This document shows, in pieces, positions 1 through 64,000 of a DNA stretch of 64,000 nt. Numbering within the stretch: position 1 is the stretch's first letter; each line of letters starts with the position of its first letter. Under the pieces are notes generated by a model. That model did not search any database and was not told where the DNA came from. It saw only the letters and a program-made list of their open reading frames with translations. This stretch comes from a virus, in the IMG/VR virus record IMGVR_UViG_3300026382_000009, positions 1 to 64,000 of that record, one strand, 5' to 3'. Position numbers and translations under genes: made by a program.

Positions 1-16
1 ATTTTAACTCCTTTAA

Positions 17-126
17 ATTTACTTATCAGAACCTCTCTGGAGGTCCCTGGACAATTTTTATAATGTATAAATATTTTTTACAATCAACTTTTTAAACTTT
101 AACCAGAGAGGCTCCAATAAATAAAT
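17..126 (-). repeat. Long imperfect inverted repeat (leader stem-loop A)
   Basis: Arms 17-40 ATTTACTTATCAGAACCTCTCTGG and 103-126 CCAGAGAGGCTCCAATAAATAAAT; all 4 mismatches are G-U pairs on the minus-strand RNA; lies between promoter 141-169 and RBS AAGGAG at 8-13. Confidence 0.85.
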
Positions 127-140
127 AATCTAACAATAAA

Positions 141-169
141 ATTATAACATGTTTTTCTCAAAATGTAAA
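141..169 (-). promoter_or_regulatory. Sigma70-type early promoter
   Basis: TTTACA-17 nt-TATAAT with extended -10 TG on the minus strand; same pattern recurs at least 6 times. Confidence 0.8.
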
Positions 170-176
170 TATTAAA

Positions 177-344
177 TTACAATAAACCTAATTTTCTGAA
201 ATGAATTTTTTTAAATTGTTTATTTACCTTTTTTCCTAAAAGTGCTTTAACAATCATTCTTTGTTTAAATTTTTCATTCTTAAATTTGCGAAAAATTTTA
301 ATTTCTTCTGTAGGTGTAACTTTTAAAAATTGAATAGTCCTCAT
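177..344 (-). CDS. Small basic hypothetical protein (55 aa, not in ORF track)
   Basis: AAGGA RBS then ATG; MRTIQFLKVTPTEEIKIFRKF...LGLL stop; fills the gap after uvsX. Confidence 0.6.
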   Translation of the reverse strand: MRTIQFLKVTPTEEIKIFRKFKNEKFKQRMIVKALLGKKVNKQFKKIHFRKLGLL

Positions 345-355
345 TTTTCAATTCC

Positions 356-1420
356 TTATTCTTCTAATAAATCTATATTACTTTTTTCTTTATCTTTGTT
401 TATGAGACTATATTTCATTTTAATATAATCTTTAAAATCCGTATTTTTAAAAATCGGTAACCAAAATTCTTTAGAATTTTCCCAAATTTCTTTTTCTCTC
501 CATTTTTTATCATTTTCTACACATGGACGTGTATACCATCCATTTGAAACTTTTTCAACATATCCACCTTCTAAAGCATCTTCTAAAATACCATAATACG
601 GATGAATTCCACCATCAAATCTAATGAGATACTTAAGTTTTGTACCAGGTTTTACATACCTTCCCTTTTCTGCAATAGCTGTAACAACTTTACCAATTAC
701 ATTGTTTCCATCTTTATCTTTTGCTTGTGATGTAGTTTTTACAATAGCACTTGAAACATATTGTATTTTACTTCCTCCTGAAATTTCGCCACCTGGAGTA
801 GGTATAAATGAACCTATACTGCTATAAACATGTGCACTCACATAAATTGTCATAGGATGTAACGTTAAAAGTAAATTAGCCAATCCATTTTTAGCTCTTG
901 TAGTTTGTAAATCAGCAACATCTTTTCCTGTCATTGCATCATCAATTTGTTTAGCATTAACTAAACCACCCCAACTATCAATTATTAATAGAGTATTCTC
1001 TTTTTCATCAAAATCTAATTCTTCTTTAAGATTTGCCACAATTTGTTTTACTTGTGTTATATCATTTTCTGGAATAATTATTAATTTATGTTCTTCTATA
1101 TCTTTTTGTAAATCAAAATTTTCAATCATAATTTCATTTATAGCAAATTCTGTATCAATATAAATTACATTCATACCTTTTTTCAACGCTTGTTTTACAA
1201 GATATATTGATTGAAGTGATTTACCTGACTGAGTTTCACCAGCAATCATAGAAATTTTATGCTTAGGAATACCACCATCAATTCTACCAGAATAAAGAAT
1301 ATTCAAAGTTGCTATTCCCGTTGAAATAAAATCCTCTCTTAAAGACAATGATTTTTCTGAAATATCTGTAATATAATTTTTCAAATTTTTGTTTTTAGCT
1401 AATTTTTCATATATTGACAT
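356..1420 (-). CDS. uvsX: RecA/UvsX-like recombinase
   Basis: FISTG, Walker A AGETQSGKS, YIDTE, Walker B IIDSWGGL, ISGGSKIQY, GGI..YYG motifs. Confidence 0.92.
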   Translation of the reverse strand: MSIYEKLAKNKNLKNYITDISEKSLSLREDFISTGIATLNILYSGRIDGGIPKHKISMIAGETQSGKSLQSIYLVKQALKKGMNVIYIDTEFAINEIMIENFDLQKDIEEHKLIIIPENDITQVKQIVANLKEELDFDEKENTLLIIDSWGGLVNAKQIDDAMTGKDVADLQTTRAKNGLANLLLTLHPMTIYVSAHVYSSIGSFIPTPGGEISGGSKIQYVSSAIVKTTSQAKDKDGNNVIGKVVTAIAEKGRYVKPGTKLKYLIRFDGGIHPYYGILEDALEGGYVEKVSNGWYTRPCVENDKKWREKEIWENSKEFWLPIFKNTDFKDYIKMKYSLINKDKEKSNIDLLEE

Positions 1421-1464
1421 TTTAAACCCTTTATTTTGTTTTTATTATATTTTTCAATGTTTTA

Positions 1465-1803
1465 TTAATACATCCAAGCATTATAACCCACAACAGTATC
1501 TGTATCACATTTATTTTTATATTTCATGTACGCGTCATCGTATCCTTTACTATATCCTTCATCATACCCATCAGTGTATCCTTCATCATACCCATTATTA
1601 TAACCTTCATTATATCCATCATCATATCCACTATCATATATTTCTTTTTCTTTGTCTTCAAAAAACCTACCAAACAATTCATCTAAAATATCATAAAATT
1701 GTTCATAATTTTCATTCAGTTCTTCTATTATCAACTTTATTTCTTCAAGATTTAATTTCATACCATTTCTAAACTCATATGTTTCATTCCCTAAATAAAT
1801 CAT
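1465..1803 (-). CDS. Hypothetical protein with GY-x-x tetrapeptide repeats
   Basis: SGYDDGYNEGYNNGYDEGYTDGYDEGYSKGYDDAY; start moved to ATG 1803 behind GGAGG. Confidence 0.7.
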   Translation of the reverse strand: MIYLGNETYEFRNGMKLNLEEIKLIIEELNENYEQFYDILDELFGRFFEDKEKEIYDSGYDDGYNEGYNNGYDEGYTDGYDEGYSKGYDDAYMKYKNKCDTDTVVGYNAWMY

Positions 1804-2083
1804 CACTTTCCTCCAATAAATTATATTTTTCTTCTTCAATTAATTCTAATACTTCATCAAAAACATCTTCATTATAAATTTTTTTAAAAATTATTTTCAA
1901 ATCTTTTATAAATTCTTCAATTTCAATCAAAGAAAAAAATACACAAATATATTTATCATTAACAATTATAGTTTTCATATCTAAATCACAAGATATAAAC
2001 AAATCATCTAAATTAACAATACACGATTTTAATTGATTGTATCCTTCAAATACAATACAATATTTTGTCAAATCAATATACAT
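1784..2083 (-). CDS. Hypothetical protein
   Basis: ORF packed tightly between neighbours; no recognised motif. Confidence 0.6.
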   Translation of the reverse strand: MYIDLTKYCIVFEGYNQLKSCIVNLDDLFISCDLDMKTIIVNDKYICVFFSLIEIEEFIKDLKIIFKKIYNEDVFDEVLELIEEEKYNLLEESDDLFRE

Positions 2084-2084
2084 A

Positions 2085-3050
2085 TTACACCTTTAACGAC
2101 ACATTCTCTGACATAAGTCTAGTTAAAAAAGCCATTATAGGTATATGTTTGTTTTTGGCTTTTGTGTGCTGTTCATAGTAATCAGCTAATAGAATTATAG
2201 TTTTTGCTAAATCTTTTTCATCAATAATTTTTTCAAGGTTTTTCCACATAAAACTATAAAATCCTTCAGGATTTATAATATTATCAACTAATTCTTTTAC
2301 AGCATAAAAATCATGTTTTTTTACTTCTTTAAAAATTTTAATAAAATAATCATTTTCTATCATTTGTGCTTGTGACAATTTCAATTCACCATTAAAAACA
2401 TTTTTTTGGACAAAAATTATCATTTCTCTTATTGATGGAAAAAATGTTTTAACTATTTCTGCTACATCTTTTTTATCAAATTTTATTGATTCATTTTCCA
2501 AAATAAATACAAGTCTTTCATAAATTTGTTTTGCTAATTCTTTTTTGTGATTTTGATATATTTCATCAAAATTATAAACTTCTAAACGTTGTAAAAGTGG
2601 TGGTATAATTTTTTCTGGATAATTTTCTGTAAAAATAAATCTAGAAGTTTCATAGAATGCTTCTATATCTCCCCTTAAAAGTGCTTGAGCATTCTGTGTA
2701 ATATATCCACATTCATCAATTACAATAAGTCTAAATTTACTATGTGATGAAATTTTACTTGCAAAATTAGATACTTTAAATCTAAATGTATCTACATTAT
2801 TTTCTTTTGAACCATTTAACCAAAGTGTTTCAGTATCTAAATCATTTTTTATAGCTGTTACAAGAGACGTTTTTCCAATACCTGGACCTCCAAATAGCCC
2901 AATATTTGGTAATGTTTCTTTTTCTACATATTCTTTAAATTTATTTTTTATTTTTTCAGGTAAAATAACATCATCGATTGTTTGAGGTCTATATTTTTCA
3001 ACCCAAATACTTGAATTACCTATCTTTTTCATTAAACTCTCCCACTTCAA
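2085..3050 (-). CDS. Sliding clamp loader AAA+ subunit (T4 gp44/RFC-small-like)
   Basis: WVEKYRPQT, GGPGIGKTS, IVIDEC, AQALLR, IIPPLLQR; real start probably ATG 3032. Confidence 0.92.
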   Translation of the reverse strand: MKWESLMKKIGNSSIWVEKYRPQTIDDVILPEKIKNKFKEYVEKETLPNIGLFGGPGIGKTSLVTAIKNDLDTETLWLNGSKENNVDTFRFKVSNFASKISSHSKFRLIVIDECGYITQNAQALLRGDIEAFYETSRFIFTENYPEKIIPPLLQRLEVYNFDEIYQNHKKELAKQIYERLVFILENESIKFDKKDVAEIVKTFFPSIREMIIFVQKNVFNGELKLSQAQMIENDYFIKIFKEVKKHDFYAVKELVDNIINPEGFYSFMWKNLEKIIDEKDLAKTIILLADYYEQHTKAKNKHIPIMAFLTRLMSENVSLKV

Positions 3051-3076
3051 TATTTTATATATTTATTTGAATTATA

Positions 3077-3448
3077 TTATTTGAATACTTTTCTTTTTTG
3101 TTCTTCTGTTAATTTACTTAAAATTTCTTTGTCTTCATATATAATTGTATCAAAAAATGCAAAGTCAATTAAATCTTTTGATGAATTTTGAATACTTAAA
3201 ATTATATTTGCAGCTTCAGAAATTTTTTCGGGTTTATCTTTTATATCATAAAAATTTATCAAAATTCCTAAATACTTTTCAAATAATTTTAAAGACTCAT
3301 CCTCATAAAAAATAATAAAAAATATTCTTGCCAATTTCTCTTTTTCCGTAAGTTCTCTAAAAGATTTTTTAGTTATTTCTTTGAGAATGTCAATAACAGT
3401 TTTTCCTGTATCTATATCAATGATTTTGTTATCTTGATATACAAACAT
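3077..3448 (-). CDS. Hypothetical protein, paralog of 3459-3851
   Basis: Starts MFVYQDNKIIDIDTGK after AAGGAGTTAAAATG; colinear with neighbour. Confidence 0.8.
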   Translation of the reverse strand: MFVYQDNKIIDIDTGKTVIDILKEITKKSFRELTEKEKLARIFFIIFYEDESLKLFEKYLGILINFYDIKDKPEKISEAANIILSIQNSSKDLIDFAFFDTIIYEDKEILSKLTEEQKRKVFK

Positions 3449-3458
3449 TTTAACTCCT

Positions 3459-3851
3459 TTATTCTTGATTTTCTTTGAATTCTTCAAATACACTTTTAAT
3501 CACATTTTTAAACATATTTCTAAAAATTACTTCATCTTCATATGTAATTATATCAAAAAATATAAAATCAATTAAATCTTCTGATGAATTTTGTATATTC
3601 AAAATAATATTCACACAGTCATCTATTTTTTCTGGTTTATCTTTTATACCAAAAAAATTTATCAAAACTTCTAAATATTTTCCAAACAACTCTAACGACT
3701 CATCTTCATAAAAAATAACAACAAATATTTTAGCCAATTTTTCGCTTTTTGTAAAATTTGAATATTTTTTACCACGTGTTTCTTCAACAATTTCTTCAAT
3801 AGCTTTTCCAGTATCTAAATCAATAATTTTATCATCTTGATATACAAACAT
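3459..3851 (-). CDS. Hypothetical protein, paralog of 3077-3448
   Basis: MFVYQDDKIIDLDTGK...IFYEDESL...IKDKPEKI shared with neighbour. Confidence 0.8.
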   Translation of the reverse strand: MFVYQDDKIIDLDTGKAIEEIVEETRGKKYSNFTKSEKLAKIFVVIFYEDESLELFGKYLEVLINFFGIKDKPEKIDDCVNIILNIQNSSEDLIDFIFFDIITYEDEVIFRNMFKNVIKSVFEEFKENQE

Positions 3852-3870
3852 TTTAACTCCTTGTAATATT

Positions 3871-4010
3871 TGGTGTGTTCTGAGGTGTTTTATATGACAA
3901 TAAATATATTTTTATATAAAATTGTAGAAAACATCTCAGAACACACCAGAGATGTAAATAGAGGTAAAATTAAATTCTCTTTACTAAAATGAATAAATTT
4001 TTACCTCTAT
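3871..4010. repeat. Two tandem long inverted repeats (leader stem-loops B1, B2)
   Basis: 3871-3891/3928-3948 (20 of 21 match) and 3958-3977/3991-4010. Confidence 0.85.
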
Positions 4011-4025
4011 AAAATTAACAATAAA

Positions 4026-4054
4026 ATTATAACACAATTTCATAAAAAAGTAAA
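4026..4054 (-). promoter_or_regulatory. Sigma70-type early promoter
   Basis: TTTACT-17 nt-TATAAT with extended TG. Confidence 0.8.
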
Positions 4055-4195
4055 ATTATTTGTTATTATTTCTTCTTTTATTTTTTCTATTTCTTTTGTT
4101 ATATCTTTGCTTTCATATAAATCTCTAGAAAATCTTCTTGCTTCTTTTAATTCTTCAAGTCTTTTTATTTTTCTTTTTATTTCCCAATTATTCAT
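4040..4195 (-). CDS. Small hypothetical protein (51 aa, not in ORF track)
   Basis: MNNWEIKRKIKRLEELKEARRFSRDLYE...; fills gap after gp59-like gene. Confidence 0.55.
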   Translation of the reverse strand: MNNWEIKRKIKRLEELKEARRFSRDLYESKDITKEIEKIKEEIITNNFTFL

Positions 4196-4205
4196 TTTTA
4201 ATCTT

Positions 4206-4757
4206 TTACAAAATTTCACTGATTAATTTTTTTATCTTTTCAACAGATTCTTTTTTAAATGTTATAAAAAGCATTATAAATTTCAATTTTTTGTAGATAA
4301 CTTTATAAACTCTTGAATTCTTCAAACTTTCAAATTGATTTGTAAATTTCAAATAAAAATACAATGTATAAAACATTATTTCTTTCTTAATATACATATT
4401 TATAATATCTTCTTTTGTTACATATCCCTTTTCTTTTATTAATTTTACATCTCTTTTAATGTAATGTTCATAATTCATTATTTTTCGTTTGAAATCTATT
4501 ACTTCATCAAAATCTAAATTTCTTAATTCATCTACCATTTTATGGAATGATGATGGTGATTTTTCAAATAATACATACAAACAACATACAACAAAAGTTT
4601 CTTTAGTTTTTCTTTTATATTTTTCTACAGGAAAAAACTTTTCAAACTTTTCTATAGTTGTTTTTTTATGATTTGTATGTAAAAGTCTTTTATCCAAAGA
4701 ATTTTGATAAGTTAAAAACATTCCATGAGAAATTTGATACATGTCATAATATTTCAT
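4206..4757 (-). CDS. Helicase loader gp59-like protein
   Basis: C-terminal pattern IINMYIKKEIMFYTLYFYLKF...SRVYKVIYKKLKFI resembles T4 gp59; adjacent to gp33-like gene as in T4. Confidence 0.6.
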   Translation of the reverse strand: MKYYDMYQISHGMFLTYQNSLDKRLLHTNHKKTTIEKFEKFFPVEKYKRKTKETFVVCCLYVLFEKSPSSFHKMVDELRNLDFDEVIDFKRKIMNYEHYIKRDVKLIKEKGYVTKEDIINMYIKKEIMFYTLYFYLKFTNQFESLKNSRVYKVIYKKLKFIMLFITFKKESVEKIKKLISEIL

Positions 4758-4787
4758 TTTTCCTTCTTTATAATTTATTTTTATAAA

Positions 4788-4816
4788 ATTATATCAAAAA
4801 TTTTGTGAAAAATAAA
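4788..4816 (-). promoter_or_regulatory. Sigma70-type promoter
   Basis: TTTATT-17 nt-TATAAT with TG. Confidence 0.6.
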
Positions 4817-4820
4817 ACTT

Positions 4821-5060
4821 TTACCAAATTTCAGTTTCTTTTTTAGGTCTATGCATTCGTCCATTTTCAAGAAAATAAATTTCTCCATTTTTTACGAGAT
4901 CATTATAAAATATTTCTTTAAACGTTTTATCGTTTTTTATTTCTTCTGCTATTTCTAAAATATCTAAATTATGTTTATCAGCATATTCCGTGATGACATC
5001 AAGCATTGAATGATCATACAAATTATTTTTTTCTATAAAATTTAAAATTTCTTGTATCAT
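4821..5060 (-). CDS. Late-transcription coactivator gp33-like
   Basis: SMLDVITEYADKHNLDILEIAEEI resembles the gp33 helical core; size and synteny with gp59. Confidence 0.6.
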   Translation of the reverse strand: MIQEILNFIEKNNLYDHSMLDVITEYADKHNLDILEIAEEIKNDKTFKEIFYNDLVKNGEIYFLENGRMHRPKKETEIW

Positions 5061-5061
5061 T

Positions 5062-6765
5062 TTACTCCTTTATTAATTTACTAAATCCAAATTCTTGTTC
5101 TATTTTAAAAACTCTATTAGGATTTATTTTATTTATAATATTTGGATTATGAGTTATAATTATTATATCTTTTTTATTTGCAAATTCAGTTGATAAAATG
5201 TCAATAATTATTTCAATACCATCTTCATCGATAGAACTATCTAAAAATTCATCAAGGACAAGAATATTTATTTTATATCCATTATATTCCATAATTTTGA
5301 GAAATGCGAATAACAAGCTCAAAACGATTCTTTGTTTTTGTCCATTACTCAAAGCATTAAATTCTTGTTCTTCATTTCTTTTTATAATTTTTTCTTTGAG
5401 ATTACTTTCAATTATAAAATTGTATTCAACATTAAACTTTTCTAAATATTCATTTATATACTTATTCAAAATAGGTAATTGTTGAGAAAGAATTTGTTCT
5501 TTCAATTTTCCATCAACAATTAAAGAAATAATTTTCTCATAATTTTCTTTTTCTTTTTCTTTATTTTTTAATTCTTCTTTTAATCTTTCAAGTTCTTTTT
5601 CTTTTTCTTTCAAATAATTATAATCAATTTCAGTTAATTGTGTTTCTTCATAAATTTTCTTTTTGTGTTCTAATTGATTAATAGTTATTTCAATATTAGA
5701 CAGTGTATTCATTAATTTATTTATTTTTTCTTGTTTTTCTAAAATTACCTTTTCTTCTTCTAAAATTTCTTCATATTTTTTAAAATATTCTTGATATTTT
5801 TTATCCAACAAAGAAAGTTTACTGTTTATATCTTCTAAATCTATAAACTCACTTTTAAATTTATAATTACACTTAGGACATGTAATTTCTTCAGATTTTT
5901 CATATAAATCAATTTTTGTTTGTAATATCGCTTTAGCATTCATAATTTTATTGAGTTTTTCTTGCAAATTGTTTTTCTTGATTAAAATTTCATTCATTTT
6001 ATCTTTTAATTCAATTATTAAATCTTTTTTACTTTCTATTTTGTTTTTCTTTTCTAATAATGTTTTTATTTCTTCATTTATTTCTTTTAACTTTTGATTT
6101 TTATTTTTAACAATTTCTTCATTTTGTCTTTCAATTTTTTCATATTCTTTTTTTAAATTTTCTATACTTTCATTTAAAGAATTTATTTTATAAGTCAAAT
6201 TTGTTATTTCTGTTTGAAGTAAATTACGTTTTTCTTTAGCTAGCTGAATAATTATATTGAAAATATATGTGTTTGTTAAATTTTGAAATACTTCTTCTTT
6301 TTCTTTAGGACTTAAATCCATAAAATTTTTTACATTAGAAATGTTTGCACCTAATACTACAATTTGCTTAAAAAGAATTTCATTAAAACCCAAAATTTCT
6401 TCAAGTTTTTCTTGATAATTTTTTGAATGACCATCTTGTGGAATTAATTTCCATTCATCTTTTTCTTTGTAATAAATTTCAAAAATAGAAGGTTTTAAAC
6501 CTCTTCGTATTTTATATAGTTTATCGATTTTAAATTCTACTTCTACAAGAAGCTCTTTTTTATTTTTATCATTAACAAGAGAACCTAATTTTACTTTTCT
6601 AAAAGGTTTACCAAAAAAGGCAAACATTAATGTATCAAGAAATGCTGAAGATTTTCCTCTTCCATTTTTAGCTACTACAATATCAAGTCCATTTTCAAAT
6701 GTGATTTCTGTAAAATTATTTCCATACGATAAAAAATTTTTAAATCTAATTTTTTTAACTATCAT
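5062..6765 (-). CDS. Recombination endonuclease ATPase subunit (gp46/Rad50/SbcC)
   Basis: FKNFLSYGN, KNGRGKSS, coiled coil with CPKC hook, LSNGQ, LDEFLDSSID, ITHN. Confidence 0.93.
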   Translation of the reverse strand: MIVKKIRFKNFLSYGNNFTEITFENGLDIVVAKNGRGKSSAFLDTLMFAFFGKPFRKVKLGSLVNDKNKKELLVEVEFKIDKLYKIRRGLKPSIFEIYYKEKDEWKLIPQDGHSKNYQEKLEEILGFNEILFKQIVVLGANISNVKNFMDLSPKEKEEVFQNLTNTYIFNIIIQLAKEKRNLLQTEITNLTYKINSLNESIENLKKEYEKIERQNEEIVKNKNQKLKEINEEIKTLLEKKNKIESKKDLIIELKDKMNEILIKKNNLQEKLNKIMNAKAILQTKIDLYEKSEEITCPKCNYKFKSEFIDLEDINSKLSLLDKKYQEYFKKYEEILEEEKVILEKQEKINKLMNTLSNIEITINQLEHKKKIYEETQLTEIDYNYLKEKEKELERLKEELKNKEKEKENYEKIISLIVDGKLKEQILSQQLPILNKYINEYLEKFNVEYNFIIESNLKEKIIKRNEEQEFNALSNGQKQRIVLSLLFAFLKIMEYNGYKINILVLDEFLDSSIDEDGIEIIIDILSTEFANKKDIIIITHNPNIINKINPNRVFKIEQEFGFSKLIKE

Positions 6766-6766
6766 T

Positions 6767-7780
6767 TTATGCCTTCATATGATGTTGTGCTTCATCTATT
6801 AATTCCTTTAAAATTTTTTGAAGTTCTTTATCTTTTACACTATCTAAAAGCATTTTTTTAGGTGATTTAACATTTTCTTCTGAAATTTCTGTTTGTATTT
6901 TAAATGTTTTATCTATAAATGTAAAATTAATATTATTCTCTTTTAAAATACTGATATATTCCCAATTTTCTTGTTTATCTTCTAATAAATAAACTTTTAT
7001 TTCATTTCCTTTTAAATTTTCAATAGAAATATCTTTTTCTGATCCAAAAATTGTATTTCCTAAATAAATCTTTATAAATCTTTTTGAATATTTATTTTTT
7101 ATAAATTCTAATTTACTGTTTGACAAATCTAATATATAAAATCCTTTTTCATCACCTGCATCATTCCAATCAAGTTGATATGGTGTTCCTATATAATGAA
7201 CTATATCTTTTTCTTGTTTTATATGAAAATGTCCAGAAAAAATTTTTTTTCCTTTAAAGGGAATTTTTTTATAATCAAAACCGTATTGACTTTTTACACC
7301 TTTTATTATTTCAAAATTAGAAAACTCAAAATGACCAAACAAATAATCACAATTTAGTAATTCTTCTTTTATTTCTTCTTTTCCAATAAGCCAAGGTATT
7401 ATACCTATTTTTTTATTTTCAAGTTCTAATACTGTTTGTTCTTCTATATATTGAAAATTTAATATTTGTTTCAAAATTTTAAGAGAAGAATATTCTCTTG
7501 TATTCTTATAATAAATATCATGATTACCTGTTAAAACAATAAAATTTCCATTCCAATCATTCAAAAGTTCTCCAAAATCTTGTATAAAATCTTGAAAAAA
7601 TTTTATATCAATTATTTTTCTGTTGTCAAAAAGATCACCTAATTGAATAACAGTTTTTATATTATGTTCTTTTAAATAAGGAAAAAATTGTTTTTTAAAA
7701 AAAATCATTTGATTTTCATAAAATTTTTCAGAAAATCCTTTTTTACCAAAATGTGTATCACCAAGTAAAGCTATTTTCAT
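6767..7780 (-). CDS. Recombination endonuclease nuclease subunit (gp47/Mre11/SbcD)
   Basis: GDTHFG, LGDLFDNR, GNHD, GHFE, SGHFH, YIGTPY metallophosphoesterase motifs. Confidence 0.93.
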   Translation of the reverse strand: MKIALLGDTHFGKKGFSEKFYENQMIFFKKQFFPYLKEHNIKTVIQLGDLFDNRKIIDIKFFQDFIQDFGELLNDWNGNFIVLTGNHDIYYKNTREYSSLKILKQILNFQYIEEQTVLELENKKIGIIPWLIGKEEIKEELLNCDYLFGHFEFSNFEIIKGVKSQYGFDYKKIPFKGKKIFSGHFHIKQEKDIVHYIGTPYQLDWNDAGDEKGFYILDLSNSKLEFIKNKYSKRFIKIYLGNTIFGSEKDISIENLKGNEIKVYLLEDKQENWEYISILKENNINFTFIDKTFKIQTEISEENVKSPKKMLLDSVKDKELQKILKELIDEAQHHMKA

Positions 7781-7788
7781 TTTTATCC

Positions 7789-8025
7789 CTAAAAATGAAT
7801 TTTATAATCAGTAATATGTTTTATTAAATTTCTTATAGCACTATCTGAAAATTCACCAACATTTCTTATAAATTCATATCCCTTTCTTTTATGTCTTTTT
7901 TTAAGATAGTATTTTCCATTTTCATACGAACAAATATATTTTTCTGTTTTATTGATTTTTTCTATAATTTCTTGTGGAGTCAAATTTTCTATTTCTTTCA
8001 AAACATGAACATACACTTTATTCAC
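7789..8025 (-). CDS. Hypothetical protein
   Basis: GTG start at 8025 behind AAGGA; the track start overlaps a promoter -10 box. Confidence 0.6.
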   Translation of the reverse strand: MNKVYVHVLKEIENLTPQEIIEKINKTEKYICSYENGKYYLKKRHKRKGYEFIRNVGEFSDSAIRNLIKHITDYKIHF

Positions 8026-8046
8026 AGCAATTCCTTTTTTTATATA

Positions 8047-8075
8047 ATTATACAAAAAAATTGCATAAAAGTAAA
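8047..8075 (-). promoter_or_regulatory. Sigma70-type early promoter
   Basis: TTTACT-17 nt-TATAAT. Confidence 0.75.
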
Positions 8076-8217
8076 ATATCTTGAAAAATTTTCACAGTAT
8101 AGTTTTCAAAAACAACTAACAATTTAAAGAAAATGTTTTTAAGAATGAATAATGAAATCAAAATGAAGTTAAATATTGAAGATACATAGAAGATTTTTTG
8201 AAGATTTTTGAAGAATT

Positions 8218-8247
8218 AAAAAAGGGAAAAATTATTAAATTCCCTTT
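8218..8247 (-). terminator. Intrinsic terminator
   Basis: AAAGGGAA...TTCCCTTT stem followed by a T run, right after the stop of 8246-8761. Confidence 0.6.
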
Positions 8248-8761
8248 AAACTTTTCTAACAGACTCTTGCCCATTTCTTAAAACAATATTAAACGTCAAT
8301 GTATCTTCCAAATCCTTTGAATCAACATTTACAGTAACTTGTAATGCAATATCATCTTTTCCACCAATAGTTGTTACAGATGTAACATCAATATCATATT
8401 TTTCCAACGTTTTAATTTTATTTTTAATTTCAGAGTCAATATTAGTAATAAAAATTGGATATTTTGTATAATATCCAAATAATTGTTTAACAACTATTGC
8501 TTCTTTACTAGGAATTATTGCTATTTGGAATTGTTCAGAATAATCTGATTGAACATCTTTTGCTTCTGAAAATTTATTTTTAATTTTAGCATTTTTCAAA
8601 TCTGATATTGATTTTTTAATTTCTTTCTTTGTTTGTTCATCATATAAAAATACATAATCATTAAAAATTGATGTAACTAGATATTCTTTCCCATTTAATT
8701 CTACTACATCACCCACATCTAATTCTTTACCTTTTATTTTTTCAATAAGTTTTTTTAACAT
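8246..8761 (-). CDS. Hypothetical protein with N-terminal SH3/KOW-like domain
   Basis: LDVGDVVELNGKEYLV...; similar to the N-terminus of 9118-9564. Confidence 0.6.
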   Translation of the reverse strand: MLKKLIEKIKGKELDVGDVVELNGKEYLVTSIFNDYVFLYDEQTKKEIKKSISDLKNAKIKNKFSEAKDVQSDYSEQFQIAIIPSKEAIVVKQLFGYYTKYPIFITNIDSEIKNKIKTLEKYDIDVTSVTTIGGKDDIALQVTVNVDSKDLEDTLTFNIVLRNGQESVRKV

Positions 8762-8827
8762 TTTTCCCCTTTATTTAGTTTAAGTATTAATTTTAAAATA
8801 TTAATTCAAAAATATTAATTACAAAAA

Positions 8828-9094
8828 TTATTTACAAATTTTTTGCAAAGCATTGATAATTTCTTTTCGTTTTTTCTCACCCCAATCTTTACATTTTTCA
8901 CCACACCTATTAAAGAAAAAATTCACTGATGCAACAGCGCTTTTATAATCCCCTTTATGTCCTTGACAAATTATTTTAGCACTTTTAGCAGGATCTGCAT
9001 CTTTTGAAAACGTTCCTTCAGGTGGATGCCATTTAGGTTTAACTTTATTTAACCATTGTTCTTCATGTAATTTTTGTAATATTTCTCTAATCAT
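8828..9094 (-). CDS. DUF3175-like small protein
   Basis: KWHPPEGTF...SAVASVNFFFNRCG resembles the SAMSMLNFYINRAG signature recalled for DUF3175. Confidence 0.55.
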   Translation of the reverse strand: MIREILQKLHEEQWLNKVKPKWHPPEGTFSKDADPAKSAKIICQGHKGDYKSAVASVNFFFNRCGEKCKDWGEKKRKEIINALQKICK

Positions 9095-9117
9095 ATTAAT
9101 CCTTTAATTTATCTAAA

Positions 9118-9564
9118 CTAAAAAAAAGCATGAACAAACACAGGCTTTTTCCCTAATCCAGTTTTTTCATCAAGTTGAAATCCAATAATAGTCCCAGTTT
9201 TTCTATCAAGTAACACAAAAAATTCTTTTCCATTCTTTTTCATTGTTGACCAAAGGGGATTTTTATCTTTTATATCTTTTATATTTTTAATTAACTCTTC
9301 AACTTCGCTTCTTGATACCAAATCAAAAACATTTAATCCTTCATTTTTATTTTCTTTAATTTGATTTAAAAATTCTTTAACCATTTTTTCTTCTACAGCT
9401 TCTATATCTTTTATACTGAATTCATATTCTTCACCATCTTCATCTGATGCCCATATAACATCACCATCAATTCTTTCAACATGATACCATCTACCATTCA
9501 CTAAAATCATAACACCTACTTTTACATCTTTCTTTTTAATTGCTTCAATAATTTCTTTAATCAT
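9118..9564 (-). CDS. Hypothetical protein with SH3/KOW-like domain; possible internal head protein
   Basis: VKVGVMILVNGRWYHV; N-terminal MIKEIIEAIK and internal MVKEFLNQIKE. Confidence 0.55.
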   Translation of the reverse strand: MIKEIIEAIKKKDVKVGVMILVNGRWYHVERIDGDVIWASDEDGEEYEFSIKDIEAVEEKMVKEFLNQIKENKNEGLNVFDLVSRSEVEELIKNIKDIKDKNPLWSTMKKNGKEFFVLLDRKTGTIIGFQLDEKTGLGKKPVFVHAFF

Positions 9565-10325
9565 ATTTTTCCTTTCTTTTTAATTTTTCTAATAATCTTC
9601 ATGTTATTCAATACACGTTTATAATATTTAATATTATTATATCCTCCATTATATTTACTTATAGTTATAAACCATGGATTTTTAAATCTCTTTTTTAATG
9701 CATGTTCATAATTATAAATAAGATAAAATGTAGAAACTTTGATGTTGAATTTCACATCACTTAAAAGTAATTGTGCCAACCGTAAATCTTTATAATAATA
9801 CTTTTTAAATGGTTTGAATTTTAATTTATTATATTTTAATTCTCTTTTTATCCATTTTAAAACTTTTTTATTTCTTTTTTGATTGCCTATATGTAATCTT
9901 ATTCTTTTCTTATATTTATTTTTAAGATAAGAAAAATATCTAATATTTTGTAAATAATTACTATATTCTTTAAACGCATATTTATTTTCGTGAATAAAAT
10001 GTAAATATTTTTTAAATTCTTTTGGATATTTAGAAATTATAAAAATTGCTGTTTCTAATTTAATTTGTCCAACACCTAATGATTTTAATATAAATGGTTT
10101 TTCTTTTCCATTCAAATAATTATCACCAACTAAATATTTACCAGCAGAACTTTCTGTCAAAATAATAGCACAAACTGTATCATTAAAAACATGTCCATTT
10201 TTAGCTTTATACTTAGATGCTTCTTTATATGCAATTTTCAATATATTTAACTGATTTTTATCTAATGCATTTAAAATGTTGAAAGAATTAAAAATTATCA
10301 TCATTATGATAATTAAATTTTTCAT
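9561..10325 (-). CDS. Lytic transglycosylase (SLT/lysozyme-like) with signal peptide
   Basis: AIILTESSAG catalytic Glu, GVGQI, NIKVSTFYL, KYNGG; hydrophobic N-terminus ending LNA. Confidence 0.75.
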   Translation of the reverse strand: MKNLIIIMMIIFNSFNILNALDKNQLNILKIAYKEASKYKAKNGHVFNDTVCAIILTESSAGKYLVGDNYLNGKEKPFILKSLGVGQIKLETAIFIISKYPKEFKKYLHFIHENKYAFKEYSNYLQNIRYFSYLKNKYKKRIRLHIGNQKRNKKVLKWIKRELKYNKLKFKPFKKYYYKDLRLAQLLLSDVKFNIKVSTFYLIYNYEHALKKRFKNPWFITISKYNGGYNNIKYYKRVLNNMKIIRKIKKKGKI

Positions 10326-10369
10326 TATACCACCTTAACATATATCAACTTTACAAAGCTAATTCTATT

Positions 10370-10555
10370 TTAAATTAATTTTGTAAAATTATTATTTTTA
10401 TATTTTACTTTACGTGTATATTTTTTCTTACTTTTAATTTTTCTAGTAGAGAGACTAATCTCTCTACGAATGTGTCTTTGTATATTTTTATCTCTTCTTT
10501 TGTATTTTAATTCTTTAAGTTCTTTTTTAATTTGATTAAGAGTCTTCTTTTTCAT
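10370..10555 (-). CDS. Small very basic protein
   Basis: 61 aa K/R-rich, TRKIKSKKKYTRKVKYK; AAGGA RBS. Confidence 0.65.
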   Translation of the reverse strand: MKKKTLNQIKKELKELKYKRRDKNIQRHIRREISLSTRKIKSKKKYTRKVKYKNNNFTKLI

Positions 10556-10565
10556 TTATTTCCTT

Positions 10566-10805
10566 TTAATCTAAAGACCACCCATTCCTCATAACAACAC
10601 AATCACCAACTTTGATATTTTCATAACCAGCTTTTTCCAAAGCTTTTAAAAGCTCTTCATCTACTTTTGCTTTCACTTCACCACCAAAAGGATAATTTCC
10701 ACCTATACGTCTTTTTTTGTCTAGCATCATATCAAAAATTTCTTCATTATAACTTAATGAATAAACTTTTTTACATTTGACTGATTCTATTACTTCTTTT
10801 ATCAT
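10566..10805 (-). CDS. Hypothetical protein
   Basis: AAGGA RBS; N-terminus MIKEVIESVK. Confidence 0.65.
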   Translation of the reverse strand: MIKEVIESVKCKKVYSLSYNEEIFDMMLDKKRRIGGNYPFGGEVKAKVDEELLKALEKAGYENIKVGDCVVMRNGWSLD

Positions 10806-10835
10806 ACCAAATCCTTTCTATTTTTTATTTTTATA

Positions 10836-10864
10836 ATTATAACAAATTTCTTTCAAAAAGTAAA
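10836..10864 (-). promoter_or_regulatory. Sigma70-type early promoter
   Basis: TTTACT-17 nt-TATAAT with TG. Confidence 0.75.
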
Positions 10865-11092
10865 ATATTCTTTTATTATTATCAATGTTTTTCTTGAAAT
10901 TTCTTTAAAATCAGAAAATATTCTTTCAAATTCTTTAACAACCAAAATATAAAATGGTAATTGAATAATAAAACCAATAACATACAAAACAAAAAATATG
11001 ATTTCTAAAATTCCTCTTAAAAATCTTTTTCCAATTTTAAAAGTTTTAAAACTAACTTCTCTAATACTGCCAGGTTCTTTTTCAAATTTCAT
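10853..11092 (-). CDS. Small membrane protein
   Basis: Hydrophobic stretch IIFFVLYVIGFIIQLPFYILVV; GGAGG RBS. Confidence 0.6.
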   Translation of the reverse strand: MKFEKEPGSIREVSFKTFKIGKRFLRGILEIIFFVLYVIGFIIQLPFYILVVKEFERIFSDFKEISRKTLIIIKEYFTF

Positions 11093-12630
11093 TCATTTCC
11101 TCCATATACTTTCAAATATTCATCATAAAATTTCCAAACACATTTTGGTGTATTTTTCTTAAAATATTTTTCATCATAAATATTTTCTATTATTTTTGTT
11201 GCAGAAATAGAATTATCATCTCTTGGAATTTCAATAATATGTATATCACTTCCTATTTTTTCAATTTGTTCTTGATATGCAACAACTCTATCAGATCCTG
11301 TAACTATCCCACCAATAATTATTGGAAGAGCTTTATCAATAATTGTCACAATATTTGCACTTCTAGTTTCAACTATTTTTATAATACCATTTTCAATTTC
11401 TTTTTTATAACATTCTTCAATTACTTTTCTTCTTAGTTGAAGAGTTTTTAATGTATCTTTATTAGAAGTTATTGCTATAACAACACCATTATATTTTTGA
11501 AGAGCTTTATCAATTATTTTTTTATGAGCATTTGTAAAAATTCTAAATTTACCTATTACTAATGCATATTTATCTGCAAACATTTTTATAAGTTCTAATT
11601 TTAATGTCAAAAAAATATCATCTTTTATCATTTCCCATGATTTTTTTGAATGTTTAATATAATCTTTAGGAATTTTCTTTATTAAATTTGATGCCTTTAA
11701 TAAAACTCTTCTAAAGTCAACTGCATCTTTGTTTGATACGTTTAATTCTTTAATAAGTTCTTTTACTAATTTTTTTATTTCAGCCCAATAAAGTGATTCT
11801 AAAAATGGATCTGCTCTGTATTTTTGTTTGATTTTTTCTCTTTCTTCTTTTGATAATTGATATTCTTGTTGAATTTTTAAAGGAGGAAATTGACTGTTCC
11901 AAAATATAAAACCTTCAGGTTTTCCACCAAATACTGATTCTACAGAAAGAAATGTATTATTTAAAACCTTCCAATAAAGTTCTATGTCATTTTCAGAGTT
12001 TTTCAATTTTTCTAAATTATTTTCAACAACCTTAAAAAGTTCCTCGTATTTTATACCTTTCAATAATTCTTTTGTTGGATAAAGAATACCTTTAAAAACA
12101 ATAGGTGGAACTTGAATTCCCATTTTCTTTGCTAATTCAGCACGTTCATCAAAATCAAAATTAAATTCTATATTAGAAGTTATTAACATTCCATTTTTTA
12201 TTTTATAAGAAGTTTTTCCATAAGAAAGTAAAATAAGATTATAAAGATTACTGTATTGACTCATTAATGTTGGTTTTTTAATAAGATATTCGCAAAAAAA
12301 TTGATAGCCTTTAGGAAGAATATCTACATTGATATTTTTCAAAATATCAAATATAAATTTAAACTGAGAACTTCCTATAGATTTCTTAATTTCTTCATCT
12401 GAATTATAACCAAATTCTTCAGGATAAATAATATTTCCTTTATATGCAACTATCCAATTTTCAGTAAATGATTTATCAGAACTAGCATCTTCTTTTAATA
12501 TCAAAGTAACTTTTACTCCATCAAGCTTTTCTTCAACAATTTGATATGTTTCAAGAAAAGTTAAAAGTTTTCTTTTATCTTTTAAAACATTTTTCGCTGA
12601 TTTTACAGACACATCGATATAATTTTTCAT
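11089..12630 (-). CDS. Fusion of ATP-dependent ligase-like adenylation domain and HIGH-superfamily nucleotidyltransferase
   Basis: EEKLDG (motif I), FCEYL, PEGFIF, PLKIQ; C-terminal GKFRIFTNAH, GSDR, ISATKI. Confidence 0.7.
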   Translation of the reverse strand: MKNYIDVSVKSAKNVLKDKRKLLTFLETYQIVEEKLDGVKVTLILKEDASSDKSFTENWIVAYKGNIIYPEEFGYNSDEEIKKSIGSSQFKFIFDILKNINVDILPKGYQFFCEYLIKKPTLMSQYSNLYNLILLSYGKTSYKIKNGMLITSNIEFNFDFDERAELAKKMGIQVPPIVFKGILYPTKELLKGIKYEELFKVVENNLEKLKNSENDIELYWKVLNNTFLSVESVFGGKPEGFIFWNSQFPPLKIQQEYQLSKEEREKIKQKYRADPFLESLYWAEIKKLVKELIKELNVSNKDAVDFRRVLLKASNLIKKIPKDYIKHSKKSWEMIKDDIFLTLKLELIKMFADKYALVIGKFRIFTNAHKKIIDKALQKYNGVVIAITSNKDTLKTLQLRRKVIEECYKKEIENGIIKIVETRSANIVTIIDKALPIIIGGIVTGSDRVVAYQEQIEKIGSDIHIIEIPRDDNSISATKIIENIYDEKYFKKNTPKCVWKFYDEYLKVYGGNE

Positions 12631-12638
12631 AATTTTCC

Positions 12639-13577
12639 TTACTTATCGATAATTTTACAAATCTTAATTTTTCCTTGAGTAATAGCATCTATTTCTACTG
12701 GTGCTAAATTTTCAAAATAATACAATTTACCAATTTCACTTTTTGGTGATCTTTGTCCAACAATCATTATGTATGGCATCTTTTCTTTTCTAACAATATC
12801 ATTTATTTTTTTAAGTATTTTTGAATATGTTAAAACATCCATTTTTTCAAAATATCTCTTTAGGTTATTAATTGTTGAAATATCTTGTAAATTACCCAAT
12901 TTTTCACTATCATAATATATATTTAAAAAGTTATCTATTTCTACATTTAAAAATTTTTTATCTATTGCAATTCTTTTTTCATTACTCTTTGCTAATGTAA
13001 GCCACTTTGTCAACTCACCTTTATTTATTGCCTTTTTTATTTGATCAGGTGGAAATGTTTTTGGATCTAATAAACTCATTGTTTTTATATATTTTACAAT
13101 ATCTTCATAAGCACTATTAAGAGCTTCTTTCATAAATGTTCCAAACCTAAAATTTTTTAATTTATTTCCACTTTTAAATACTTCTTTTAGTTCTGCATAT
13201 TCATCACCAAATATTATATCAAATGGATTATTATTACGAGAAATAGTTATTTTTTGATGAAGAATGGCTAATAAAATTTCTCCATGTCCTATTTCTTTTC
13301 CAATTACATTCATTAACTTGATAATAACATCTTCATATTTAGGATAAATGTTTTTGTTATAATAATTTACAAATTGTTTTAAATTTTGTTTTTTCTCTGT
13401 AAGCATTGGAGGGAGATCATTGACAGAAATTTTTAATTTTTTAGCTACTATTTTTCTTAATTTCTGTTTATCTTCCAACAAATCAGACTCTGCTAATTTT
13501 ACTTGATCTGGAGATAAAAAAATCTCATCAACATTTGATTCTTCTATCTTTTTAAGTGCTTCTCTTATATAGCTCAT
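12639..13577 (-). CDS. Hypothetical protein, possible PD-(D/E)xK nuclease fold
   Basis: GHGEILL...FDIIFGDEYAELKE (D...ExK); N-terminus MSYIREALKKIEE. Confidence 0.45.
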   Translation of the reverse strand: MSYIREALKKIEESNVDEIFLSPDQVKLAESDLLEDKQKLRKIVAKKLKISVNDLPPMLTEKKQNLKQFVNYYNKNIYPKYEDVIIKLMNVIGKEIGHGEILLAILHQKITISRNNNPFDIIFGDEYAELKEVFKSGNKLKNFRFGTFMKEALNSAYEDIVKYIKTMSLLDPKTFPPDQIKKAINKGELTKWLTLAKSNEKRIAIDKKFLNVEIDNFLNIYYDSEKLGNLQDISTINNLKRYFEKMDVLTYSKILKKINDIVRKEKMPYIMIVGQRSPKSEIGKLYYFENLAPVEIDAITQGKIKICKIIDK

Positions 13578-13608
13578 TAAAAATCCTTATTTTTATTTAT
13601 TTATTAAA

Positions 13609-14802
13609 TTATTTAAACATTTTATTTGTTTTTCTTAAACCGTATTTTTTATAATAAGAATCTATCTTAGATAACCATTTTTCATATTCATTTTTCAAAA
13701 AAGAAAATTCTTTTAATAAATAATTTACTGAATTAATTTTTATTTGATAATCAAGTTCAGGATTATCTCTTTCTAATTCTTGTGCAATATTTTTTTCATC
13801 ATTATCCCAAAGAAGCTCTAAAAATCTGTAAAATGCTAACTTATTTTTTTCTTCATCAAAATATTTTTTCATTAATTTTATAAGTCCCATAAATGACCAA
13901 AAATTATTTATATCTTCATCATTTGGTTTAATTCCAAAAATCATTTCAAATATTTTATCTATATCAGTGTAATATATGCTTTCATCTGTTTTTAATTTTC
14001 TATAAACAAATTTACCATCTTTTTGAACATGTTTTCCATCGCAAATTAAAGGCTCATAAGCAATTCTAATACCTCTTGAAACACTAAATTTTAATAAATG
14101 ATTATCGCGTTTTTTAGATTTTGAAATTTTCTTTTCCCAATTTTCACAATTTGCTGAAGGTGTTACAAAAATAGCATTATCTGTGTATGATGATGCATAC
14201 GCTAAACTTCTTAATAAAATTTTATGAAATACAGCTTTTACACCTATTTTTAAATCTTCAATAGACGCACAATGACTAAATTTACTCCACATTGTTGGAA
14301 TATATTCTTTTTTATTTATTATGTTTTTTTCTTCAAACTCAACAAATCTGAAATCAACTTGAACATAAATACATTTGTCTTTTTTGTAATAATATTCAAA
14401 TAAAGCATTTATTTGTTCACCGATACTAGAAATACTAGGTTTATTATTTCCTATGTATGTAAAATTTTCTATCTGTTTATTTTCAATATTTTCAAGAAAT
14501 TCCCAAAGTTTTTCTTTTAAATTTTTAGGAACCATAATATCTATATCACCAATAAAAGGTTTCAATTCTAAAATATTCGAAGAAACATCATTTTTCATTA
14601 AAAGACTTGCTGATCCGTCAAAAACATATCCATCATCTATTATTCTTTTAGTTTTCCAAATATATTCTCCATTTTGTTTAAAAAATAATTCATCTAATTT
14701 ATAAAATAATTTTTTGAAATCCCTTTGAAATTTTTTAAGACCTAATTCTTTTACAGGTATTTTTTGCGCCTTAAATCCTTTAACTCCTAAATTTCCACCC
14801 AT
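13609..14802 (-). CDS. Pol-beta superfamily nucleotidyltransferase
   Basis: FDGSA...GDIDI...VQVDF (GS, DxD, third D). Confidence 0.7.
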   Translation of the reverse strand: MGGNLGVKGFKAQKIPVKELGLKKFQRDFKKLFYKLDELFFKQNGEYIWKTKRIIDDGYVFDGSASLLMKNDVSSNILELKPFIGDIDIMVPKNLKEKLWEFLENIENKQIENFTYIGNNKPSISSIGEQINALFEYYYKKDKCIYVQVDFRFVEFEEKNIINKKEYIPTMWSKFSHCASIEDLKIGVKAVFHKILLRSLAYASSYTDNAIFVTPSANCENWEKKISKSKKRDNHLLKFSVSRGIRIAYEPLICDGKHVQKDGKFVYRKLKTDESIYYTDIDKIFEMIFGIKPNDEDINNFWSFMGLIKLMKKYFDEEKNKLAFYRFLELLWDNDEKNIAQELERDNPELDYQIKINSVNYLLKEFSFLKNEYEKWLSKIDSYYKKYGLRKTNKMFK

Positions 14803-14803
14803 T

Positions 14804-15256
14804 TTAACCCCTTTTAAGATTTTTAAACCATTCCTGTTCCCATAATTGATTATATGAAACAGCCATTTCTTCTCTGCTTTGTCTTTCTTTTTTAAATTTT
14901 CTTATTATATCATGTATAGATGAAACTACTATTGTTGTAAAAAATCCATGTGCTCCAACCCATTCTTTTTCATCTTTTAAAATTTTTTTACCATTTTTTT
15001 GATAATAATTTTTTTGAGTCATTTTTGGATTAAACTTATACCAATGCTTTACAAATTTCTCATAAGCTAAACCTCGAAATTCATCTTTCCATTCAGGTGA
15101 ATAACCTGAATATTTTCTTGATGTTAATGTATGTTCTAATACATCTAAAAAAGCTTTCACTACTTCGTCAGATGGATTTTTTCGTTTTCCTTCAAGCCTT
15201 TCTTTACTTTCTTTAATAAGTAATTTTGTTATTTCTTTATCATTAAAATATTCCAT
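14804..15256 (-). CDS. Late-transcription sigma factor (T4 gp55-like)
   Basis: YSGYSPEWKDEF...FNP...AHGFFTTIV...IRKFKKE matches the gp55 pattern FSGYTQSWKQEM...HAYITQAC...IKKE. Confidence 0.85.
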   Translation of the reverse strand: MEYFNDKEITKLLIKESKERLEGKRKNPSDEVVKAFLDVLEHTLTSRKYSGYSPEWKDEFRGLAYEKFVKHWYKFNPKMTQKNYYQKNGKKILKDEKEWVGAHGFFTTIVVSSIHDIIRKFKKERQSREEMAVSYNQLWEQEWFKNLKRG

Positions 15257-15330
15257 TTTAATTTCCTTTTCATTGTGATTACAAATTGTTTATTATAAAA
15301 TTATTAATTATAAAATTTGTAAATACATCA

Positions 15331-15430
15331 ATTTACTTATTCGGGCCTCTCTGGTGAAAAAATTATAATTTGAAATAAAAATATATTTCAAATTTGTAAA
15401 AGCCTCTCAGAGAGGCCCTGATAAATAAAT
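15331..15430 (-). repeat. Long inverted repeat (leader stem-loop C), homologous to 17-126
   Basis: ATTTACTTATTCGGGCCTCTCTG / CAGAGAGGCCCTGATAAATAAAT plus inner AATTTGAAATA/TATTTCAAATT stem. Confidence 0.85.
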
Positions 15431-15446
15431 TATCAAAACCAATATA

Positions 15447-15475
15447 ATTATAACATGTTTTTGCTAAAAAGTAAA
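15447..15475 (-). promoter_or_regulatory. Sigma70-type promoter upstream of gp55
   Basis: TTTACT-17 nt-TATAAT; spacer end AAAAACATGT identical to promoter 141-169. Confidence 0.8.
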
Positions 15476-15567
15476 ATTATAATCAATAATTTTTTTCCTT
15501 TAATAAAAATTATCATTTAATTTAATTCACTCATCTGACTAAAATACATTGTTGTATTTTTTTAATA

Positions 15568-16077
15568 TTAATAATATTCAAATTCAAAATTTATTTTTTT
15601 AGCTAATTTTTCTAATTGCTTAGTCAATTTGCCACTTTTTGGATATTCTACATTTTTGTTAAATTTTTCTTTTATTATTTTTTTAAATTTATTAAAACTT
15701 GATTTTTTTATTTTTTTAGGTTTCCATTCAGACGGATGCACAACTTGATCTTTAAAATTGTTTTTGTTTTTATATTTTTTTATATATATAGAAATTTTTT
15801 TTAAAACATTTTCTAATTCAATTTCTTCTTTGTATTTTTTAGATGAACGTAAAAATTGATTTTCTATTTTTCCTAATAAAATGTTACAATCAGAGCATAT
15901 CACTCCTCTTATTAACTTGTATGTTTCAGGATAAAGAGATTTGTGAGAACTATGAATATGATCTACAACAGCTTCTGAAAAATCAATTGTTCTCCCACAA
16001 ATCTCACATTTAAAATTGTTTTCTTTTAATTTTTTTTCTCTAAACGATTTTAATTCAGACTTTTTTAAAAATTTCAT
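15568..16077 (-). CDS. Recombination endonuclease VII (gp49-like)
   Basis: CEIC, VVDHIH, IRGVICSDCNILLGKIEN. Confidence 0.9.
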   Translation of the reverse strand: MKFLKKSELKSFREKKLKENNFKCEICGRTIDFSEAVVDHIHSSHKSLYPETYKLIRGVICSDCNILLGKIENQFLRSSKKYKEEIELENVLKKISIYIKKYKNKNNFKDQVVHPSEWKPKKIKKSSFNKFKKIIKEKFNKNVEYPKSGKLTKQLEKLAKKINFEFEYY

Positions 16078-16102
16078 TTTTTGACTTTATTTGTATATTT
16101 TT

Positions 16103-18070
16103 TTATTTTATTAATCTCAATATTCTTTCTTCAATTTCATTTGTTTTTTCTTCTTCTTTTATTTCAAAAGAAATTTTTTCTTTTTTCATTTCTTTAATTC
16201 TTTTTTCTATTACATCTAAATTCAATTTTTTTAATTCTTGCGCTTGACTTTCAGAAATTTTGTATTTTTGAATTAAAAATTTGACTTTGAAAGTTTCTGC
16301 TTCATTTTTTAATTTTTCTTTTTCTTTTTCAAGTTCTTTACATTTTTTTTCTAATTCTAAATTTTTTTCTATTTTTTCTTTTAATTTTTCATTTTCTTGT
16401 AAAATTTCTTCAAAAGCTAAAAATTTTTCAAAAAAATTTGGATTTTTCAAAAGTTTTTCAAGTTTCTCAAAGAATTTAGGATTTTTTGATAATTCCACAA
16501 GTTCTTCAAAAAATTCAGTATTTTCCATGAATTTATCATATTTTTCAAAGAATTCAGGGTTTTTTAGTAATTTTTCAAGTTTCTCAAGGAGTGTAGGATT
16601 TTTTGATAATTCCATGAGTTCTTCAAAAAATTCAGTGTTTTCCAAGAGTTTTTCAAAATTTTCAAGTTTTCCAAGCTTTTCATTAATTTTTTTATTTTCT
16701 TCTAGTTTTTCATGTAATTTTTTAATTTTCTTGATAAGATGTGTATTTTTTTCTTTTTCATGAAGAACTTTTTCACTCAAATTAATTCCGAGTGTTTTTA
16801 ACATTTTTTTCAAATTATCTATGTAAATCTTGTAAAAATCTGAATTTTTTTCTAAATCTTGAACTTTTTTATTCAAATCATTATTGTTTGCGATTAAATC
16901 ATAAAAGAATAAAATACTTGATTCAATCACTTTTTTAAGAGATTCTTTTTTAGAATTTTCATCATCATTTATAGTATCTAAAAAATTACGAATTTTATTC
17001 GCTAAAGTTTTTAAAGACTCACTTGAAAATTCATATGATTCTATTTTATCTAAAACTTTTTTCACAACATCAATATCATGTTTTTCAAATTTGTTATCTT
17101 TATCTAATATTTCAATCAATTCTTCATATTCTTTTTCAAAATATTTGTTGTATCTCAACAATTTAGTTAAAAGTTCAACAAAAGACAAAAATGTTTTTAC
17201 AAATACCTCATCAAACTCTTTTTCTTTGTTATTTATTTGCTCTAACAATTTTTTATTTTCTTCTGATAAAACTTTGATAGCTTCCTTAAATTTTGTTTTT
17301 AAATCATCATTATTTTTTTCTTCATTTATTTCTAAATTTTTATTTGTGTTTGAATTTGAATTTTCAATCAACAATTCACACAATCCAAAATCACATTTGT
17401 ATTCTTTACTTTTTTCTTCAAGATATTTTAAATCTTCTTTTAATTGTTCTGTTAATTTTATTTCACTAAATCTTGCATTTTTTATTCCAGGAGTAGCAAC
17501 AACATCTAATGTTACTAATTTAAAATCTTTTTCATCAATAACAAAAAGTTTTTTGCCTTTATATTCAAAAAATTCATCTTCTTTAAAAGATCCATATGCT
17601 CTTGTAGAAACAGCAGGTTTTGCTCCTGCTGAAAGAATTGCTTTTAAAGTTCTTCCAGCTTTTGTATCTAAAATATAAAATGTTGCTTCATAAATTCCTG
17701 AATTTTTTGTTATCTCTTTATATTTTATTTCTTTTAATAAATGCGATGCTAATTCTTCTCTTAACATATCATCATAACTTAAATCTTCTTCAGGATGAGA
17801 AAGCATTCCTACAACCATTTTGTTTTCATAAGCTTCTTTGAATTGAGGATCTTTTTTTAAAGCATTATCCCATGCTTCTTTTGTATACAATCTTCCATTT
17901 CTTGAAATACCGAAAGGAACACCGGCGCCAAATGCATGTTTAACTTTAAAAATACCTAAAACACCTTTTGGTATTTCACCTAAATCACTCAAATCACCTG
18001 ATTCTTTTATATCATTTAAATCAAAAAATTCTACATCATAACTTTCAAATGTATCGAAAAGTCTTTGCAT
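16103..18070 (-). CDS. Prohead protease (gp21-like) fused to coiled-coil scaffold
   Basis: SRNGRLY, GMLSHP, ILDTKAGRTLK, VSTRAYGS, TLDVVATPG; E/K-rich repetitive C-terminal half. Confidence 0.85.
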   Translation of the reverse strand: MQRLFDTFESYDVEFFDLNDIKESGDLSDLGEIPKGVLGIFKVKHAFGAGVPFGISRNGRLYTKEAWDNALKKDPQFKEAYENKMVVGMLSHPEEDLSYDDMLREELASHLLKEIKYKEITKNSGIYEATFYILDTKAGRTLKAILSAGAKPAVSTRAYGSFKEDEFFEYKGKKLFVIDEKDFKLVTLDVVATPGIKNARFSEIKLTEQLKEDLKYLEEKSKEYKCDFGLCELLIENSNSNTNKNLEINEEKNNDDLKTKFKEAIKVLSEENKKLLEQINNKEKEFDEVFVKTFLSFVELLTKLLRYNKYFEKEYEELIEILDKDNKFEKHDIDVVKKVLDKIESYEFSSESLKTLANKIRNFLDTINDDENSKKESLKKVIESSILFFYDLIANNNDLNKKVQDLEKNSDFYKIYIDNLKKMLKTLGINLSEKVLHEKEKNTHLIKKIKKLHEKLEENKKINEKLGKLENFEKLLENTEFFEELMELSKNPTLLEKLEKLLKNPEFFEKYDKFMENTEFFEELVELSKNPKFFEKLEKLLKNPNFFEKFLAFEEILQENEKLKEKIEKNLELEKKCKELEKEKEKLKNEAETFKVKFLIQKYKISESQAQELKKLNLDVIEKRIKEMKKEKISFEIKEEEKTNEIEERILRLIK

Positions 18071-18813
18071 TATTGTCCTTTGTTTTTATTTATATTTTTA
18101 TTATATTTATTAATAATAAAAAATATTTTGTCTTGTTTTGTGTTTATGTTTTTTAATTCATTTAATTCTTCTACAACTGTTTTGTCAACATTTTTATCAT
18201 TAGATAAACCATTTATTTGTCTAACTTCATAAAGAAATTGATTTTCATCTATAAAATAAATAAAAATATCAATTATTCTAAATAATATTTCTTCATTTAT
18301 TGTTCCATTAATATATGCTTTTAATAATTCAATTTCTATTTCATATGAATCTTCAAGGAACTTAAAGAAAATCTCTAAAAATTCTTCAAGAGCTTCACTA
18401 TCTTTTTCAAAATATTGCATTTCTATAATTAAATGAGTTTTAATATTATTTAGTCCTAAAAGAATTGAAGCTATATCATCTAACGAAATTTCTATTTCTT
18501 TATTTGGATATTCTTCTTTTTTTAATAATCCTAAATCACTTTTTGTTAGATGTGTTGCCAAAAAATTCCCAAGGTTTCTGTGAAACCTTTTTCCTTGTGT
18601 TGATTGATGCCACTTTTGAATGGCTTTTTTCATTTTATATGCATTTCTTCTCCAAAAATTTTTTGCTGCAAGAGATTTTTTTCTATCTTTTATATTTTTT
18701 GCAATTAACTGTAATTTATTTCTTATAATTGAATCATTTAATTCAAGAGCTTCATAATATAATCTATCAATTTCTTCTTTAAACTTCATCTTCTTCCTTT
18801 TCATCAAATTCAA
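18070..18813 (-). CDS. Hypothetical head-module protein
   Basis: Between portal and protease; basic KWHQSTQGKRFHRNL segment. Confidence 0.6.
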   Translation of the reverse strand: MNLMKRKKMKFKEEIDRLYYEALELNDSIIRNKLQLIAKNIKDRKKSLAAKNFWRRNAYKMKKAIQKWHQSTQGKRFHRNLGNFLATHLTKSDLGLLKKEEYPNKEIEISLDDIASILLGLNNIKTHLIIEMQYFEKDSEALEEFLEIFFKFLEDSYEIEIELLKAYINGTINEEILFRIIDIFIYFIDENQFLYEVRQINGLSNDKNVDKTVVEELNELKNINTKQDKIFFIINKYNKNINKNKGQ

Positions 18814-20242
18814 ATAAATTGAATCCCATTATATTCTTAAATTGAGTATTCATATATTTAGTAAATTCTTTTTCATTAACTTTGATATTTTCTTTATCAT
18901 GTAAATCGTTAATAAAATTATTAATATTTTCAAAACTTGCAACTAAAATATCTACTAATTCAATTTTTTGAAGAGCTTCATAATCTAATGTATTATTCCA
19001 AACAATTTCAATATTTTCTAAATAAATATCAGTAAATCCAAGATTTTGAAGATGAATTGTATATATTTGCTTCAATCCAAAAGAAATAGCATCCTGTATC
19101 ATTTTTAATTTTTTGTTATACATGTTATACGATTTTATAATATCTGATTTCAATAAATCAGATTCTTGAGTAACAAGACTAGTTGGCATGCCTAATGTTT
19201 TTAATGCTAATATTCTTAAATCTTCAATTTTTTGCTGTAAATTTTCAAAATCATTTTCATTATTAATATCTTGTGATTCCAATGAACCTTTATCATTCCA
19301 TACAGGAATAACTTTGACAGAACCTAATTTTGATTGAATATGACGTAATAATTCTTCAGGACTAGAATAATTTTCATCATTTATCATTGTTTTATCTATC
19401 ATTTTTTGATAAACTCTCGCTATTTCAAGTGCTTCAGCGGGTTTTGTTCCTGCTGGAATAGATACACCAACAATTTTAGTTTTTTGAAGTTGTTTGATTA
19501 ATGCAATAGGATAAAGTTCTTCTAAAAATTTTAATTCTTTGAGTAATCCAAAAATAGGATACAAAATTGATTGACCCATTCTTACATATAAAATTTTGTC
19601 ATCTAAACCATTTATTTTAACTTTAATTCTGTTAGATGGTAAATGAAAATAAGCATAATTTGAATTTTGAACACTTTTTAATTTCTTCTCTTTTTTGTCG
19701 TATTTTAAAAAATAAGAAATATTACTATCTCTGAAAACTGGAATTATTTTTGTTATATCAACATCATCATGAATATTTATAATACCTTCGCCACTTTTTA
19801 CATCTAGTCTCAAAAATGTTTCACCATAATTTAATATATCAGCTGAAATATCTAAAACAATCTTTTTAAGATTGAATTCATGAGTAAATTCTTCTAATAA
19901 TTCAGTTAAAGTATTATCTTGTTGAGAATTTATAATGACTGTTGGCCTAAAAAAATCATTATCAATAGTAGGTGTAAATGCATCCTCAATAATTCTGTTA
20001 ACAATTAATTGCGATAAATAAAAATCTTTTATTTCATCAATTTCTTTTACTAATTCTTCTTTATTTCTTGTTATGTTAAAAAAATTAGCAATTAAAAATT
20101 TATTTACAGTGGTATCACCTTTATAAATATCTATTTGCTGAAGTGGATTAATTTGTGGTAATTCATGATTAAAACTCGTATTTTGTAATGATTTTTCTAT
20201 ATTTTTTCTAAACAATTTTGAAAAAAATCCATCAAAAAACAT
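18779..20242 (-). CDS. Portal protein (gp20-like)
   Basis: 487 aa directly after terminase; LNYGETFL, GQSILYP, LGMPTSL. Confidence 0.8.
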   Translation of the reverse strand: MFFDGFFSKLFRKNIEKSLQNTSFNHELPQINPLQQIDIYKGDTTVNKFLIANFFNITRNKEELVKEIDEIKDFYLSQLIVNRIIEDAFTPTIDNDFFRPTVIINSQQDNTLTELLEEFTHEFNLKKIVLDISADILNYGETFLRLDVKSGEGIINIHDDVDITKIIPVFRDSNISYFLKYDKKEKKLKSVQNSNYAYFHLPSNRIKVKINGLDDKILYVRMGQSILYPIFGLLKELKFLEELYPIALIKQLQKTKIVGVSIPAGTKPAEALEIARVYQKMIDKTMINDENYSSPEELLRHIQSKLGSVKVIPVWNDKGSLESQDINNENDFENLQQKIEDLRILALKTLGMPTSLVTQESDLLKSDIIKSYNMYNKKLKMIQDAISFGLKQIYTIHLQNLGFTDIYLENIEIVWNNTLDYEALQKIELVDILVASFENINNFINDLHDKENIKVNEKEFTKYMNTQFKNIMGFNLFEFDEKEEDEV

Positions 20243-20253
20243 TTATATATCCT

Positions 20254-22122
20254 TTATATGTAATCATAAATATTTTCTATTTTTCCTTTTAATAGATTAT
20301 TATAAAAATCATTTTCTTCAACTTTCATTTCAGTTTTTACAATTTCTATATCTAATTGTTTTTCCAATTCTTTGAGATAATTTTTCTCATAAAATTCTTT
20401 GTATTCTAAATCAAGAATAGCTGAATAAACTTGACAAACAGCATCTGCTATATCTTTACTACCAGGAGTTCCATCAGGAAAAGTATCAGGGTGATCAATT
20501 TTTTTCTCATTTTCTTTTAAAAATATTAATTCTTTCTCTAACAAACTATTTTCAGGTAAATCAATTAAGTTTTCATAAAGAGCATTTTTTAAAGCATAAT
20601 ATGAATCTTTTTTTCTGTCGACAGAATGTTGTTTTGCATCAAACCCTAAATCTTGCATTATTGTAATAAAATCATAAGATTGAAACGTATCGGCATAAAT
20701 TTTTGCTATATGTATTCCAAATTTTTCTCTTAAATCTAATATGAATTTTCTAATTCTAGAAAATTTGATTTTTTGCCCTGAGGCAGGTGTTAATGCAGTA
20801 GCAAAAATTACATCAACATATTTTTGATTGTTTTCAATTTTTTTGATACATCCTAAAGCAATACCTAGTTTATCATTACTATATGCTAAGTCTAATCCCA
20901 GAACAAACTGTTTACCTTTATAATTATTTAATAATTCTTTTAAAATTTCAATATTGAAATAATTTATCAATGGAACATTGTTATCATATTCAATGATACT
21001 TGTCGTAGGATTTTTATGTTTAAATGCTTGTGTTATAACAGATTTATCACTTATAAAACTTGAAGAACTTATAACAGGAATACCTAAAATATCACCTATT
21101 GCTTGGCGCAAATTTTGTTTAAAACTTAGATAATAATCATAAGGAACTTTTTCTATTTTATCAGGATATTTATTTTTGTAATATTCTAATTCATCACCTT
21201 CCAAAATTTTAGGTTCTAAATTATAAGTTCCTGTAAATACGTAGAAATATTTGTCTGAAAAATTTATTTTTTCTTTTAGAACTTCAAATTGTTTTGCATT
21301 TATCAAAAGTAAAGGATTTTTTATTGTTGATTCATTTTCTTCACTAGTCAATGAGAATTTAATTTGTTCAATTAATGAAGTATCTGTATCAGCTGATGAA
21401 ATAATTAAAATATGTCCCGGAACATATTTTTTACCTTTGTTCTCAGAAAGAAACCTTGACGGAAGCCTATTAATTGCTTCTGTTACATATGCTAATGCTT
21501 GTTTTGGTTGAGGATGTCTATTCAATTCGTCCATTAAAATACTAAAAACTGCTCTACCAGTTAATTGACGTCTATATGGAGAAATTGGAAGAAGATCAAT
21601 ATTTTTCTCAAACATACTAGTTTTTGTTTTGTTATTTAATTTACTTAGAAAAAAAGGACTATTTCTTATCATTCCTAAAATAAGTGCAAAGTTTATTGTT
21701 TCTGAGTTTTCTTTTGTTGAATTTGAAACTATAAAATCTATTTTTGTATTATGAGATAATTTATAAAATGCTTGTGGATTTTCTAAACATAAAACATGAG
21801 CTAAATCATAAAGAAAAATAATGTTTGAAACAGTTGTTTTTCCTGTAGAAATTGCGGATGTATTTAAAATAATGTAATTATCTGTATATGCATTATTTCT
21901 GATTTTATTCAACTCTGGAAATGGCGTTGGAAACATTTTCACAAGAGTCTCTAACCAATACTTATAAATTGATTTACCGTTGTTAAATGTTTTTCCAAGA
22001 TAATAATCATCACAAATAAATTCAATAATTGTTGGAGGAGGTTCTGAATAACCGTGTTTTAATGCATAACTATTAAAAATTTTTTTTATTTCATCTTTGT
22101 TTATCATTTTATCCATTGACAT
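20254..22122 (-). CDS. Terminase large subunit
   Basis: Walker A AISTGKTT, Walker B ILMDELN, nuclease GLDLA...D, ADTFQS, KIDHP, KDIADAV. Confidence 0.9.
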   Translation of the reverse strand: MSMDKMINKDEIKKIFNSYALKHGYSEPPPTIIEFICDDYYLGKTFNNGKSIYKYWLETLVKMFPTPFPELNKIRNNAYTDNYIILNTSAISTGKTTVSNIIFLYDLAHVLCLENPQAFYKLSHNTKIDFIVSNSTKENSETINFALILGMIRNSPFFLSKLNNKTKTSMFEKNIDLLPISPYRRQLTGRAVFSILMDELNRHPQPKQALAYVTEAINRLPSRFLSENKGKKYVPGHILIISSADTDTSLIEQIKFSLTSEENESTIKNPLLLINAKQFEVLKEKINFSDKYFYVFTGTYNLEPKILEGDELEYYKNKYPDKIEKVPYDYYLSFKQNLRQAIGDILGIPVISSSSFISDKSVITQAFKHKNPTTSIIEYDNNVPLINYFNIEILKELLNNYKGKQFVLGLDLAYSNDKLGIALGCIKKIENNQKYVDVIFATALTPASGQKIKFSRIRKFILDLREKFGIHIAKIYADTFQSYDFITIMQDLGFDAKQHSVDRKKDSYYALKNALYENLIDLPENSLLEKELIFLKENEKKIDHPDTFPDGTPGSKDIADAVCQVYSAILDLEYKEFYEKNYLKELEKQLDIEIVKTEMKVEENDFYNNLLKGKIENIYDYI

Positions 22123-22179
22123 TAAAATCCTTTATTAAAATCCTTTGTCAAATTCTTAAAGCTTTTAATTTTGTTGGAT

Positions 22180-22305
22180 TTATTCAAAAATTCTTCTTTT
22201 TTTAATTTCTTTTTGAATTTCTTTTAATTCTTTTGTTTTTCCTGAATTTTTAAATTTTTGCTCTTTTTCAAAAAGTTCTTTTGTTGAAAGATTTTTAACA
22301 TTCAT
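22180..22305 (-). CDS. Small basic hypothetical protein (41 aa, not in ORF track)
   Basis: ATG directly after the upstream stop, AAAGGA RBS; MNVKNLSTKELFEKEQKF... Confidence 0.4.
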   Translation of the reverse strand: MNVKNLSTKELFEKEQKFKNSGKTKELKEIQKEIKKRRIFE

Positions 22306-22905
22306 CTATTTTCCTTTCCAATTTGGAATATTTATTCTTTTAACTTTAATACGTTTAGTTTTATGCAAATAATTTCTTGGCTTTTCTTTAGCTATATATC
22401 TTACTAATTTATACAAATGTTTTACTAATTGAGTTACTAGTTTAGGGTTTCTTATATGAGGATAATGAGTTATAGCGTATTGTATCCATGCTTTGAATTC
22501 TGGTCTATCATCTATAACAGCATCTTTTGTGTGTAATGCATAAGCAAAATAAAACATAAATGATGGATCAGAAGAAAATACTCTAACAGGTAAATTATAA
22601 AGTTTTTGAAATGTTTTGATATTTTTTCTATAAGGAAATTCAATTGCAACTATGTAAGTATTTCTTTTTATTCCTTTTTTAGTTTTATATTTAGCACCTT
22701 TTATAGAAAAATATAATTCTACCCAAACTTTTACTTTTTCATCAGCTGATTTATAAAATTTGTAGTCCCAACCTAAATATTTAGGTCTAGAAACACGTTT
22801 ATATCTTTCACTAATAGGAATTTTAAAAAAAGGCTCTTCTGTCATTTTTATTAATGTATATAAATCTAATTGAGGCTGTGGTTCTAATGGAAAATTTATT
22901 CTCAT
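22306..22905 (-). CDS. Basic protein with degenerate SWIM-like motif
   Basis: VRVFSSDPSF...FAYAL...IRNP...LVKHL. Confidence 0.5.
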   Translation of the reverse strand: MRINFPLEPQPQLDLYTLIKMTEEPFFKIPISERYKRVSRPKYLGWDYKFYKSADEKVKVWVELYFSIKGAKYKTKKGIKRNTYIVAIEFPYRKNIKTFQKLYNLPVRVFSSDPSFMFYFAYALHTKDAVIDDRPEFKAWIQYAITHYPHIRNPKLVTQLVKHLYKLVRYIAKEKPRNYLHKTKRIKVKRINIPNWKGK

Positions 22906-22913
22906 TTTTTATC

Positions 22914-23117
22914 CTATTTTTTAATTAAATCTTCTAAGCATTTTTGATATTTTTTAATGTTGATATCATCAAGAAAAACTATACTGTTTTTTCCAAAAAA
23001 TCCAACAATATTATCTTCATCATCATAAAAAAATTCTTGAAATTTTTCTTTTAAACAATTGTTTATAAAATATATCAATAATTCTTCAGGTAATTCACTT
23101 AAATCAATTTTTCTCAT
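22914..23117 (-). CDS. Hypothetical protein
   Basis: Tightly packed ORF with RBS. Confidence 0.55.
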   Translation of the reverse strand: MRKIDLSELPEELLIYFINNCLKEKFQEFFYDDEDNIVGFFGKNSIVFLDDINIKKYQKCLEDLIKK

Positions 23118-23126
23118 TTTAAACCC

Positions 23127-23702
23127 TTATTTTCTATTTTTAATTTCTACTCTTTTATCTATCCATCCTCTTATAAATTTTTTTGCCCATTTTGAACCAT
23201 GTGTTTCTTTGTGAGAAATAATATCATTTTTAAGAGTGTCATTATTTTCTGCTAAAGCAATGTAATACATTCCTTGAATTATATTTAAAATGTTGTAAAG
23301 AGATTTATAAAATTTATAATTATTTATAAAATTTATTGTTTTTGGACCTAATATACCATCCTCTTTTAAAAGTATATTTTCATTTAATACATTAAATGCT
23401 CTTTGTAAGTTTTTAACAGCTAATTTTGGATTACCTGTATTAACAGTAAACTCAAACAATTCATAAGAAATTAATTTATTTTTGATTTTGTCAAAATTGT
23501 ATTTTTTATAAAAATGATTATAATAAATATTTTTTACATCTTCAAATGTTAAATCTTCTACTTTTTTGTTAATTTTTAACATATCTAATGTATTTTGAGT
23601 AATACCATAATTTGTTTTTCCTCCTGGATCAAATTTATTGTCAGAAAATTTTCCTTCTATTCCTAATAACTTTTTAAGTATCCATTCAAACTTTTCATCC
23701 AT
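23127..23702 (-). CDS. Endolysin, glycoside hydrolase family 108 with peptidoglycan-binding domain
   Basis: EGKFSDNKFDPGGKTNYGIT, LQRAFN, DGILGPKT, FIRGWI. Confidence 0.9.
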   Translation of the reverse strand: MDEKFEWILKKLLGIEGKFSDNKFDPGGKTNYGITQNTLDMLKINKKVEDLTFEDVKNIYYNHFYKKYNFDKIKNKLISYELFEFTVNTGNPKLAVKNLQRAFNVLNENILLKEDGILGPKTINFINNYKFYKSLYNILNIIQGMYYIALAENNDTLKNDIISHKETHGSKWAKKFIRGWIDKRVEIKNRK

Positions 23703-23722
23703 TATGTTCCTTTATTTCATTT

Positions 23723-24562
23723 TTATTTCATTTTTAATTCAATATTATTTTTCTGACAATATTCTTTTAATTCGTTAAGTAATGATTCATTTTTGTTATA
23801 ATATGTTATAAGGGTTAATTCTTTTATATTTTTATACTTTTTAAAAATTTTTAATTTTTCAATTAATAAATTAATTTTATTGTTGTATAATTCATCAACA
23901 ACTTTATCATAATTTAATATAAAATAGTTTTTATTAAAAGAATCAATTTCATATACTTCATACAATGTATGATGTAATAGTAATGTCAAAAAATATCCTA
24001 ATTCAATAAAATAATTTGTAGGACTATTAAATGTATAATTTGTATTAATTATTTTGTTTAAAAATTCTTCAAATAAATATTTATGCATTTCTTTCCAAAT
24101 TTCTATAAAAGTTTGATCAAAAATTTTTTCATTTTTAAAAATTGACATCATAATTCTATTTCTATAAAGTGCAAAAATTTTTATAATTTGTTTTACATCA
24201 GATTCATTCAATTTTTTTACTAATCTTTTCTCAAAAAATTCAATTTCATCGCTTCTTAAGTATTTTTTATTAATTTTATTAAGAATATAATTTATTATAT
24301 TTTTATTTTTATTAAAATTATCTTGTGAAACTAATGTCAATAAATGTTCAGTATCTATTAAAAATACAAACCACGCGTCGTATTTAGCCAAAATTATTTC
24401 TTTGGCAGTTTTACTGAATTCATGAATTGGATTTTGATAAATTTCTGAAAAAACAGTGCTTTGACTAATTTTAAAATGAGAAAGAACTTTAGAGCTCTCA
24501 GCTCTGAATTTTATATTATTTTCTATATGTATTTCAGGCATATAAATCAATTCATTAAGCAT
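23723..24562 (-). CDS. Hypothetical protein
   Basis: 279 aa ORF; no recognised motif. Confidence 0.6.
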   Translation of the reverse strand: MLNELIYMPEIHIENNIKFRAESSKVLSHFKISQSTVFSEIYQNPIHEFSKTAKEIILAKYDAWFVFLIDTEHLLTLVSQDNFNKNKNIINYILNKINKKYLRSDEIEFFEKRLVKKLNESDVKQIIKIFALYRNRIMMSIFKNEKIFDQTFIEIWKEMHKYLFEEFLNKIINTNYTFNSPTNYFIELGYFLTLLLHHTLYEVYEIDSFNKNYFILNYDKVVDELYNNKINLLIEKLKIFKKYKNIKELTLITYYNKNESLLNELKEYCQKNNIELKMK

Positions 24563-24563
24563 T

Positions 24564-25076
24564 TCACACCTTTAAACCATTTATTGTATAGAACATAGGT
24601 TCTATTTTATTTTTTAATTCTTGAATTTCATTTTTAATCGCAAATAATTCTTTATTTAAGTTGCTTTTTTCTAAATTAGACATATCACGATTTCTTTCAT
24701 ATTTTTCTATAAGATCTTCAATTTTTTTAGAAAGTTCTTCTATTTTTAATTTTATTTGATCTAAAACATTTTTGTTTTCTAATTTTGTTAAATTATTTTT
24801 ATTTTCTATTTCGTTAAAATAATGTTTTAAGTCTTCAATTATTTTGATAATTTTTTCAAAGTCATTTTTGCATTTATTTGTGCAAGAATGTTCTATATTT
24901 TCAATACTTTTTGAAATAAAATCAATTTTTTTAATTATATTTTTTATTTCATTTGACATTGGTAAAACATAAAATTTTGAAATTAAAAAAAGACTTCCTG
25001 CAATAATTATTATCATTATATCTGAAGGGATATTCTTATTTAAAAAGCTTAAAAAAGATAAAATAACACCATCCAT
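24564..25076 (-). CDS. Membrane-anchored coiled-coil protein (lysis-associated?)
   Basis: One N-terminal TM segment then coiled coil; within the lysis cassette. Confidence 0.55.
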   Translation of the reverse strand: MDGVILSFLSFLNKNIPSDIMIIIIAGSLFLISKFYVLPMSNEIKNIIKKIDFISKSIENIEHSCTNKCKNDFEKIIKIIEDLKHYFNEIENKNNLTKLENKNVLDQIKLKIEELSKKIEDLIEKYERNRDMSNLEKSNLNKELFAIKNEIQELKNKIEPMFYTINGLKV

Positions 25077-25107
25077 AACGTTTTTCCTTAACTTAAAAAT
25101 ATTTTAT

Positions 25108-25578
25108 TTATTTAACCCCCTTAAATACCGATTCATTTTTATTTAACAATTTATACAATCTATTAGGACTTGTTTTAGATGGTTCTATTGGAAATAACTT
25201 ATTTATTCCTACAATAATTAGTGCTTTTGTAACCCATTCAGAACAAAAATATTTATCTTCTCTGTCTGAAATAGGACTTATAAATCCAAAAATACCAAAC
25301 CAGTCGTATTTCAAACCTTGTGTTTGTTCAAAAAAATTTAAAAATTTTTTGTAATCTTTTTCTGTTATTTTTAATGTTAAATAATCCCATGTATTTTTGT
25401 CATAAATATGTTTTTTCTTTCTAACATGTCCATCTCTTGGAGATGTAGAATACATTTCATTTTCTACGATTAATTCTACATGAGAATATAAACCCTTTGT
25501 CCACCATGCTATTATTTTATCAATCCAATTGGCTTTTGGAGCAGTTTTTTTATAAAATGCAATTTTAATTGTTTTCAT
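25108..25578 (-). CDS. Permuted papain-like amidase (YiiX/YaeF, C92-like)
   Basis: YSHVELIV, GLKYDW, YFCSEWV, SPNRL. Confidence 0.8.
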   Translation of the reverse strand: MKTIKIAFYKKTAPKANWIDKIIAWWTKGLYSHVELIVENEMYSTSPRDGHVRKKKHIYDKNTWDYLTLKITEKDYKKFLNFFEQTQGLKYDWFGIFGFISPISDREDKYFCSEWVTKALIIVGINKLFPIEPSKTSPNRLYKLLNKNESVFKGVK

Positions 25579-25847
25579 TAAAAATCTCCATGATTATCAG
25601 TAATATTATTTTTCTTTTCTAAATAACGAATTCCTGCACTTCCTAAAAATATTGTTACTAAAGCCATCATATTAGTTGTCAAATAATCAGGAATACTTAT
25701 TTTAATATCCCAAATAGACAAAATAGAAAAAATAACAGGATATACAAGAACAACATACAATAAACCTAATGTGACTCCCCAAAATCCAACTGGTTTCCAC
25801 GTAGCATTTAATTTACTAAGAAATTTTTTAAAATTTTCTTGAGTCAT
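25578..25847 (-). CDS. Holin
   Basis: WKPVGFW, two TM segments, IFLGSAGIRYLEK C-terminus typical of phage holins. Confidence 0.75.
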   Translation of the reverse strand: MTQENFKKFLSKLNATWKPVGFWGVTLGLLYVVLVYPVIFSILSIWDIKISIPDYLTTNMMALVTIFLGSAGIRYLEKKNNITDNHGDF

Positions 25848-26338
25848 TGTCTTTCCTTCTTTTTCTTTATTATTTCTTCATCAAGTTCATTCAATAAAAC
25901 ATTGAAAGGTTTATTTTTTGTTAATTCACCTTTTGCAAAAGTTATGTTATCTAATTTTTCTATTTTAGAAACTTTGTTGATATCATGTTTGTGTAAAATT
26001 AATACAAATTTATCTCCTCCTATTCTAAAAGGAAGAGCTGATGTATCTTTGATAATTTCAAAAATTTTATTTGTAATATTAGTTATAAAATTATCACCTT
26101 CTTTATAACCATAAGTTCTATTATATTCATGTAAACCATCTAAATCTATCAAATAAACATAATAAGATTTATTTGGATGAAAATCCCATTCAATATTTTG
26201 TATGTAATTTAAAGTATCTTCTAATTTATAACGATTTCCAAATCCTGTTAATCTGTCATGTTTTAATTTATAAATTTCTTTTTTGAGTTGATCTATTTCA
26301 TTTTGAAGCTGTTGAACTGTTCTTCGACAATCCATCAT
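25844..26338 (-). CDS. GGDEF-domain protein (GGDKF variant)
   Basis: DRLTGFGNR, IDLDGLHEYNRTYGYKEGD, FRIGGDKF; N-terminal coiled coil. Confidence 0.88.
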   Translation of the reverse strand: MMDCRRTVQQLQNEIDQLKKEIYKLKHDRLTGFGNRYKLEDTLNYIQNIEWDFHPNKSYYVYLIDLDGLHEYNRTYGYKEGDNFITNITNKIFEIIKDTSALPFRIGGDKFVLILHKHDINKVSKIEKLDNITFAKGELTKNKPFNVLLNELDEEIIKKKKERQ

Positions 26339-26684
26339 TCAAGAACCTTTTATTATAAAGATTAATTTCATCTTCATAATTTTTAATAACTAATTGTAAA
26401 CTTTTTATATAATGAACTAGTTTTAAAAAGCTATCTTTTTTTATACATCCATTCCATTCTTTAATACATACTTTATTATCTTTGTTATAAGCTGTTAAAA
26501 TTAATTTAGGTGGCTTTTCAAATGTTTTAAGTTTTGGACATTTCTTTTCAATGTATTTATATTTTGTGATGGCGATTGTCTTTTGAGAACAACCTACAAA
26601 AAAAGAAGAAAATGATATGAAAAACATTACAAGAAAGCATGTGTATAATATTCGAAATTTTTCTTGATTTCTTGGACCTTTCAT
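26298..26684 (-). CDS. Outer-membrane lipoprotein, o-spanin
   Basis: Lipobox FVGC, Pro/Cys segment CPKL..PPKL; follows i-spanin. Confidence 0.7.
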   Translation of the reverse strand: MKGPRNQEKFRILYTCFLVMFFISFSSFFVGCSQKTIAITKYKYIEKKCPKLKTFEKPPKLILTAYNKDNKVCIKEWNGCIKKDSFLKLVHYIKSLQLVIKNYEDEINLYNKRFLNDGLSKNSSTASK

Positions 26685-27010
26685 AATTCTACCTTGTATT
26701 CTACATTATCTGTTAAATTAATTACTTTATCAGCTATTTCTTTTTCAGATTTAGAAACTTTTTTAATATTTTCAAGTTCTTTTTCTTTGACATTTTCTTC
26801 AAATTCTTTTATATTTATTTCATTTTTATATTGTTTTTCTTTGACTTCAAGTTCAGAATCTTTTGCAGATAATTGTTCATCTTTAATATGAAGTTCATTT
26901 TGTTGTTTTTCTATTTTGTTTTCTTGTAATTTATTTTTTATAAAAAGTATCCCAGCAATTAATCCTAAAATCCCTGTTAAAAACTCCCAAATTTTACTAA
27001 ATATATTCAT
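26681..27010 (-). CDS. Inner-membrane spanin (Rz-like)
   Basis: N-terminal TM plus coiled coil, overlapping the lipoprotein gene. Confidence 0.65.
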   Translation of the reverse strand: MNIFSKIWEFLTGILGLIAGILFIKNKLQENKIEKQQNELHIKDEQLSAKDSELEVKEKQYKNEINIKEFEENVKEKELENIKKVSKSEKEIADKVINLTDNVEYKVEL

Positions 27011-27021
27011 TTTTTATTTCC

Positions 27022-27591
27022 TTATGAAGGAATTACTGAATCTACACATTCAATTGAATTACAATTTAAAATAGCATCTTTTACTTTACGAGCTTGATGA
27101 TATATTTTACCTACTTCATTACTTGCTTTCAAAGTTAAATCTTTAACATCTTCTGGTGTTAATGTAATTGTATTATTGTTTGCATCAATTATGAATAAAT
27201 TATCAACTTGTCCTATTAAAACTGAAATAGCCAATGCCATCATTGTTGATTTATAATCTTCTGTTAAAATAAAATGATATGTTTTATTTGTTGAAGGCTG
27301 AACCCAATCAAATCCTTGTGCTATTAAATCATTACGTCTTTTATTGATTATATCTATTAAAACTTCTTTATATCTTTGTAAAGTTCTTTCATCATCTATA
27401 ATTATATTTCCATTTTCATCTAACTTATAAAAATAATCTATATCTTGTTTGTTAGGATATTTAGGAAGAGTATCTTCATCAACATAAATATATTTTATTT
27501 TATCAGTTGAATTTTCTTTTACAAATTTTTCTTCATCGTGCACTTCTATTTCAACTTTATATAATAAATTATCTTTTATTCTGAAAATCAT
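27022..27591 (-). CDS. Tail fibre assembly chaperone (DUF4376-like)
   Basis: INKRRNDLI..GF, IDANNNTITLT, ARKVKDAI..C.SIE pattern. Confidence 0.7.
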   Translation of the reverse strand: MIFRIKDNLLYKVEIEVHDEEKFVKENSTDKIKYIYVDEDTLPKYPNKQDIDYFYKLDENGNIIIDDERTLQRYKEVLIDIINKRRNDLIAQGFDWVQPSTNKTYHFILTEDYKSTMMALAISVLIGQVDNLFIIDANNNTITLTPEDVKDLTLKASNEVGKIYHQARKVKDAILNCNSIECVDSVIPS

Positions 27592-27600
27592 TGTTTATCC

Positions 27601-28584
27601 TTACAAATATTTTAACATTTCATTGTATAATAATTTTATTTCATTTTCAGTGCATTCTTTTTCAAAAAATCTTAATTCTTCTATGTTTCCTTTATACCAA
27701 TCATTTATTGATGTTTTACTATCTCTATCTGCTGCAACTAACATTGGTAATTTAACTTTAGTTAAATCTGTTTTCAATTTAGTAGAGACAACAAGTTTAC
27801 CATTTACATAAAATCTTCCATCAGTTGTAAATGCTAAATGTGTCCATTTACCCCATTCAACAGGAACACCATAAAAATCTTTATTATTTTGTATTACATA
27901 CCATTTTTTTGAATTATTATGAACCCAAATTGAAAAATAATTATCTCCATTTTGAGATAAATGAAATAAACATCCATAAGAGCCATATGGTTGTTCAGGT
28001 TTTGCCCACAAAGATACAGTTCCTTGTGGTTTATCAAATTTTATATCTGTATAACAGTAATTTTTGTTAACAAATGAGGCACATTTTCCAACAATTCCTG
28101 GCTCATATTTCATGTCTTGAACAGATTTAAGATTATAAAGTCCTCCACTATCAGCTATACTTCCATTGAATTCATAAAGAAATTTAGCAGTTCCATCTCT
28201 AAAGAAATCAACTATTCTTGTTGTATCTGCACAAATTATTGTATCTTTGTTGGAAATCCAAACATATTTATTTTCTATTAATTTATTTTGTAATGTAAAT
28301 ATTTCATTTGTTTTATAGTTATACCAAGTAACTCCAGGAACTTCATATCCATTTTCAGGAGATGGATTTTTATCAGATACTATATCATATAATAAAGGTT
28401 TAATATTTTGAAGAAAAGTTAAATATCCTTTTTTAATTGCTGTTGCTGCTGCCCAGTTTGATGGAATATTTTTTTCTACTCTGTAAATTTCCCAATTATC
28501 TTGTGACTGGATTGCTATTTTATCTCCCACAGAAAACTTATCTAATCCGGTCACAAATCTATTATCTAAAATCTTTTTAACCAT
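27601..28584 (-). CDS. Virion protein with LamG/concanavalin-like domain
   Basis: LYEFNG, TVSLWAK, WTHLAFT, FYVNG, GNIEELRFF. Confidence 0.75.
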   Translation of the reverse strand: MVKKILDNRFVTGLDKFSVGDKIAIQSQDNWEIYRVEKNIPSNWAAATAIKKGYLTFLQNIKPLLYDIVSDKNPSPENGYEVPGVTWYNYKTNEIFTLQNKLIENKYVWISNKDTIICADTTRIVDFFRDGTAKFLYEFNGSIADSGGLYNLKSVQDMKYEPGIVGKCASFVNKNYCYTDIKFDKPQGTVSLWAKPEQPYGSYGCLFHLSQNGDNYFSIWVHNNSKKWYVIQNNKDFYGVPVEWGKWTHLAFTTDGRFYVNGKLVVSTKLKTDLTKVKLPMLVAADRDSKTSINDWYKGNIEELRFFEKECTENEIKLLYNEMLKYL

Positions 28585-28593
28585 TTATTATCC

Positions 28594-30231
28594 TTAATCA
28601 ATGTAATTGATTTTATATGTTCCAGAATTATTAAATTTAATACTTAAATTATTTTCTGTGAATCTTATATCATGAGTTTCAGTATCATCTTTGTAATAAT
28701 TTTTTGTATTAACTATAGCACCTATATAATTTAATCTTTTATCTTGATCTATCTCATGATAATCAAAAGTAATTGCAAAAAATAAATAATCAGGAGATTT
28801 TTCTTCAAAGAAATTATTCCATTCAGTTTCACCTAAATTCAAATATTCTTTTAAATCAATACCATTATTTTTTACCCAATCAATATCATTTTTTTCATAA
28901 ATATTTAAAATTTTTGTTCCAACTAATTGCCATTTATTATATGTTGTATCCCATTTATACCAATTTTTATTATCACGAGAAATTAATGTATAAAATGCTG
29001 GTTCAGAAATTGTCCAATTAACATTAATTTCATCAGCTATTAATTTTTTTATTTTTGTAAAATCTTTTAAATTGAATGGCGTCCTTTGAATTATTAATCT
29101 TGGATAAGGTAAAAATTTTATATTCATATCTAATTCAGAAATAGATGATTCACAATAAAATAATATATTAGGGTTATTTGTAAGTTTTTCAATATTAGTT
29201 TTTGATATCAACAAAGGTGCTTTTATTCCAAAGTTTATAAAATCATTAGACGTTAAATCATTTTTTGTTTTGTTTAAATTTTTCCAAAGATTTCCATCCC
29301 ATGTATAAACATTATTGTCTTCTGGATTTTCTACCAAAATATATACAGTGCTGTTGATGATATTTAAACCTTGATCAACACTTGTTATCCATCCATCTGG
29401 TAATTTTATAGTAACAATAAAATCAACAAAATTTTCAATGTTACCTGTTTTTGAATCATCAACTTGAATTAACAATGATTTATCATTTTGAGAAATTATT
29501 TTAATTTCTGGCATTTTTTCATGTGATTTTGTAATTGCAATAAATCCTATATGATCGACAATACCAGTTGAATCTGTATCACCTCCAAAACCTACCCATT
29601 GATTAGTAGTTTGTGAAGGTGAACCAGAAATTTTGACTTTTTCATCAGTCCACCAACAATGTTCTACAGAAAAACCATTTGCATTAAGATTTAGATCATA
29701 CATAAAATATTCAGGAAATAAATCGGGCATTTTTGTTGAACCAGGGATGGTTCCTGATGTGTTTCCAATTCTATAAGCACATGCATCACTGTTGTTATCA
29801 GTTGAAGGAATAAATTCTATAGAATTTCCATAAAGAATATATGGTCCTGTTTTTCCACAATTTGTAGCTTCAGTATATGGTTCTTGATTTCCAGCTAAAA
29901 GAACTCTTATAGGTAAATTAAATGTTGTTTTAGATCTAATTGCTGAATAATAGCAAGAACCATTACAACACGATCCAGAGTCACCCCAAGTATTAAAATT
30001 ACTATCACTAATACTGTATGATGCTTTGTATTTACTTGGATCCCATTTAGTTGTATCTAAAGATTCACCATTAAAATCATCAAAAAAATCCCAAAAAGTA
30101 TCTGGATTTTCTGGAATTTGACTATCATCTTTATTAACTGTCCAAATAACTTTACTTCCTGCTGGTTGTGTAATTTTAAAATGTAAATAAAAATTATTAT
30201 TAGCTTTATTTATCCAATACGGTCTTCCCAT
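28594..30231 (-). CDS. Virion structural/receptor-binding protein
   Basis: FWDFFDDFNG..LDTTKW beta-sandwich (DUF2341-like context); tail region. Confidence 0.55.
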   Translation of the reverse strand: MGRPYWINKANNNFYLHFKITQPAGSKVIWTVNKDDSQIPENPDTFWDFFDDFNGESLDTTKWDPSKYKASYSISDSNFNTWGDSGSCCNGSCYYSAIRSKTTFNLPIRVLLAGNQEPYTEATNCGKTGPYILYGNSIEFIPSTDNNSDACAYRIGNTSGTIPGSTKMPDLFPEYFMYDLNLNANGFSVEHCWWTDEKVKISGSPSQTTNQWVGFGGDTDSTGIVDHIGFIAITKSHEKMPEIKIISQNDKSLLIQVDDSKTGNIENFVDFIVTIKLPDGWITSVDQGLNIINSTVYILVENPEDNNVYTWDGNLWKNLNKTKNDLTSNDFINFGIKAPLLISKTNIEKLTNNPNILFYCESSISELDMNIKFLPYPRLIIQRTPFNLKDFTKIKKLIADEINVNWTISEPAFYTLISRDNKNWYKWDTTYNKWQLVGTKILNIYEKNDIDWVKNNGIDLKEYLNLGETEWNNFFEEKSPDYLFFAITFDYHEIDQDKRLNYIGAIVNTKNYYKDDTETHDIRFTENNLSIKFNNSGTYKINYID

Positions 30232-30240
30232 TTATTCCCC

Positions 30241-30948
30241 TTAATATACAATAGCACCAATATTTTTAATATCTTGAAAATCGTTAGTATTGAAAGATTT
30301 TTCAAAAAATACTGTTCCATTAGAAGTGGTATTTTGTGTAGTTTTATAAAATTTATTTAACTTTAAATGCATCTGGCCATCTTGTAATACCCATTCGTCA
30401 TCATAAATCCAAATTGTTTCTGTTTTATTAAAATCTGTAAAAATAACATTTACATTATATTCCGCATCTTGTTTTTTCAAAATAAAAACATGTCTATCAA
30501 ATAATGTATTTTTATTTTGAAAAGGAATAATTAAAATATCACCTGAATTTACTGTAGTTTCTATTTGCTTATAAACAACATTACCAATATCTTTTATTAA
30601 TCCATTTTCTTTATCTTGTTGTAAATTACCTGTCGCTGAAAAATTATTTAGAGCAACATAAAATTTTGTTTTAGTTTCATCAGTAATTAATTCATTTTGT
30701 TTAAAAGATACACCTGCTGAATATGTTTTTAAAATTGGTTCAACATCACCAGCTCTAACTTCAACAGCCCATCCATTATCAATAGCTGTTTGAATAGTTG
30801 TATTATGATCTATATTTTTTAGATTTTTTATTTTGTAAAAATTAATTTTTCCATCAATTATAACAGCAAAATGTTCTCCATCCATTAATTTATCTATTCC
30901 AGTGTTTGATAGAGATTCAAATAATAAAGTGCTTGTTATTTTCTTCAT
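30241..30948 (-). CDS. Virion structural protein
   Basis: ORF with AAGGA RBS; tail-fibre region. Confidence 0.55.
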   Translation of the reverse strand: MKKITSTLLFESLSNTGIDKLMDGEHFAVIIDGKINFYKIKNLKNIDHNTTIQTAIDNGWAVEVRAGDVEPILKTYSAGVSFKQNELITDETKTKFYVALNNFSATGNLQQDKENGLIKDIGNVVYKQIETTVNSGDILIIPFQNKNTLFDRHVFILKKQDAEYNVNVIFTDFNKTETIWIYDDEWVLQDGQMHLKLNKFYKTTQNTTSNGTVFFEKSFNTNDFQDIKNIGAIVY

Positions 30949-30960
30949 TTTATTCCTTTT

Positions 30961-31100
30961 GCAGTCACTCGTTTAAATTTACCTTAGTAAACTTAAACGA
31001 GCAACTGCATCAAGTTGCCCTAACCTGACAACTGTTTTAAGTTGTCTTAAACGGTCAACTGCTATAAGTTGACCTATCGAGGTCACTTTGTTGTGACCTC
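30961..31100 (-). ncRNA. Structured intergenic element: array of CAACT-N6-AGTTG hairpins plus a 22-bp stem
   Basis: CAACT at 31002, 31029, 31056 (27-nt period); fourth hairpin 31079-31100; long stem 30961-31008 with G-U-only mismatches on the minus strand. Confidence 0.6.
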
Positions 31101-31112
31101 TGTAGATCAACT

Positions 31113-33686
31113 TTAATAAATAATTTTTAATGTTTCATAAACACCAACGTAATTTTCAGTTGTTCCCCATCCTGTGCTAATAGTAAAAATATTAAAATAA
31201 CGTTTTCGTATTTTATAAGGCATAAATGGTGAATAATATGTATTTCCTGCTTCATCTAGAAATCTAAATCTCACAAAATAATTTGTTCTCCATTTTAATG
31301 ATCCAGAATTATTTCCAAAGAAAACTCTATTTTTGTTAGTTCTATATGCTGGAACTAAATGTCCAGATAGTTGTTTAGGTGGTCTGTTATATATAGATGT
31401 TTTATTGTTAACAGATTGAGCTGGATTTTCTCTCCAAATTTCTATGTCAAAATCTAAAGATGTATTGTATTCAAAAGCTGGTAAATAAAATGTATTAAAA
31501 AATCTTTTTCTTATAATATGTTTTTTACTAAAATTATTTACATTAGTATACTCACATTCATATGTTACTAAATCCACCTGTTTTACATCAGATAAATAGT
31601 ATTTTTGTCCATCAACATCAATGTATTTTGTTATCATTTTAGGTCTTACATTATCTAAAACTGTTCCATCATATTTAGTAGCTAATAATCTTCCATCAAA
31701 GAAAACTTCTGGTAAATAATATTCATCATATTCTAATGCAAAAATATCATTATTATTTTTAGTATAACCTATAAGTTTAACTTTTGTTGTATAATTTAAA
31801 GGTAATTGAGACGATGGCATATCTGGAAATGAAGTCCATTCCCAATCAGTTCCATAAGTTAAAAGAACACCATTTTTATACAATCTAACTTTACTTTCAT
31901 CTTTCAAAAAGTAAAATCCAAAATCAAGAGTTTGTGATACTTCTACGTATTTGCTACCTTTTCTATAACCTTTTTTAACTTCTTTTCTTGGAATTTGTTT
32001 ATCATAAGCAAATGCCACACCATCATTATTCGTGGCATTAATAGACATTATTTGTGTTATATCATCAAAAATTGAAACATCTTTAAAATAATCTGCTTTT
32101 AATCTAGTATTATCATGAATGTGTAAAAATTTTTTATTCAAAGAAACTTTTATGTTTGGTTTATCAAATTTTTCCCCAATAACAAAATTTAATGAATTTT
32201 CAGTAGAATAAGGGTTTCCTATCCAAAGAGTTTTATCAGAATAAACTAATCCACAATTTTGATATTCAGATACATAAAAATTTTGACCTAAATGACTTAT
32301 GTATGTATTATCTGTATATGGTGTATTTGATGTTGTTGCTACTATTCTGCTACCAGCATAATTATCAGTAGAATTTGTGTTTTCTAAATTAATTTGTGTA
32401 ATACCATAATCGTCATTTTTAATTTTTATAATTTGAGCATTTGATTGAATTTCTTTGTCTTTAGTAATTTTCCAATAATATTTTGTAGATGTATTGTCTC
32501 CATTATCATGATTAGCATATAAATATGATTCATTGTTAGTAATTTTTAAACCTGTTCCTTCAAATAAATTATTTCCTTGGACATAAGCATTTATAAATTT
32601 ATTACCAAAATCAATTGTAAAATCATTTGAATCAGTTCCATTGTTTACAAATGATAATTTATAATTAGTTGTTAAATTAATAGTTGTATTTTCAGATAAT
32701 GTTCCACCTAATTTTACTGTTCCTGAATTCTCTGTTAAACCATTAGTAAAATTATAATTTTTTGATTTTCCAGTAACATTATCAAATAAAATATCGTCTG
32801 TTCCAATTTTAGCCGGTTTTCTAATTTGCCAAATAGTATTTTTGTTGTTGTTACCTTCACCAACAGCTACAAGATAATATGAAATGTCTATTCCATTAGG
32901 AAAATCTGGATGTCTTTCTAATGCTTTATCTTTGTATAAATATATTCCATTCTCTTTTGGATTTGTTTGACCTGCTAAAAAGATAACATCGCCTTCTTGT
33001 GTTTCAATACCATCTATAATATAAGGACCATTTTGAATACCAATATCATAATTTGTATCAGCTTTTAATCTTACTCTAATTGTTCCAGCTCTAGTATTCA
33101 CGAAACTGTAAGGAACAATTTCACCCCTTTTAGATAATCTGTTTTCAGAATAAAAATCATCAGGATTTTGTAAATAAAAATTTGTAGCACTTCCAACATA
33201 CAAAGCAAAATAATCTTTTGTCAAATAACCAGTTAATTGTTTATTTTTATTATTTGGATCTACGTATTGAAAACCTGATATGCCATTCCCAAAAGACCAA
33301 TCAGCGTTTGGTTGAGTAGAACTTGGATGATGAATTATTAATTGTTTATCTTGTGTATTAATAATAGTATCTTTAGTTAAATTTCCACCTAATTGAATAG
33401 TATCATCATTAATTTCAATACCATTATTAGCTGATAAATTTGATTCAAATTTTGCTTCTTGCCAATTAGTATTGTCTGATAAATCTCCATTACCTGAATC
33501 TATCAATTGATAGAATTTACCATCTTCTTTTAAATAAACTAACATACCCCATTTTCTTTTTAATTGAGGTATGTTATCTCTTTCAATAGAATTTTCTACA
33601 GTAACATATCCACCTATTAAATTCTTATCTTCAAGTAATCCAAAATTTCCTCCAGGTTCAAAAGTTCCTGTAATTTTTATTCCCAT
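31113..33686 (-). CDS. Large tail fibre-like protein
   Basis: RKWGMLVY, repeated NG(I/L)..LGG.L...T.I linkers, GQTNPKENGIY. Confidence 0.7.
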   Translation of the reverse strand: MGIKITGTFEPGGNFGLLEDKNLIGGYVTVENSIERDNIPQLKRKWGMLVYLKEDGKFYQLIDSGNGDLSDNTNWQEAKFESNLSANNGIEINDDTIQLGGNLTKDTIINTQDKQLIIHHPSSTQPNADWSFGNGISGFQYVDPNNKNKQLTGYLTKDYFALYVGSATNFYLQNPDDFYSENRLSKRGEIVPYSFVNTRAGTIRVRLKADTNYDIGIQNGPYIIDGIETQEGDVIFLAGQTNPKENGIYLYKDKALERHPDFPNGIDISYYLVAVGEGNNNKNTIWQIRKPAKIGTDDILFDNVTGKSKNYNFTNGLTENSGTVKLGGTLSENTTINLTTNYKLSFVNNGTDSNDFTIDFGNKFINAYVQGNNLFEGTGLKITNNESYLYANHDNGDNTSTKYYWKITKDKEIQSNAQIIKIKNDDYGITQINLENTNSTDNYAGSRIVATTSNTPYTDNTYISHLGQNFYVSEYQNCGLVYSDKTLWIGNPYSTENSLNFVIGEKFDKPNIKVSLNKKFLHIHDNTRLKADYFKDVSIFDDITQIMSINATNNDGVAFAYDKQIPRKEVKKGYRKGSKYVEVSQTLDFGFYFLKDESKVRLYKNGVLLTYGTDWEWTSFPDMPSSQLPLNYTTKVKLIGYTKNNNDIFALEYDEYYLPEVFFDGRLLATKYDGTVLDNVRPKMITKYIDVDGQKYYLSDVKQVDLVTYECEYTNVNNFSKKHIIRKRFFNTFYLPAFEYNTSLDFDIEIWRENPAQSVNNKTSIYNRPPKQLSGHLVPAYRTNKNRVFFGNNSGSLKWRTNYFVRFRFLDEAGNTYYSPFMPYKIRKRYFNIFTISTGWGTTENYVGVYETLKIIY

Positions 33687-33751
33687 TATTCCCTCGCTTA
33701 TGTAATTTATAGAATATTTTAAATCATATAAATATTTAACAAATAAATACG

Positions 33752-33860
33752 TTATCAGAACTTATTAGAGCTTATCAGATGTGCTCTATTCATCGAATTT
33801 TATTTTAAAATATAAATTATAATCAAATAATTAAACATTCACCAGAGTCCTCCAGAGAGG
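33752..33860. repeat. Degenerate member of the TCAGA/CCAGAGAGG leader repeat family
   Basis: Three 10-mers TTATCAGAAC/TTATTAGAGC/TTATCAGATG; CCAGAGTCCTCCAGAGAGG is a near reverse complement of 32-50. Confidence 0.6.
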
Positions 33861-33881
33861 AAAATAAATTGTATATCATAC

Positions 33882-34703
33882 TTATGATATTTTTGAATGT
33901 AAATCAGATGTTTGTTTGTATGTTGTTCTGTATACTTTATAAGAAAGAGTTACACCAAAACTATTTGTAATATTTATATTATCTAATTGTGTATAATCAA
34001 CTCCAAATCCTGTATCTTTATCTTTCCATTCAGAAATACTTCCAAAACTATCTGGAAATAAAATATAATAATATTCTTCTTTACCACTATTTATATAATT
34101 GTAATCACCTGAAAAATCAGATTTTAGTTGAGATGAAAAATTGTTTTTAACTTCATTTTCATTAACTACAGAATTTACAGAATTACCCCAATAAACTCTT
34201 GCTCTCCAATAAACAGTGAAATTTCTACTAAATGTTTGATTTTTTGTATTTTTTGCTTCAATTTTCCAAGTATAAGAACTATTAGGTGTTGTTTTAACTT
34301 TGTCCAAACCTATATCTAAATCTTCAGTTCCATCATTTGCTAAGTTTTCGCCTAAAACAGTTGATGCATTTACATCAGTTATTTTTATTGTATTATCAAT
34401 TATATTTTCTTGATGACTAGTTGTCCATTTGAAAGTTCTGATGCCACCAGTAATTTTATCACCAACTTCTAAAATTGTTGGTTGTAAATCTATATAAAAT
34501 GAATTAAATTTTGGATATTCATAAGGATATAATATCATATTTAGAACTTCACAAGGCGTTAAACCACTAATAACTGTTCCAGATTCAAGTCCACCATGAT
34601 TTGTTGGAACAGGATCACTTTTATCCATTACACAACTTCCTGTTCCTCCACCAGATGTATTTGAACCCTTAAATTTGAAAAAATAATAAGGATTTGTTAT
34701 CAT
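33882..34703 (-). CDS. Virion structural protein (Ig-like)
   Basis: ILYPYEYP, LEVGD, VYWG, YKVYRT; beta-rich. Confidence 0.6.
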   Translation of the reverse strand: MITNPYYFFKFKGSNTSGGGTGSCVMDKSDPVPTNHGGLESGTVISGLTPCEVLNMILYPYEYPKFNSFYIDLQPTILEVGDKITGGIRTFKWTTSHQENIIDNTIKITDVNASTVLGENLANDGTEDLDIGLDKVKTTPNSSYTWKIEAKNTKNQTFSRNFTVYWRARVYWGNSVNSVVNENEVKNNFSSQLKSDFSGDYNYINSGKEEYYYILFPDSFGSISEWKDKDTGFGVDYTQLDNINITNSFGVTLSYKVYRTTYKQTSDLHSKIS

Positions 34704-34712
34704 AAAATCTCC

Positions 34713-35084
34713 TTAATAACCTACAGCCATAGGTATTAATGTAATTTTAGCATCTCCTGGAGAATTTATTGTTCCACCACTAAATTTGCAATTTACTCTT
34801 AGTAATTCTTCATTTTCAGCAATTGGAATCATAATTCTATATTTACCAGATTTTGAAAAAACTTTTTTATAATTTTTAACTGTTTCAGGTGTATCTTCAT
34901 ATTGCATTGGATACCAATCATCTAATCTTTTTTCATAAACATCAAATGTTAATATTAAATTAATCTCATCACCTTTTATATAATTTACATAAATAACAAT
35001 TGTTGATTTTGATGGAACAGAACCTTTTGCTGAAGTATCTCCTTCATCAAGTAAATTATTTTTAAAATCATATATTCTTATCAT
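34713..35084 (-). CDS. Hypothetical structural protein, paralog of 36086-36469
   Basis: IYVNY.KG...FDV...LDDWYPMQY shared. Confidence 0.7.
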   Translation of the reverse strand: MIRIYDFKNNLLDEGDTSAKGSVPSKSTIVIYVNYIKGDEINLILTFDVYEKRLDDWYPMQYEDTPETVKNYKKVFSKSGKYRIMIPIAENEELLRVNCKFSGGTINSPGDAKITLIPMAVGY

Positions 35085-36076
35085 TTTCTTTTTCCTTTGA
35101 AAAAATTGAAAAAGTTAAAATTTTTAAGTTTATTAAATTTGTTATTATAAATATAATTTTTTATTTCTATTGTTTTAACATCAATTTTGTTTTTTATCAA
35201 ATTTAGTTCGTTTAAAAAAATAGTTTTTAATTCATTTATTCTAATAAATGTTTGATTAGAAAAAAAATCAATTTTATATAATAAAGAATTTATTTTTTCA
35301 TCTTGTTTTTCAAAATGTTGTTTTAAGTTTTTATTTTCATCAAATATTTTTTTCAAAAAATTATATTGATAATCTAGTTTGGAAAAAATTTCATTTTTAA
35401 AATCAAGTAATTTTTTAATTAAATTATTTTGTTCAATGTTTATTGAAATTATTTTCAAAAAATTAATTTCTATTCGTGAAAATAATTTTTTTATTTCTTC
35501 AAAATGATTTTTGGAATTTTCTATTAACATATTTACTAACACATTATTTTTATTTATTTTTTCAATGATTTCATTATCTTTTTTGAATAATATGTTAATT
35601 GTTTCATTTTTTGAATTTTCTATTGATTTCTCAATTTTTTCTACATTTTCTTCTAGTTTTTTAATTTTTTCAATTTTTCTAAATAGAACTTTAAAATTTG
35701 TGTTTATACTCTCATTTAATGATAAAAATTGTTCTTTAAGTTGAGAAACATCATTTTTTATTAATTCATGAGATTTTTCAATAAAAGCTAACTTTTCTTT
35801 GAGAATTTGTTGATTTTTTTCAAGTTCTTTGAATTTGTCTAATTTTTCTATTTTTCTAAGAATTTCTGTATTTTTTAATTCATTTGCAAGATTTTTTTCA
35901 ATTTTGTTTAAATTATCATCAATTTTATTAATTTCTATTTTTAATTCATTTATTTTTGATAAAAATAAGTTTTCGGAGAGATTTTTGTAATTTTTATTAT
36001 TTTCATCGTTTTTTATAAATTTTTCATCATTTTTTTCATTTGATGGATTTTTATCAATTTTCATTGTTTTAATCAT
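35081..36076 (-). CDS. Coiled-coil protein
   Basis: Continuous K/E/N-rich heptad pattern. Confidence 0.6.
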   Translation of the reverse strand: MIKTMKIDKNPSNEKNDEKFIKNDENNKNYKNLSENLFLSKINELKIEINKIDDNLNKIEKNLANELKNTEILRKIEKLDKFKELEKNQQILKEKLAFIEKSHELIKNDVSQLKEQFLSLNESINTNFKVLFRKIEKIKKLEENVEKIEKSIENSKNETINILFKKDNEIIEKINKNNVLVNMLIENSKNHFEEIKKLFSRIEINFLKIISINIEQNNLIKKLLDFKNEIFSKLDYQYNFLKKIFDENKNLKQHFEKQDEKINSLLYKIDFFSNQTFIRINELKTIFLNELNLIKNKIDVKTIEIKNYIYNNKFNKLKNFNFFNFFKGKRK

Positions 36077-36085
36077 TTATTTCCT

Positions 36086-36469
36086 TTAAGACAAAATCTG
36101 TGGTTTTTTATAATAAATTACTGCAACTCTGATATCTATATCTCCAATGTTTGTTGAATCACCATTAGGAACAATATTTATTCTTACTTTCTTTTCATTT
36201 TCTTTAACTTCTAAAGGTATTCTATATTTTCCAACTAAAAGGTCTCTATTATACGTAATAATTTGAGAACCATCATCATATTGAATTGGATAAAAGTCAT
36301 CAAGTTTTTCATCAAATACGTCAAAAGATATATTAAAACTGTTTTCTGTTCCTTTGTTTTTATAATTTATGTAAATAATTAATTCTCTATGATGAGATTC
36401 AAACTCTTGTGATGCCCTTGAAGAATATTCACCAACTAATTCACCAACATTATTATAAAACTTTATCAT
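36086..36469 (-). CDS. Hypothetical structural protein, paralog of 34713-35084
   Basis: IYINY..KG...FDV...LDDFYPIQY. Confidence 0.7.
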   Translation of the reverse strand: MIKFYNNVGELVGEYSSRASQEFESHHRELIIYINYKNKGTENSFNISFDVFDEKLDDFYPIQYDDGSQIITYNRDLLVGKYRIPLEVKENEKKVRINIVPNGDSTNIGDIDIRVAVIYYKKPQILS

Positions 36470-36527
36470 TTTAATCCTTTATAAATCCTTTTATTTATTT
36501 AATTTTTAAAAGAATTTATAAAGAACA

Positions 36528-36547
36528 AAGTCTCTTGAAAGAGACTT
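36528..36547 (-). terminator. Intrinsic terminator
   Basis: AAGTCTCT-TTCA-AGAGACTT then T-rich tail, at the stop of 36546-37190. Confidence 0.65.
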
Positions 36548-37190
36548 ATTGTCCAAATTTTTTAAATGGATTTATTAAAAATGTAAATGTATAACTGATA
36601 TGCTTTCCTATTACATCTGGTCCAACGTTCCAATTTTTCCAACCAATATTACATTTTAAACCATAATTTGTAAATGGATACTTCCATCTAAGTCTATACA
36701 TAGGATACATTTTATTATTTTCATCATAAACTTCTGTATATTCAAATCCTGTTTTATCAATTTTACTGTCTAAACAATTTTCATAATCATTATTGAATTT
36801 TTTTGTAGAACATTTTGAGTTTTTAAAAGCTTTTCTAAATCCTATATGTTTAATTACTATTCCATCAAAACCAAGTTTTAATCCAAGATTATGAACAGGA
36901 TTTCTTAGAACAGTCCATCTAAATCTTGTCCAAAAATTTCTTTCTCCATTAACATGTGAACGTAAGTAATAAATATCTCCATCTATTCCATCATCTTTAT
37001 TACCATAAATAGCATCTATCCATTTATCTTTAAATTTGTGATTAGGACGAGATGTTTCATTTCTTGGATTGTAATTTTCAATTCTGTTTAATAATAATGT
37101 TATTCCAACAATAAATGGAGAAAAAATAATAGCTATTAATTGAATAGAAAAAGTTAATAATATTCTAATGATATTTTTTATATGTTTCAT
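36546..37190 (-). CDS. Phage protein with N-terminal TM segment
   Basis: GNKDDGIDGD, WTVLRNP, NIGWK motifs. Confidence 0.6.
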   Translation of the reverse strand: MKHIKNIIRILLTFSIQLIAIIFSPFIVGITLLLNRIENYNPRNETSRPNHKFKDKWIDAIYGNKDDGIDGDIYYLRSHVNGERNFWTRFRWTVLRNPVHNLGLKLGFDGIVIKHIGFRKAFKNSKCSTKKFNNDYENCLDSKIDKTGFEYTEVYDENNKMYPMYRLRWKYPFTNYGLKCNIGWKNWNVGPDVIGKHISYTFTFLINPFKKFGQ

Positions 37191-37193
37191 TTA

Positions 37194-37676
37194 TTACTCC
37201 CATGTAATAGATTCAATTTCTTCAATAGTTTTTGCATTATCAAGTTGTTTTCTAAGTTCATTGTATTTGATAAATATTTCAGTTTGTGCTTGTCCAGCTC
37301 TTTGTAAAGCTTCTTTGAGTTCTGGTTTTGTTAATTCAATGATCTCATTATTATAATCAATCCAGCTAATAATTGTTGTATCATCTGGTAACCCATTAAT
37401 AGCTCTGTTCATCCTATCTTGTGATTTTTCATCGCCATTAAGTTCTTTTCTGTTATTTAATGTAATTTTTATAGCTGCTGTTAATTTTTTTCTAGTTGAT
37501 TTGAGAAAAGCTAGTTTACTAGTTTTGGCTTGTTTGAATAACTCTTGTTTTTGTAATTCACTAAATTCTTGCGGTGGATTGTTTTTATCATATTCTATAA
37601 AACCTTCAGGAACACTATACCCTGTCCCTTTAATTAATCTATTGTTTTCTATTTTATAAAAATATTTTAGTTTCAT
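37194..37676 (-). CDS. Tail fibre assembly chaperone (DUF4376-like)
   Basis: GDEKSQDRM, WIDYNN, LDNAKTIEEIESITW. Confidence 0.75.
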   Translation of the reverse strand: MKLKYFYKIENNRLIKGTGYSVPEGFIEYDKNNPPQEFSELQKQELFKQAKTSKLAFLKSTRKKLTAAIKITLNNRKELNGDEKSQDRMNRAINGLPDDTTIISWIDYNNEIIELTKPELKEALQRAGQAQTEIFIKYNELRKQLDNAKTIEEIESITWE

Positions 37677-38179
37677 TATTTTCCTCCTATAACTATAACA
37701 GAAAATTTTTCGTCAAAATAGCTACTATCGCTATGTATATACACAGAAAAACTATCTATTTGATTAAATTGCCAACCAGTGTTAATTTCCCAGTGAGAAC
37801 CCGGGGCAAACACAGTAACAGCAACAGCATAGTTATTATTGTTTAAACTATTTTTAAAATGAATATCATACTGCCCAACGTCAAGTTTAACTACACTATT
37901 TATATTATAACTTTCTAAAATTGTTCCATCCTTGTCAATAACAGCCCAAGCAGTAACTTGATTCTTAATCCAACTATCATCTTTCTTAATAATTTCTGTT
38001 CCAGTTGTTTTAACTAATTCACCTACTATATTCTCTACTTTGTCTGCAACTGTTTGATCTAATACATTTGTTAAATCTTTCTCAGCTTTCCTATTCTCTA
38101 AATCTAGTGTTGACGGTTGATATGGACCACCAACACCAACTTTTTTGATAGTGTTACCTTCTTTGATTAATCCAGGCAT
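37676..38179 (-). CDS. Short tail fibre tip/receptor-binding protein
   Basis: KAEKDLTNV, AWAVI..DGTILESYNINSV...GQYDIHF. Confidence 0.65.
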   Translation of the reverse strand: MPGLIKEGNTIKKVGVGGPYQPSTLDLENRKAEKDLTNVLDQTVADKVENIVGELVKTTGTEIIKKDDSWIKNQVTAWAVIDKDGTILESYNINSVVKLDVGQYDIHFKNSLNNNNYAVAVTVFAPGSHWEINTGWQFNQIDSFSVYIHSDSSYFDEKFSVIVIGGK

Positions 38180-38181
38180 TG

Positions 38182-38736
38182 TTATTCTCCTTTATCTTCT
38201 TTATAAATTAATTGACCATTATCTAAATCTATAACAGAATTTTTAAGTTTTTCAATATCAGTCTCGTTATTTATCTGAGTTTCAATAGACCATTTATTTT
38301 TGTATAATTGTTGTCCAGCTTGAATTATTTCTTTTTTCATTTCTACAAGTTGTGTTTTAGTAACTGTTGTAAAACTATTATCAGCTAATCTAAATTCTAC
38401 AGTATCTGTATCATTTTCTAAAATATCTAGTAAACCATTTATGTTAGTTAAAGCAACAATTCCAGCATCTATATCTTTATCAATTGTTTTACTATGTATT
38501 ACTGATTTTGTTTTTCTTTTTTCAAATTCTGTTTTTAAAATTTTTAAAAGTTTATTTTTAAAATATTCTAATCTTTCTTTTTCTGTAAAGGCTGGTTCAG
38601 GAGTATTACCTTCTTCTAGCCATTTTTTGATTTCTTGATAATGTCTGTTACCTGTTTCTAATGGAACAAAAATTCCATCAAGATAATAACCTTTAAGTTC
38701 ATTTGTTTCAATGTCTCTTATTTCTTTTACTTTCAT
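38182..38736 (-). CDS. Tail fibre assembly chaperone (DUF4376-like)
   Basis: GNRHYQEIKKWLEEGNTPEPA, FRLADNS, LYKNKWSIE. Confidence 0.75.
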   Translation of the reverse strand: MKVKEIRDIETNELKGYYLDGIFVPLETGNRHYQEIKKWLEEGNTPEPAFTEKERLEYFKNKLLKILKTEFEKRKTKSVIHSKTIDKDIDAGIVALTNINGLLDILENDTDTVEFRLADNSFTTVTKTQLVEMKKEIIQAGQQLYKNKWSIETQINNETDIEKLKNSVIDLDNGQLIYKEDKGE

Positions 38737-38751
38737 GTTTTCCCCTTTTTT

Positions 38752-39777
38752 TTATAATTCAGCATCTAATTCTACAGTCACTGTTCCCATTGCGTCATTT
38801 GTAGATTTAGGAAAAAAGTTGCTATTACCAATAAGTGTATGTGTTTTGTTGGGTAAATAAAATTTAGTAAAACTTGTTATTATTTCAATTGGAATATCTT
38901 TTTTATCTTCATTGTCATAAGAGTAATAACTCATTCTTCCTATTGCACCAGTTTCTGGAGAAATTAATTTTATTGATGGTGTAATTCTTTTTTCTTTATA
39001 TGAAATTACGCCAAATGTATCATCTGGTCCTACAGATTTCAAAATAGTTGTTGTAAATTTTTCATAATATCTTTTACATCTTTCTAATTGAACATCGTAT
39101 GGGACATATTCAAAACCAGTAGCTACAGATCCTTCTTCTAATTGAATATCTTTCAAATAAATTGTTGGTGTTGAAGTATCAGGAACTATATGTCTAATAA
39201 CTATCTCTAACCAAGAATTTTCTGGCTCATAAGTTGGATTACCATCTTCTTCAAATGTTGGCACTTTAAAACTTATTTCATAACGGTTAAACTCAGTATT
39301 TGTAAAAAAATTATTCAAATATATTATTTTGGACGCAGTTTTTAATTCACTGTCTGAACTATTATATTTTCTTGTTATCCAAATTTCTAAATCTTTACCA
39401 TTTCCATCAGATTTATAGTCAAAAGACAGTGTTAATTCTTTACCAGAATATAAATGTAAAAATTCCAATCTCTGTCTATAATCAACATATGCATGAACAC
39501 TCTCACTACCATCATTATAATTGTTAGTCATTTTTATTTTTAAACTAGCACTGTAATTATTTTCCACATGTTTACTGTATGTAGCGGCACAACCAAAAAT
39601 TTGTGCAATAGCCCTATCTGCTGTATATTCTTTTTCTAATGGAACATCTTTAGATTTGGTATCAAAAGAAAAGCTTTCTCCTCTCTGCCAAATACTAAAA
39701 TCACCATTAATAATTTTATTTTTAAAATTACATTGTGTATCAGGGTAATTTGATATTACCGTAATTTTATCAGACAT
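38752..39777 (-). CDS. Tail fibre protein with carbohydrate-binding module
   Basis: KNKIINGDFSIWQRG, QLEEGSVATGFE...LERCKRYYE, ELDAEL. Confidence 0.8.
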   Translation of the reverse strand: MSDKITVISNYPDTQCNFKNKIINGDFSIWQRGESFSFDTKSKDVPLEKEYTADRAIAQIFGCAATYSKHVENNYSASLKIKMTNNYNDGSESVHAYVDYRQRLEFLHLYSGKELTLSFDYKSDGNGKDLEIWITRKYNSSDSELKTASKIIYLNNFFTNTEFNRYEISFKVPTFEEDGNPTYEPENSWLEIVIRHIVPDTSTPTIYLKDIQLEEGSVATGFEYVPYDVQLERCKRYYEKFTTTILKSVGPDDTFGVISYKEKRITPSIKLISPETGAIGRMSYYSYDNEDKKDIPIEIITSFTKFYLPNKTHTLIGNSNFFPKSTNDAMGTVTVELDAEL

Positions 39778-39797
39778 TAAACATCCTTTTTGTCAAA

Positions 39798-40157
39798 TTA
39801 TATTCTCAAATCTTCTATAACTTTCAAAAGTTCATCAAATGTTTTACACATATTAATTTTTTCTTCAATTTCATTACTTTTCTCTCTTATAACTTTTCTT
39901 TGTGATAAAATATCTGCATATTTTTCTTTTGTTGATGTAACATCACCTCCCTCAATTTGAATTTCAGATATTTTTGAAATAACCCAATCTGTTTTTTTAA
40001 GCTGTCTTTCTGCATCCCATTTAACCGTATCTATGGCTACTTTTCTTAATTCTTCTAAATCTGTAGGAATATTCCAAATTTTATTTCCTTTTTCATTTAT
40101 AAAAAAAGGATCTATATTTGAATAAACTAAATCACCAATTTTTATTTGTTTAATCAT
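39798..40157 (-). CDS. Tail fibre chaperone
   Basis: LKKTDW...RKVIREKSNEIEEKI pattern; follows a fibre gene. Confidence 0.6.
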   Translation of the reverse strand: MIKQIKIGDLVYSNIDPFFINEKGNKIWNIPTDLEELRKVAIDTVKWDAERQLKKTDWVISKISEIQIEGGDVTSTKEKYADILSQRKVIREKSNEIEEKINMCKTFDELLKVIEDLRI

Positions 40158-40167
40158 TTATTTATCC

Positions 40168-41019
40168 TTATGAACTAAAATTTATATTTGAAAGTAAATT
40201 AATAGGATTTCCACTTCCTGAATCTCTAACAATACCATAAAGTAAATCTGAATAAGATAATGATGATCCATCTCGTTTAGTTCCTAGAAAATAATGTGTG
40301 AGTGAAACTCTAAAAGTTCCTGCATCTAATCCAATTAAAAAGCTATCTCTGTTTTTTCCATTGAATAAAACACTATATTCTTCGTTATAATGATCATTTT
40401 TATAATAATGAATTAAATCATATATTTGTCTATCTGAAGCTTTTACAAATGGTGTATCTCCAATTTTTACTGTGCATTCTTCCAAAGTTATTTGTCCACC
40501 TGTTGTTCCTCCCCATCTTAAAAAAAATCCAACTCTATGCGAAATAGGTAATGAATTATCAACAAAATCACCTGTTTGAAATGTTACATACCATGCATAA
40601 AATGCTGCATTTTGTAAAATTATTCCATTTGTAGCATTATAGTCTTTACCATGATAATTGTATACATAACATCTATTTCTAATTACTGGCTTAGCTGTTG
40701 TATCAGTTTCATTACCAAATATTCTAATAAGTTTATTTTTCACATAAATATCATTATCAATTACAAAATCTTCACTACCTCTTAAAATAATTTTACCATA
40801 TCCACCAACAGGGATACTATTAATAGCTTTTTCAATAGTTTTAAATGGTTTATCTTTACTACCATCATTGGTATCATCACCATTCCCAGCGTCTACATAA
40901 AATATTTTTTCTAAATTTTCAGCGAAAGGTAATCCTCTAATTAAATCTGCATCTATTCCACTTCCAGCTCCATCTATTTCTTTTACTTGATTTCTGAAGA
41001 AATCACTAAATTTTGCCAT
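40168..41019 (-). CDS. Tail fibre/receptor-binding protein (beta-helix-like)
   Basis: GSGIDADLIRG, FYVDAGNGDDTNDGS..KPFKTIEKAI. Confidence 0.75.
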   Translation of the reverse strand: MAKFSDFFRNQVKEIDGAGSGIDADLIRGLPFAENLEKIFYVDAGNGDDTNDGSKDKPFKTIEKAINSIPVGGYGKIILRGSEDFVIDNDIYVKNKLIRIFGNETDTTAKPVIRNRCYVYNYHGKDYNATNGIILQNAAFYAWYVTFQTGDFVDNSLPISHRVGFFLRWGGTTGGQITLEECTVKIGDTPFVKASDRQIYDLIHYYKNDHYNEEYSVLFNGKNRDSFLIGLDAGTFRVSLTHYFLGTKRDGSSLSYSDLLYGIVRDSGSGNPINLLSNINFSS

Positions 41020-42179
41020 TATACAACCCTCCAGTCATTATGCAATGCATTGTAAATAAATTTATATTCTTTATTTTCTAAATCTAAAACAATATTTGTA
41101 TCACCCATAATTGTTTCACTTCCACCAGGTTTCACTGTTAAATTATTTGTATTAAAAGTTCCTTTTACATCATTAATATAAATAGTATCACCATTCTTTG
41201 GACTTGCAGGTAAAGTAACAGTAAATGAACCACCACTCGTATCAGCAAATATATAATCACCGTTAACAGCATTATAATCAGAATTTTTATCTCTATAATT
41301 AAACTGTAATACTAAAGCATTTGCTATATGATTTTGATCAATAAATACATATCCATAATATTGTTTAAATTCTATAATATCATTTTTATTTAAGTCAATT
41401 AACCATTTAATATGTGTATTATCTTCTTCTGAAAAATGTTCACCATTGATTAACTTTACTCCATTCCTATAAACTTCAAGTGATTTTCCATCAGGATTGT
41501 AAACTCTGTCATGTGGTAATTCATAAACAGTTCCAGCAGGTATATCAGAAGTCAAAGTTACAAATTCATCAAATGCTACAACATTTGTCCCTTGAAATCC
41601 CTGCAAGTCAAAAAGAACACCATAACCATAAACAATTGTTTCATCAGATAATGAAGTAAATTTAATTCTGAAATCTGATGTTTTAGAATCCAAATAAATT
41701 CTATACGGTTCATCTACTTTTATCCATGTTGTTCCACCATCTACACTATATTCTATTTTATATTTAGAAGTATCTTGAGGCGTATTTACAAATATTTCGA
41801 ATGCTGAATAACTTCCACCATCAAGTATAATATTACCTGTTTCAAAATACTGATCAGTATTATAAACAAATCTTTTATTAACAGAATCATAAGTTCCATT
41901 GTTAAAAACTAATGATGGTTCAGGATTAATAGAATTAAATACAGAATAAGTTTCTTGAGCAAAATCACTTGATGCTAAAAGAATTTCATAAATAGATGCA
42001 TCATCACCACCTAAGCCACCTATAGGAACAACTTCTTCAGAACCATTGACAGGATTTAATCTTTTTGTGTAAATAGTTTGATCAGCTAAATTTACAGCTA
42101 ACTCTCCAACTTCAAGTTCATTTTTGTCAGGTATTAATCCTGGTGTATTACTTCTTTTTATCAAAAATTTTATAGCCAT
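41019..42179 (-). CDS. Tail fibre proximal/hinge protein
   Basis: IKRSNTPG..P...L..GELAVNLAD..IYTK, DTSGGSFTVTLPASP. Confidence 0.8.
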   Translation of the reverse strand: MAIKFLIKRSNTPGLIPDKNELEVGELAVNLADQTIYTKRLNPVNGSEEVVPIGGLGGDDASIYEILLASSDFAQETYSVFNSINPEPSLVFNNGTYDSVNKRFVYNTDQYFETGNIILDGGSYSAFEIFVNTPQDTSKYKIEYSVDGGTTWIKVDEPYRIYLDSKTSDFRIKFTSLSDETIVYGYGVLFDLQGFQGTNVVAFDEFVTLTSDIPAGTVYELPHDRVYNPDGKSLEVYRNGVKLINGEHFSEEDNTHIKWLIDLNKNDIIEFKQYYGYVFIDQNHIANALVLQFNYRDKNSDYNAVNGDYIFADTSGGSFTVTLPASPKNGDTIYINDVKGTFNTNNLTVKPGGSETIMGDTNIVLDLENKEYKFIYNALHNDWRVV

Positions 42180-42189
42180 TCAAGTCTCC

Positions 42190-42789
42190 TTATTTACCTG
42201 TAAAAGTGCCAGCATCTAATGTGTCTATAAAAATTAAACCATCTTCTGTGTCATTTACTATTACAAGTTTTCCCGCATGACCAGAATAACTTGAAGGTGT
42301 ATCCTCAATTTCAATAAATTTTTCTATATTAACTTTAAACCATAAAGGATTTTCAGGATCATTACTTCTTTGTACGTATAATCTTAATTCTTTTGTATTT
42401 AACCAATGTGTTCCCGGATTATAACCTGTATCACTAGAAGTAGGATCAGTTTCAGATAATTTTAAAGAACCACCTACACCATTCCAAACTTTCCACCAGT
42501 TTGTATCTGATAATTCATGACCTTTGTTATTATCTTTTAAAGATTTGTATAAAGTATCAGAATTAGGATCTTTTACTATATCACCTTTAGAATAAACTTT
42601 GTTTTTATCATATATTTCAGGATTTCCTAAAAGAGCATTTATATTTCCCCAATTTAATTCAACTCTATCTCTTAATTTTAAAACATTTTCTTGTATTTGT
42701 ATTAAAGGTCTATTAGTGACTGGAGCATTTATTTTTTCACCATCTATAATATATTGAGGAACAACGTATGGTAAATTTATTTGTGGCAT
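42190..42789 (-). CDS. Baseplate/tail-fibre attachment protein
   Basis: NRPL, YDKNKVYSKGDIV, DTPSSYSGHAGK, LDAGTF. Confidence 0.65.
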   Translation of the reverse strand: MPQINLPYVVPQYIIDGEKINAPVTNRPLIQIQENVLKLRDRVELNWGNINALLGNPEIYDKNKVYSKGDIVKDPNSDTLYKSLKDNNKGHELSDTNWWKVWNGVGGSLKLSETDPTSSDTGYNPGTHWLNTKELRLYVQRSNDPENPLWFKVNIEKFIEIEDTPSSYSGHAGKLVIVNDTEDGLIFIDTLDAGTFTGK

Positions 42790-42798
42790 TATTTCTCC

Positions 42799-43311
42799 TT
42801 AAAAACTTAATATGTAGTCTATTTCAATTCGTGTTTCATTGTCTTTGATAATTGGTTTAACTTTTCGTGTCCAAATATTATCATTTTTATCAGCTAATCC
42901 AAATTCACACCAAAGTTTCCTGTTAAAATCGGGATTAGTGTTATCATTAGCTTCATTTTCTGTTATTACAAAAGAAAATTTAATTGCCGGATAACCATTT
43001 TCATCTGTTATTTTAATTTTTGATTTGTATTCTTTACTGAAAAATGTATTGATTAAATCAGTATCTGAAGCTTTAGGTTGTTCTAAATTTGAACAATCAC
43101 TTGATAAAGTTTTATTCATATCACCAATTTTTAATTTGGTGATTAAATTATCTGTGTCACCAAATGCAAGATTTCTTACAAATTCTCTTGATTGAATAAC
43201 AACTATATTTTCATCAGAAAATTGATCTACTAATTTTCCTTTTTTATAAATACGAAAAATTAATGTTCCTTTCATATCAATAGAAAAATTTTTTTCGTCT
43301 TTTATTTGCAT
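42799..43311 (-). CDS. Baseplate protein
   Basis: NIVV...EAN...EFGL...TRKV..I.K pattern of myophage baseplate proteins. Confidence 0.65.
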   Translation of the reverse strand: MQIKDEKNFSIDMKGTLIFRIYKKGKLVDQFSDENIVVIQSREFVRNLAFGDTDNLITKLKIGDMNKTLSSDCSNLEQPKASDTDLINTFFSKEYKSKIKITDENGYPAIKFSFVITENEANDNTNPDFNRKLWCEFGLADKNDNIWTRKVKPIIKDNETRIEIDYILSF

Positions 43312-44208
43312 TTATACCTCCAATGTTTCTGTATAAGTGAATGTTTCATCACCATAATGAATATCTAAATCAATATTGTAAAAAGTATTTTTAACTGGAT
43401 CACCATAAACTAAATCATTACGTCCATAAACTAAATTGAAAGTTCTTGTTATGCTTATAGTAGCTTTGTCATTCATTTCTAAAGGACCATATCCATATGT
43501 TAATCCACTTCCATATGTTAAATCGCTACCATAAGCTAATAAAGAATAATCTTTAACATTTTGTGTTAATAAAGCTTTAAAAGTAGTATATAAAGTATAA
43601 TTATATCTGTCAATAAATAGAAGTCTTATTTTCATATATTGTAGAGCTGTGCAAAAATATAATCTGTTTTCCAAGATTTTCTTTAGAACTTCTTTAGTTT
43701 TGGTCAAATCTACAATACCTTCTAATTTATCTACATTAATATTAGCTTCTGCTCCTATGTTACAATCTTTTAATCCTCCAATATTTTCACCGTAATGATA
43801 ATCATTTCCATAAAATAAATTTTCTTGTCCATAAAAAATTGTTGTTCCATCTGATTCTATTATAGATAAATCTATTCCAGCGATCTTAGTTAGATATAAC
43901 AAATCTGTTAAAGTTCCTTTAAATGTAAATAACGATTTTAAAAATTCTATTGATATTTTTTCTGTTTTTATACCAGGTAATGTATTTATAATTTGTTCTA
44001 AATCTAATTGTTTTAATGTTTCATCTAAATCTTCGCCTATAATAGAAGGTTTTTTATACAAAAATTTAGATAATAATGCTGCAGTTGTATTTGTTAAATT
44101 AGGATTTATATTTTCTAGTAACTCTTTTTCTGCATCTGTATCTTTTAAAATATCTTTAAATTGTTCAGGAACCAATTTAAAAATGTCATCATTCTGTGGC
44201 AAAGGCAT
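43312..44208 (-). CDS. Baseplate wedge protein (gp7/P2 I-like)
   Basis: FKGTLTDL; follows gp6-like gene; YG repeats. Confidence 0.6.
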   Translation of the reverse strand: MPLPQNDDIFKLVPEQFKDILKDTDAEKELLENINPNLTNTTAALLSKFLYKKPSIIGEDLDETLKQLDLEQIINTLPGIKTEKISIEFLKSLFTFKGTLTDLLYLTKIAGIDLSIIESDGTTIFYGQENLFYGNDYHYGENIGGLKDCNIGAEANINVDKLEGIVDLTKTKEVLKKILENRLYFCTALQYMKIRLLFIDRYNYTLYTTFKALLTQNVKDYSLLAYGSDLTYGSGLTYGYGPLEMNDKATISITRTFNLVYGRNDLVYGDPVKNTFYNIDLDIHYGDETFTYTETLEV

Positions 44209-44209
44209 T

Positions 44210-45862
44210 TTAATCTCCTGGTTCTAAATACTCAATTTCCAAATTAAATTTATAATATGTATCCGGTTTAGCTTTTAAATTAAATGTGTCTTGATTAGGC
44301 AATACATAATCAATAGGCTGAATAATGTTATTATTTTCATCTAAAATTGTTATTTGTGCAATTTTTGATAACATTTCACCATAATAAAAAGGTTTATTTA
44401 AAACAAGTTCATATTCATTAATAATTTTCCTTATTTTATCTGTTACAACAGATTGATAATTAGGATTAACTAAGCTAATTTTTAATTTTATTGTATAATC
44501 TTCTTTTTTAGCTGGTTGTAAAATAATTTGTGTTCCAACAAGTTTATATTGTTTTATATATTTTGATAATTCTAATTGTTCGCTTCCTGAAAGCATTATA
44601 GGCTCATCAATTACATTATATTTAATATAATAACAATTCAAAGAACAACATGGAGCTTTAACAAATGGTTGTATCACAGAATTAACTAAATTATCTGAAA
44701 CTTCAATTTTAAATTCACAAACATCAGTGTTATTTTGTTTAATTTCTATAAATTCTGGTTTTAATTCTATCATTATGTTAGAATCATTTTTTAAAGTTTC
44801 ATATAATTTATTTAAAACACTTTCATAAGTGTCACTTTCATCACTTTTGACAGTATAAGTATTATTTTGAATAGTAATAGTATATGTTTGATTAGTTATT
44901 TTATCATCTTGTGGATATAAATTTGAAATATATGGCTTAGATTTTATTTTTTCTACCGCACAATCTTTGATTAATTCATGTGCCTTTATAATATATTCAT
45001 GATCTTCTTTTGTTACCATTCTTCTCAAAGAGCTAAAATATAATGGAGCTAAAAATCTAACTTTTTCAATATTATCTCCATTAGTTCCAAATGTAGATAT
45101 TTCTATTGGTATAACTCTTTCATCTAATTGTAAATCTTGTAATTTTACATCTAATTTTCCATCTGTTTCTACCCAAGTATATTTTAATGTATCATTTTCT
45201 AATAAATCCAATCCATAATAATTTTGTTTATCCATAACAAAAAGATTTAAAGATGTAAAATCAATTGATAAATCAACTGGTTTTCTAAAAATAACATAAT
45301 CTTCTATATTATGGCTTATGTCTTTTTGAATATTATTAACATACAAATGAACAGCATTGTTGTCTATTGATTTTAAAAAGAAAGGTTTTAATTCTTTGAC
45401 AATATATTCTGATGTTACTTTTTCTTCAAAAGAATTAAATTTACCTATATATAAATCAAATTCATCACCTGCTTCGTATTTTTTTGTTGGACCAAAATAG
45501 AAAATATCATAATCTCCGTATGAACCAAATTTTTCACCATCACCAAGTAATAATGTTTTTTCTGTTTGAAGTTTAACTTTAACACGTGGAGCTGTAAATC
45601 TGTTTAATCTATAACCTAATAAACGTGCTAATCTAATAATAGAACTATCTAATTGAGCTTCTTGAATATAATTTTCATTTCTCCAAGCTCTATATTTGTA
45701 TGTTTCATATGTTCCAAAAGAAGCTATTAGATTTAGTAATAAATCTAATGTAGATGCATCTATATTATCTTGTATTATATCCCAATTGGATAATGATTTT
45801 AGATAATTGTATAAATCTTCTTTTATTTTTTGTTGAGATATACTTTGTAAATTTACAGCCAT
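44210..45862 (-). CDS. Baseplate wedge protein (gp6-like)
   Basis: ENYIQEAQLDSSIIRLARLLGY, APLYFSSLRRMVTKEDH. Confidence 0.85.
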   Translation of the reverse strand: MAVNLQSISQQKIKEDLYNYLKSLSNWDIIQDNIDASTLDLLLNLIASFGTYETYKYRAWRNENYIQEAQLDSSIIRLARLLGYRLNRFTAPRVKVKLQTEKTLLLGDGEKFGSYGDYDIFYFGPTKKYEAGDEFDLYIGKFNSFEEKVTSEYIVKELKPFFLKSIDNNAVHLYVNNIQKDISHNIEDYVIFRKPVDLSIDFTSLNLFVMDKQNYYGLDLLENDTLKYTWVETDGKLDVKLQDLQLDERVIPIEISTFGTNGDNIEKVRFLAPLYFSSLRRMVTKEDHEYIIKAHELIKDCAVEKIKSKPYISNLYPQDDKITNQTYTITIQNNTYTVKSDESDTYESVLNKLYETLKNDSNIMIELKPEFIEIKQNNTDVCEFKIEVSDNLVNSVIQPFVKAPCCSLNCYYIKYNVIDEPIMLSGSEQLELSKYIKQYKLVGTQIILQPAKKEDYTIKLKISLVNPNYQSVVTDKIRKIINEYELVLNKPFYYGEMLSKIAQITILDENNNIIQPIDYVLPNQDTFNLKAKPDTYYKFNLEIEYLEPGD

Positions 45863-45863
45863 T

Positions 45864-46223
45864 TTATTTTGCCTTCATTTTTAATGTTTTGTTATAATCT
45901 ATAATTTCTTGAATTTTATCTATTTTTATGGATAAATTTATATCATATTCTTGACTATCAGGATTAAAATCTACTGATATATTTTCTACAGTAACCATCG
46001 GTAACCATCTTGCTATAGCTCTTTCAATTTCTAATTCTATTTTTTTAGCAACTAAAAAAGAATATGGTTCAAACAAGTAATTTTCTAAATAAGTTCCAAA
46101 AGCTCTATTAAAAGGAACTTCACCAACTCTTATAGATAAAAGATTATCTAAATAATTTAATACAGCATTTTTATTATATAAATCTTTTCCATTTAAACTT
46201 ATATCTTGATATACAATCTTCAT
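45864..46223 (-). CDS. Baseplate wedge/sheath initiator (gp25-like)
   Basis: GEVPFNRAFGT...LFEP...IARWLP. Confidence 0.9.
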   Translation of the reverse strand: MKIVYQDISLNGKDLYNKNAVLNYLDNLLSIRVGEVPFNRAFGTYLENYLFEPYSFLVAKKIELEIERAIARWLPMVTVENISVDFNPDSQEYDINLSIKIDKIQEIIDYNKTLKMKAK

Positions 46224-46224
46224 T

Positions 46225-46515
46225 TTACGCCTTTACATTTGATGAACATCCTAATGCACTTCCACCACAACTTATTGGATCACCTATACGAGATATAGGG
46301 ATACCATTAGCTTTTACAGTCGGATTACCAACTGCTTGAACAGCCCCATGTGATTCTGGAATAGGACAACAACAATGTGGTGGATAAACATCTCCAATTC
46401 TAGCAACGGGAATATTATTAGCAAATACATTAGGACTTCCTGTAACAACAGGCCTTGGAGGCCAACAACCATGTCCTGTTCCTATATCACCTAATCTATG
46501 AACAAATGCTCCCAT
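46225..46515 (-). CDS. PAAR spike tip protein (gp5.4-like)
   Basis: GHGCWPP, GSPNVFAN.IPVARIGD, ISRIGDPISCG. Confidence 0.92.
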   Translation of the reverse strand: MGAFVHRLGDIGTGHGCWPPRPVVTGSPNVFANNIPVARIGDVYPPHCCCPIPESHGAVQAVGNPTVKANGIPISRIGDPISCGGSALGCSSNVKA

Positions 46516-46522
46516 TTTAACC

Positions 46523-47287
46523 TCAGTTATGATCTATACTTGGCGCAATTGTTTTATGTAAAACAGCACTTGTTGAAATATCAGGTCCTCCTATATTTGA
46601 TGTTCTAAATCCACCAACAATATTGGCCATATTTCCAGAGACTAGAATATCTAAGTTACCTTTTACTTTCAACGTATAATCTTTTTCTATAACTTGTTTT
46701 AAACTTCCAACACAATGAAAAGTCATATTTCCATCTTTATCAATTTTTATTCTAGTTCCTGAAGAATGTGTTAAATCAATAGAATTTTTTAATAAATTTA
46801 CTTTATAATAATTACCATTAATATCTCTAAATCCATAAGAATATGGATAATCTTCTTTTAAAGAATAATGACTATCTTCTAAATTTTCTGGATTTGTTAC
46901 TACACCTGTAACAATTGGCTCTTTATAAAATATATTTTCACTCCCAGAAACACCTCCGGTAGGCTCTAAGACCTCATTATCAATTTGATATTTAGATATA
47001 TATGCATCTTTTATTTTTTCCTCTGCGATGCTCTCTTGAATTTCTGATGAATTTTTTAATTGTGTCATAGATTCAGAACTTATTTTAGAAACTAAATCAG
47101 TTGTTTTAGATAAACTGTCAGAACTTTGTATAACTGTATCAGATACTTGATTTATTTCATCAGAAATTGTTTCAATATCTTCGTCTGTCCAACCATAATC
47201 ATTTTTTAATGTATTTATTATTTCTTGTTTATAATTATCTAATTCAAAAATACTTCTAACTTCACTGTTAATCCATTCAATATTCAT
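46523..47287 (-). CDS. Baseplate spike gp5 C-terminal beta-helix portion
   Basis: YPYSYG...HSSGTRIKIDKDG...VKGNLDILVSGN...VGG. Confidence 0.75.
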   Translation of the reverse strand: MNIEWINSEVRSIFELDNYKQEIINTLKNDYGWTDEDIETISDEINQVSDTVIQSSDSLSKTTDLVSKISSESMTQLKNSSEIQESIAEEKIKDAYISKYQIDNEVLEPTGGVSGSENIFYKEPIVTGVVTNPENLEDSHYSLKEDYPYSYGFRDINGNYYKVNLLKNSIDLTHSSGTRIKIDKDGNMTFHCVGSLKQVIEKDYTLKVKGNLDILVSGNMANIVGGFRTSNIGGPDISTSAVLHKTIAPSIDHN

Positions 47288-47341
47288 TTATAAACCTTAA
47301 TTTATTCATTAATGATTTAACAATAATCTAATAATATTAAT

Positions 47342-49294
47342 CTAATAACATTTAATATTTTTAGAACTGAAATAAGGAATATTTAAACTTATATCTGTTA
47401 TTTCAAAATTAAATGTTGGAGTAGATAATCCTATATCAAATGGTTTACAATTAGATGTATCTAACATGTTTATAATATTATTTACTGTATTTTCTGCACT
47501 TTCTTTTAAATTTTCAATAACTCTATCAACTTCTTGATGTATTATATCAGATATTTCTTGTTTTTTATTTTCAAAATATTCTTGAAATTTTTTAGATGCT
47601 GTTTCAGCAAATTGTTTAGCTTTATCTTTGTCTAATTTTTGAAAAACAGAACCATATAATGAATTAACCAAATAAGATTGATAACCTTTTATATTGTTTT
47701 CATATGTATTTTCAAATTTTTCTTTCAATTCTTCCTTTATATGTTTTATTTTTTCATTTAAATCATTTAATGAATTACGTTTTCTTTTTAATTTGTCTAT
47801 AAATGTTGTAACAGCGTTTATAGCTTTTTCGACTGTTTTAACAATTGATGCTATAAAACATAAAACAGATTTAATAGAACATATAATAGTATTTATAACT
47901 GCTAAAATAGCTTCAAATGGTGTCACTAATAAATTTAAAAGACTTCCAATAGTTTTTCTTGGATTATTTATAAAAGAAATAACACCTACTATTGTTCCTA
48001 ATCCTATAAGTAAATTTTGTATTTTTTCTTTACTTCCAAATAATAAATTATTTATATTATTTAATTTATTTTTAGCACTTTCAATAAATTTTTTTAAATC
48101 ATTTTTGAAAGCTAAAATAATAGATGAAGTAATAGCACCAAACATAAGGATTTGTTTTTCTTTATTTTGTAGTGCTATTAATTTTGATTGAATTTCATTT
48201 GCATTATTTTTTAATTCATCTGCAATATTTTTCATTTTTCCATACGAACTTGATAAAGTTTTATAACTGTTATTTAATTTACTGTATTGTTCTTGTGTTA
48301 TATCTTTGTTTTTTTCTATTTCTGATTTAATTGAATTAAGTGTGTTAGTTTCTATTTCTAACAATGAATTGAAGTCATCTAATTCTTTAGTTAATTCTTC
48401 AGATTTCAATGTTTTAATATAAATAATAATTCTGTTTGTTTCTTGTTCGTCTAAATATAATAAACTTGATGATAATTCTGTTATATTGTTTACAGATTCT
48501 TGAAAAGAAGTATAATATTTATCTCTATCATATAATGTTGATGAGTATTTTCCAAATTTAGAAAATGTGTTTATAAATAAATTTGAATAAAAATTTATTT
48601 TTTTATCCAATTTTGATAAATCTAATTGACTTTGTAATTTAAGAATTTCTTTTGTATATTCTTTTAATTCATTCGCTAAATTAAGTTTTGTATTTAAAAA
48701 ATTGTAAAAAGTAGTTTTACTGTTAAAATAATTTTGGAGTAAATCTCTGTATTTTTCACTTTCTTTTGTTAGATAATAAAAATTTATTTCTATATTTTTA
48801 TTTTTTAAAAATTCCTCATATAATGTTTTTTCATCACTATCTGGTAAGTTTTTAACATATTCTTTAATCTCTTTTTTGTTTATGTTACATTTGTTATACA
48901 AATCAAAAGGATAATACAAATTTATTTTATCACATTTAAAATTTATTTCAGAATTAATATCTGTAAGTTTATAAAGATTTTCTATTGTATTGTATTTTTG
49001 TAATGCAAGATAATCTGTATAATAATCATAAAAATATTTTAATGATTTTAATGTAAATATAAGTTCTTCATTTGTTGCTTTAGAGATAGCTTGATTTAAT
49101 AATGTATTCAAAAGCTCTTTATCTATCGAATAAGAATTAAAAAAATCATTTATTTCAGGTGTTAAATTATTGATAAGATAATCATTTTCATCTATTATAG
49201 ATGTATTTATAAAATAATCTAATGATTTCAATAATCCAGATAAACTTGTTCCTGTATGATATATATTATTTCCTAAATTATTCAAAATCATCAA
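47342..49294 (-). CDS. Large coiled-coil protein with hydrophobic helices
   Basis: 650 aa; three hydrophobic segments; lies between the two gp5 halves. Confidence 0.6.
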   Translation of the reverse strand: MMILNNLGNNIYHTGTSLSGLLKSLDYFINTSIIDENDYLINNLTPEINDFFNSYSIDKELLNTLLNQAISKATNEELIFTLKSLKYFYDYYTDYLALQKYNTIENLYKLTDINSEINFKCDKINLYYPFDLYNKCNINKKEIKEYVKNLPDSDEKTLYEEFLKNKNIEINFYYLTKESEKYRDLLQNYFNSKTTFYNFLNTKLNLANELKEYTKEILKLQSQLDLSKLDKKINFYSNLFINTFSKFGKYSSTLYDRDKYYTSFQESVNNITELSSSLLYLDEQETNRIIIYIKTLKSEELTKELDDFNSLLEIETNTLNSIKSEIEKNKDITQEQYSKLNNSYKTLSSSYGKMKNIADELKNNANEIQSKLIALQNKEKQILMFGAITSSIILAFKNDLKKFIESAKNKLNNINNLLFGSKEKIQNLLIGLGTIVGVISFINNPRKTIGSLLNLLVTPFEAILAVINTIICSIKSVLCFIASIVKTVEKAINAVTTFIDKLKRKRNSLNDLNEKIKHIKEELKEKFENTYENNIKGYQSYLVNSLYGSVFQKLDKDKAKQFAETASKKFQEYFENKKQEISDIIHQEVDRVIENLKESAENTVNNIINMLDTSNCKPFDIGLSTPTFNFEITDISLNIPYFSSKNIKCY

Positions 49295-49627
49295 TTATCC
49301 TTTTAATTCTGGAGGAGTGTTAGGTAATTGAAACGAAACAATTCCATTATAAATATCTCTGTAAGGAAATTCTACAAAAACTTTTGTTCCAATTCTTGGT
49401 ATTCGTCCTTGTTGATTATATGTGTCTGATGGTATTTGCTTAACAACATACCAAGGTAATAACTCTTTAGAAATTTTGTCTGTTAATCCTGGTATTGAAA
49501 CTTTAACTCTGAATAAAGGATAACCTGTGTTTTTGTAACCTTTATCAGTAACATCAACAACTGTTCCAACATAATAATTGTCAAGTATATGTTCATTAAA
49601 AAGTTTTTCTTTTAATTTTACATTCAT
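49295..49627 (-). CDS. gp5 N-terminal OB-fold portion
   Basis: YVGTVVDV.D...RVKVSIPGL...LPW...IPRIGTKVFVEF. Confidence 0.8.
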   Translation of the reverse strand: MNVKLKEKLFNEHILDNYYVGTVVDVTDKGYKNTGYPLFRVKVSIPGLTDKISKELLPWYVVKQIPSDTYNQQGRIPRIGTKVFVEFPYRDIYNGIVSFQLPNTPPELKG

Positions 49628-50661
49628 AATAAATAATCCCTTGCTAATCTCAATGTAGTTTGAACATTTTTATTGGTTATATTCAAATCTTTCTGTAAAA
49701 TTATATAATTACCATTCAATGATAAATTATCATTATTTTCATTTTTTATAAAAACACCGTCACAAATATTACATATTTCATCTGATATATAATAATTATG
49801 TTTAGTAATGATATTTAACCTTTGTATATCAATCCATGTAGAAATATTTTTAGAAAATGTTGCATAATAATCTTCATAACAATTTCCACAGTTTATAATA
49901 GGAGAAAAATTTTTATTATCTGTGTCTACTACTAAAGAACTTTTTCCTTTTGTGTTATAAAAAACATATCCTTGATGTAAAATGTCTATTACAGGTAGTT
50001 GTTTTCCATCAGAAAAGAAAAAAGCATTAGCATTATCACTTTCTATTTGATATTGATCTATTTTTAAACTTTTTTCATCAGCTAATGAAAAAATAGCTCT
50101 TGTTTGTTTTAATGCATTTTTCACATCATCTACAACTAAAGAATTTGATAATGTAAATCCATAAATAGGACTTGATAATGTTTTCATATATGGTATACTT
50201 TCATCAATAAATTGTTTTTCTGTGCAATACTGTATCCAAACTTGATAATCTTGACTTTCTGTTCTTATGTCAGGTCTGGCAAATTTTATTTGTTTAAGAA
50301 ATTCTGATAATGTTGTTTTTTCAGCCCTTTGATAAGTTTTATGCATTAAATCCCATAAATCTGTTAATCCAGAAATTCTTATAGTAAATTCTTGATTTCC
50401 AATTGCTTGAATAGTATAATTTACAAGAATTAATTGATGTTTTGACAAATTATCAGGACTATATCCTAAAAACAATTTAATTTTATCATAAGCTTTTAAT
50501 TTATGAATAAAATCTATATTTGTAGTTTTTATTGATAATTCAAAATATGGTATTGTTCCAAAAGCTTTTTGAGTGACAACAAAAAAATTAAACATTGAAA
50601 TGTTATTTATTTTAATTCCATTTATTTCAAAATAAAAATAAAGATTTTGAATTTGAATCAC
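49624..50661 (-). CDS. Baseplate hub (gp27-like)
   Basis: Position between gp53 and gp5; C-terminal LNGNYII...TTLRLARD. Confidence 0.6.
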   Translation of the reverse strand: MIQIQNLYFYFEINGIKINNISMFNFFVVTQKAFGTIPYFELSIKTTNIDFIHKLKAYDKIKLFLGYSPDNLSKHQLILVNYTIQAIGNQEFTIRISGLTDLWDLMHKTYQRAEKTTLSEFLKQIKFARPDIRTESQDYQVWIQYCTEKQFIDESIPYMKTLSSPIYGFTLSNSLVVDDVKNALKQTRAIFSLADEKSLKIDQYQIESDNANAFFFSDGKQLPVIDILHQGYVFYNTKGKSSLVVDTDNKNFSPIINCGNCYEDYYATFSKNISTWIDIQRLNIITKHNYYISDEICNICDGVFIKNENNDNLSLNGNYIILQKDLNITNKNVQTTLRLARDYLL

Positions 50662-50945
50662 TGTTTATACTCCGTAATTAAAGTTATCAATTCCATTTTG
50701 TCTGGTATCTCTATAATATCTTTTTGTATATTAAAAGGATTAAGAATCTTGTTGTAAATAGCTATAACCCACCATAATGACTCATCACCATATTCATTAA
50801 ACGCTATCTCATCTAAATGTTCTCCTGCATAAGGAATAGATTTTTGTATATTTAATTCTCTTAATTGTTTTACAAATGGACTATCTAATTCATCATAAAT
50901 TTTAGCTGCATTATTGTATTTTAAATAATCTTCCATTAAAACCAT
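50658..50945 (-). CDS. Baseplate wedge LysM-like protein (gp53-like)
   Basis: LDEIAFNEYGDESLWWVIAIYNKILNPF. Confidence 0.85.
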   Translation of the reverse strand: MVLMEDYLKYNNAAKIYDELDSPFVKQLRELNIQKSIPYAGEHLDEIAFNEYGDESLWWVIAIYNKILNPFNIQKDIIEIPDKMELITLITEYKQ

Positions 50946-50946
50946 T

Positions 50947-51654
50947 TTATACCTTTATCATTTTTGCAACATCATCAGCTGTTAATACTCTATAAGATTC
51001 AAATGAACATGTCCATTTTATATAAAGCGGTTTTCCTTCCATATCTATAATAGTACTTATTTCAGGTGTAGAACTTGTAAGATATAATCCACATGTTTTA
51101 AACCAATCACCTATAGTAACACAAATTAAACTTTTATCAAAAATTCTAAAGTTAGGTGTTTTAGATAATGGATTTATCAGTTCTTTTGCAATAGAAGGAT
51201 CATACAAATGAGAAAACATTAAATTACCATTTGTTCTTATATCAGGTTGTGTTAATAAGGCAATTTGTCTCAAAATTTCAGTTACTTTTTTCGGATTGCC
51301 AAATTTACCTATATAAATATTCATAGATAAAGAAAAACTCAATCTATTTGAACTTTCATAAGTATTTATAGTTGAGTTAATTGAGTGGAATTGATCAACA
51401 ATTCCACTACTTATGTTTCCAAACATTTTTGTGAGTCCTGCTTTAAAAACTCCTTTTATACCACCTTCAAGTCCTTGTGTCGCTAAACTTGAAGAATAAT
51501 TTGCTCCCATAGGTAAAGAGATACTTTCTGCGTCAATTACTCCTGCTAATCTAACTTTCGCATGTTCACACGTGACAGTAATTATATAATCTTTAATTTC
51601 TTCTTCATTTAATAAATTTGTATAACTTTGTGTTAATGATTGTGACATTGTCAT
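50947..51654 (-). CDS. Baseplate tail tube initiator/cap (gp48/54-like)
   Basis: CVTIGDWF...GLYLTS...GKPLY...CSFE; synteny. Confidence 0.55.
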   Translation of the reverse strand: MTMSQSLTQSYTNLLNEEEIKDYIITVTCEHAKVRLAGVIDAESISLPMGANYSSSLATQGLEGGIKGVFKAGLTKMFGNISSGIVDQFHSINSTINTYESSNRLSFSLSMNIYIGKFGNPKKVTEILRQIALLTQPDIRTNGNLMFSHLYDPSIAKELINPLSKTPNFRIFDKSLICVTIGDWFKTCGLYLTSSTPEISTIIDMEGKPLYIKWTCSFESYRVLTADDVAKMIKV

Positions 51655-51656
51655 TT

Positions 51657-54359
51657 TTAATTCCTATTTGCTAAAAATTCATTTGATTTATCTACAAATC
51701 TAACAGGTTCTGAGTTTTGATTGTAATAATTTTGAACAACGATTGATTGTTGAGATTGAGTATTTTTTTCATTACTTGTATTTTTATTTGTATCAATATT
51801 TACACTAAATGTTGCTTTTGATTGATTAGATTGTTTTTTAGCTAAATAAGTTTTAACAGTTTTAGCATCTAAATTTGATGCGGCAATTAAATTAGGTAAA
51901 TCTCTTATACCTTGATTATAATAATTATCTAATATAACTTGTGCTTTTGAGTCAATACTTGTTTGACTATTAGATTGTTTTTTAAGTTTTTCTTTATATA
52001 ATTCTTGTAATTTTTCTAATGTATCTTTATCCCAATCATTAAAATCTATAAGTTGTTTAATTTGTTTTGGAGATAATTGATCAATTTTTTTCCAATCTAC
52101 AATTTCAGAATCACCAAAAACATTATGAACTAATACACTTTCATCTTCAAGTTTTTGAATTAATTTATATTTATCGTCTCCAAACAAATATTGAAATGAT
52201 TTTGTTGTATTAGCAATAGGACTTAAATTAGCCATTTGTTTTATTGCTAATTTATAAACATCTTTTACAGATTTTGGTTTTTTCTTTTTATTCCATTTTT
52301 CTAATTTTTTGTCTTCTACAATTAAATTATTTACTTTGTTATTATTTTCTTTAAATGCTTGTTTTTCTAACAAATTTTTGGATTTATCATCTAAAATACT
52401 AATTATTAATTTAAAATCTTGTTCAGAAATTGAATCTGATTGACTCAATAACAATTTAATACCTTCTTTGGTTAAATACAATTTTCCATTTTTTATTTCG
52501 CCTTCACCTCTATGTAAAATATTTGCTATTATATATCTAGTATCTTCTGAAACTTTAGCAAATGTTTTTATTAAATTTTCATCTTCTTTTGACCAATCAT
52601 CAAAATGTATTAACGTCTTAAATTGACTATCTTTTAACATAAGAAGTCTAGACCAGTCTTTAATTTCAGTATCACCAATATAATGATGTTCAAGAACTCC
52701 TTGTTCTTCTAATGCGTCAATAAGTTCTCTATCTTTTCCGTATTTCCATTTATAAACACCATAACCAATAGCACCTACTGCGCCAATAGCCAAAATTCCC
52801 CATCCAACTGGATTTGTAAGCAAAAAACTACCGGCAGATGATAAAACAGTTCCAGTTGCTGATAAAGCTCCAGTTGTGGCACTTGCTATTGATGGCATCA
52901 AAGCACCTGCACCTCTTGCAAGTAATCCAGTTCCACCTCTCATCATACCCATTAATGGTCTAGAAACAATATTTAAAAGTTTAGAAAAAAATCCTTTTCC
53001 ACCTTTTAAAAGAATTCCACCTAATTTATCAATTTTAAGTTTTTTAATTATTTTTTCTATAATTTTTTCAGCTAATGTTCCTTCACCAAATACAGAATCT
53101 AATAATTTAGAAGTAACGTTAAAAGAAGCTTCTTCTATTGAGCTTGCTTCTGTTACACTTTTTAAAATGCTTGGATTATCTTTTACTTGTAAAGCATTAG
53201 TTAATTCTGCTATTTGTTTAGTGCTATCTTCTAATAATTCAAAACGTCTTTCTTCTAATATTTTTTGTTTGTTTGTTAATTTACCATTTTCTATTAATTC
53301 TTCTGTTTTAATAAGTTGTTCTTTTAATAATACTTCGATTTCTGGATTTTTTGTTAACAAACTAATTTTTTTATAAAATGTTTCTTTATCAATAGATTTA
53401 TTTTCATATTGATTTAATAATTGTTGTATATATTCTATTTCAGTTTTTGATAATTCATGATCTTTATTCAAAGTTTCTGTAATAGTATCAAATAATAATG
53501 TTTGTTTCTCAAATTTTTTGTTGATTTCTTGATCTAAATTTCTAATTTCTTCTTGTATTTTTTTATTATTTTTAAATTCTTCATATATTTTTCCTAAATA
53601 ATCTTCTATTGTCAAAGTTCCATCTAAAAGTTGTTTATATTCTTTTGTATTTTCTAATTTGTTTTCACGAGTAAAATTTTCTATTAATTCTAATATTCTA
53701 TCGTATTGTCTAGATAACACAGAATTTTCAAGTTGTTTATCTAATAGTGTTGTTATTTTATCATTATCTTCTATTTCAAATATATTTTCACCTTTTTCAG
53801 TTTTAGCTGATTCTAGGATTTTTTTGAGTTGTTTTATTTCTGAAATAATTTCTGGTGTTAAAACTCCTTGTTCTTTGAAATCAGAAATAATTTGTTTGAG
53901 TTTTGTATTGTATTTTTCTTTTTCAAACAAAGATATTTTAGTCGTGCTATCAATACTATTTTTCAAAGATGATAATACTTTTACAATAGCTTTTGTATCT
54001 TCTTTATAAGTGTTTAATAAAGGTTTGAGAATTTCAAAGTCTTTAACATTTGAAATATTTTTAACTATGTTATTAAAAAGTTTTTTGTAATCAGAAGGTA
54101 AATATTTTTCTTCTTTTATTTGTTTAGAAATTTCTTTTAATTCTTTTTGAACAGTTTCTATTTTTAGTATTTCTTTTTCTATGTTTTTAGAACTTATTTT
54201 TCCTTCTTTATAAAGAGCTTCTATAGCATTTTTATCATTTTGTATTTTTAACAAATAATTTTTAAATTGATTGATATTAGAAAAAGAATCATTTTTGACT
54301 ATACTCAGTAAATCTTCTACTTTTAAAGGTGTTTTTTCTAGAAATTCTATTGTATTCAC
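51657..54359 (-). CDS. Tape measure protein
   Basis: 900 aa helical, G/A-rich TM-like LLTNPVGWGILAIGAV, low-complexity C-terminus; follows chaperone. Confidence 0.75.
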   Translation of the reverse strand: MNTIEFLEKTPLKVEDLLSIVKNDSFSNINQFKNYLLKIQNDKNAIEALYKEGKISSKNIEKEILKIETVQKELKEISKQIKEEKYLPSDYKKLFNNIVKNISNVKDFEILKPLLNTYKEDTKAIVKVLSSLKNSIDSTTKISLFEKEKYNTKLKQIISDFKEQGVLTPEIISEIKQLKKILESAKTEKGENIFEIEDNDKITTLLDKQLENSVLSRQYDRILELIENFTRENKLENTKEYKQLLDGTLTIEDYLGKIYEEFKNNKKIQEEIRNLDQEINKKFEKQTLLFDTITETLNKDHELSKTEIEYIQQLLNQYENKSIDKETFYKKISLLTKNPEIEVLLKEQLIKTEELIENGKLTNKQKILEERRFELLEDSTKQIAELTNALQVKDNPSILKSVTEASSIEEASFNVTSKLLDSVFGEGTLAEKIIEKIIKKLKIDKLGGILLKGGKGFFSKLLNIVSRPLMGMMRGGTGLLARGAGALMPSIASATTGALSATGTVLSSAGSFLLTNPVGWGILAIGAVGAIGYGVYKWKYGKDRELIDALEEQGVLEHHYIGDTEIKDWSRLLMLKDSQFKTLIHFDDWSKEDENLIKTFAKVSEDTRYIIANILHRGEGEIKNGKLYLTKEGIKLLLSQSDSISEQDFKLIISILDDKSKNLLEKQAFKENNNKVNNLIVEDKKLEKWNKKKKPKSVKDVYKLAIKQMANLSPIANTTKSFQYLFGDDKYKLIQKLEDESVLVHNVFGDSEIVDWKKIDQLSPKQIKQLIDFNDWDKDTLEKLQELYKEKLKKQSNSQTSIDSKAQVILDNYYNQGIRDLPNLIAASNLDAKTVKTYLAKKQSNQSKATFSVNIDTNKNTSNEKNTQSQQSIVVQNYYNQNSEPVRFVDKSNEFLANRN

Positions 54360-54493
54360 GAATTAACCTTTTTAAGATGTAACTTTAATAAATCATAAAA
54401 CTCTTTGTATTGTAAATTTTTATCTGGATAACAATGAAATTCTTTTAACCACATATATTTCATTTCTAAAAATTCTTTATAAACAAATTTAGG
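54356..54493 (-). CDS. Unannotated +1 frame extension of tail chaperone (gp51/GT-like)
   Basis: Open from CCT at 54493 to TGA overlapping the tape measure GTG; PKFVYKEFLEMKYMWLKEFHCYPDKNLQYKEFYDLLKLHLKKVNS. Confidence 0.65.
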   Translation of the reverse strand, partial: PKFVYKEFLEMKYMWLKEFHCYPDKNLQYKEFYDLLKLHLKKVNS

Positions 54494-55397
54494 GATAAAC
54501 CTTAATATCCAATAAACCTACATAAACTTTATTTTGATGACTACATTTTGGACAAATTTTAATAATAGGCTTATTATCTATTACAAGTTTTTCTTCCCAT
54601 TCTACTAGTTTTTTGGAAAGACTTAATGGTGAATATAAAACAAAATTCATTTTTTCTTCTAAAGATTTATCCAAATTTTTAATTAATGCTGATAAATACA
54701 AAGCTCTTATTTGAGGATCTGATAAATTTTTTGATTCTTTAAATTTTTCAATTTCTATAATATCTTTTACTGTTAAAGGTCCTAGTTTTAATTTTTGTCC
54801 TTTAAATTCTATTTCTTCAAAATCTTTAACAATTGGTTCAGTAAATTCAAAATCAAATAAAGTTATAGGTGATTGTATTTTTGTTCCGCATTTAACATAT
54901 GGTTCTTCATTTTTATATTGTTTTTCAAGTTCAGCTATTTCTTCTGCTAATTTATCTAACTCTTCTTTATTTTTTATATCTTTTAATTGTTTTTTCTTTT
55001 CTTCAATTTTAAATAAAATTTCTTCTCTTTTTATATTAGGAACAATATTTTGACATTCAATATTAGTATATCCACCTGCAAAATCATTTATTGTTAAAGT
55101 TGATGAAAACATACATAAAGTTAAAAAATCTATTATTTCTAAATCTTCTATACTTCCATTTTCTATCAATATAACATCTTTGTAAATTCTAACCAATTCT
55201 TCTAAATTTTTATCTATATCTTTTGTTTCATCAATGTATTTAGATAGTGCTTCTGATTCTAATAAATTAAGTCCTCTAACATAAACTTCTTTAAATGGAT
55301 AAAATCTAAAATAAGTTGGTAGTTCAGTAATTTTTGTATATTCCAAAGGAATTCCATTTATTTCTTTTGTAATAGTTTGTAATTCTTTTTTCATCAA
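54489..55397 (-). CDS. Baseplate hub/tail assembly chaperone (gp26-like)
   Basis: ELPT..RFYP...VYVRGL, LEIIDF, PLTVKD, CPKC; ends in CCC TAA. Confidence 0.7.
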   Translation of the reverse strand: MMKKELQTITKEINGIPLEYTKITELPTYFRFYPFKEVYVRGLNLLESEALSKYIDETKDIDKNLEELVRIYKDVILIENGSIEDLEIIDFLTLCMFSSTLTINDFAGGYTNIECQNIVPNIKREEILFKIEEKKKQLKDIKNKEELDKLAEEIAELEKQYKNEEPYVKCGTKIQSPITLFDFEFTEPIVKDFEEIEFKGQKLKLGPLTVKDIIEIEKFKESKNLSDPQIRALYLSALIKNLDKSLEEKMNFVLYSPLSLSKKLVEWEEKLVIDNKPIIKICPKCSHQNKVYVGLLDIKVYP

Positions 55398-55420
55398 TTT
55401 TCCTTTTTATTTGTTTACAT

Positions 55421-55933
55421 TTATTCTTTTTCTGAATAGCCTAAAACTACAAAATCAATAGGCAAATTATTTAAGCTTGCAGAACTATCACCTCTTTTAG
55501 TTATATTTGAATTTGGCAATATTGTTACATAAATTGTTTTGAAATGTTCACCAAATTTATCAAAATGTTCTATTACTAAATCAAATCCATATTCATTTAA
55601 TTTATTTAAAGGTATAACTCTTTTATTTTTAAAAATTTTTTGCATATATTCTTTAAAAAAATTTAAAAATTCTTCCTGGTGTGTTTCATAAACAGTTAAT
55701 GATAATTTATTTGGCTTTATAAAACTGTAAGGTATTTGTAAGTCTGAGAGAGGTAAACCTAAATTAACTGTAGTAGTTTTAATTTCATAATCAAAACTAT
55801 AATCTTGTATAGGAGCATAATCACCTAATAAATTTAACTTGTTAGCACCATTTTTAGTTCCAAAATACATTACCCACTGACTTGTATGACCTGGTTCAAA
55901 TGTTGATTTTTTGCGTAAATCTAAATATTTCAA
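55421..55933 (-). CDS. Tail tube-like protein (gp54-like)
   Basis: TTG start; LSLTVYET; directly after the tube gene. Confidence 0.55.
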   Translation of the reverse strand: MKYLDLRKKSTFEPGHTSQWVMYFGTKNGANKLNLLGDYAPIQDYSFDYEIKTTTVNLGLPLSDLQIPYSFIKPNKLSLTVYETHQEEFLNFFKEYMQKIFKNKRVIPLNKLNEYGFDLVIEHFDKFGEHFKTIYVTILPNSNITKRGDSSASLNNLPIDFVVLGYSEKE

Positions 55934-55984
55934 TTTCTTCTCCTGTTAAATTATTTCTTTACAATAATCTAACGGGAGAAGAAA
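55934..55984 (-). promoter_or_regulatory. RBS-sequestering 22-bp hairpin
   Basis: Arms 55934-55955 and 55963-55984; 3' arm contains AGGAG immediately before the TTG start. Confidence 0.7.
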
Positions 55985-55986
55985 AA

Positions 55987-56532
55987 CTAAAGTTCTTCTC
56001 CTCCTTTTTTCTTCCATGTAAAATTGTCATAACTTAATGTAATTGTTGGTTGAAGAGCAGCACTATCTTGTCCTAAAGAACCGCCAGCACCAATTTGTCC
56101 TGGTAATACACCATACAATGTATATGTTCTTGTTACTTCATTATTAGCATCTAATAAATCCATTTCTACTTTTATTTTACATTTTTCAGTGCCTACTGAA
56201 TTACCTTCTAAAGCACTGAAATATTTTGATTTCCAATAATAAAGTGCTTCTTGATCTTTTGCATCTGCTCCACCAACAATTGTTAATGTAATTTCACCAT
56301 TTCTATTTTCTTTACCAACATAATTTATTGTTTGACCCTGTAATTGAACTTGAATATGTTCAGTGCTTCCTTGAGGTAAATCTAATGACTGACATCTGAT
56401 TTCTACATCTTCATCAAATTTTGCTTTGATATCAGGATCAGTATTTGTATCTTCTAAAAATCTAACAACCCATCTAAAGGTTGTTTGGACTTCTGATAAA
56501 GCTCCTCTAACTTTCTTATAATCGAACTTCAT
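55987..56532 (-). CDS. Tail tube protein (gp19-like)
   Basis: RCQSLDLP, YVGK, YTLYGVLP, ITLSYDNF; follows sheath. Confidence 0.85.
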   Translation of the reverse strand: MKFDYKKVRGALSEVQTTFRWVVRFLEDTNTDPDIKAKFDEDVEIRCQSLDLPQGSTEHIQVQLQGQTINYVGKENRNGEITLTIVGGADAKDQEALYYWKSKYFSALEGNSVGTEKCKIKVEMDLLDANNEVTRTYTLYGVLPGQIGAGGSLGQDSAALQPTITLSYDNFTWKKKGGEEL

Positions 56533-56569
56533 TTTTATCCTTTATAGTTTTTTATAATCCCAAAAGGGA

Positions 56570-59143
56570 TCAAAGAGCTACCTGTATTTTTGCACCACTG
56601 TTAAATATAGCAAGTGTTACAGGAATTTCTTTAATACTTCTCGTAGGTTTAATTCCAACAAATACAGGCATTCTATTGTTATCAATATCTTCATCAGTAA
56701 TTACTGAACTTACTGCTACTTGATAATCATACAAGCCATTTTTAGTTTTAATATCTTCAAGGAAATTTGTAATAGCATTTTCAACTTCTTTCCAAGTTCT
56801 TTCTACGTTTAATTCAAATTCTTTGTATTCAAGCATATTTTTAAGTCCATATTTGATAACAATTAGTAACATTGCAACACTTCTATCATTTAATGGACTT
56901 GGTTTACTATAAAGTGTTCTGTTACCCCAAATTGCAAATCCAGAACCTTTAACATATTTAAGAGGATTAATTTTATTATCACATAAGAAATCTCTATCAC
57001 CTTCATTCGGTTTAATTTTAGAATCTATTACAACAATTTTTCCTCTTAACCATCCAGCGGCAGGATACCACATATAGTAATTTCTGTATGTATAAGATTG
57101 ACTTGCTGCTGCAAATGCATCTGGACCAACCCAAACATATTTTTGGTTATATCTATCAAATATTTTTACCCAACCTGCGAAATAGCTTGCTCTATCAGTA
57201 TCAAGATTTAATCTAGCAACATCATTTACTAATGCATTTTTCCAATCAGCTGCATCTTCAGCATTTGGATCACTTGAGATATATACATGTGTCAAATCTG
57301 TGCTTTGTGCTAATTTTACACATTCTTGAACATAAGGTGTATCATAATAACCACCTGTCATTAAAAGTGTTACTGGTGTTTCACTGTAATTCCATAATTT
57401 ATAAAGGGCATTGATCATATCACCTGTTGTGATTGCACTTCCTTGAGAACCACCTTGAAGTAAATTAACACCAGCATCTAGTAATTTTCCAGCTAATCCT
57501 CCAATATAGATTATTTTATTCAAAGGATAATTGTAAAATACTTTATCCAATTCAGTTATAGGATAATATTGTTTTCCTTTGTAAATTCCTTTTGATAAAT
57601 CATTGTATGTTTCATCAAATTTTAATACTTCAGTATTTTGAACATTACCATTTAGATCTGTATATGTTTTATCAATTTCTTCTTCTTCCAGAGGTCTATC
57701 AATAATAATGTAATTTTCAGAAGAATTAATTGATTGAACTTTGTATTCTTTTGAAATAACATCAGATCCATCAAGATTTACATCATATTTGAATTTAATT
57801 CTATCTCCCATTGATAATGAAGATACATCACTTAGGTAAACTTGCGTATGTCCTTTTAAAATATTTTCGTTTAAAGTTATTCCTGTTTCTCTAAATATTT
57901 CTTCTGGTAATCTTTGCCAATAACTATGATCAGTATACAAAGGTTTGTCTTTTACATTTTTATTATCTAGAACATTAATATATTTAGATTTTCCATTAAT
58001 GACATCTTCTAAATACAATTGATTACCAAATCCATCAATAAAGTCAGTTTTTGTTACTTCCCAAGTTTCTACTAATACTCCATCATAATAAACAAGTATT
58101 TTAAATGCTTCTTCATAATTTGTTGAAGGTGCAATTCCAATTGATACTTTATTAAATTCTACTGATGGATCTTTTCCATATACTAAAAAGCTATCTCTTT
58201 CTTCATATTCAAAATGTTCAACTTTATATAATTTAGTATCAGACGCATCAATTGTTAATTCATTATCTAAATGAATGAATTTTTGCACATAATCATAATT
58301 TTCTTTACTTTTGAATGTTGTATTAGTTCCATCAATTTGAACTGGATCACCTGATTCCATATAATCTGCATTGTATACAAGAATTTCTTTACTTGATTCA
58401 GCATCAACAGCAACTATTACAGGTTTAGTATAACTTGTGTAATTTCCATCATTATCTTTGTCTTGTAAAATTTCAGTTCCAGCTTTTACTGTAACAGGAT
58501 CTTCTAAAGTTATTTTATTCAATAAAGTATGTCTTACTTCTAAATCAACAACTTTCGCTATTTGTTTTGATTCACCATAATCAGTTTCATCATTTAGTGT
58601 ATCAAGTTTTCCATCTTCATCAGATGTAACATAATCACCTTCTTGCAAATTTCCAAATGAACTTACTTCAATATCTTTTACAGTTTGTCCTTGATATGCA
58701 GAAATATCTATACCAGTATCTACATATTGTCTATTTCCTATATAAGTTGGAAAAATAAAACTATCAACATCTTTTTGTGTTAAACCATCTTTCAATGGTT
58801 GAACAATTCTCATTTCATCTGTAAATGTTGCTAATGGATCATTTGGAACTTTTGCTACTTTACTTCTAACTAATGCAGCTGAATATTTTACATCATCATG
58901 TGCAGCTCTAACAACCCATAATTTATTTGATTCTTGCAAATAAGTTATAGCACTATAAAATTCAGGATATCTTGTATCAGGTTCACCAAAAACCTCAATA
59001 AGCTCATTTTCACTTGTAACCAAATAAGGTTTATTCACAGGTCCTTTTTTGCTTCTAATTACTATTCCACCATAAATTCCTGGTACTGATGGAACAATAG
59101 TGCTTCTATCTTGTTGTTTTATAATTACTTTTGCGCTTCCCAT
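56570..59143 (-). CDS. Tail sheath protein (gp18-like)
   Basis: KGPVNKP, FGEPD, LWVVRA, WYPAAGWLRG, INPL, IWGNRTL. Confidence 0.93.
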   Translation of the reverse strand: MGSAKVIIKQQDRSTIVPSVPGIYGGIVIRSKKGPVNKPYLVTSENELIEVFGEPDTRYPEFYSAITYLQESNKLWVVRAAHDDVKYSAALVRSKVAKVPNDPLATFTDEMRIVQPLKDGLTQKDVDSFIFPTYIGNRQYVDTGIDISAYQGQTVKDIEVSSFGNLQEGDYVTSDEDGKLDTLNDETDYGESKQIAKVVDLEVRHTLLNKITLEDPVTVKAGTEILQDKDNDGNYTSYTKPVIVAVDAESSKEILVYNADYMESGDPVQIDGTNTTFKSKENYDYVQKFIHLDNELTIDASDTKLYKVEHFEYEERDSFLVYGKDPSVEFNKVSIGIAPSTNYEEAFKILVYYDGVLVETWEVTKTDFIDGFGNQLYLEDVINGKSKYINVLDNKNVKDKPLYTDHSYWQRLPEEIFRETGITLNENILKGHTQVYLSDVSSLSMGDRIKFKYDVNLDGSDVISKEYKVQSINSSENYIIIDRPLEEEEIDKTYTDLNGNVQNTEVLKFDETYNDLSKGIYKGKQYYPITELDKVFYNYPLNKIIYIGGLAGKLLDAGVNLLQGGSQGSAITTGDMINALYKLWNYSETPVTLLMTGGYYDTPYVQECVKLAQSTDLTHVYISSDPNAEDAADWKNALVNDVARLNLDTDRASYFAGWVKIFDRYNQKYVWVGPDAFAAASQSYTYRNYYMWYPAAGWLRGKIVVIDSKIKPNEGDRDFLCDNKINPLKYVKGSGFAIWGNRTLYSKPSPLNDRSVAMLLIVIKYGLKNMLEYKEFELNVERTWKEVENAITNFLEDIKTKNGLYDYQVAVSSVITDEDIDNNRMPVFVGIKPTRSIKEIPVTLAIFNSGAKIQVAL

Positions 59144-59152
59144 AAGTGTCCT

Positions 59153-59338
59153 TTATATTTTTCTTATAATAAGTTTATCTTTGAATTTTTTTACATTTTT
59201 TATAAAAACTTTTTCATTATCGAATTCTAAAATTAATTTTTCTTTTGGAGCAATAGGAACTATATCTTCAGGCAGTCCTACACCTCCAGTGTCAATAAAT
59301 TGTTGAAATTCAGTTTTATTAATTACTGCTACTTTCAT
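59153..59338 (-). CDS. Small virion protein
   Basis: ORF with RBS between tail terminator and sheath. Confidence 0.55.
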   Translation of the reverse strand: MKVAVINKTEFQQFIDTGGVGLPEDIVPIAPKEKLILEFDNEKVFIKNVKKFKDKLIIRKI

Positions 59339-59340
59339 TT

Positions 59341-60069
59341 TTATCCTTTAAATTCTAATTTATAATCTATTTCTTTTAATGTTGGATATGTGTTTTCAAA
59401 ATTATTTAATATTGGTCCTGTTAATTCACATGAAAAAGACAATTGTTGTAAATTACCATATTTTTCAAAATCTATATGACCAACTTCAGAAATTTCTTCA
59501 AAATTTACTTGATATTCTAATTCAATAGGTTTTTCATTAATTAAAACAACAATTGTAAAAGTTCTTGGTCTCAAAAATTCTTTACAATACAAAAATTGTA
59601 AATCATTTATTATTTTAGAACTACTTGAAATAATTTGAAATTCATATTCTATTGTTCCCAATATTAAATCACGAACAATATAATTATCTGGATCGGTATT
59701 TATTTCTTCTCGTATATATTTTACAAATTCTAAAACATTTTCATCTTCGATTTTTATTTTTTGAAAATCACTCATATCAGATGTAAATACAGCTTCAAAC
59801 GATATATTGTTTAATCTGTCATCAGTTTTTTTAAGAGGACTGTATCTATATAAGAGTAAATTATAACTTTCTTTTTGTAGTTTTTCTAAATCTTCATCAG
59901 TTAATCCAGGTAATGATAAATCTTTATACATATATCTATAGTTAAGACTACTAATATATTGTTTAATTATTCCTATTTCTGAATTGTATTGTGCTTGAAT
60001 ATTTATACCATATTTTTCAAATGTTTTTACGATAAATTCAGCCATTTTGTTATGGACTATTTCTAACAT
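59341..60069 (-). CDS. Tail terminator/completion protein (gp15-like)
   Basis: Position between neck and sheath; IEYEFQI, LSFSCELTGP. Confidence 0.5.
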   Translation of the reverse strand: MLEIVHNKMAEFIVKTFEKYGINIQAQYNSEIGIIKQYISSLNYRYMYKDLSLPGLTDEDLEKLQKESYNLLLYRYSPLKKTDDRLNNISFEAVFTSDMSDFQKIKIEDENVLEFVKYIREEINTDPDNYIVRDLILGTIEYEFQIISSSSKIINDLQFLYCKEFLRPRTFTIVVLINEKPIELEYQVNFEEISEVGHIDFEKYGNLQQLSFSCELTGPILNNFENTYPTLKEIDYKLEFKG

Positions 60070-60078
60070 TTTTAAATC

Positions 60079-60648
60079 CTATAATACCTTAATAGGTTTA
60101 TAATTATTATGATTAGGTGTTTCTTCTTCTTTAGTATCTTTAACAATAGAATATTCTTCTTCAAAATTCAAAGAAGAAAATTCTTCACTATCAAATTCTG
60201 ATTTTTTTTCTTCTATTAATTCAAAATCTGTTTCTTTAGTTGTTATAACAGGAACTAAAATATATTTTCTAAAAACTATTGATTCATCATCTTTATATTC
60301 TACTTCATCATTTATTCTGAATTTTAAAACACCTGTTGGAGGGTTAACTACAATCAAAGAATATTTAGGAAATCTTTTAGTATTAGGAAGATAAAGAACA
60401 GGTTCATCCTGAGTTAAATTATCAAAAATACCTGGAAGAGTTGTTTCACCTAAAGAATAAAAAGAAGGGATAAGTAATTTTCCAGAAAAATCTGGAGTGT
60501 CCGAATATTCTATATTATCATCATAAAAGCCATGATGAAGACTTTTATCATTTTTTGGAAAATAAACATCAGCAAATACTCCATATAAGTTTGTTAAAAC
60601 TTTTATGGAAATATTTGCGCCAATTTTTATACCTTTTAATAACTTCAT
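60079..60648 (-). CDS. Neck/head completion protein (gp14-like)
   Basis: LYGVFADVYFP N-terminus; synteny. Confidence 0.5.
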   Translation of the reverse strand: MKLLKGIKIGANISIKVLTNLYGVFADVYFPKNDKSLHHGFYDDNIEYSDTPDFSGKLLIPSFYSLGETTLPGIFDNLTQDEPVLYLPNTKRFPKYSLIVVNPPTGVLKFRINDEVEYKDDESIVFRKYILVPVITTKETDFELIEEKKSEFDSEEFSSLNFEEEYSIVKDTKEEETPNHNNYKPIKVL

Positions 60649-60651
60649 TTT

Positions 60652-60837
60652 TTACTCTTTAAAAGGATATTTTCTTCCAGTTAATTTTTCAAAAATTTCT
60701 TTTTCATCTTCAATAAAAAAACTACCAATAACTTGATTATTATTTACATTTAAAAATTCAATAAATTTTTCACCATTTCTTTCTTTTATTACCGCTTTTA
60801 ATGGTTTTGTCAAAAATCTAAATAAAACTTTATTCAT
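60652..60837 (-). CDS. Small hypothetical protein
   Basis: ORF with AGGA RBS. Confidence 0.55.
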   Translation of the reverse strand: MNKVLFRFLTKPLKAVIKERNGEKFIEFLNVNNNQVIGSFFIEDEKEIFEKLTGRKYPFKE

Positions 60838-60843
60838 TTTTTT

Positions 60844-61434
60844 TTATCCTATTGCTAAATACCAATTACTATCTGTTTCAGACAATTTTTCAATAGCATT
60901 TTCAACAAGTTCTTTTCCTTGTTCATACAGTTCAGAACCATCATTTTCAAATGGAAGTTCTGTTAAATTAAATCCTTTAAATGGTTCAACTGCTGCTTGT
61001 AAATATAAACCAAGACAAATATCAATAAATTCTTTGTCTTGATTGGGATTAATATCTTTTAATATATTAGCTGCTAAAACTTCTATGTAAAAATGTCCAG
61101 AAACCTGTGACATTAATTTTTTAGTTTGTCTATCAAAAGACCAATGAAATGTCACAGGTTTATCATTGAGATAAGGAGGTGTAATAAATATATTTTTCAC
61201 ATTAAAAACATCTCGTTCATTTCCATCTTCATCTATTATTTTTGAAAAATCACTAATTCCAGATGGAATGTATTGTTTTACAATTAAGTCTTTATTTCTG
61301 TATTGATTGTAAATTGACAATGCTCTATTTGCTATAACTTCAATAACATCATCATTGATTTCTAAATTTTCTTCACCTATATAATACAGATTTGATAAAA
61401 TAAGTAATTGGTGTTTTAATTCTTGAATTGTCAT
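60844..61434 (-). CDS. Neck protein (gp13-like adaptor)
   Basis: ALSIYNQY...DGSELYEQGKELVENAIEKL pattern. Confidence 0.65.
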   Translation of the reverse strand: MTIQELKHQLLILSNLYYIGEENLEINDDVIEVIANRALSIYNQYRNKDLIVKQYIPSGISDFSKIIDEDGNERDVFNVKNIFITPPYLNDKPVTFHWSFDRQTKKLMSQVSGHFYIEVLAANILKDINPNQDKEFIDICLGLYLQAAVEPFKGFNLTELPFENDGSELYEQGKELVENAIEKLSETDSNWYLAIG

Positions 61435-61461
61435 ATTAAATTCTTTGATTTATATTTTAAT

Positions 61462-62085
61462 TTACGATAATATTCTTTCTACAAGTGTTTTAGGATCTGA
61501 AGGATTTACTGTTTCTTCAACTCTTGTTAAGTCTTCTAAAATTCTTTCAAAAAGATCTTTAGATTCTTTTAATTTTTTTTCTTCTTTTTCATCGCCTTTT
61601 TCATCGCCTTTTTCATCATCTTTTTTATCATCTTCACCATCTTCTTCGTCATCTTCTACTTCTTCATCATCTTCAGATTTATCTTCTTTCTTTTCTTCTT
61701 TTTTTCCTTTATCTTCTTTATCACCTTCTTTTTCTTTGCTTTCTTCACCATCTTTATCATCTTTATCTTTTTTATCTTTTTCACTTTCTTTATCTTCTTT
61801 ATCATCTTTTTCATCGGCTTCTTTGAGAGCTTCTTCAACTTTTTCTGCAATAATTTTTTCTAATTCTTCATCAACAGCATTAAGCATTTCTTCATCTAAG
61901 ACAATATAACCTTTTTCTTCAAGTTTTTCTTTTAATACAGCAATATCAACATATTTATCAAAATTTTCCATAAGTTCATGTTCTAGTTTGTTAAGTTCTT
62001 CTTCAGAAAGAACAACATAACCTTTTTCTTCAAGTTTTTCTTTGTATTCTTTAATTTTAATATTTTCTCTTAAATCTCTTATCAT
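61462..62085 (-). CDS. Acidic prohead core/scaffold-like protein
   Basis: Duplicated KEKLEEKGY(V/I)VL, D/E/K low-complexity linker. Confidence 0.55.
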   Translation of the reverse strand: MIRDLRENIKIKEYKEKLEEKGYVVLSEEELNKLEHELMENFDKYVDIAVLKEKLEEKGYIVLDEEMLNAVDEELEKIIAEKVEEALKEADEKDDKEDKESEKDKKDKDDKDGEESKEKEGDKEDKGKKEEKKEDKSEDDEEVEDDEEDGEDDKKDDEKGDEKGDEKEEKKLKESKDLFERILEDLTRVEETVNPSDPKTLVERILS

Positions 62086-62097
62086 ATTTTCCCCTTT

Positions 62098-62739
62098 TTA
62101 TTTTATTATTATTTTGTCATCTTTTAAAATTATTTCTAGATGTGGATATTTTTTATCAACTTGTGCAGCAATATCTGCCAATGTATCACTATCTACACCA
62201 GAAACTTCGATTCTATCATTATATATATCAACCAAAACTTTTTTGAATCCTAATGCATCAATAAATTTTGCTATTTCAATTGGGTTAAAATTAGTAGATT
62301 TTTCTTTAATTTTTTCAGATTTTTGTTCTTTTAAATCTTTATTACCTGCTACTTTTTCATTTAATTCTTTTTCTCTTACTAAAACAAGTTGTTCATCAAA
62401 AGAATAATTATAATCTTTAAGTTTTTCTTCAATTTCTTTTAATTTTTCTTTATCACCATCAATAATAAAAGCTGTTTCTTTGATTTCTAATTTTATATCA
62501 AATAAATTTTCATCCAAAAGTTCAATTAAACGTTCTAAAGTAATATTTAATTTATTTGATTTTTTAATTTCTAAAATATTTGATGATTTTATAACATACT
62601 CATTAGATGGTTCTAATGAAGCTAAAATTAAAGCTAATTGAGGTGCTGTAATATTTTTTGTTTCAACTAAAATAGAATTAGCAGTAACAGTAATAGAATC
62701 ATCATTTTCGTATAATTTAATCACATCAATAATTTCCAT
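62098..62739 (-). CDS. Hypothetical head-module protein
   Basis: ORF with AAGGA RBS downstream of MCP. Confidence 0.6.
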   Translation of the reverse strand: MEIIDVIKLYENDDSITVTANSILVETKNITAPQLALILASLEPSNEYVIKSSNILEIKKSNKLNITLERLIELLDENLFDIKLEIKETAFIIDGDKEKLKEIEEKLKDYNYSFDEQLVLVREKELNEKVAGNKDLKEQKSEKIKEKSTNFNPIEIAKFIDALGFKKVLVDIYNDRIEVSGVDSDTLADIAAQVDKKYPHLEIILKDDKIIIK

Positions 62740-62740
62740 G

Positions 62741-63073
62741 TTATTCCTTTATTTTTTTTGCTTTTCTTTTTGTTCTAGTTTTAGTTTCATTATTATTTAA
62801 TACTTTTTTCTTGTTAGCTTTTTCACTTGTATTTTCTTTTTTGTTTTCTTTTTTTACATCTTCTTCCATATCCATATTTTCTTCTGTTTCTATTTTAACA
62901 GGTTTTTCTTTTTTATATATAGGTTCAATTATAATAAATTCTTTAAAATTGTTTACAATGACTGAATTTCCATATATTTTTTTCTCAGATTTTGGTTCTA
63001 AAAAAACTTTTTCATTATTAATAATAACTTCAACTTTATATTTTGATGTATTTTTTATTTTATAACCTATCAT
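62741..63073 (-). CDS. Hypothetical protein with basic C-terminal tail
   Basis: Start moved to ATG 63073 behind AAGGA; ends KTRTKRKAKKIKE. Confidence 0.6.
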   Translation of the reverse strand: MIGYKIKNTSKYKVEVIINNEKVFLEPKSEKKIYGNSVIVNNFKEFIIIEPIYKKEKPVKIETEENMDMEEDVKKENKKENTSEKANKKKVLNNNETKTRTKRKAKKIKE

Positions 63074-63098
63074 ATAAATCCTTTTTTGTTTGATTTTT

Positions 63099-63195
63099 GA
63101 CATCTTCAAAGATTTATATATATCATATTTTAATATATGAGTTTAATATATAAATTTGATATGTAATTTTTAATATATAAATCTTTGAAAATGTC
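63099..63195 (-). repeat. 22-bp inverted repeat around an AT-rich loop
   Basis: 63099-63120 vs 63174-63195; the single mismatch is G-U on the minus strand. Confidence 0.8.
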
Positions 63196-63208
63196 CCAAA
63201 AAGGGACA
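63187..63208 (-). terminator. Intrinsic terminator after major capsid gene
   Basis: TGTCCC-TTTTT-GGGACA-TTTT. Confidence 0.65.
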
Positions 63209-63213
63209 AAAGA

Positions 63214-63999
63214 TTAAAGGTTTTTAAGAACGATTTTTGTCATCATTCCAGGAATTACAGCTTTTACACCACTTACAGTTGCAATTCCTTTTTGAGATCT
63301 TAAAGGATTCAAGTTTACAGAACCTGCAAGATCAGTTAATGTAATAGGCATATAATCAGCTTTTACAAGTCCAGCTTCAAAAATTCCACTACCTTTTGTG
63401 ATATATACAATTTCATTTGCTGGAACAACAGTAGATCTAATAACAACTTGTCCATTTAATGTTCCAACAACCATTGTTCCAACACCATTAAATCCTGTTC
63501 CAACACTTTGGAAACCTGGTAATCCCATAATATATGCTGTCGCAGCAGTTCCTGCAACAAGAACACCTTTATCTGTCAATCTTCCAGCATTGTTAAGAAC
63601 ATTTGCTTGAGCTTGTGGAATAACACTTGTCATAAATGCAAGTTTATGTTCAATTTGTGATACACCACTTGGAGGTGTAACATCCCAATCAACAACACCT
63701 TGAGCATTGTTATATGCTTCTTTTACAAGAGCTGCACTTAAAAGTGCTACAAGTTCAGTTGTTAAATCTTTAGCAAGCATTTCTTCTGCATTCAATCCAA
63801 ATCTTTTTTGGATTGCATATTGTTTTAACAAGCTTAATTCTGTTCTAAGTGCAAATACTTTTGTTGTAATAGTTGTTGATTTATATTCTGTAAGAATAGT
63901 TGGAATTTCATCATTTTTATTGCTATCAAATGCAGTTTCATATTCTATAATGATTTTTTCACCATTTCCTGGTGCTGTTTCAAAATGAACAGTAACTGC
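63214..63999 (-). CDS. Major capsid protein (gp23-like), 5' partial
   Basis: Frame stays open to the window end; IPTI...TKVFALRTE...RFGLNAEEML, VGTLNG, ADYMPI match the gp23 C-terminal pattern. Confidence 0.88.
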   Translation of the reverse strand, partial: AVTVHFETAPGNGEKIIIEYETAFDSNKNDEIPTILTEYKSTTITTKVFALRTELSLLKQYAIQKRFGLNAEEMLAKDLTTELVALLSAALVKEAYNNAQGVVDWDVTPPSGVSQIEHKLAFMTSVIPQAQANVLNNAGRLTDKGVLVAGTAATAYIMGLPGFQSVGTGFNGVGTMVVGTLNGQVVIRSTVVPANEIVYITKGSGIFEAGLVKADYMPITLTDLAGSVNLNPLRSQKGIATVSGVKAVIPGMMTKIVLKNL

Positions 64000-64000
64000 A

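What the first reader, a model, noticed from the sequence alone, without database searches (positions are those of the whole stretch)
30949..31112. 27-nt-periodic hairpin array with a switchable stem beside an RBS
Seen: a GC-richer 164-nt spacer between two tail genes. On the mRNA strand it reads GAGGUCAC-N6-GUGACCUC, GGUCAACU-N6-AGUUGACC, GACAACU-N6-AGUUGUC and GGCAACU-N6-AGUUGCU. All loops are 6 nt, CAACT recurs at exactly 27-nt intervals, and the outer pairs co-vary between copies. The last hairpin overlaps a mutually exclusive 22-bp stem (30961-31008, three mismatches, all G-U) that ends immediately before AAAAGGAAUAAAAUG. Inference: an undescribed cis-regulatory RNA with multiple protein-binding hairpins controlling a structural switch for downstream receptor-binding genes. 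Alternatives are an operator array for a dimeric protein or a REP-like/recombination site.
Basis: partly seen in the sequence, partly recalled or inferred. Interest (0 to 1): 0.8.

Follow-up and report, generated by a model that had tools for sequence, protein, structure and literature searches.

The report
Conserved hairpin-array RNA between phage fibre genes
A 155-nt untranslated spacer in the late tail-fibre operon of a very AT-rich T4-like phage is a real, conserved, folded RNA that matches no described RNA family, but what it does is unproven and the proposed ribosome-site switch is not supported by folding calculations.

Summary
At 30961-31113 on the minus (mRNA) strand there are four 7-8-bp hairpins with 6-nt loops. 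Three share CAACU/AGUUG arms at exactly 27-nt spacing. A 22-bp stem overlaps the fourth hairpin and ends 4 nt before the Shine-Dalgarno sequence of the next gene (fold z = -11.9).

Two metagenomic relatives (neighbouring protein 68-71% identical) carry the same spacer at about 88% identity, against about 75% in flanking coding DNA. All 13 stem substitutions are transitions that keep pairing on the mRNA strand, two pairs being compensatory. Loops vary freely, mostly by transversion, and linkers are almost invariant. This points to an RNA structure under selection, not a dsDNA operator or a coding repeat.

No Rfam family matches. The element is unique in the 109-kb genome and absent from the distant YerA41-type relatives.

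Function is inferred only. My best guess is a processing, stability and expression-uncoupling element: an RNase III-sized duplex plus protective hairpins. Folding models show the ribosome site equally open in all states, and a translation-coupled attenuator model failed. A sequence-specific hairpin-binding factor remains possible.

The scan had not noted this element before on other DNA.

The parts
31113..33686 (-). Upstream late gene of 857 aa, fibre-like. Its stop codon is at 31113-31115.
   Evidence: ORF list. Weak PHROG hits to Ig-like decoration and tail-fibre families. Its last ~200 nt are conserved in L005 and L006.
33704..33711 (-). T4-type late-promoter-like TATAAATT about 20 nt before the 857-aa gene. 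It is the likely start of the transcript that crosses the spacer.
   Evidence: Sequence. The same motif follows a terminator-like hairpin in the ordinary spacer at 36513-36547. Inferred, not shown.
31106..31112 (-). Half-site 0 (AGUUGAU), 1 nt after the stop codon. It can pair with the 5' arm of H2, enclosing H1.
   Evidence: MFE and RNAalifold consensus. Invariant in three genomes.
31079..31100 (-). H1: 8-bp G+C-rich hairpin with its own stem sequence.
   Evidence: Two compensatory base-pair changes and one wobble change among three genomes. The loop changes in length and sequence.
31053..31074 (-). H2: 8-bp hairpin with CAACU/AGUUG core arms.
   Evidence: Core invariant. The outermost pair changes G-C to G-U. 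Four of six loop columns vary.
31027..31046 (-). H3: 7-bp hairpin with CAACU/AGUUG core arms.
   Evidence: Stem invariant and loop variable. Predicted to form in every model.
31000..31019 (-). H4: 7-bp hairpin with CAACU/AGUUG core arms, followed by a U-rich stretch. Its 3' arm is shared with the long stem.
   Evidence: The G-U pair becomes G-C in relatives. Flagged as weakly terminator-like. Forms in truncated transcripts (P 0.83-1.0) but is displaced in the full-length RNA.
30961..31008 (-). Long stem of 22 bp with a 4-nt loop. Its inner 13 bp lie at 30970-30999.
   Evidence: Six one-sided changes among three genomes, all keeping G-U, G-C or A-U pairs, plus one C.A mismatch in relatives. Pairing probability 0.96-1.0.
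30946..30958 (-). Shine-Dalgarno sequence (AAGGA) and ATG of the downstream gene, 3 nt after the long stem.
   Evidence: Sequence. Unpaired probability is the same in all modelled states.
30241..30948 (-). Downstream gene of 235 aa, no known family. It is the first of a tightly packed run of genes (545 aa, 327 aa with a ConA-like lectin domain, 189 aa DUF4376).
   Evidence: The AlphaFold model is unusable (pLDDT 44).

Best explanation
The spacer is a cis-acting structured RNA inside a polycistronic late mRNA. That mRNA probably starts at the late-promoter-like motif before the 857-aa fibre-like gene and runs on into the 235-aa gene and its neighbours.

The RNA folds co-transcriptionally into hairpins H1-H4. 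Once the 3' part is made, it re-pairs into three roughly 48-nt composite hairpins, the last of which is a 22-bp duplex that abuts the ribosome-binding site.

Its most likely job is post-transcriptional. The 22-bp duplex has the length of a minimal RNase III substrate (established knowledge of that enzyme). It could be cut, or could simply act as a barrier. The upstream hairpins would then protect the 3' end of the fibre message, with H4 free to re-form after a cut. The stem next to the ribosome site would protect the 5' end of the downstream message. The two halves of the operon could in that way be given different stabilities and yields, and the long untranslated gap would be shielded from Rho and single-strand nucleases.

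Shown: the structure, its conservation, and its strand.
Inferred: co-transcription, cleavage, and the effect on stability.

The identical CAACU/AGUUG arms and invariant linkers are not explained by this alone. They suggest an additional sequence-specific partner or a multi-register pairing constraint.
For: 1. Structure well beyond chance: z = -11.9.
2. Conservation: about 88% identity in the spacer against about 75% in flanking coding DNA, in two relatives.
3. Pairing: 100% of 129 pair cells are paired in the five-hairpin register and 97% in the composite register. Two pairs in H1 are compensatory.
4. Substitution types: stems have 13 transitions and 0 transversions, all pair-preserving on the sense strand. 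Unpaired positions have 4 transitions, 7 transversions and 2 indel columns (Fisher p = 0.001). The coding background is 432 transitions to 426 transversions.
5. Strand: the sense-strand fold is 8-11 kcal/mol more stable than the antisense fold in all three genomes.
6. Signals: there is no promoter or U-tract terminator of the kind seen in the ordinary spacer of the same operon. The RNA is therefore probably internal to a transcript.
7. The long stem is 22 bp and has pairing probability 0.96-1.0 in all three.
Against: - No transcript ends, cleavage or expression data could be obtained.
- The host, and so its RNase set, is unknown. The phage encodes no RNase III of its own.
- A pure structure or stability role does not explain two things. 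H2-H4 keep identical stem sequences while H1 drifts by compensation, and linkers are far more conserved than loops (1 of 32 against 12 of 28 variable columns, p = 0.0003).
- There are only three sequences, two of them close to each other, so the number of independent events is small.
Confidence: 0.4

Rival explanations
1. Protein-binding hairpin platform. Several copies of a phage or host RNA-binding protein recognise the identical CAACU/AGUUG stems and their flanking linkers. Binding to H4 holds the long stem partly open, and this tunes translation or decay of the downstream fibre-module genes.
For: - H2-H4 stems are invariant in 9 of 9 instances, while H1 changed by compensation over the same divergence.
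- Linkers are nearly invariant while loops vary freely.
- Spacing is a regular 26-27 nt.
- H4 and the outer long stem each have a substitution that favours them, and the H4 loop, which overlaps the long stem, is the only invariant loop.
Against: - No candidate binding protein was identified.
- Folding models show no change in SD-AUG accessibility between states.
- The long stem is favoured over H4 by 4-10 kcal/mol.
- Stem invariance can also come from the need of each half-site to pair with two different neighbours.
Confidence: 0.25
2. A DNA-level site: an operator array for a dimeric DNA-binding protein, a replication origin, or a recombination or cruciform hot spot between fibre modules. The palindromes would be read as duplex or extruded DNA.
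For: - 5-bp half-sites separated by 6 variable bp (11 bp centre to centre) are typical of sites for dimeric helix-turn-helix proteins.
- L005 and L006 are 95-100% identical from the upstream gene's end to about 30790 and about 75% identical beyond. A recombination boundary therefore lies near the spacer.
Against: - All one-sided stem changes give G-U on the sense strand, which would be A.C on the other strand.
- Pairs outside the core differ between copies but stay complementary within each copy. Duplex recognition does not require this.
- H1 evolves by compensation.
- No regulator or recombinase gene is adjacent.
- The element occurs once in the genome.
- Single-stranded DNA hairpins on the same strand are not excluded.
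Confidence: 0.1
3. Translation-coupled attenuator or register shift. A ribosome terminating at the upstream stop codon covers half-site 0, shifts all pairings by one half-site, and so decides whether H4 plus its U-rich tail forms and terminates transcription.
For: - Eight alternating half-sites start 1 nt after the stop codon.
- H4 with its tail is flagged as terminator-like.
- Segments with two alternative partners are expected to be invariant.
Against: - In truncated transcripts H4 forms with P 0.83-1.0 whether or not half-site 0 is blocked, in all three genomes.
- The U-tract is weak.
- In two of the three genomes half-site 0 pairs elsewhere.
Confidence: 0.07
4. Coding sequence or its relic. 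The 27-nt period equals nine codons, and one frame reads through the array as a 9-residue repeat. It would be translated as a small protein or as a frameshift extension of the fibre.
For: - A 43-codon frame is open in the window.
- The repeat part is open in all three genomes.
- Similar nucleotide strings occur inside real genes of unrelated phages.
Against: - In the relatives a stop codon separates the frame from the upstream gene.
- The only candidate start and its Shine-Dalgarno-like sequence are buried in H1.
- Variable columns are not concentrated at third codon positions (5, 2 and 3 at positions 1, 2 and 3).
- The peptide has no homologue among short or longer proteins.
- The palindrome itself dictates the repeated residues.
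Confidence: 0.05

Closest known systems
Intercistronic RNase III sites of phage T7 (and lambda sib)
   Same: A long imperfect RNA duplex of about two helical turns lies between genes of a polycistronic phage mRNA, just upstream of the next ribosome site. In those systems the cut leaves a protective 3' hairpin on the upstream message (established knowledge).
   Different: - Cleavage has not been shown here, and the host is unknown.
- The duplex here is almost perfect, apart from G-U pairs, rather than carrying the typical internal loop.
- It is preceded by an array of identical-stem hairpins that T7 sites lack.
- There is no sequence or covariance-model similarity to any Rfam entry.
REP/BIME palindromes in bacterial operons (for example malE-malF)
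   Same: Clusters of short palindromes with conserved linkers sit in an intercistronic gap. There they stabilise the upstream mRNA segment and set differential expression within an operon (established knowledge).
   Different: - REPs are dispersed families with hundreds of copies, whereas this element occurs once in the genome.
- Period and sequence differ.
- The REP interactions with DNA-level proteins have no counterpart shown here.
PeSL-type promoter / stem-loop / RBS cassettes of T4-type phages, also noted in this genome by the scan
   Same: A long RNA stem whose mismatches are G-U pairs ends just before a ribosome-binding site. The phage is of the same type, and one such cassette gave a weak hit to my model.
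   Different: - PeSL cassettes carry an early promoter and a large A+T-rich loop, and they are repeated through the genome.
- This spacer has no promoter and a 4-nt loop, lies in a late operon, is unique, and has the extra hairpin array.
Phage RNA hairpins that act on transcription (lambda boxB/nut, HK022 put)
   Same: Short conserved hairpins within a phage transcript function as RNA.
   Different: - Those act near promoters, ahead of terminators.
- In those hairpins the loop sequences are the conserved recognition feature, whereas here loops vary and stems are fixed.
- No terminators follow in this operon stretch.

Membership tests
Any Rfam 15 family | Covariance-model score at or above the family's gathering score | tested here: not met
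   There were 0 matches in the whole window at gathering score. At E up to 10, only generic hairpin look-alikes appeared, at 26 bits or less against cut-offs of 40-100.
RNase III processing site | RNA duplex of about 20-22 bp or more on the transcript strand | tested here: met
   22 bp (23 in the MFE), conserved in three genomes with only G-U changes and one mismatch.
RNase III processing site | Cleavage by RNase III in vivo or in vitro, in a host that has the enzyme | not testable with these tools
   The host is unknown. The phage has no RNase III gene. No read data were available.
Intrinsic terminator | G+C-rich hairpin followed directly by a U-tract | tested here: inconclusive
   Only H4 is flagged, with an interrupted U-rich tail. 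H1-H3 and the long stem have no U-tract. A proper example lies at 36528-36547 in the same operon.
Transcription attenuator with alternative hairpins | The choice between terminator and anti-terminator depends on an upstream sensor such as a ribosome, protein or ligand | tested here: not met
   Mutually exclusive helices exist, but H4 forms regardless of whether half-site 0 is blocked.
PeSL cassette | Early promoter inside or next to the stem-loop, with repeated copies in the genome | tested here: not met
   There is no promoter-like site in the spacer on the sense strand. There is a single copy.
Type III toxin-antitoxin RNA array (ToxI-like) | Tandem direct repeats of about 34-48 nt just upstream of a ToxN-family toxin gene | tested here: not met
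   The period is 27 nt. The downstream protein has no Pfam or PADLOC hit. No ToxN match was found in the genome, though the control search was uninformative.
Diversity-generating retroelement target end (IMH plus hairpin) | A reverse transcriptase gene and a template repeat matching the end of the target gene | tested here: not met
   No reverse transcriptase was found. The region has no repeat elsewhere in the genome.
Operator array for a dimeric DNA-binding protein | Conserved half-sites read on duplex DNA, with substitutions indifferent to RNA wobble rules | tested here: not met
   The half-site and spacer pattern fits. However, 13 of 13 stem substitutions are pair-preserving transitions on one strand only.

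The most novel reading that the evidence does not exclude
The array is a multivalent RNA platform. Three to five identical-stem hairpins at 27-nt spacing bind several copies of one phage or host protein, or act as a decoy for a host RNA-guided or RNA-cleaving defence. Occupancy toggles the H4/long-stem pair to set the output of the fibre-tip module. This would be a new class of phage cis-regulatory or anti-defence RNA.
Probability: 0.2. Interest if true: 0.7.

Novelty: new variant of a known kind. Interest (0 to 1): 0.42.

Why it matters
Structured RNAs inside phage late operons are poorly catalogued outside T7, lambda and T4. This one is a clean candidate for a new RNA motif.

- It is conserved more strongly than the neighbouring proteins, and the evidence identifies the strand on which it pairs.
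- Its architecture is unusual: identical-stem hairpins that can pair in two registers, followed by a two-turn duplex at a ribosome site.
- It sits at the boundary of exchangeable tail-fibre modules. If it sets the stoichiometry of fibre components or marks a module junction, it would be useful for understanding, and for engineering in laboratory phages, how multi-gene receptor-binding cassettes are expressed.

As it stands it is a well-supported structure with an unproven function in an uncultured phage clade of three known members.

Tried and rejected
**Searches for relatives**
- blastn and tblastn against GenBank phages found no relative of the region or of the 235-aa protein. The closest named phages by tail sheath are YerA41/GN1 and Carin-5, at about 47% identity.
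- IMG/VR protein-guided scans with both flanking proteins and with a four-sequence alignment found no relatives.
- IMG/VR pattern scans found only two unrelated jumbo-phage loci with a two-hairpin look-alike and chance matches inside coding DNA.
- The scan of GTDB genomes for the double palindrome gave 15 scattered hits, close to chance. They include unrelated 27-28-nt tandem palindromes next to unrelated genes.
- Covariance model R1 found only the source locus in the genome. It found nothing in YerA41, Carin-5, RP13 or the record of a 64%-identical sheath relative.

**Hypotheses tested and set aside**
- Coding or frameshift reading: rejected.
- Diversity-generating retroelement, ToxIN and phage RNase III ideas: no supporting genes.
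- Register-shift attenuator and RBS-masking switch: not supported by constrained folding.

**Other dead ends**
- The AlphaFold model of the 235-aa protein was too poor to search (pLDDT 44). Protein-atlas hits were below useful scores.
- There are no tRNA or tmRNA genes in the window.

Full report
**Setting**

The window is the first 64 kb of a single 109,194-bp virus record with 23.5% G+C. Its ends overlap by about 126 bp. Of 133 long ORFs, 131 lie on the minus strand.

The genes include a tail sheath, a baseplate wedge, fibre-like proteins and an SbcC-like nuclease. Earlier notes of this scan describe T4-type replication and DNA-modification genes elsewhere in the genome. By tail sheath, the nearest named phages are YerA41/GN1 and Carin-5, at about 47% identity.

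The finding lies in the only long gap (164 nt) of a tightly packed run of late genes:
- Upstream is an 857-aa fibre-like gene (31113-33686).
- Downstream is a 235-aa gene of no known family (30241-30948).
- After that come genes of 545, 327 (ConA-like lectin domain) and 189 aa (DUF4376), each separated by 9 nt.

**The observation**

- Four hairpins of 7-8 bp with 6-nt loops.
- Three of them with CAACU/AGUUG core arms exactly 27 nt apart.
- A 22-bp stem with three G-U pairs that shares the 3' arm of the fourth hairpin. It ends 4 nt before the Shine-Dalgarno sequence.

The region folds far better than shuffles (-77.8 kcal/mol, z = -11.9). It is the only cluster of G+C-containing perfect hairpins in the genome.

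I add two points. First, there are eight alternating half-sites. The first starts 1 nt after the upstream stop codon, and the last is a degenerate copy that closes the long stem. Second, the inner part of the long stem is itself a fifth hairpin in phase with the others, with centres 26, 27, 27 and 25 nt apart.

These are half-sites 0-1 around H1, half-sites 2-5 around H3, and half-sites 6-7 forming the long stem.

**Relatives**

The 235-aa protein has three relatives at 68-71% identity. Two of them could be fetched with their DNA, L005 and L006, both from one metagenome.

Both carry the spacer in the same place. Spacer identity to the window is about 88%, against about 75% for the flanking coding DNA.

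**What the substitutions say**

In the five-hairpin register every one of 129 pair cells is a standard pair. In the composite register 97% are.

H1 has two fully compensatory pair changes and a loop that changes in both length and sequence. In the other stems every change is one-sided and gives G-U, G-C or A-U on the mRNA strand.

| Class of column | Transitions | Transversions | Indel columns |
|---|---|---|---|
| Stems | 13 | 0 | 0 |
| Unpaired positions | 4 | 7 | 2 |
| Flanking coding DNA (background) | 432 | 426 | not counted |

The stem versus unpaired contrast gives Fisher p = 0.001.

The sense-strand fold is 8-11 kcal/mol better than the antisense fold in all three genomes. This asymmetry is what an RNA structure on the transcript predicts, or less likely a single-stranded DNA structure on that strand. 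A duplex-DNA operator does not predict it.

Two further contrasts matter:
- Hairpin loops are close to neutral (12 of 28 columns vary), while linkers are almost frozen (1 of 32, p = 0.0003).
- H2-H4 keep identical stems in all nine instances, while H1 drifted by compensation over the same time.

So something beyond pairing constrains the H2-H4 stems and the linkers. It could be a sequence-specific partner. It could also be the need of each half-site to pair with two different neighbours.

**The proposed switch**

H4 and the outer long stem cannot both form. Each has slight evolutionary support:
- One substitution improves H4 and breaks a long-stem pair.
- Two variable positions in the last half-site always keep long-stem pairing.
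- The H4 loop, which overlaps the long stem, is the only invariant loop.

In equilibrium models, however, the long stem wins (P 0.96-1.0, against at most 0.04 for H4). The SD-AUG region is equally unpaired whether or not the 5' half-site is blocked.

I also tested a translation-coupled register-shift attenuator. In transcripts truncated after H4, H4 forms in every case (P 0.83-1.0), so that model fails. The switch is therefore possible as a protein-driven or kinetic event, but it is not supported as a ribosome-site gate.

**What it is not**

- *A known RNA family.* No Rfam family matches.
- *A tRNA or tmRNA gene.* None is found in the window.
- *A repeated element.* No other copy exists in the genome by BLAST, motif scan or covariance model.
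- *A feature of the wider phage group.* The model finds nothing in YerA41, Carin-5 or RP13.
- *A retroelement or ToxIN system.* There is no reverse transcriptase and no template repeat, so it is not a diversity-generating retroelement. There is no ToxN-like gene.
- *An ordinary spacer of this operon.* The spacer at 36470-36545 shows a hairpin with a U-rich tail followed by a TATAAATT late-promoter-like motif. The same motif precedes the 857-aa gene. The spacer under study has neither signal, so it is probably internal to a transcript.
- *A coding repeat.* The 27-nt period equals nine codons and one frame is open. Against coding: the frame is cut off from the upstream gene by a stop codon in the relatives, its only start is buried in H1, variable sites do not favour third codon positions, and the peptide has no homologue. 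The palindrome itself dictates the repeated residues.

**Best explanation and its limits**

I am fairly confident (about 0.8) that this is a selected RNA structure on the late mRNA.

The specific mechanism I favour, at about 0.4, is a processing, stability and uncoupling element. The two-turn duplex would be an RNase III-type target or barrier. The upstream hairpins would guard the 3' end of the fibre message. The stem beside the ribosome site would guard the downstream message. This is how T7 intercistronic sites and bacterial REP clusters work (established knowledge). No step of it is shown here.

DNA-level roles, the attenuator and coding are minor rivals.

L005 and L006 are nearly identical from the end of the upstream gene to about 150 nt into the downstream gene, and about 75% identical beyond. 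The spacer therefore lies in a recently exchanged block. This may be a consequence of its conservation rather than its function.

**Limits of the evidence**

- There are only three sequences, two of them closely related.
- The host is unknown.
- The scan's earlier notes contain no look-alike of this element on other DNA.

Noticed in passing
window 36513-36547 (minus strand): An ordinary intergenic signal pair of this phage: an 8-bp hairpin with a U-rich tail, followed directly by TATAAATT and then a ribosome site. The same TATAAATT lies at 33704-33711 before the 857-aa gene. It is a candidate late-promoter consensus for this phage.
   Followed up: partly
L005:1-130 and L006:1-130; window about 30790-31320: The two metagenome contigs begin at the same base, inside the end of the upstream gene. 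They are 95-100% identical to each other up to about 150 nt into the 235-aa gene, then about 75%. This points to a recent exchange of the upstream fibre module between co-occurring phages, and an assembly break where they diverge.
   Followed up: partly
L001:286-330 and L002:528-572 (IMG/VR contigs of 249 and 294 kb): Two related jumbo-phage contigs have two tandem hairpins with the same 6-nt stem core and 6-nt loops, 29 nt apart, just after a gene end. One independent occurrence is about what chance predicts.
   Followed up: partly
L021:4470-4600 and L009:3050-3140: Unrelated bacterial genomes (a Dethiothermospora strain and a Bacilli MAG) carry tandem 27-28-nt repeats, each holding the same palindrome core. 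They lie in intergenic DNA beside unrelated genes (dehydrogenase, STAS/anti-sigma pair, SatD, serine recombinase). Their function is unknown.
   Followed up: partly
G000:C1:109034-109125 (same as window about 1-60 through the end overlap): The weak model hit is one of the promoter / long-stem / RBS leader cassettes already noted by the scan. Its loop contains a string like half-site 0 of the spacer, probably a -35-like promoter element.
   Followed up: no
window 56570-59143 and 31113-33686: The tail sheath and the fibre-like gene both encode exactly 857 aa but are unrelated (BLASTP E = 0.15). This is a coincidence.
   Followed up: yes
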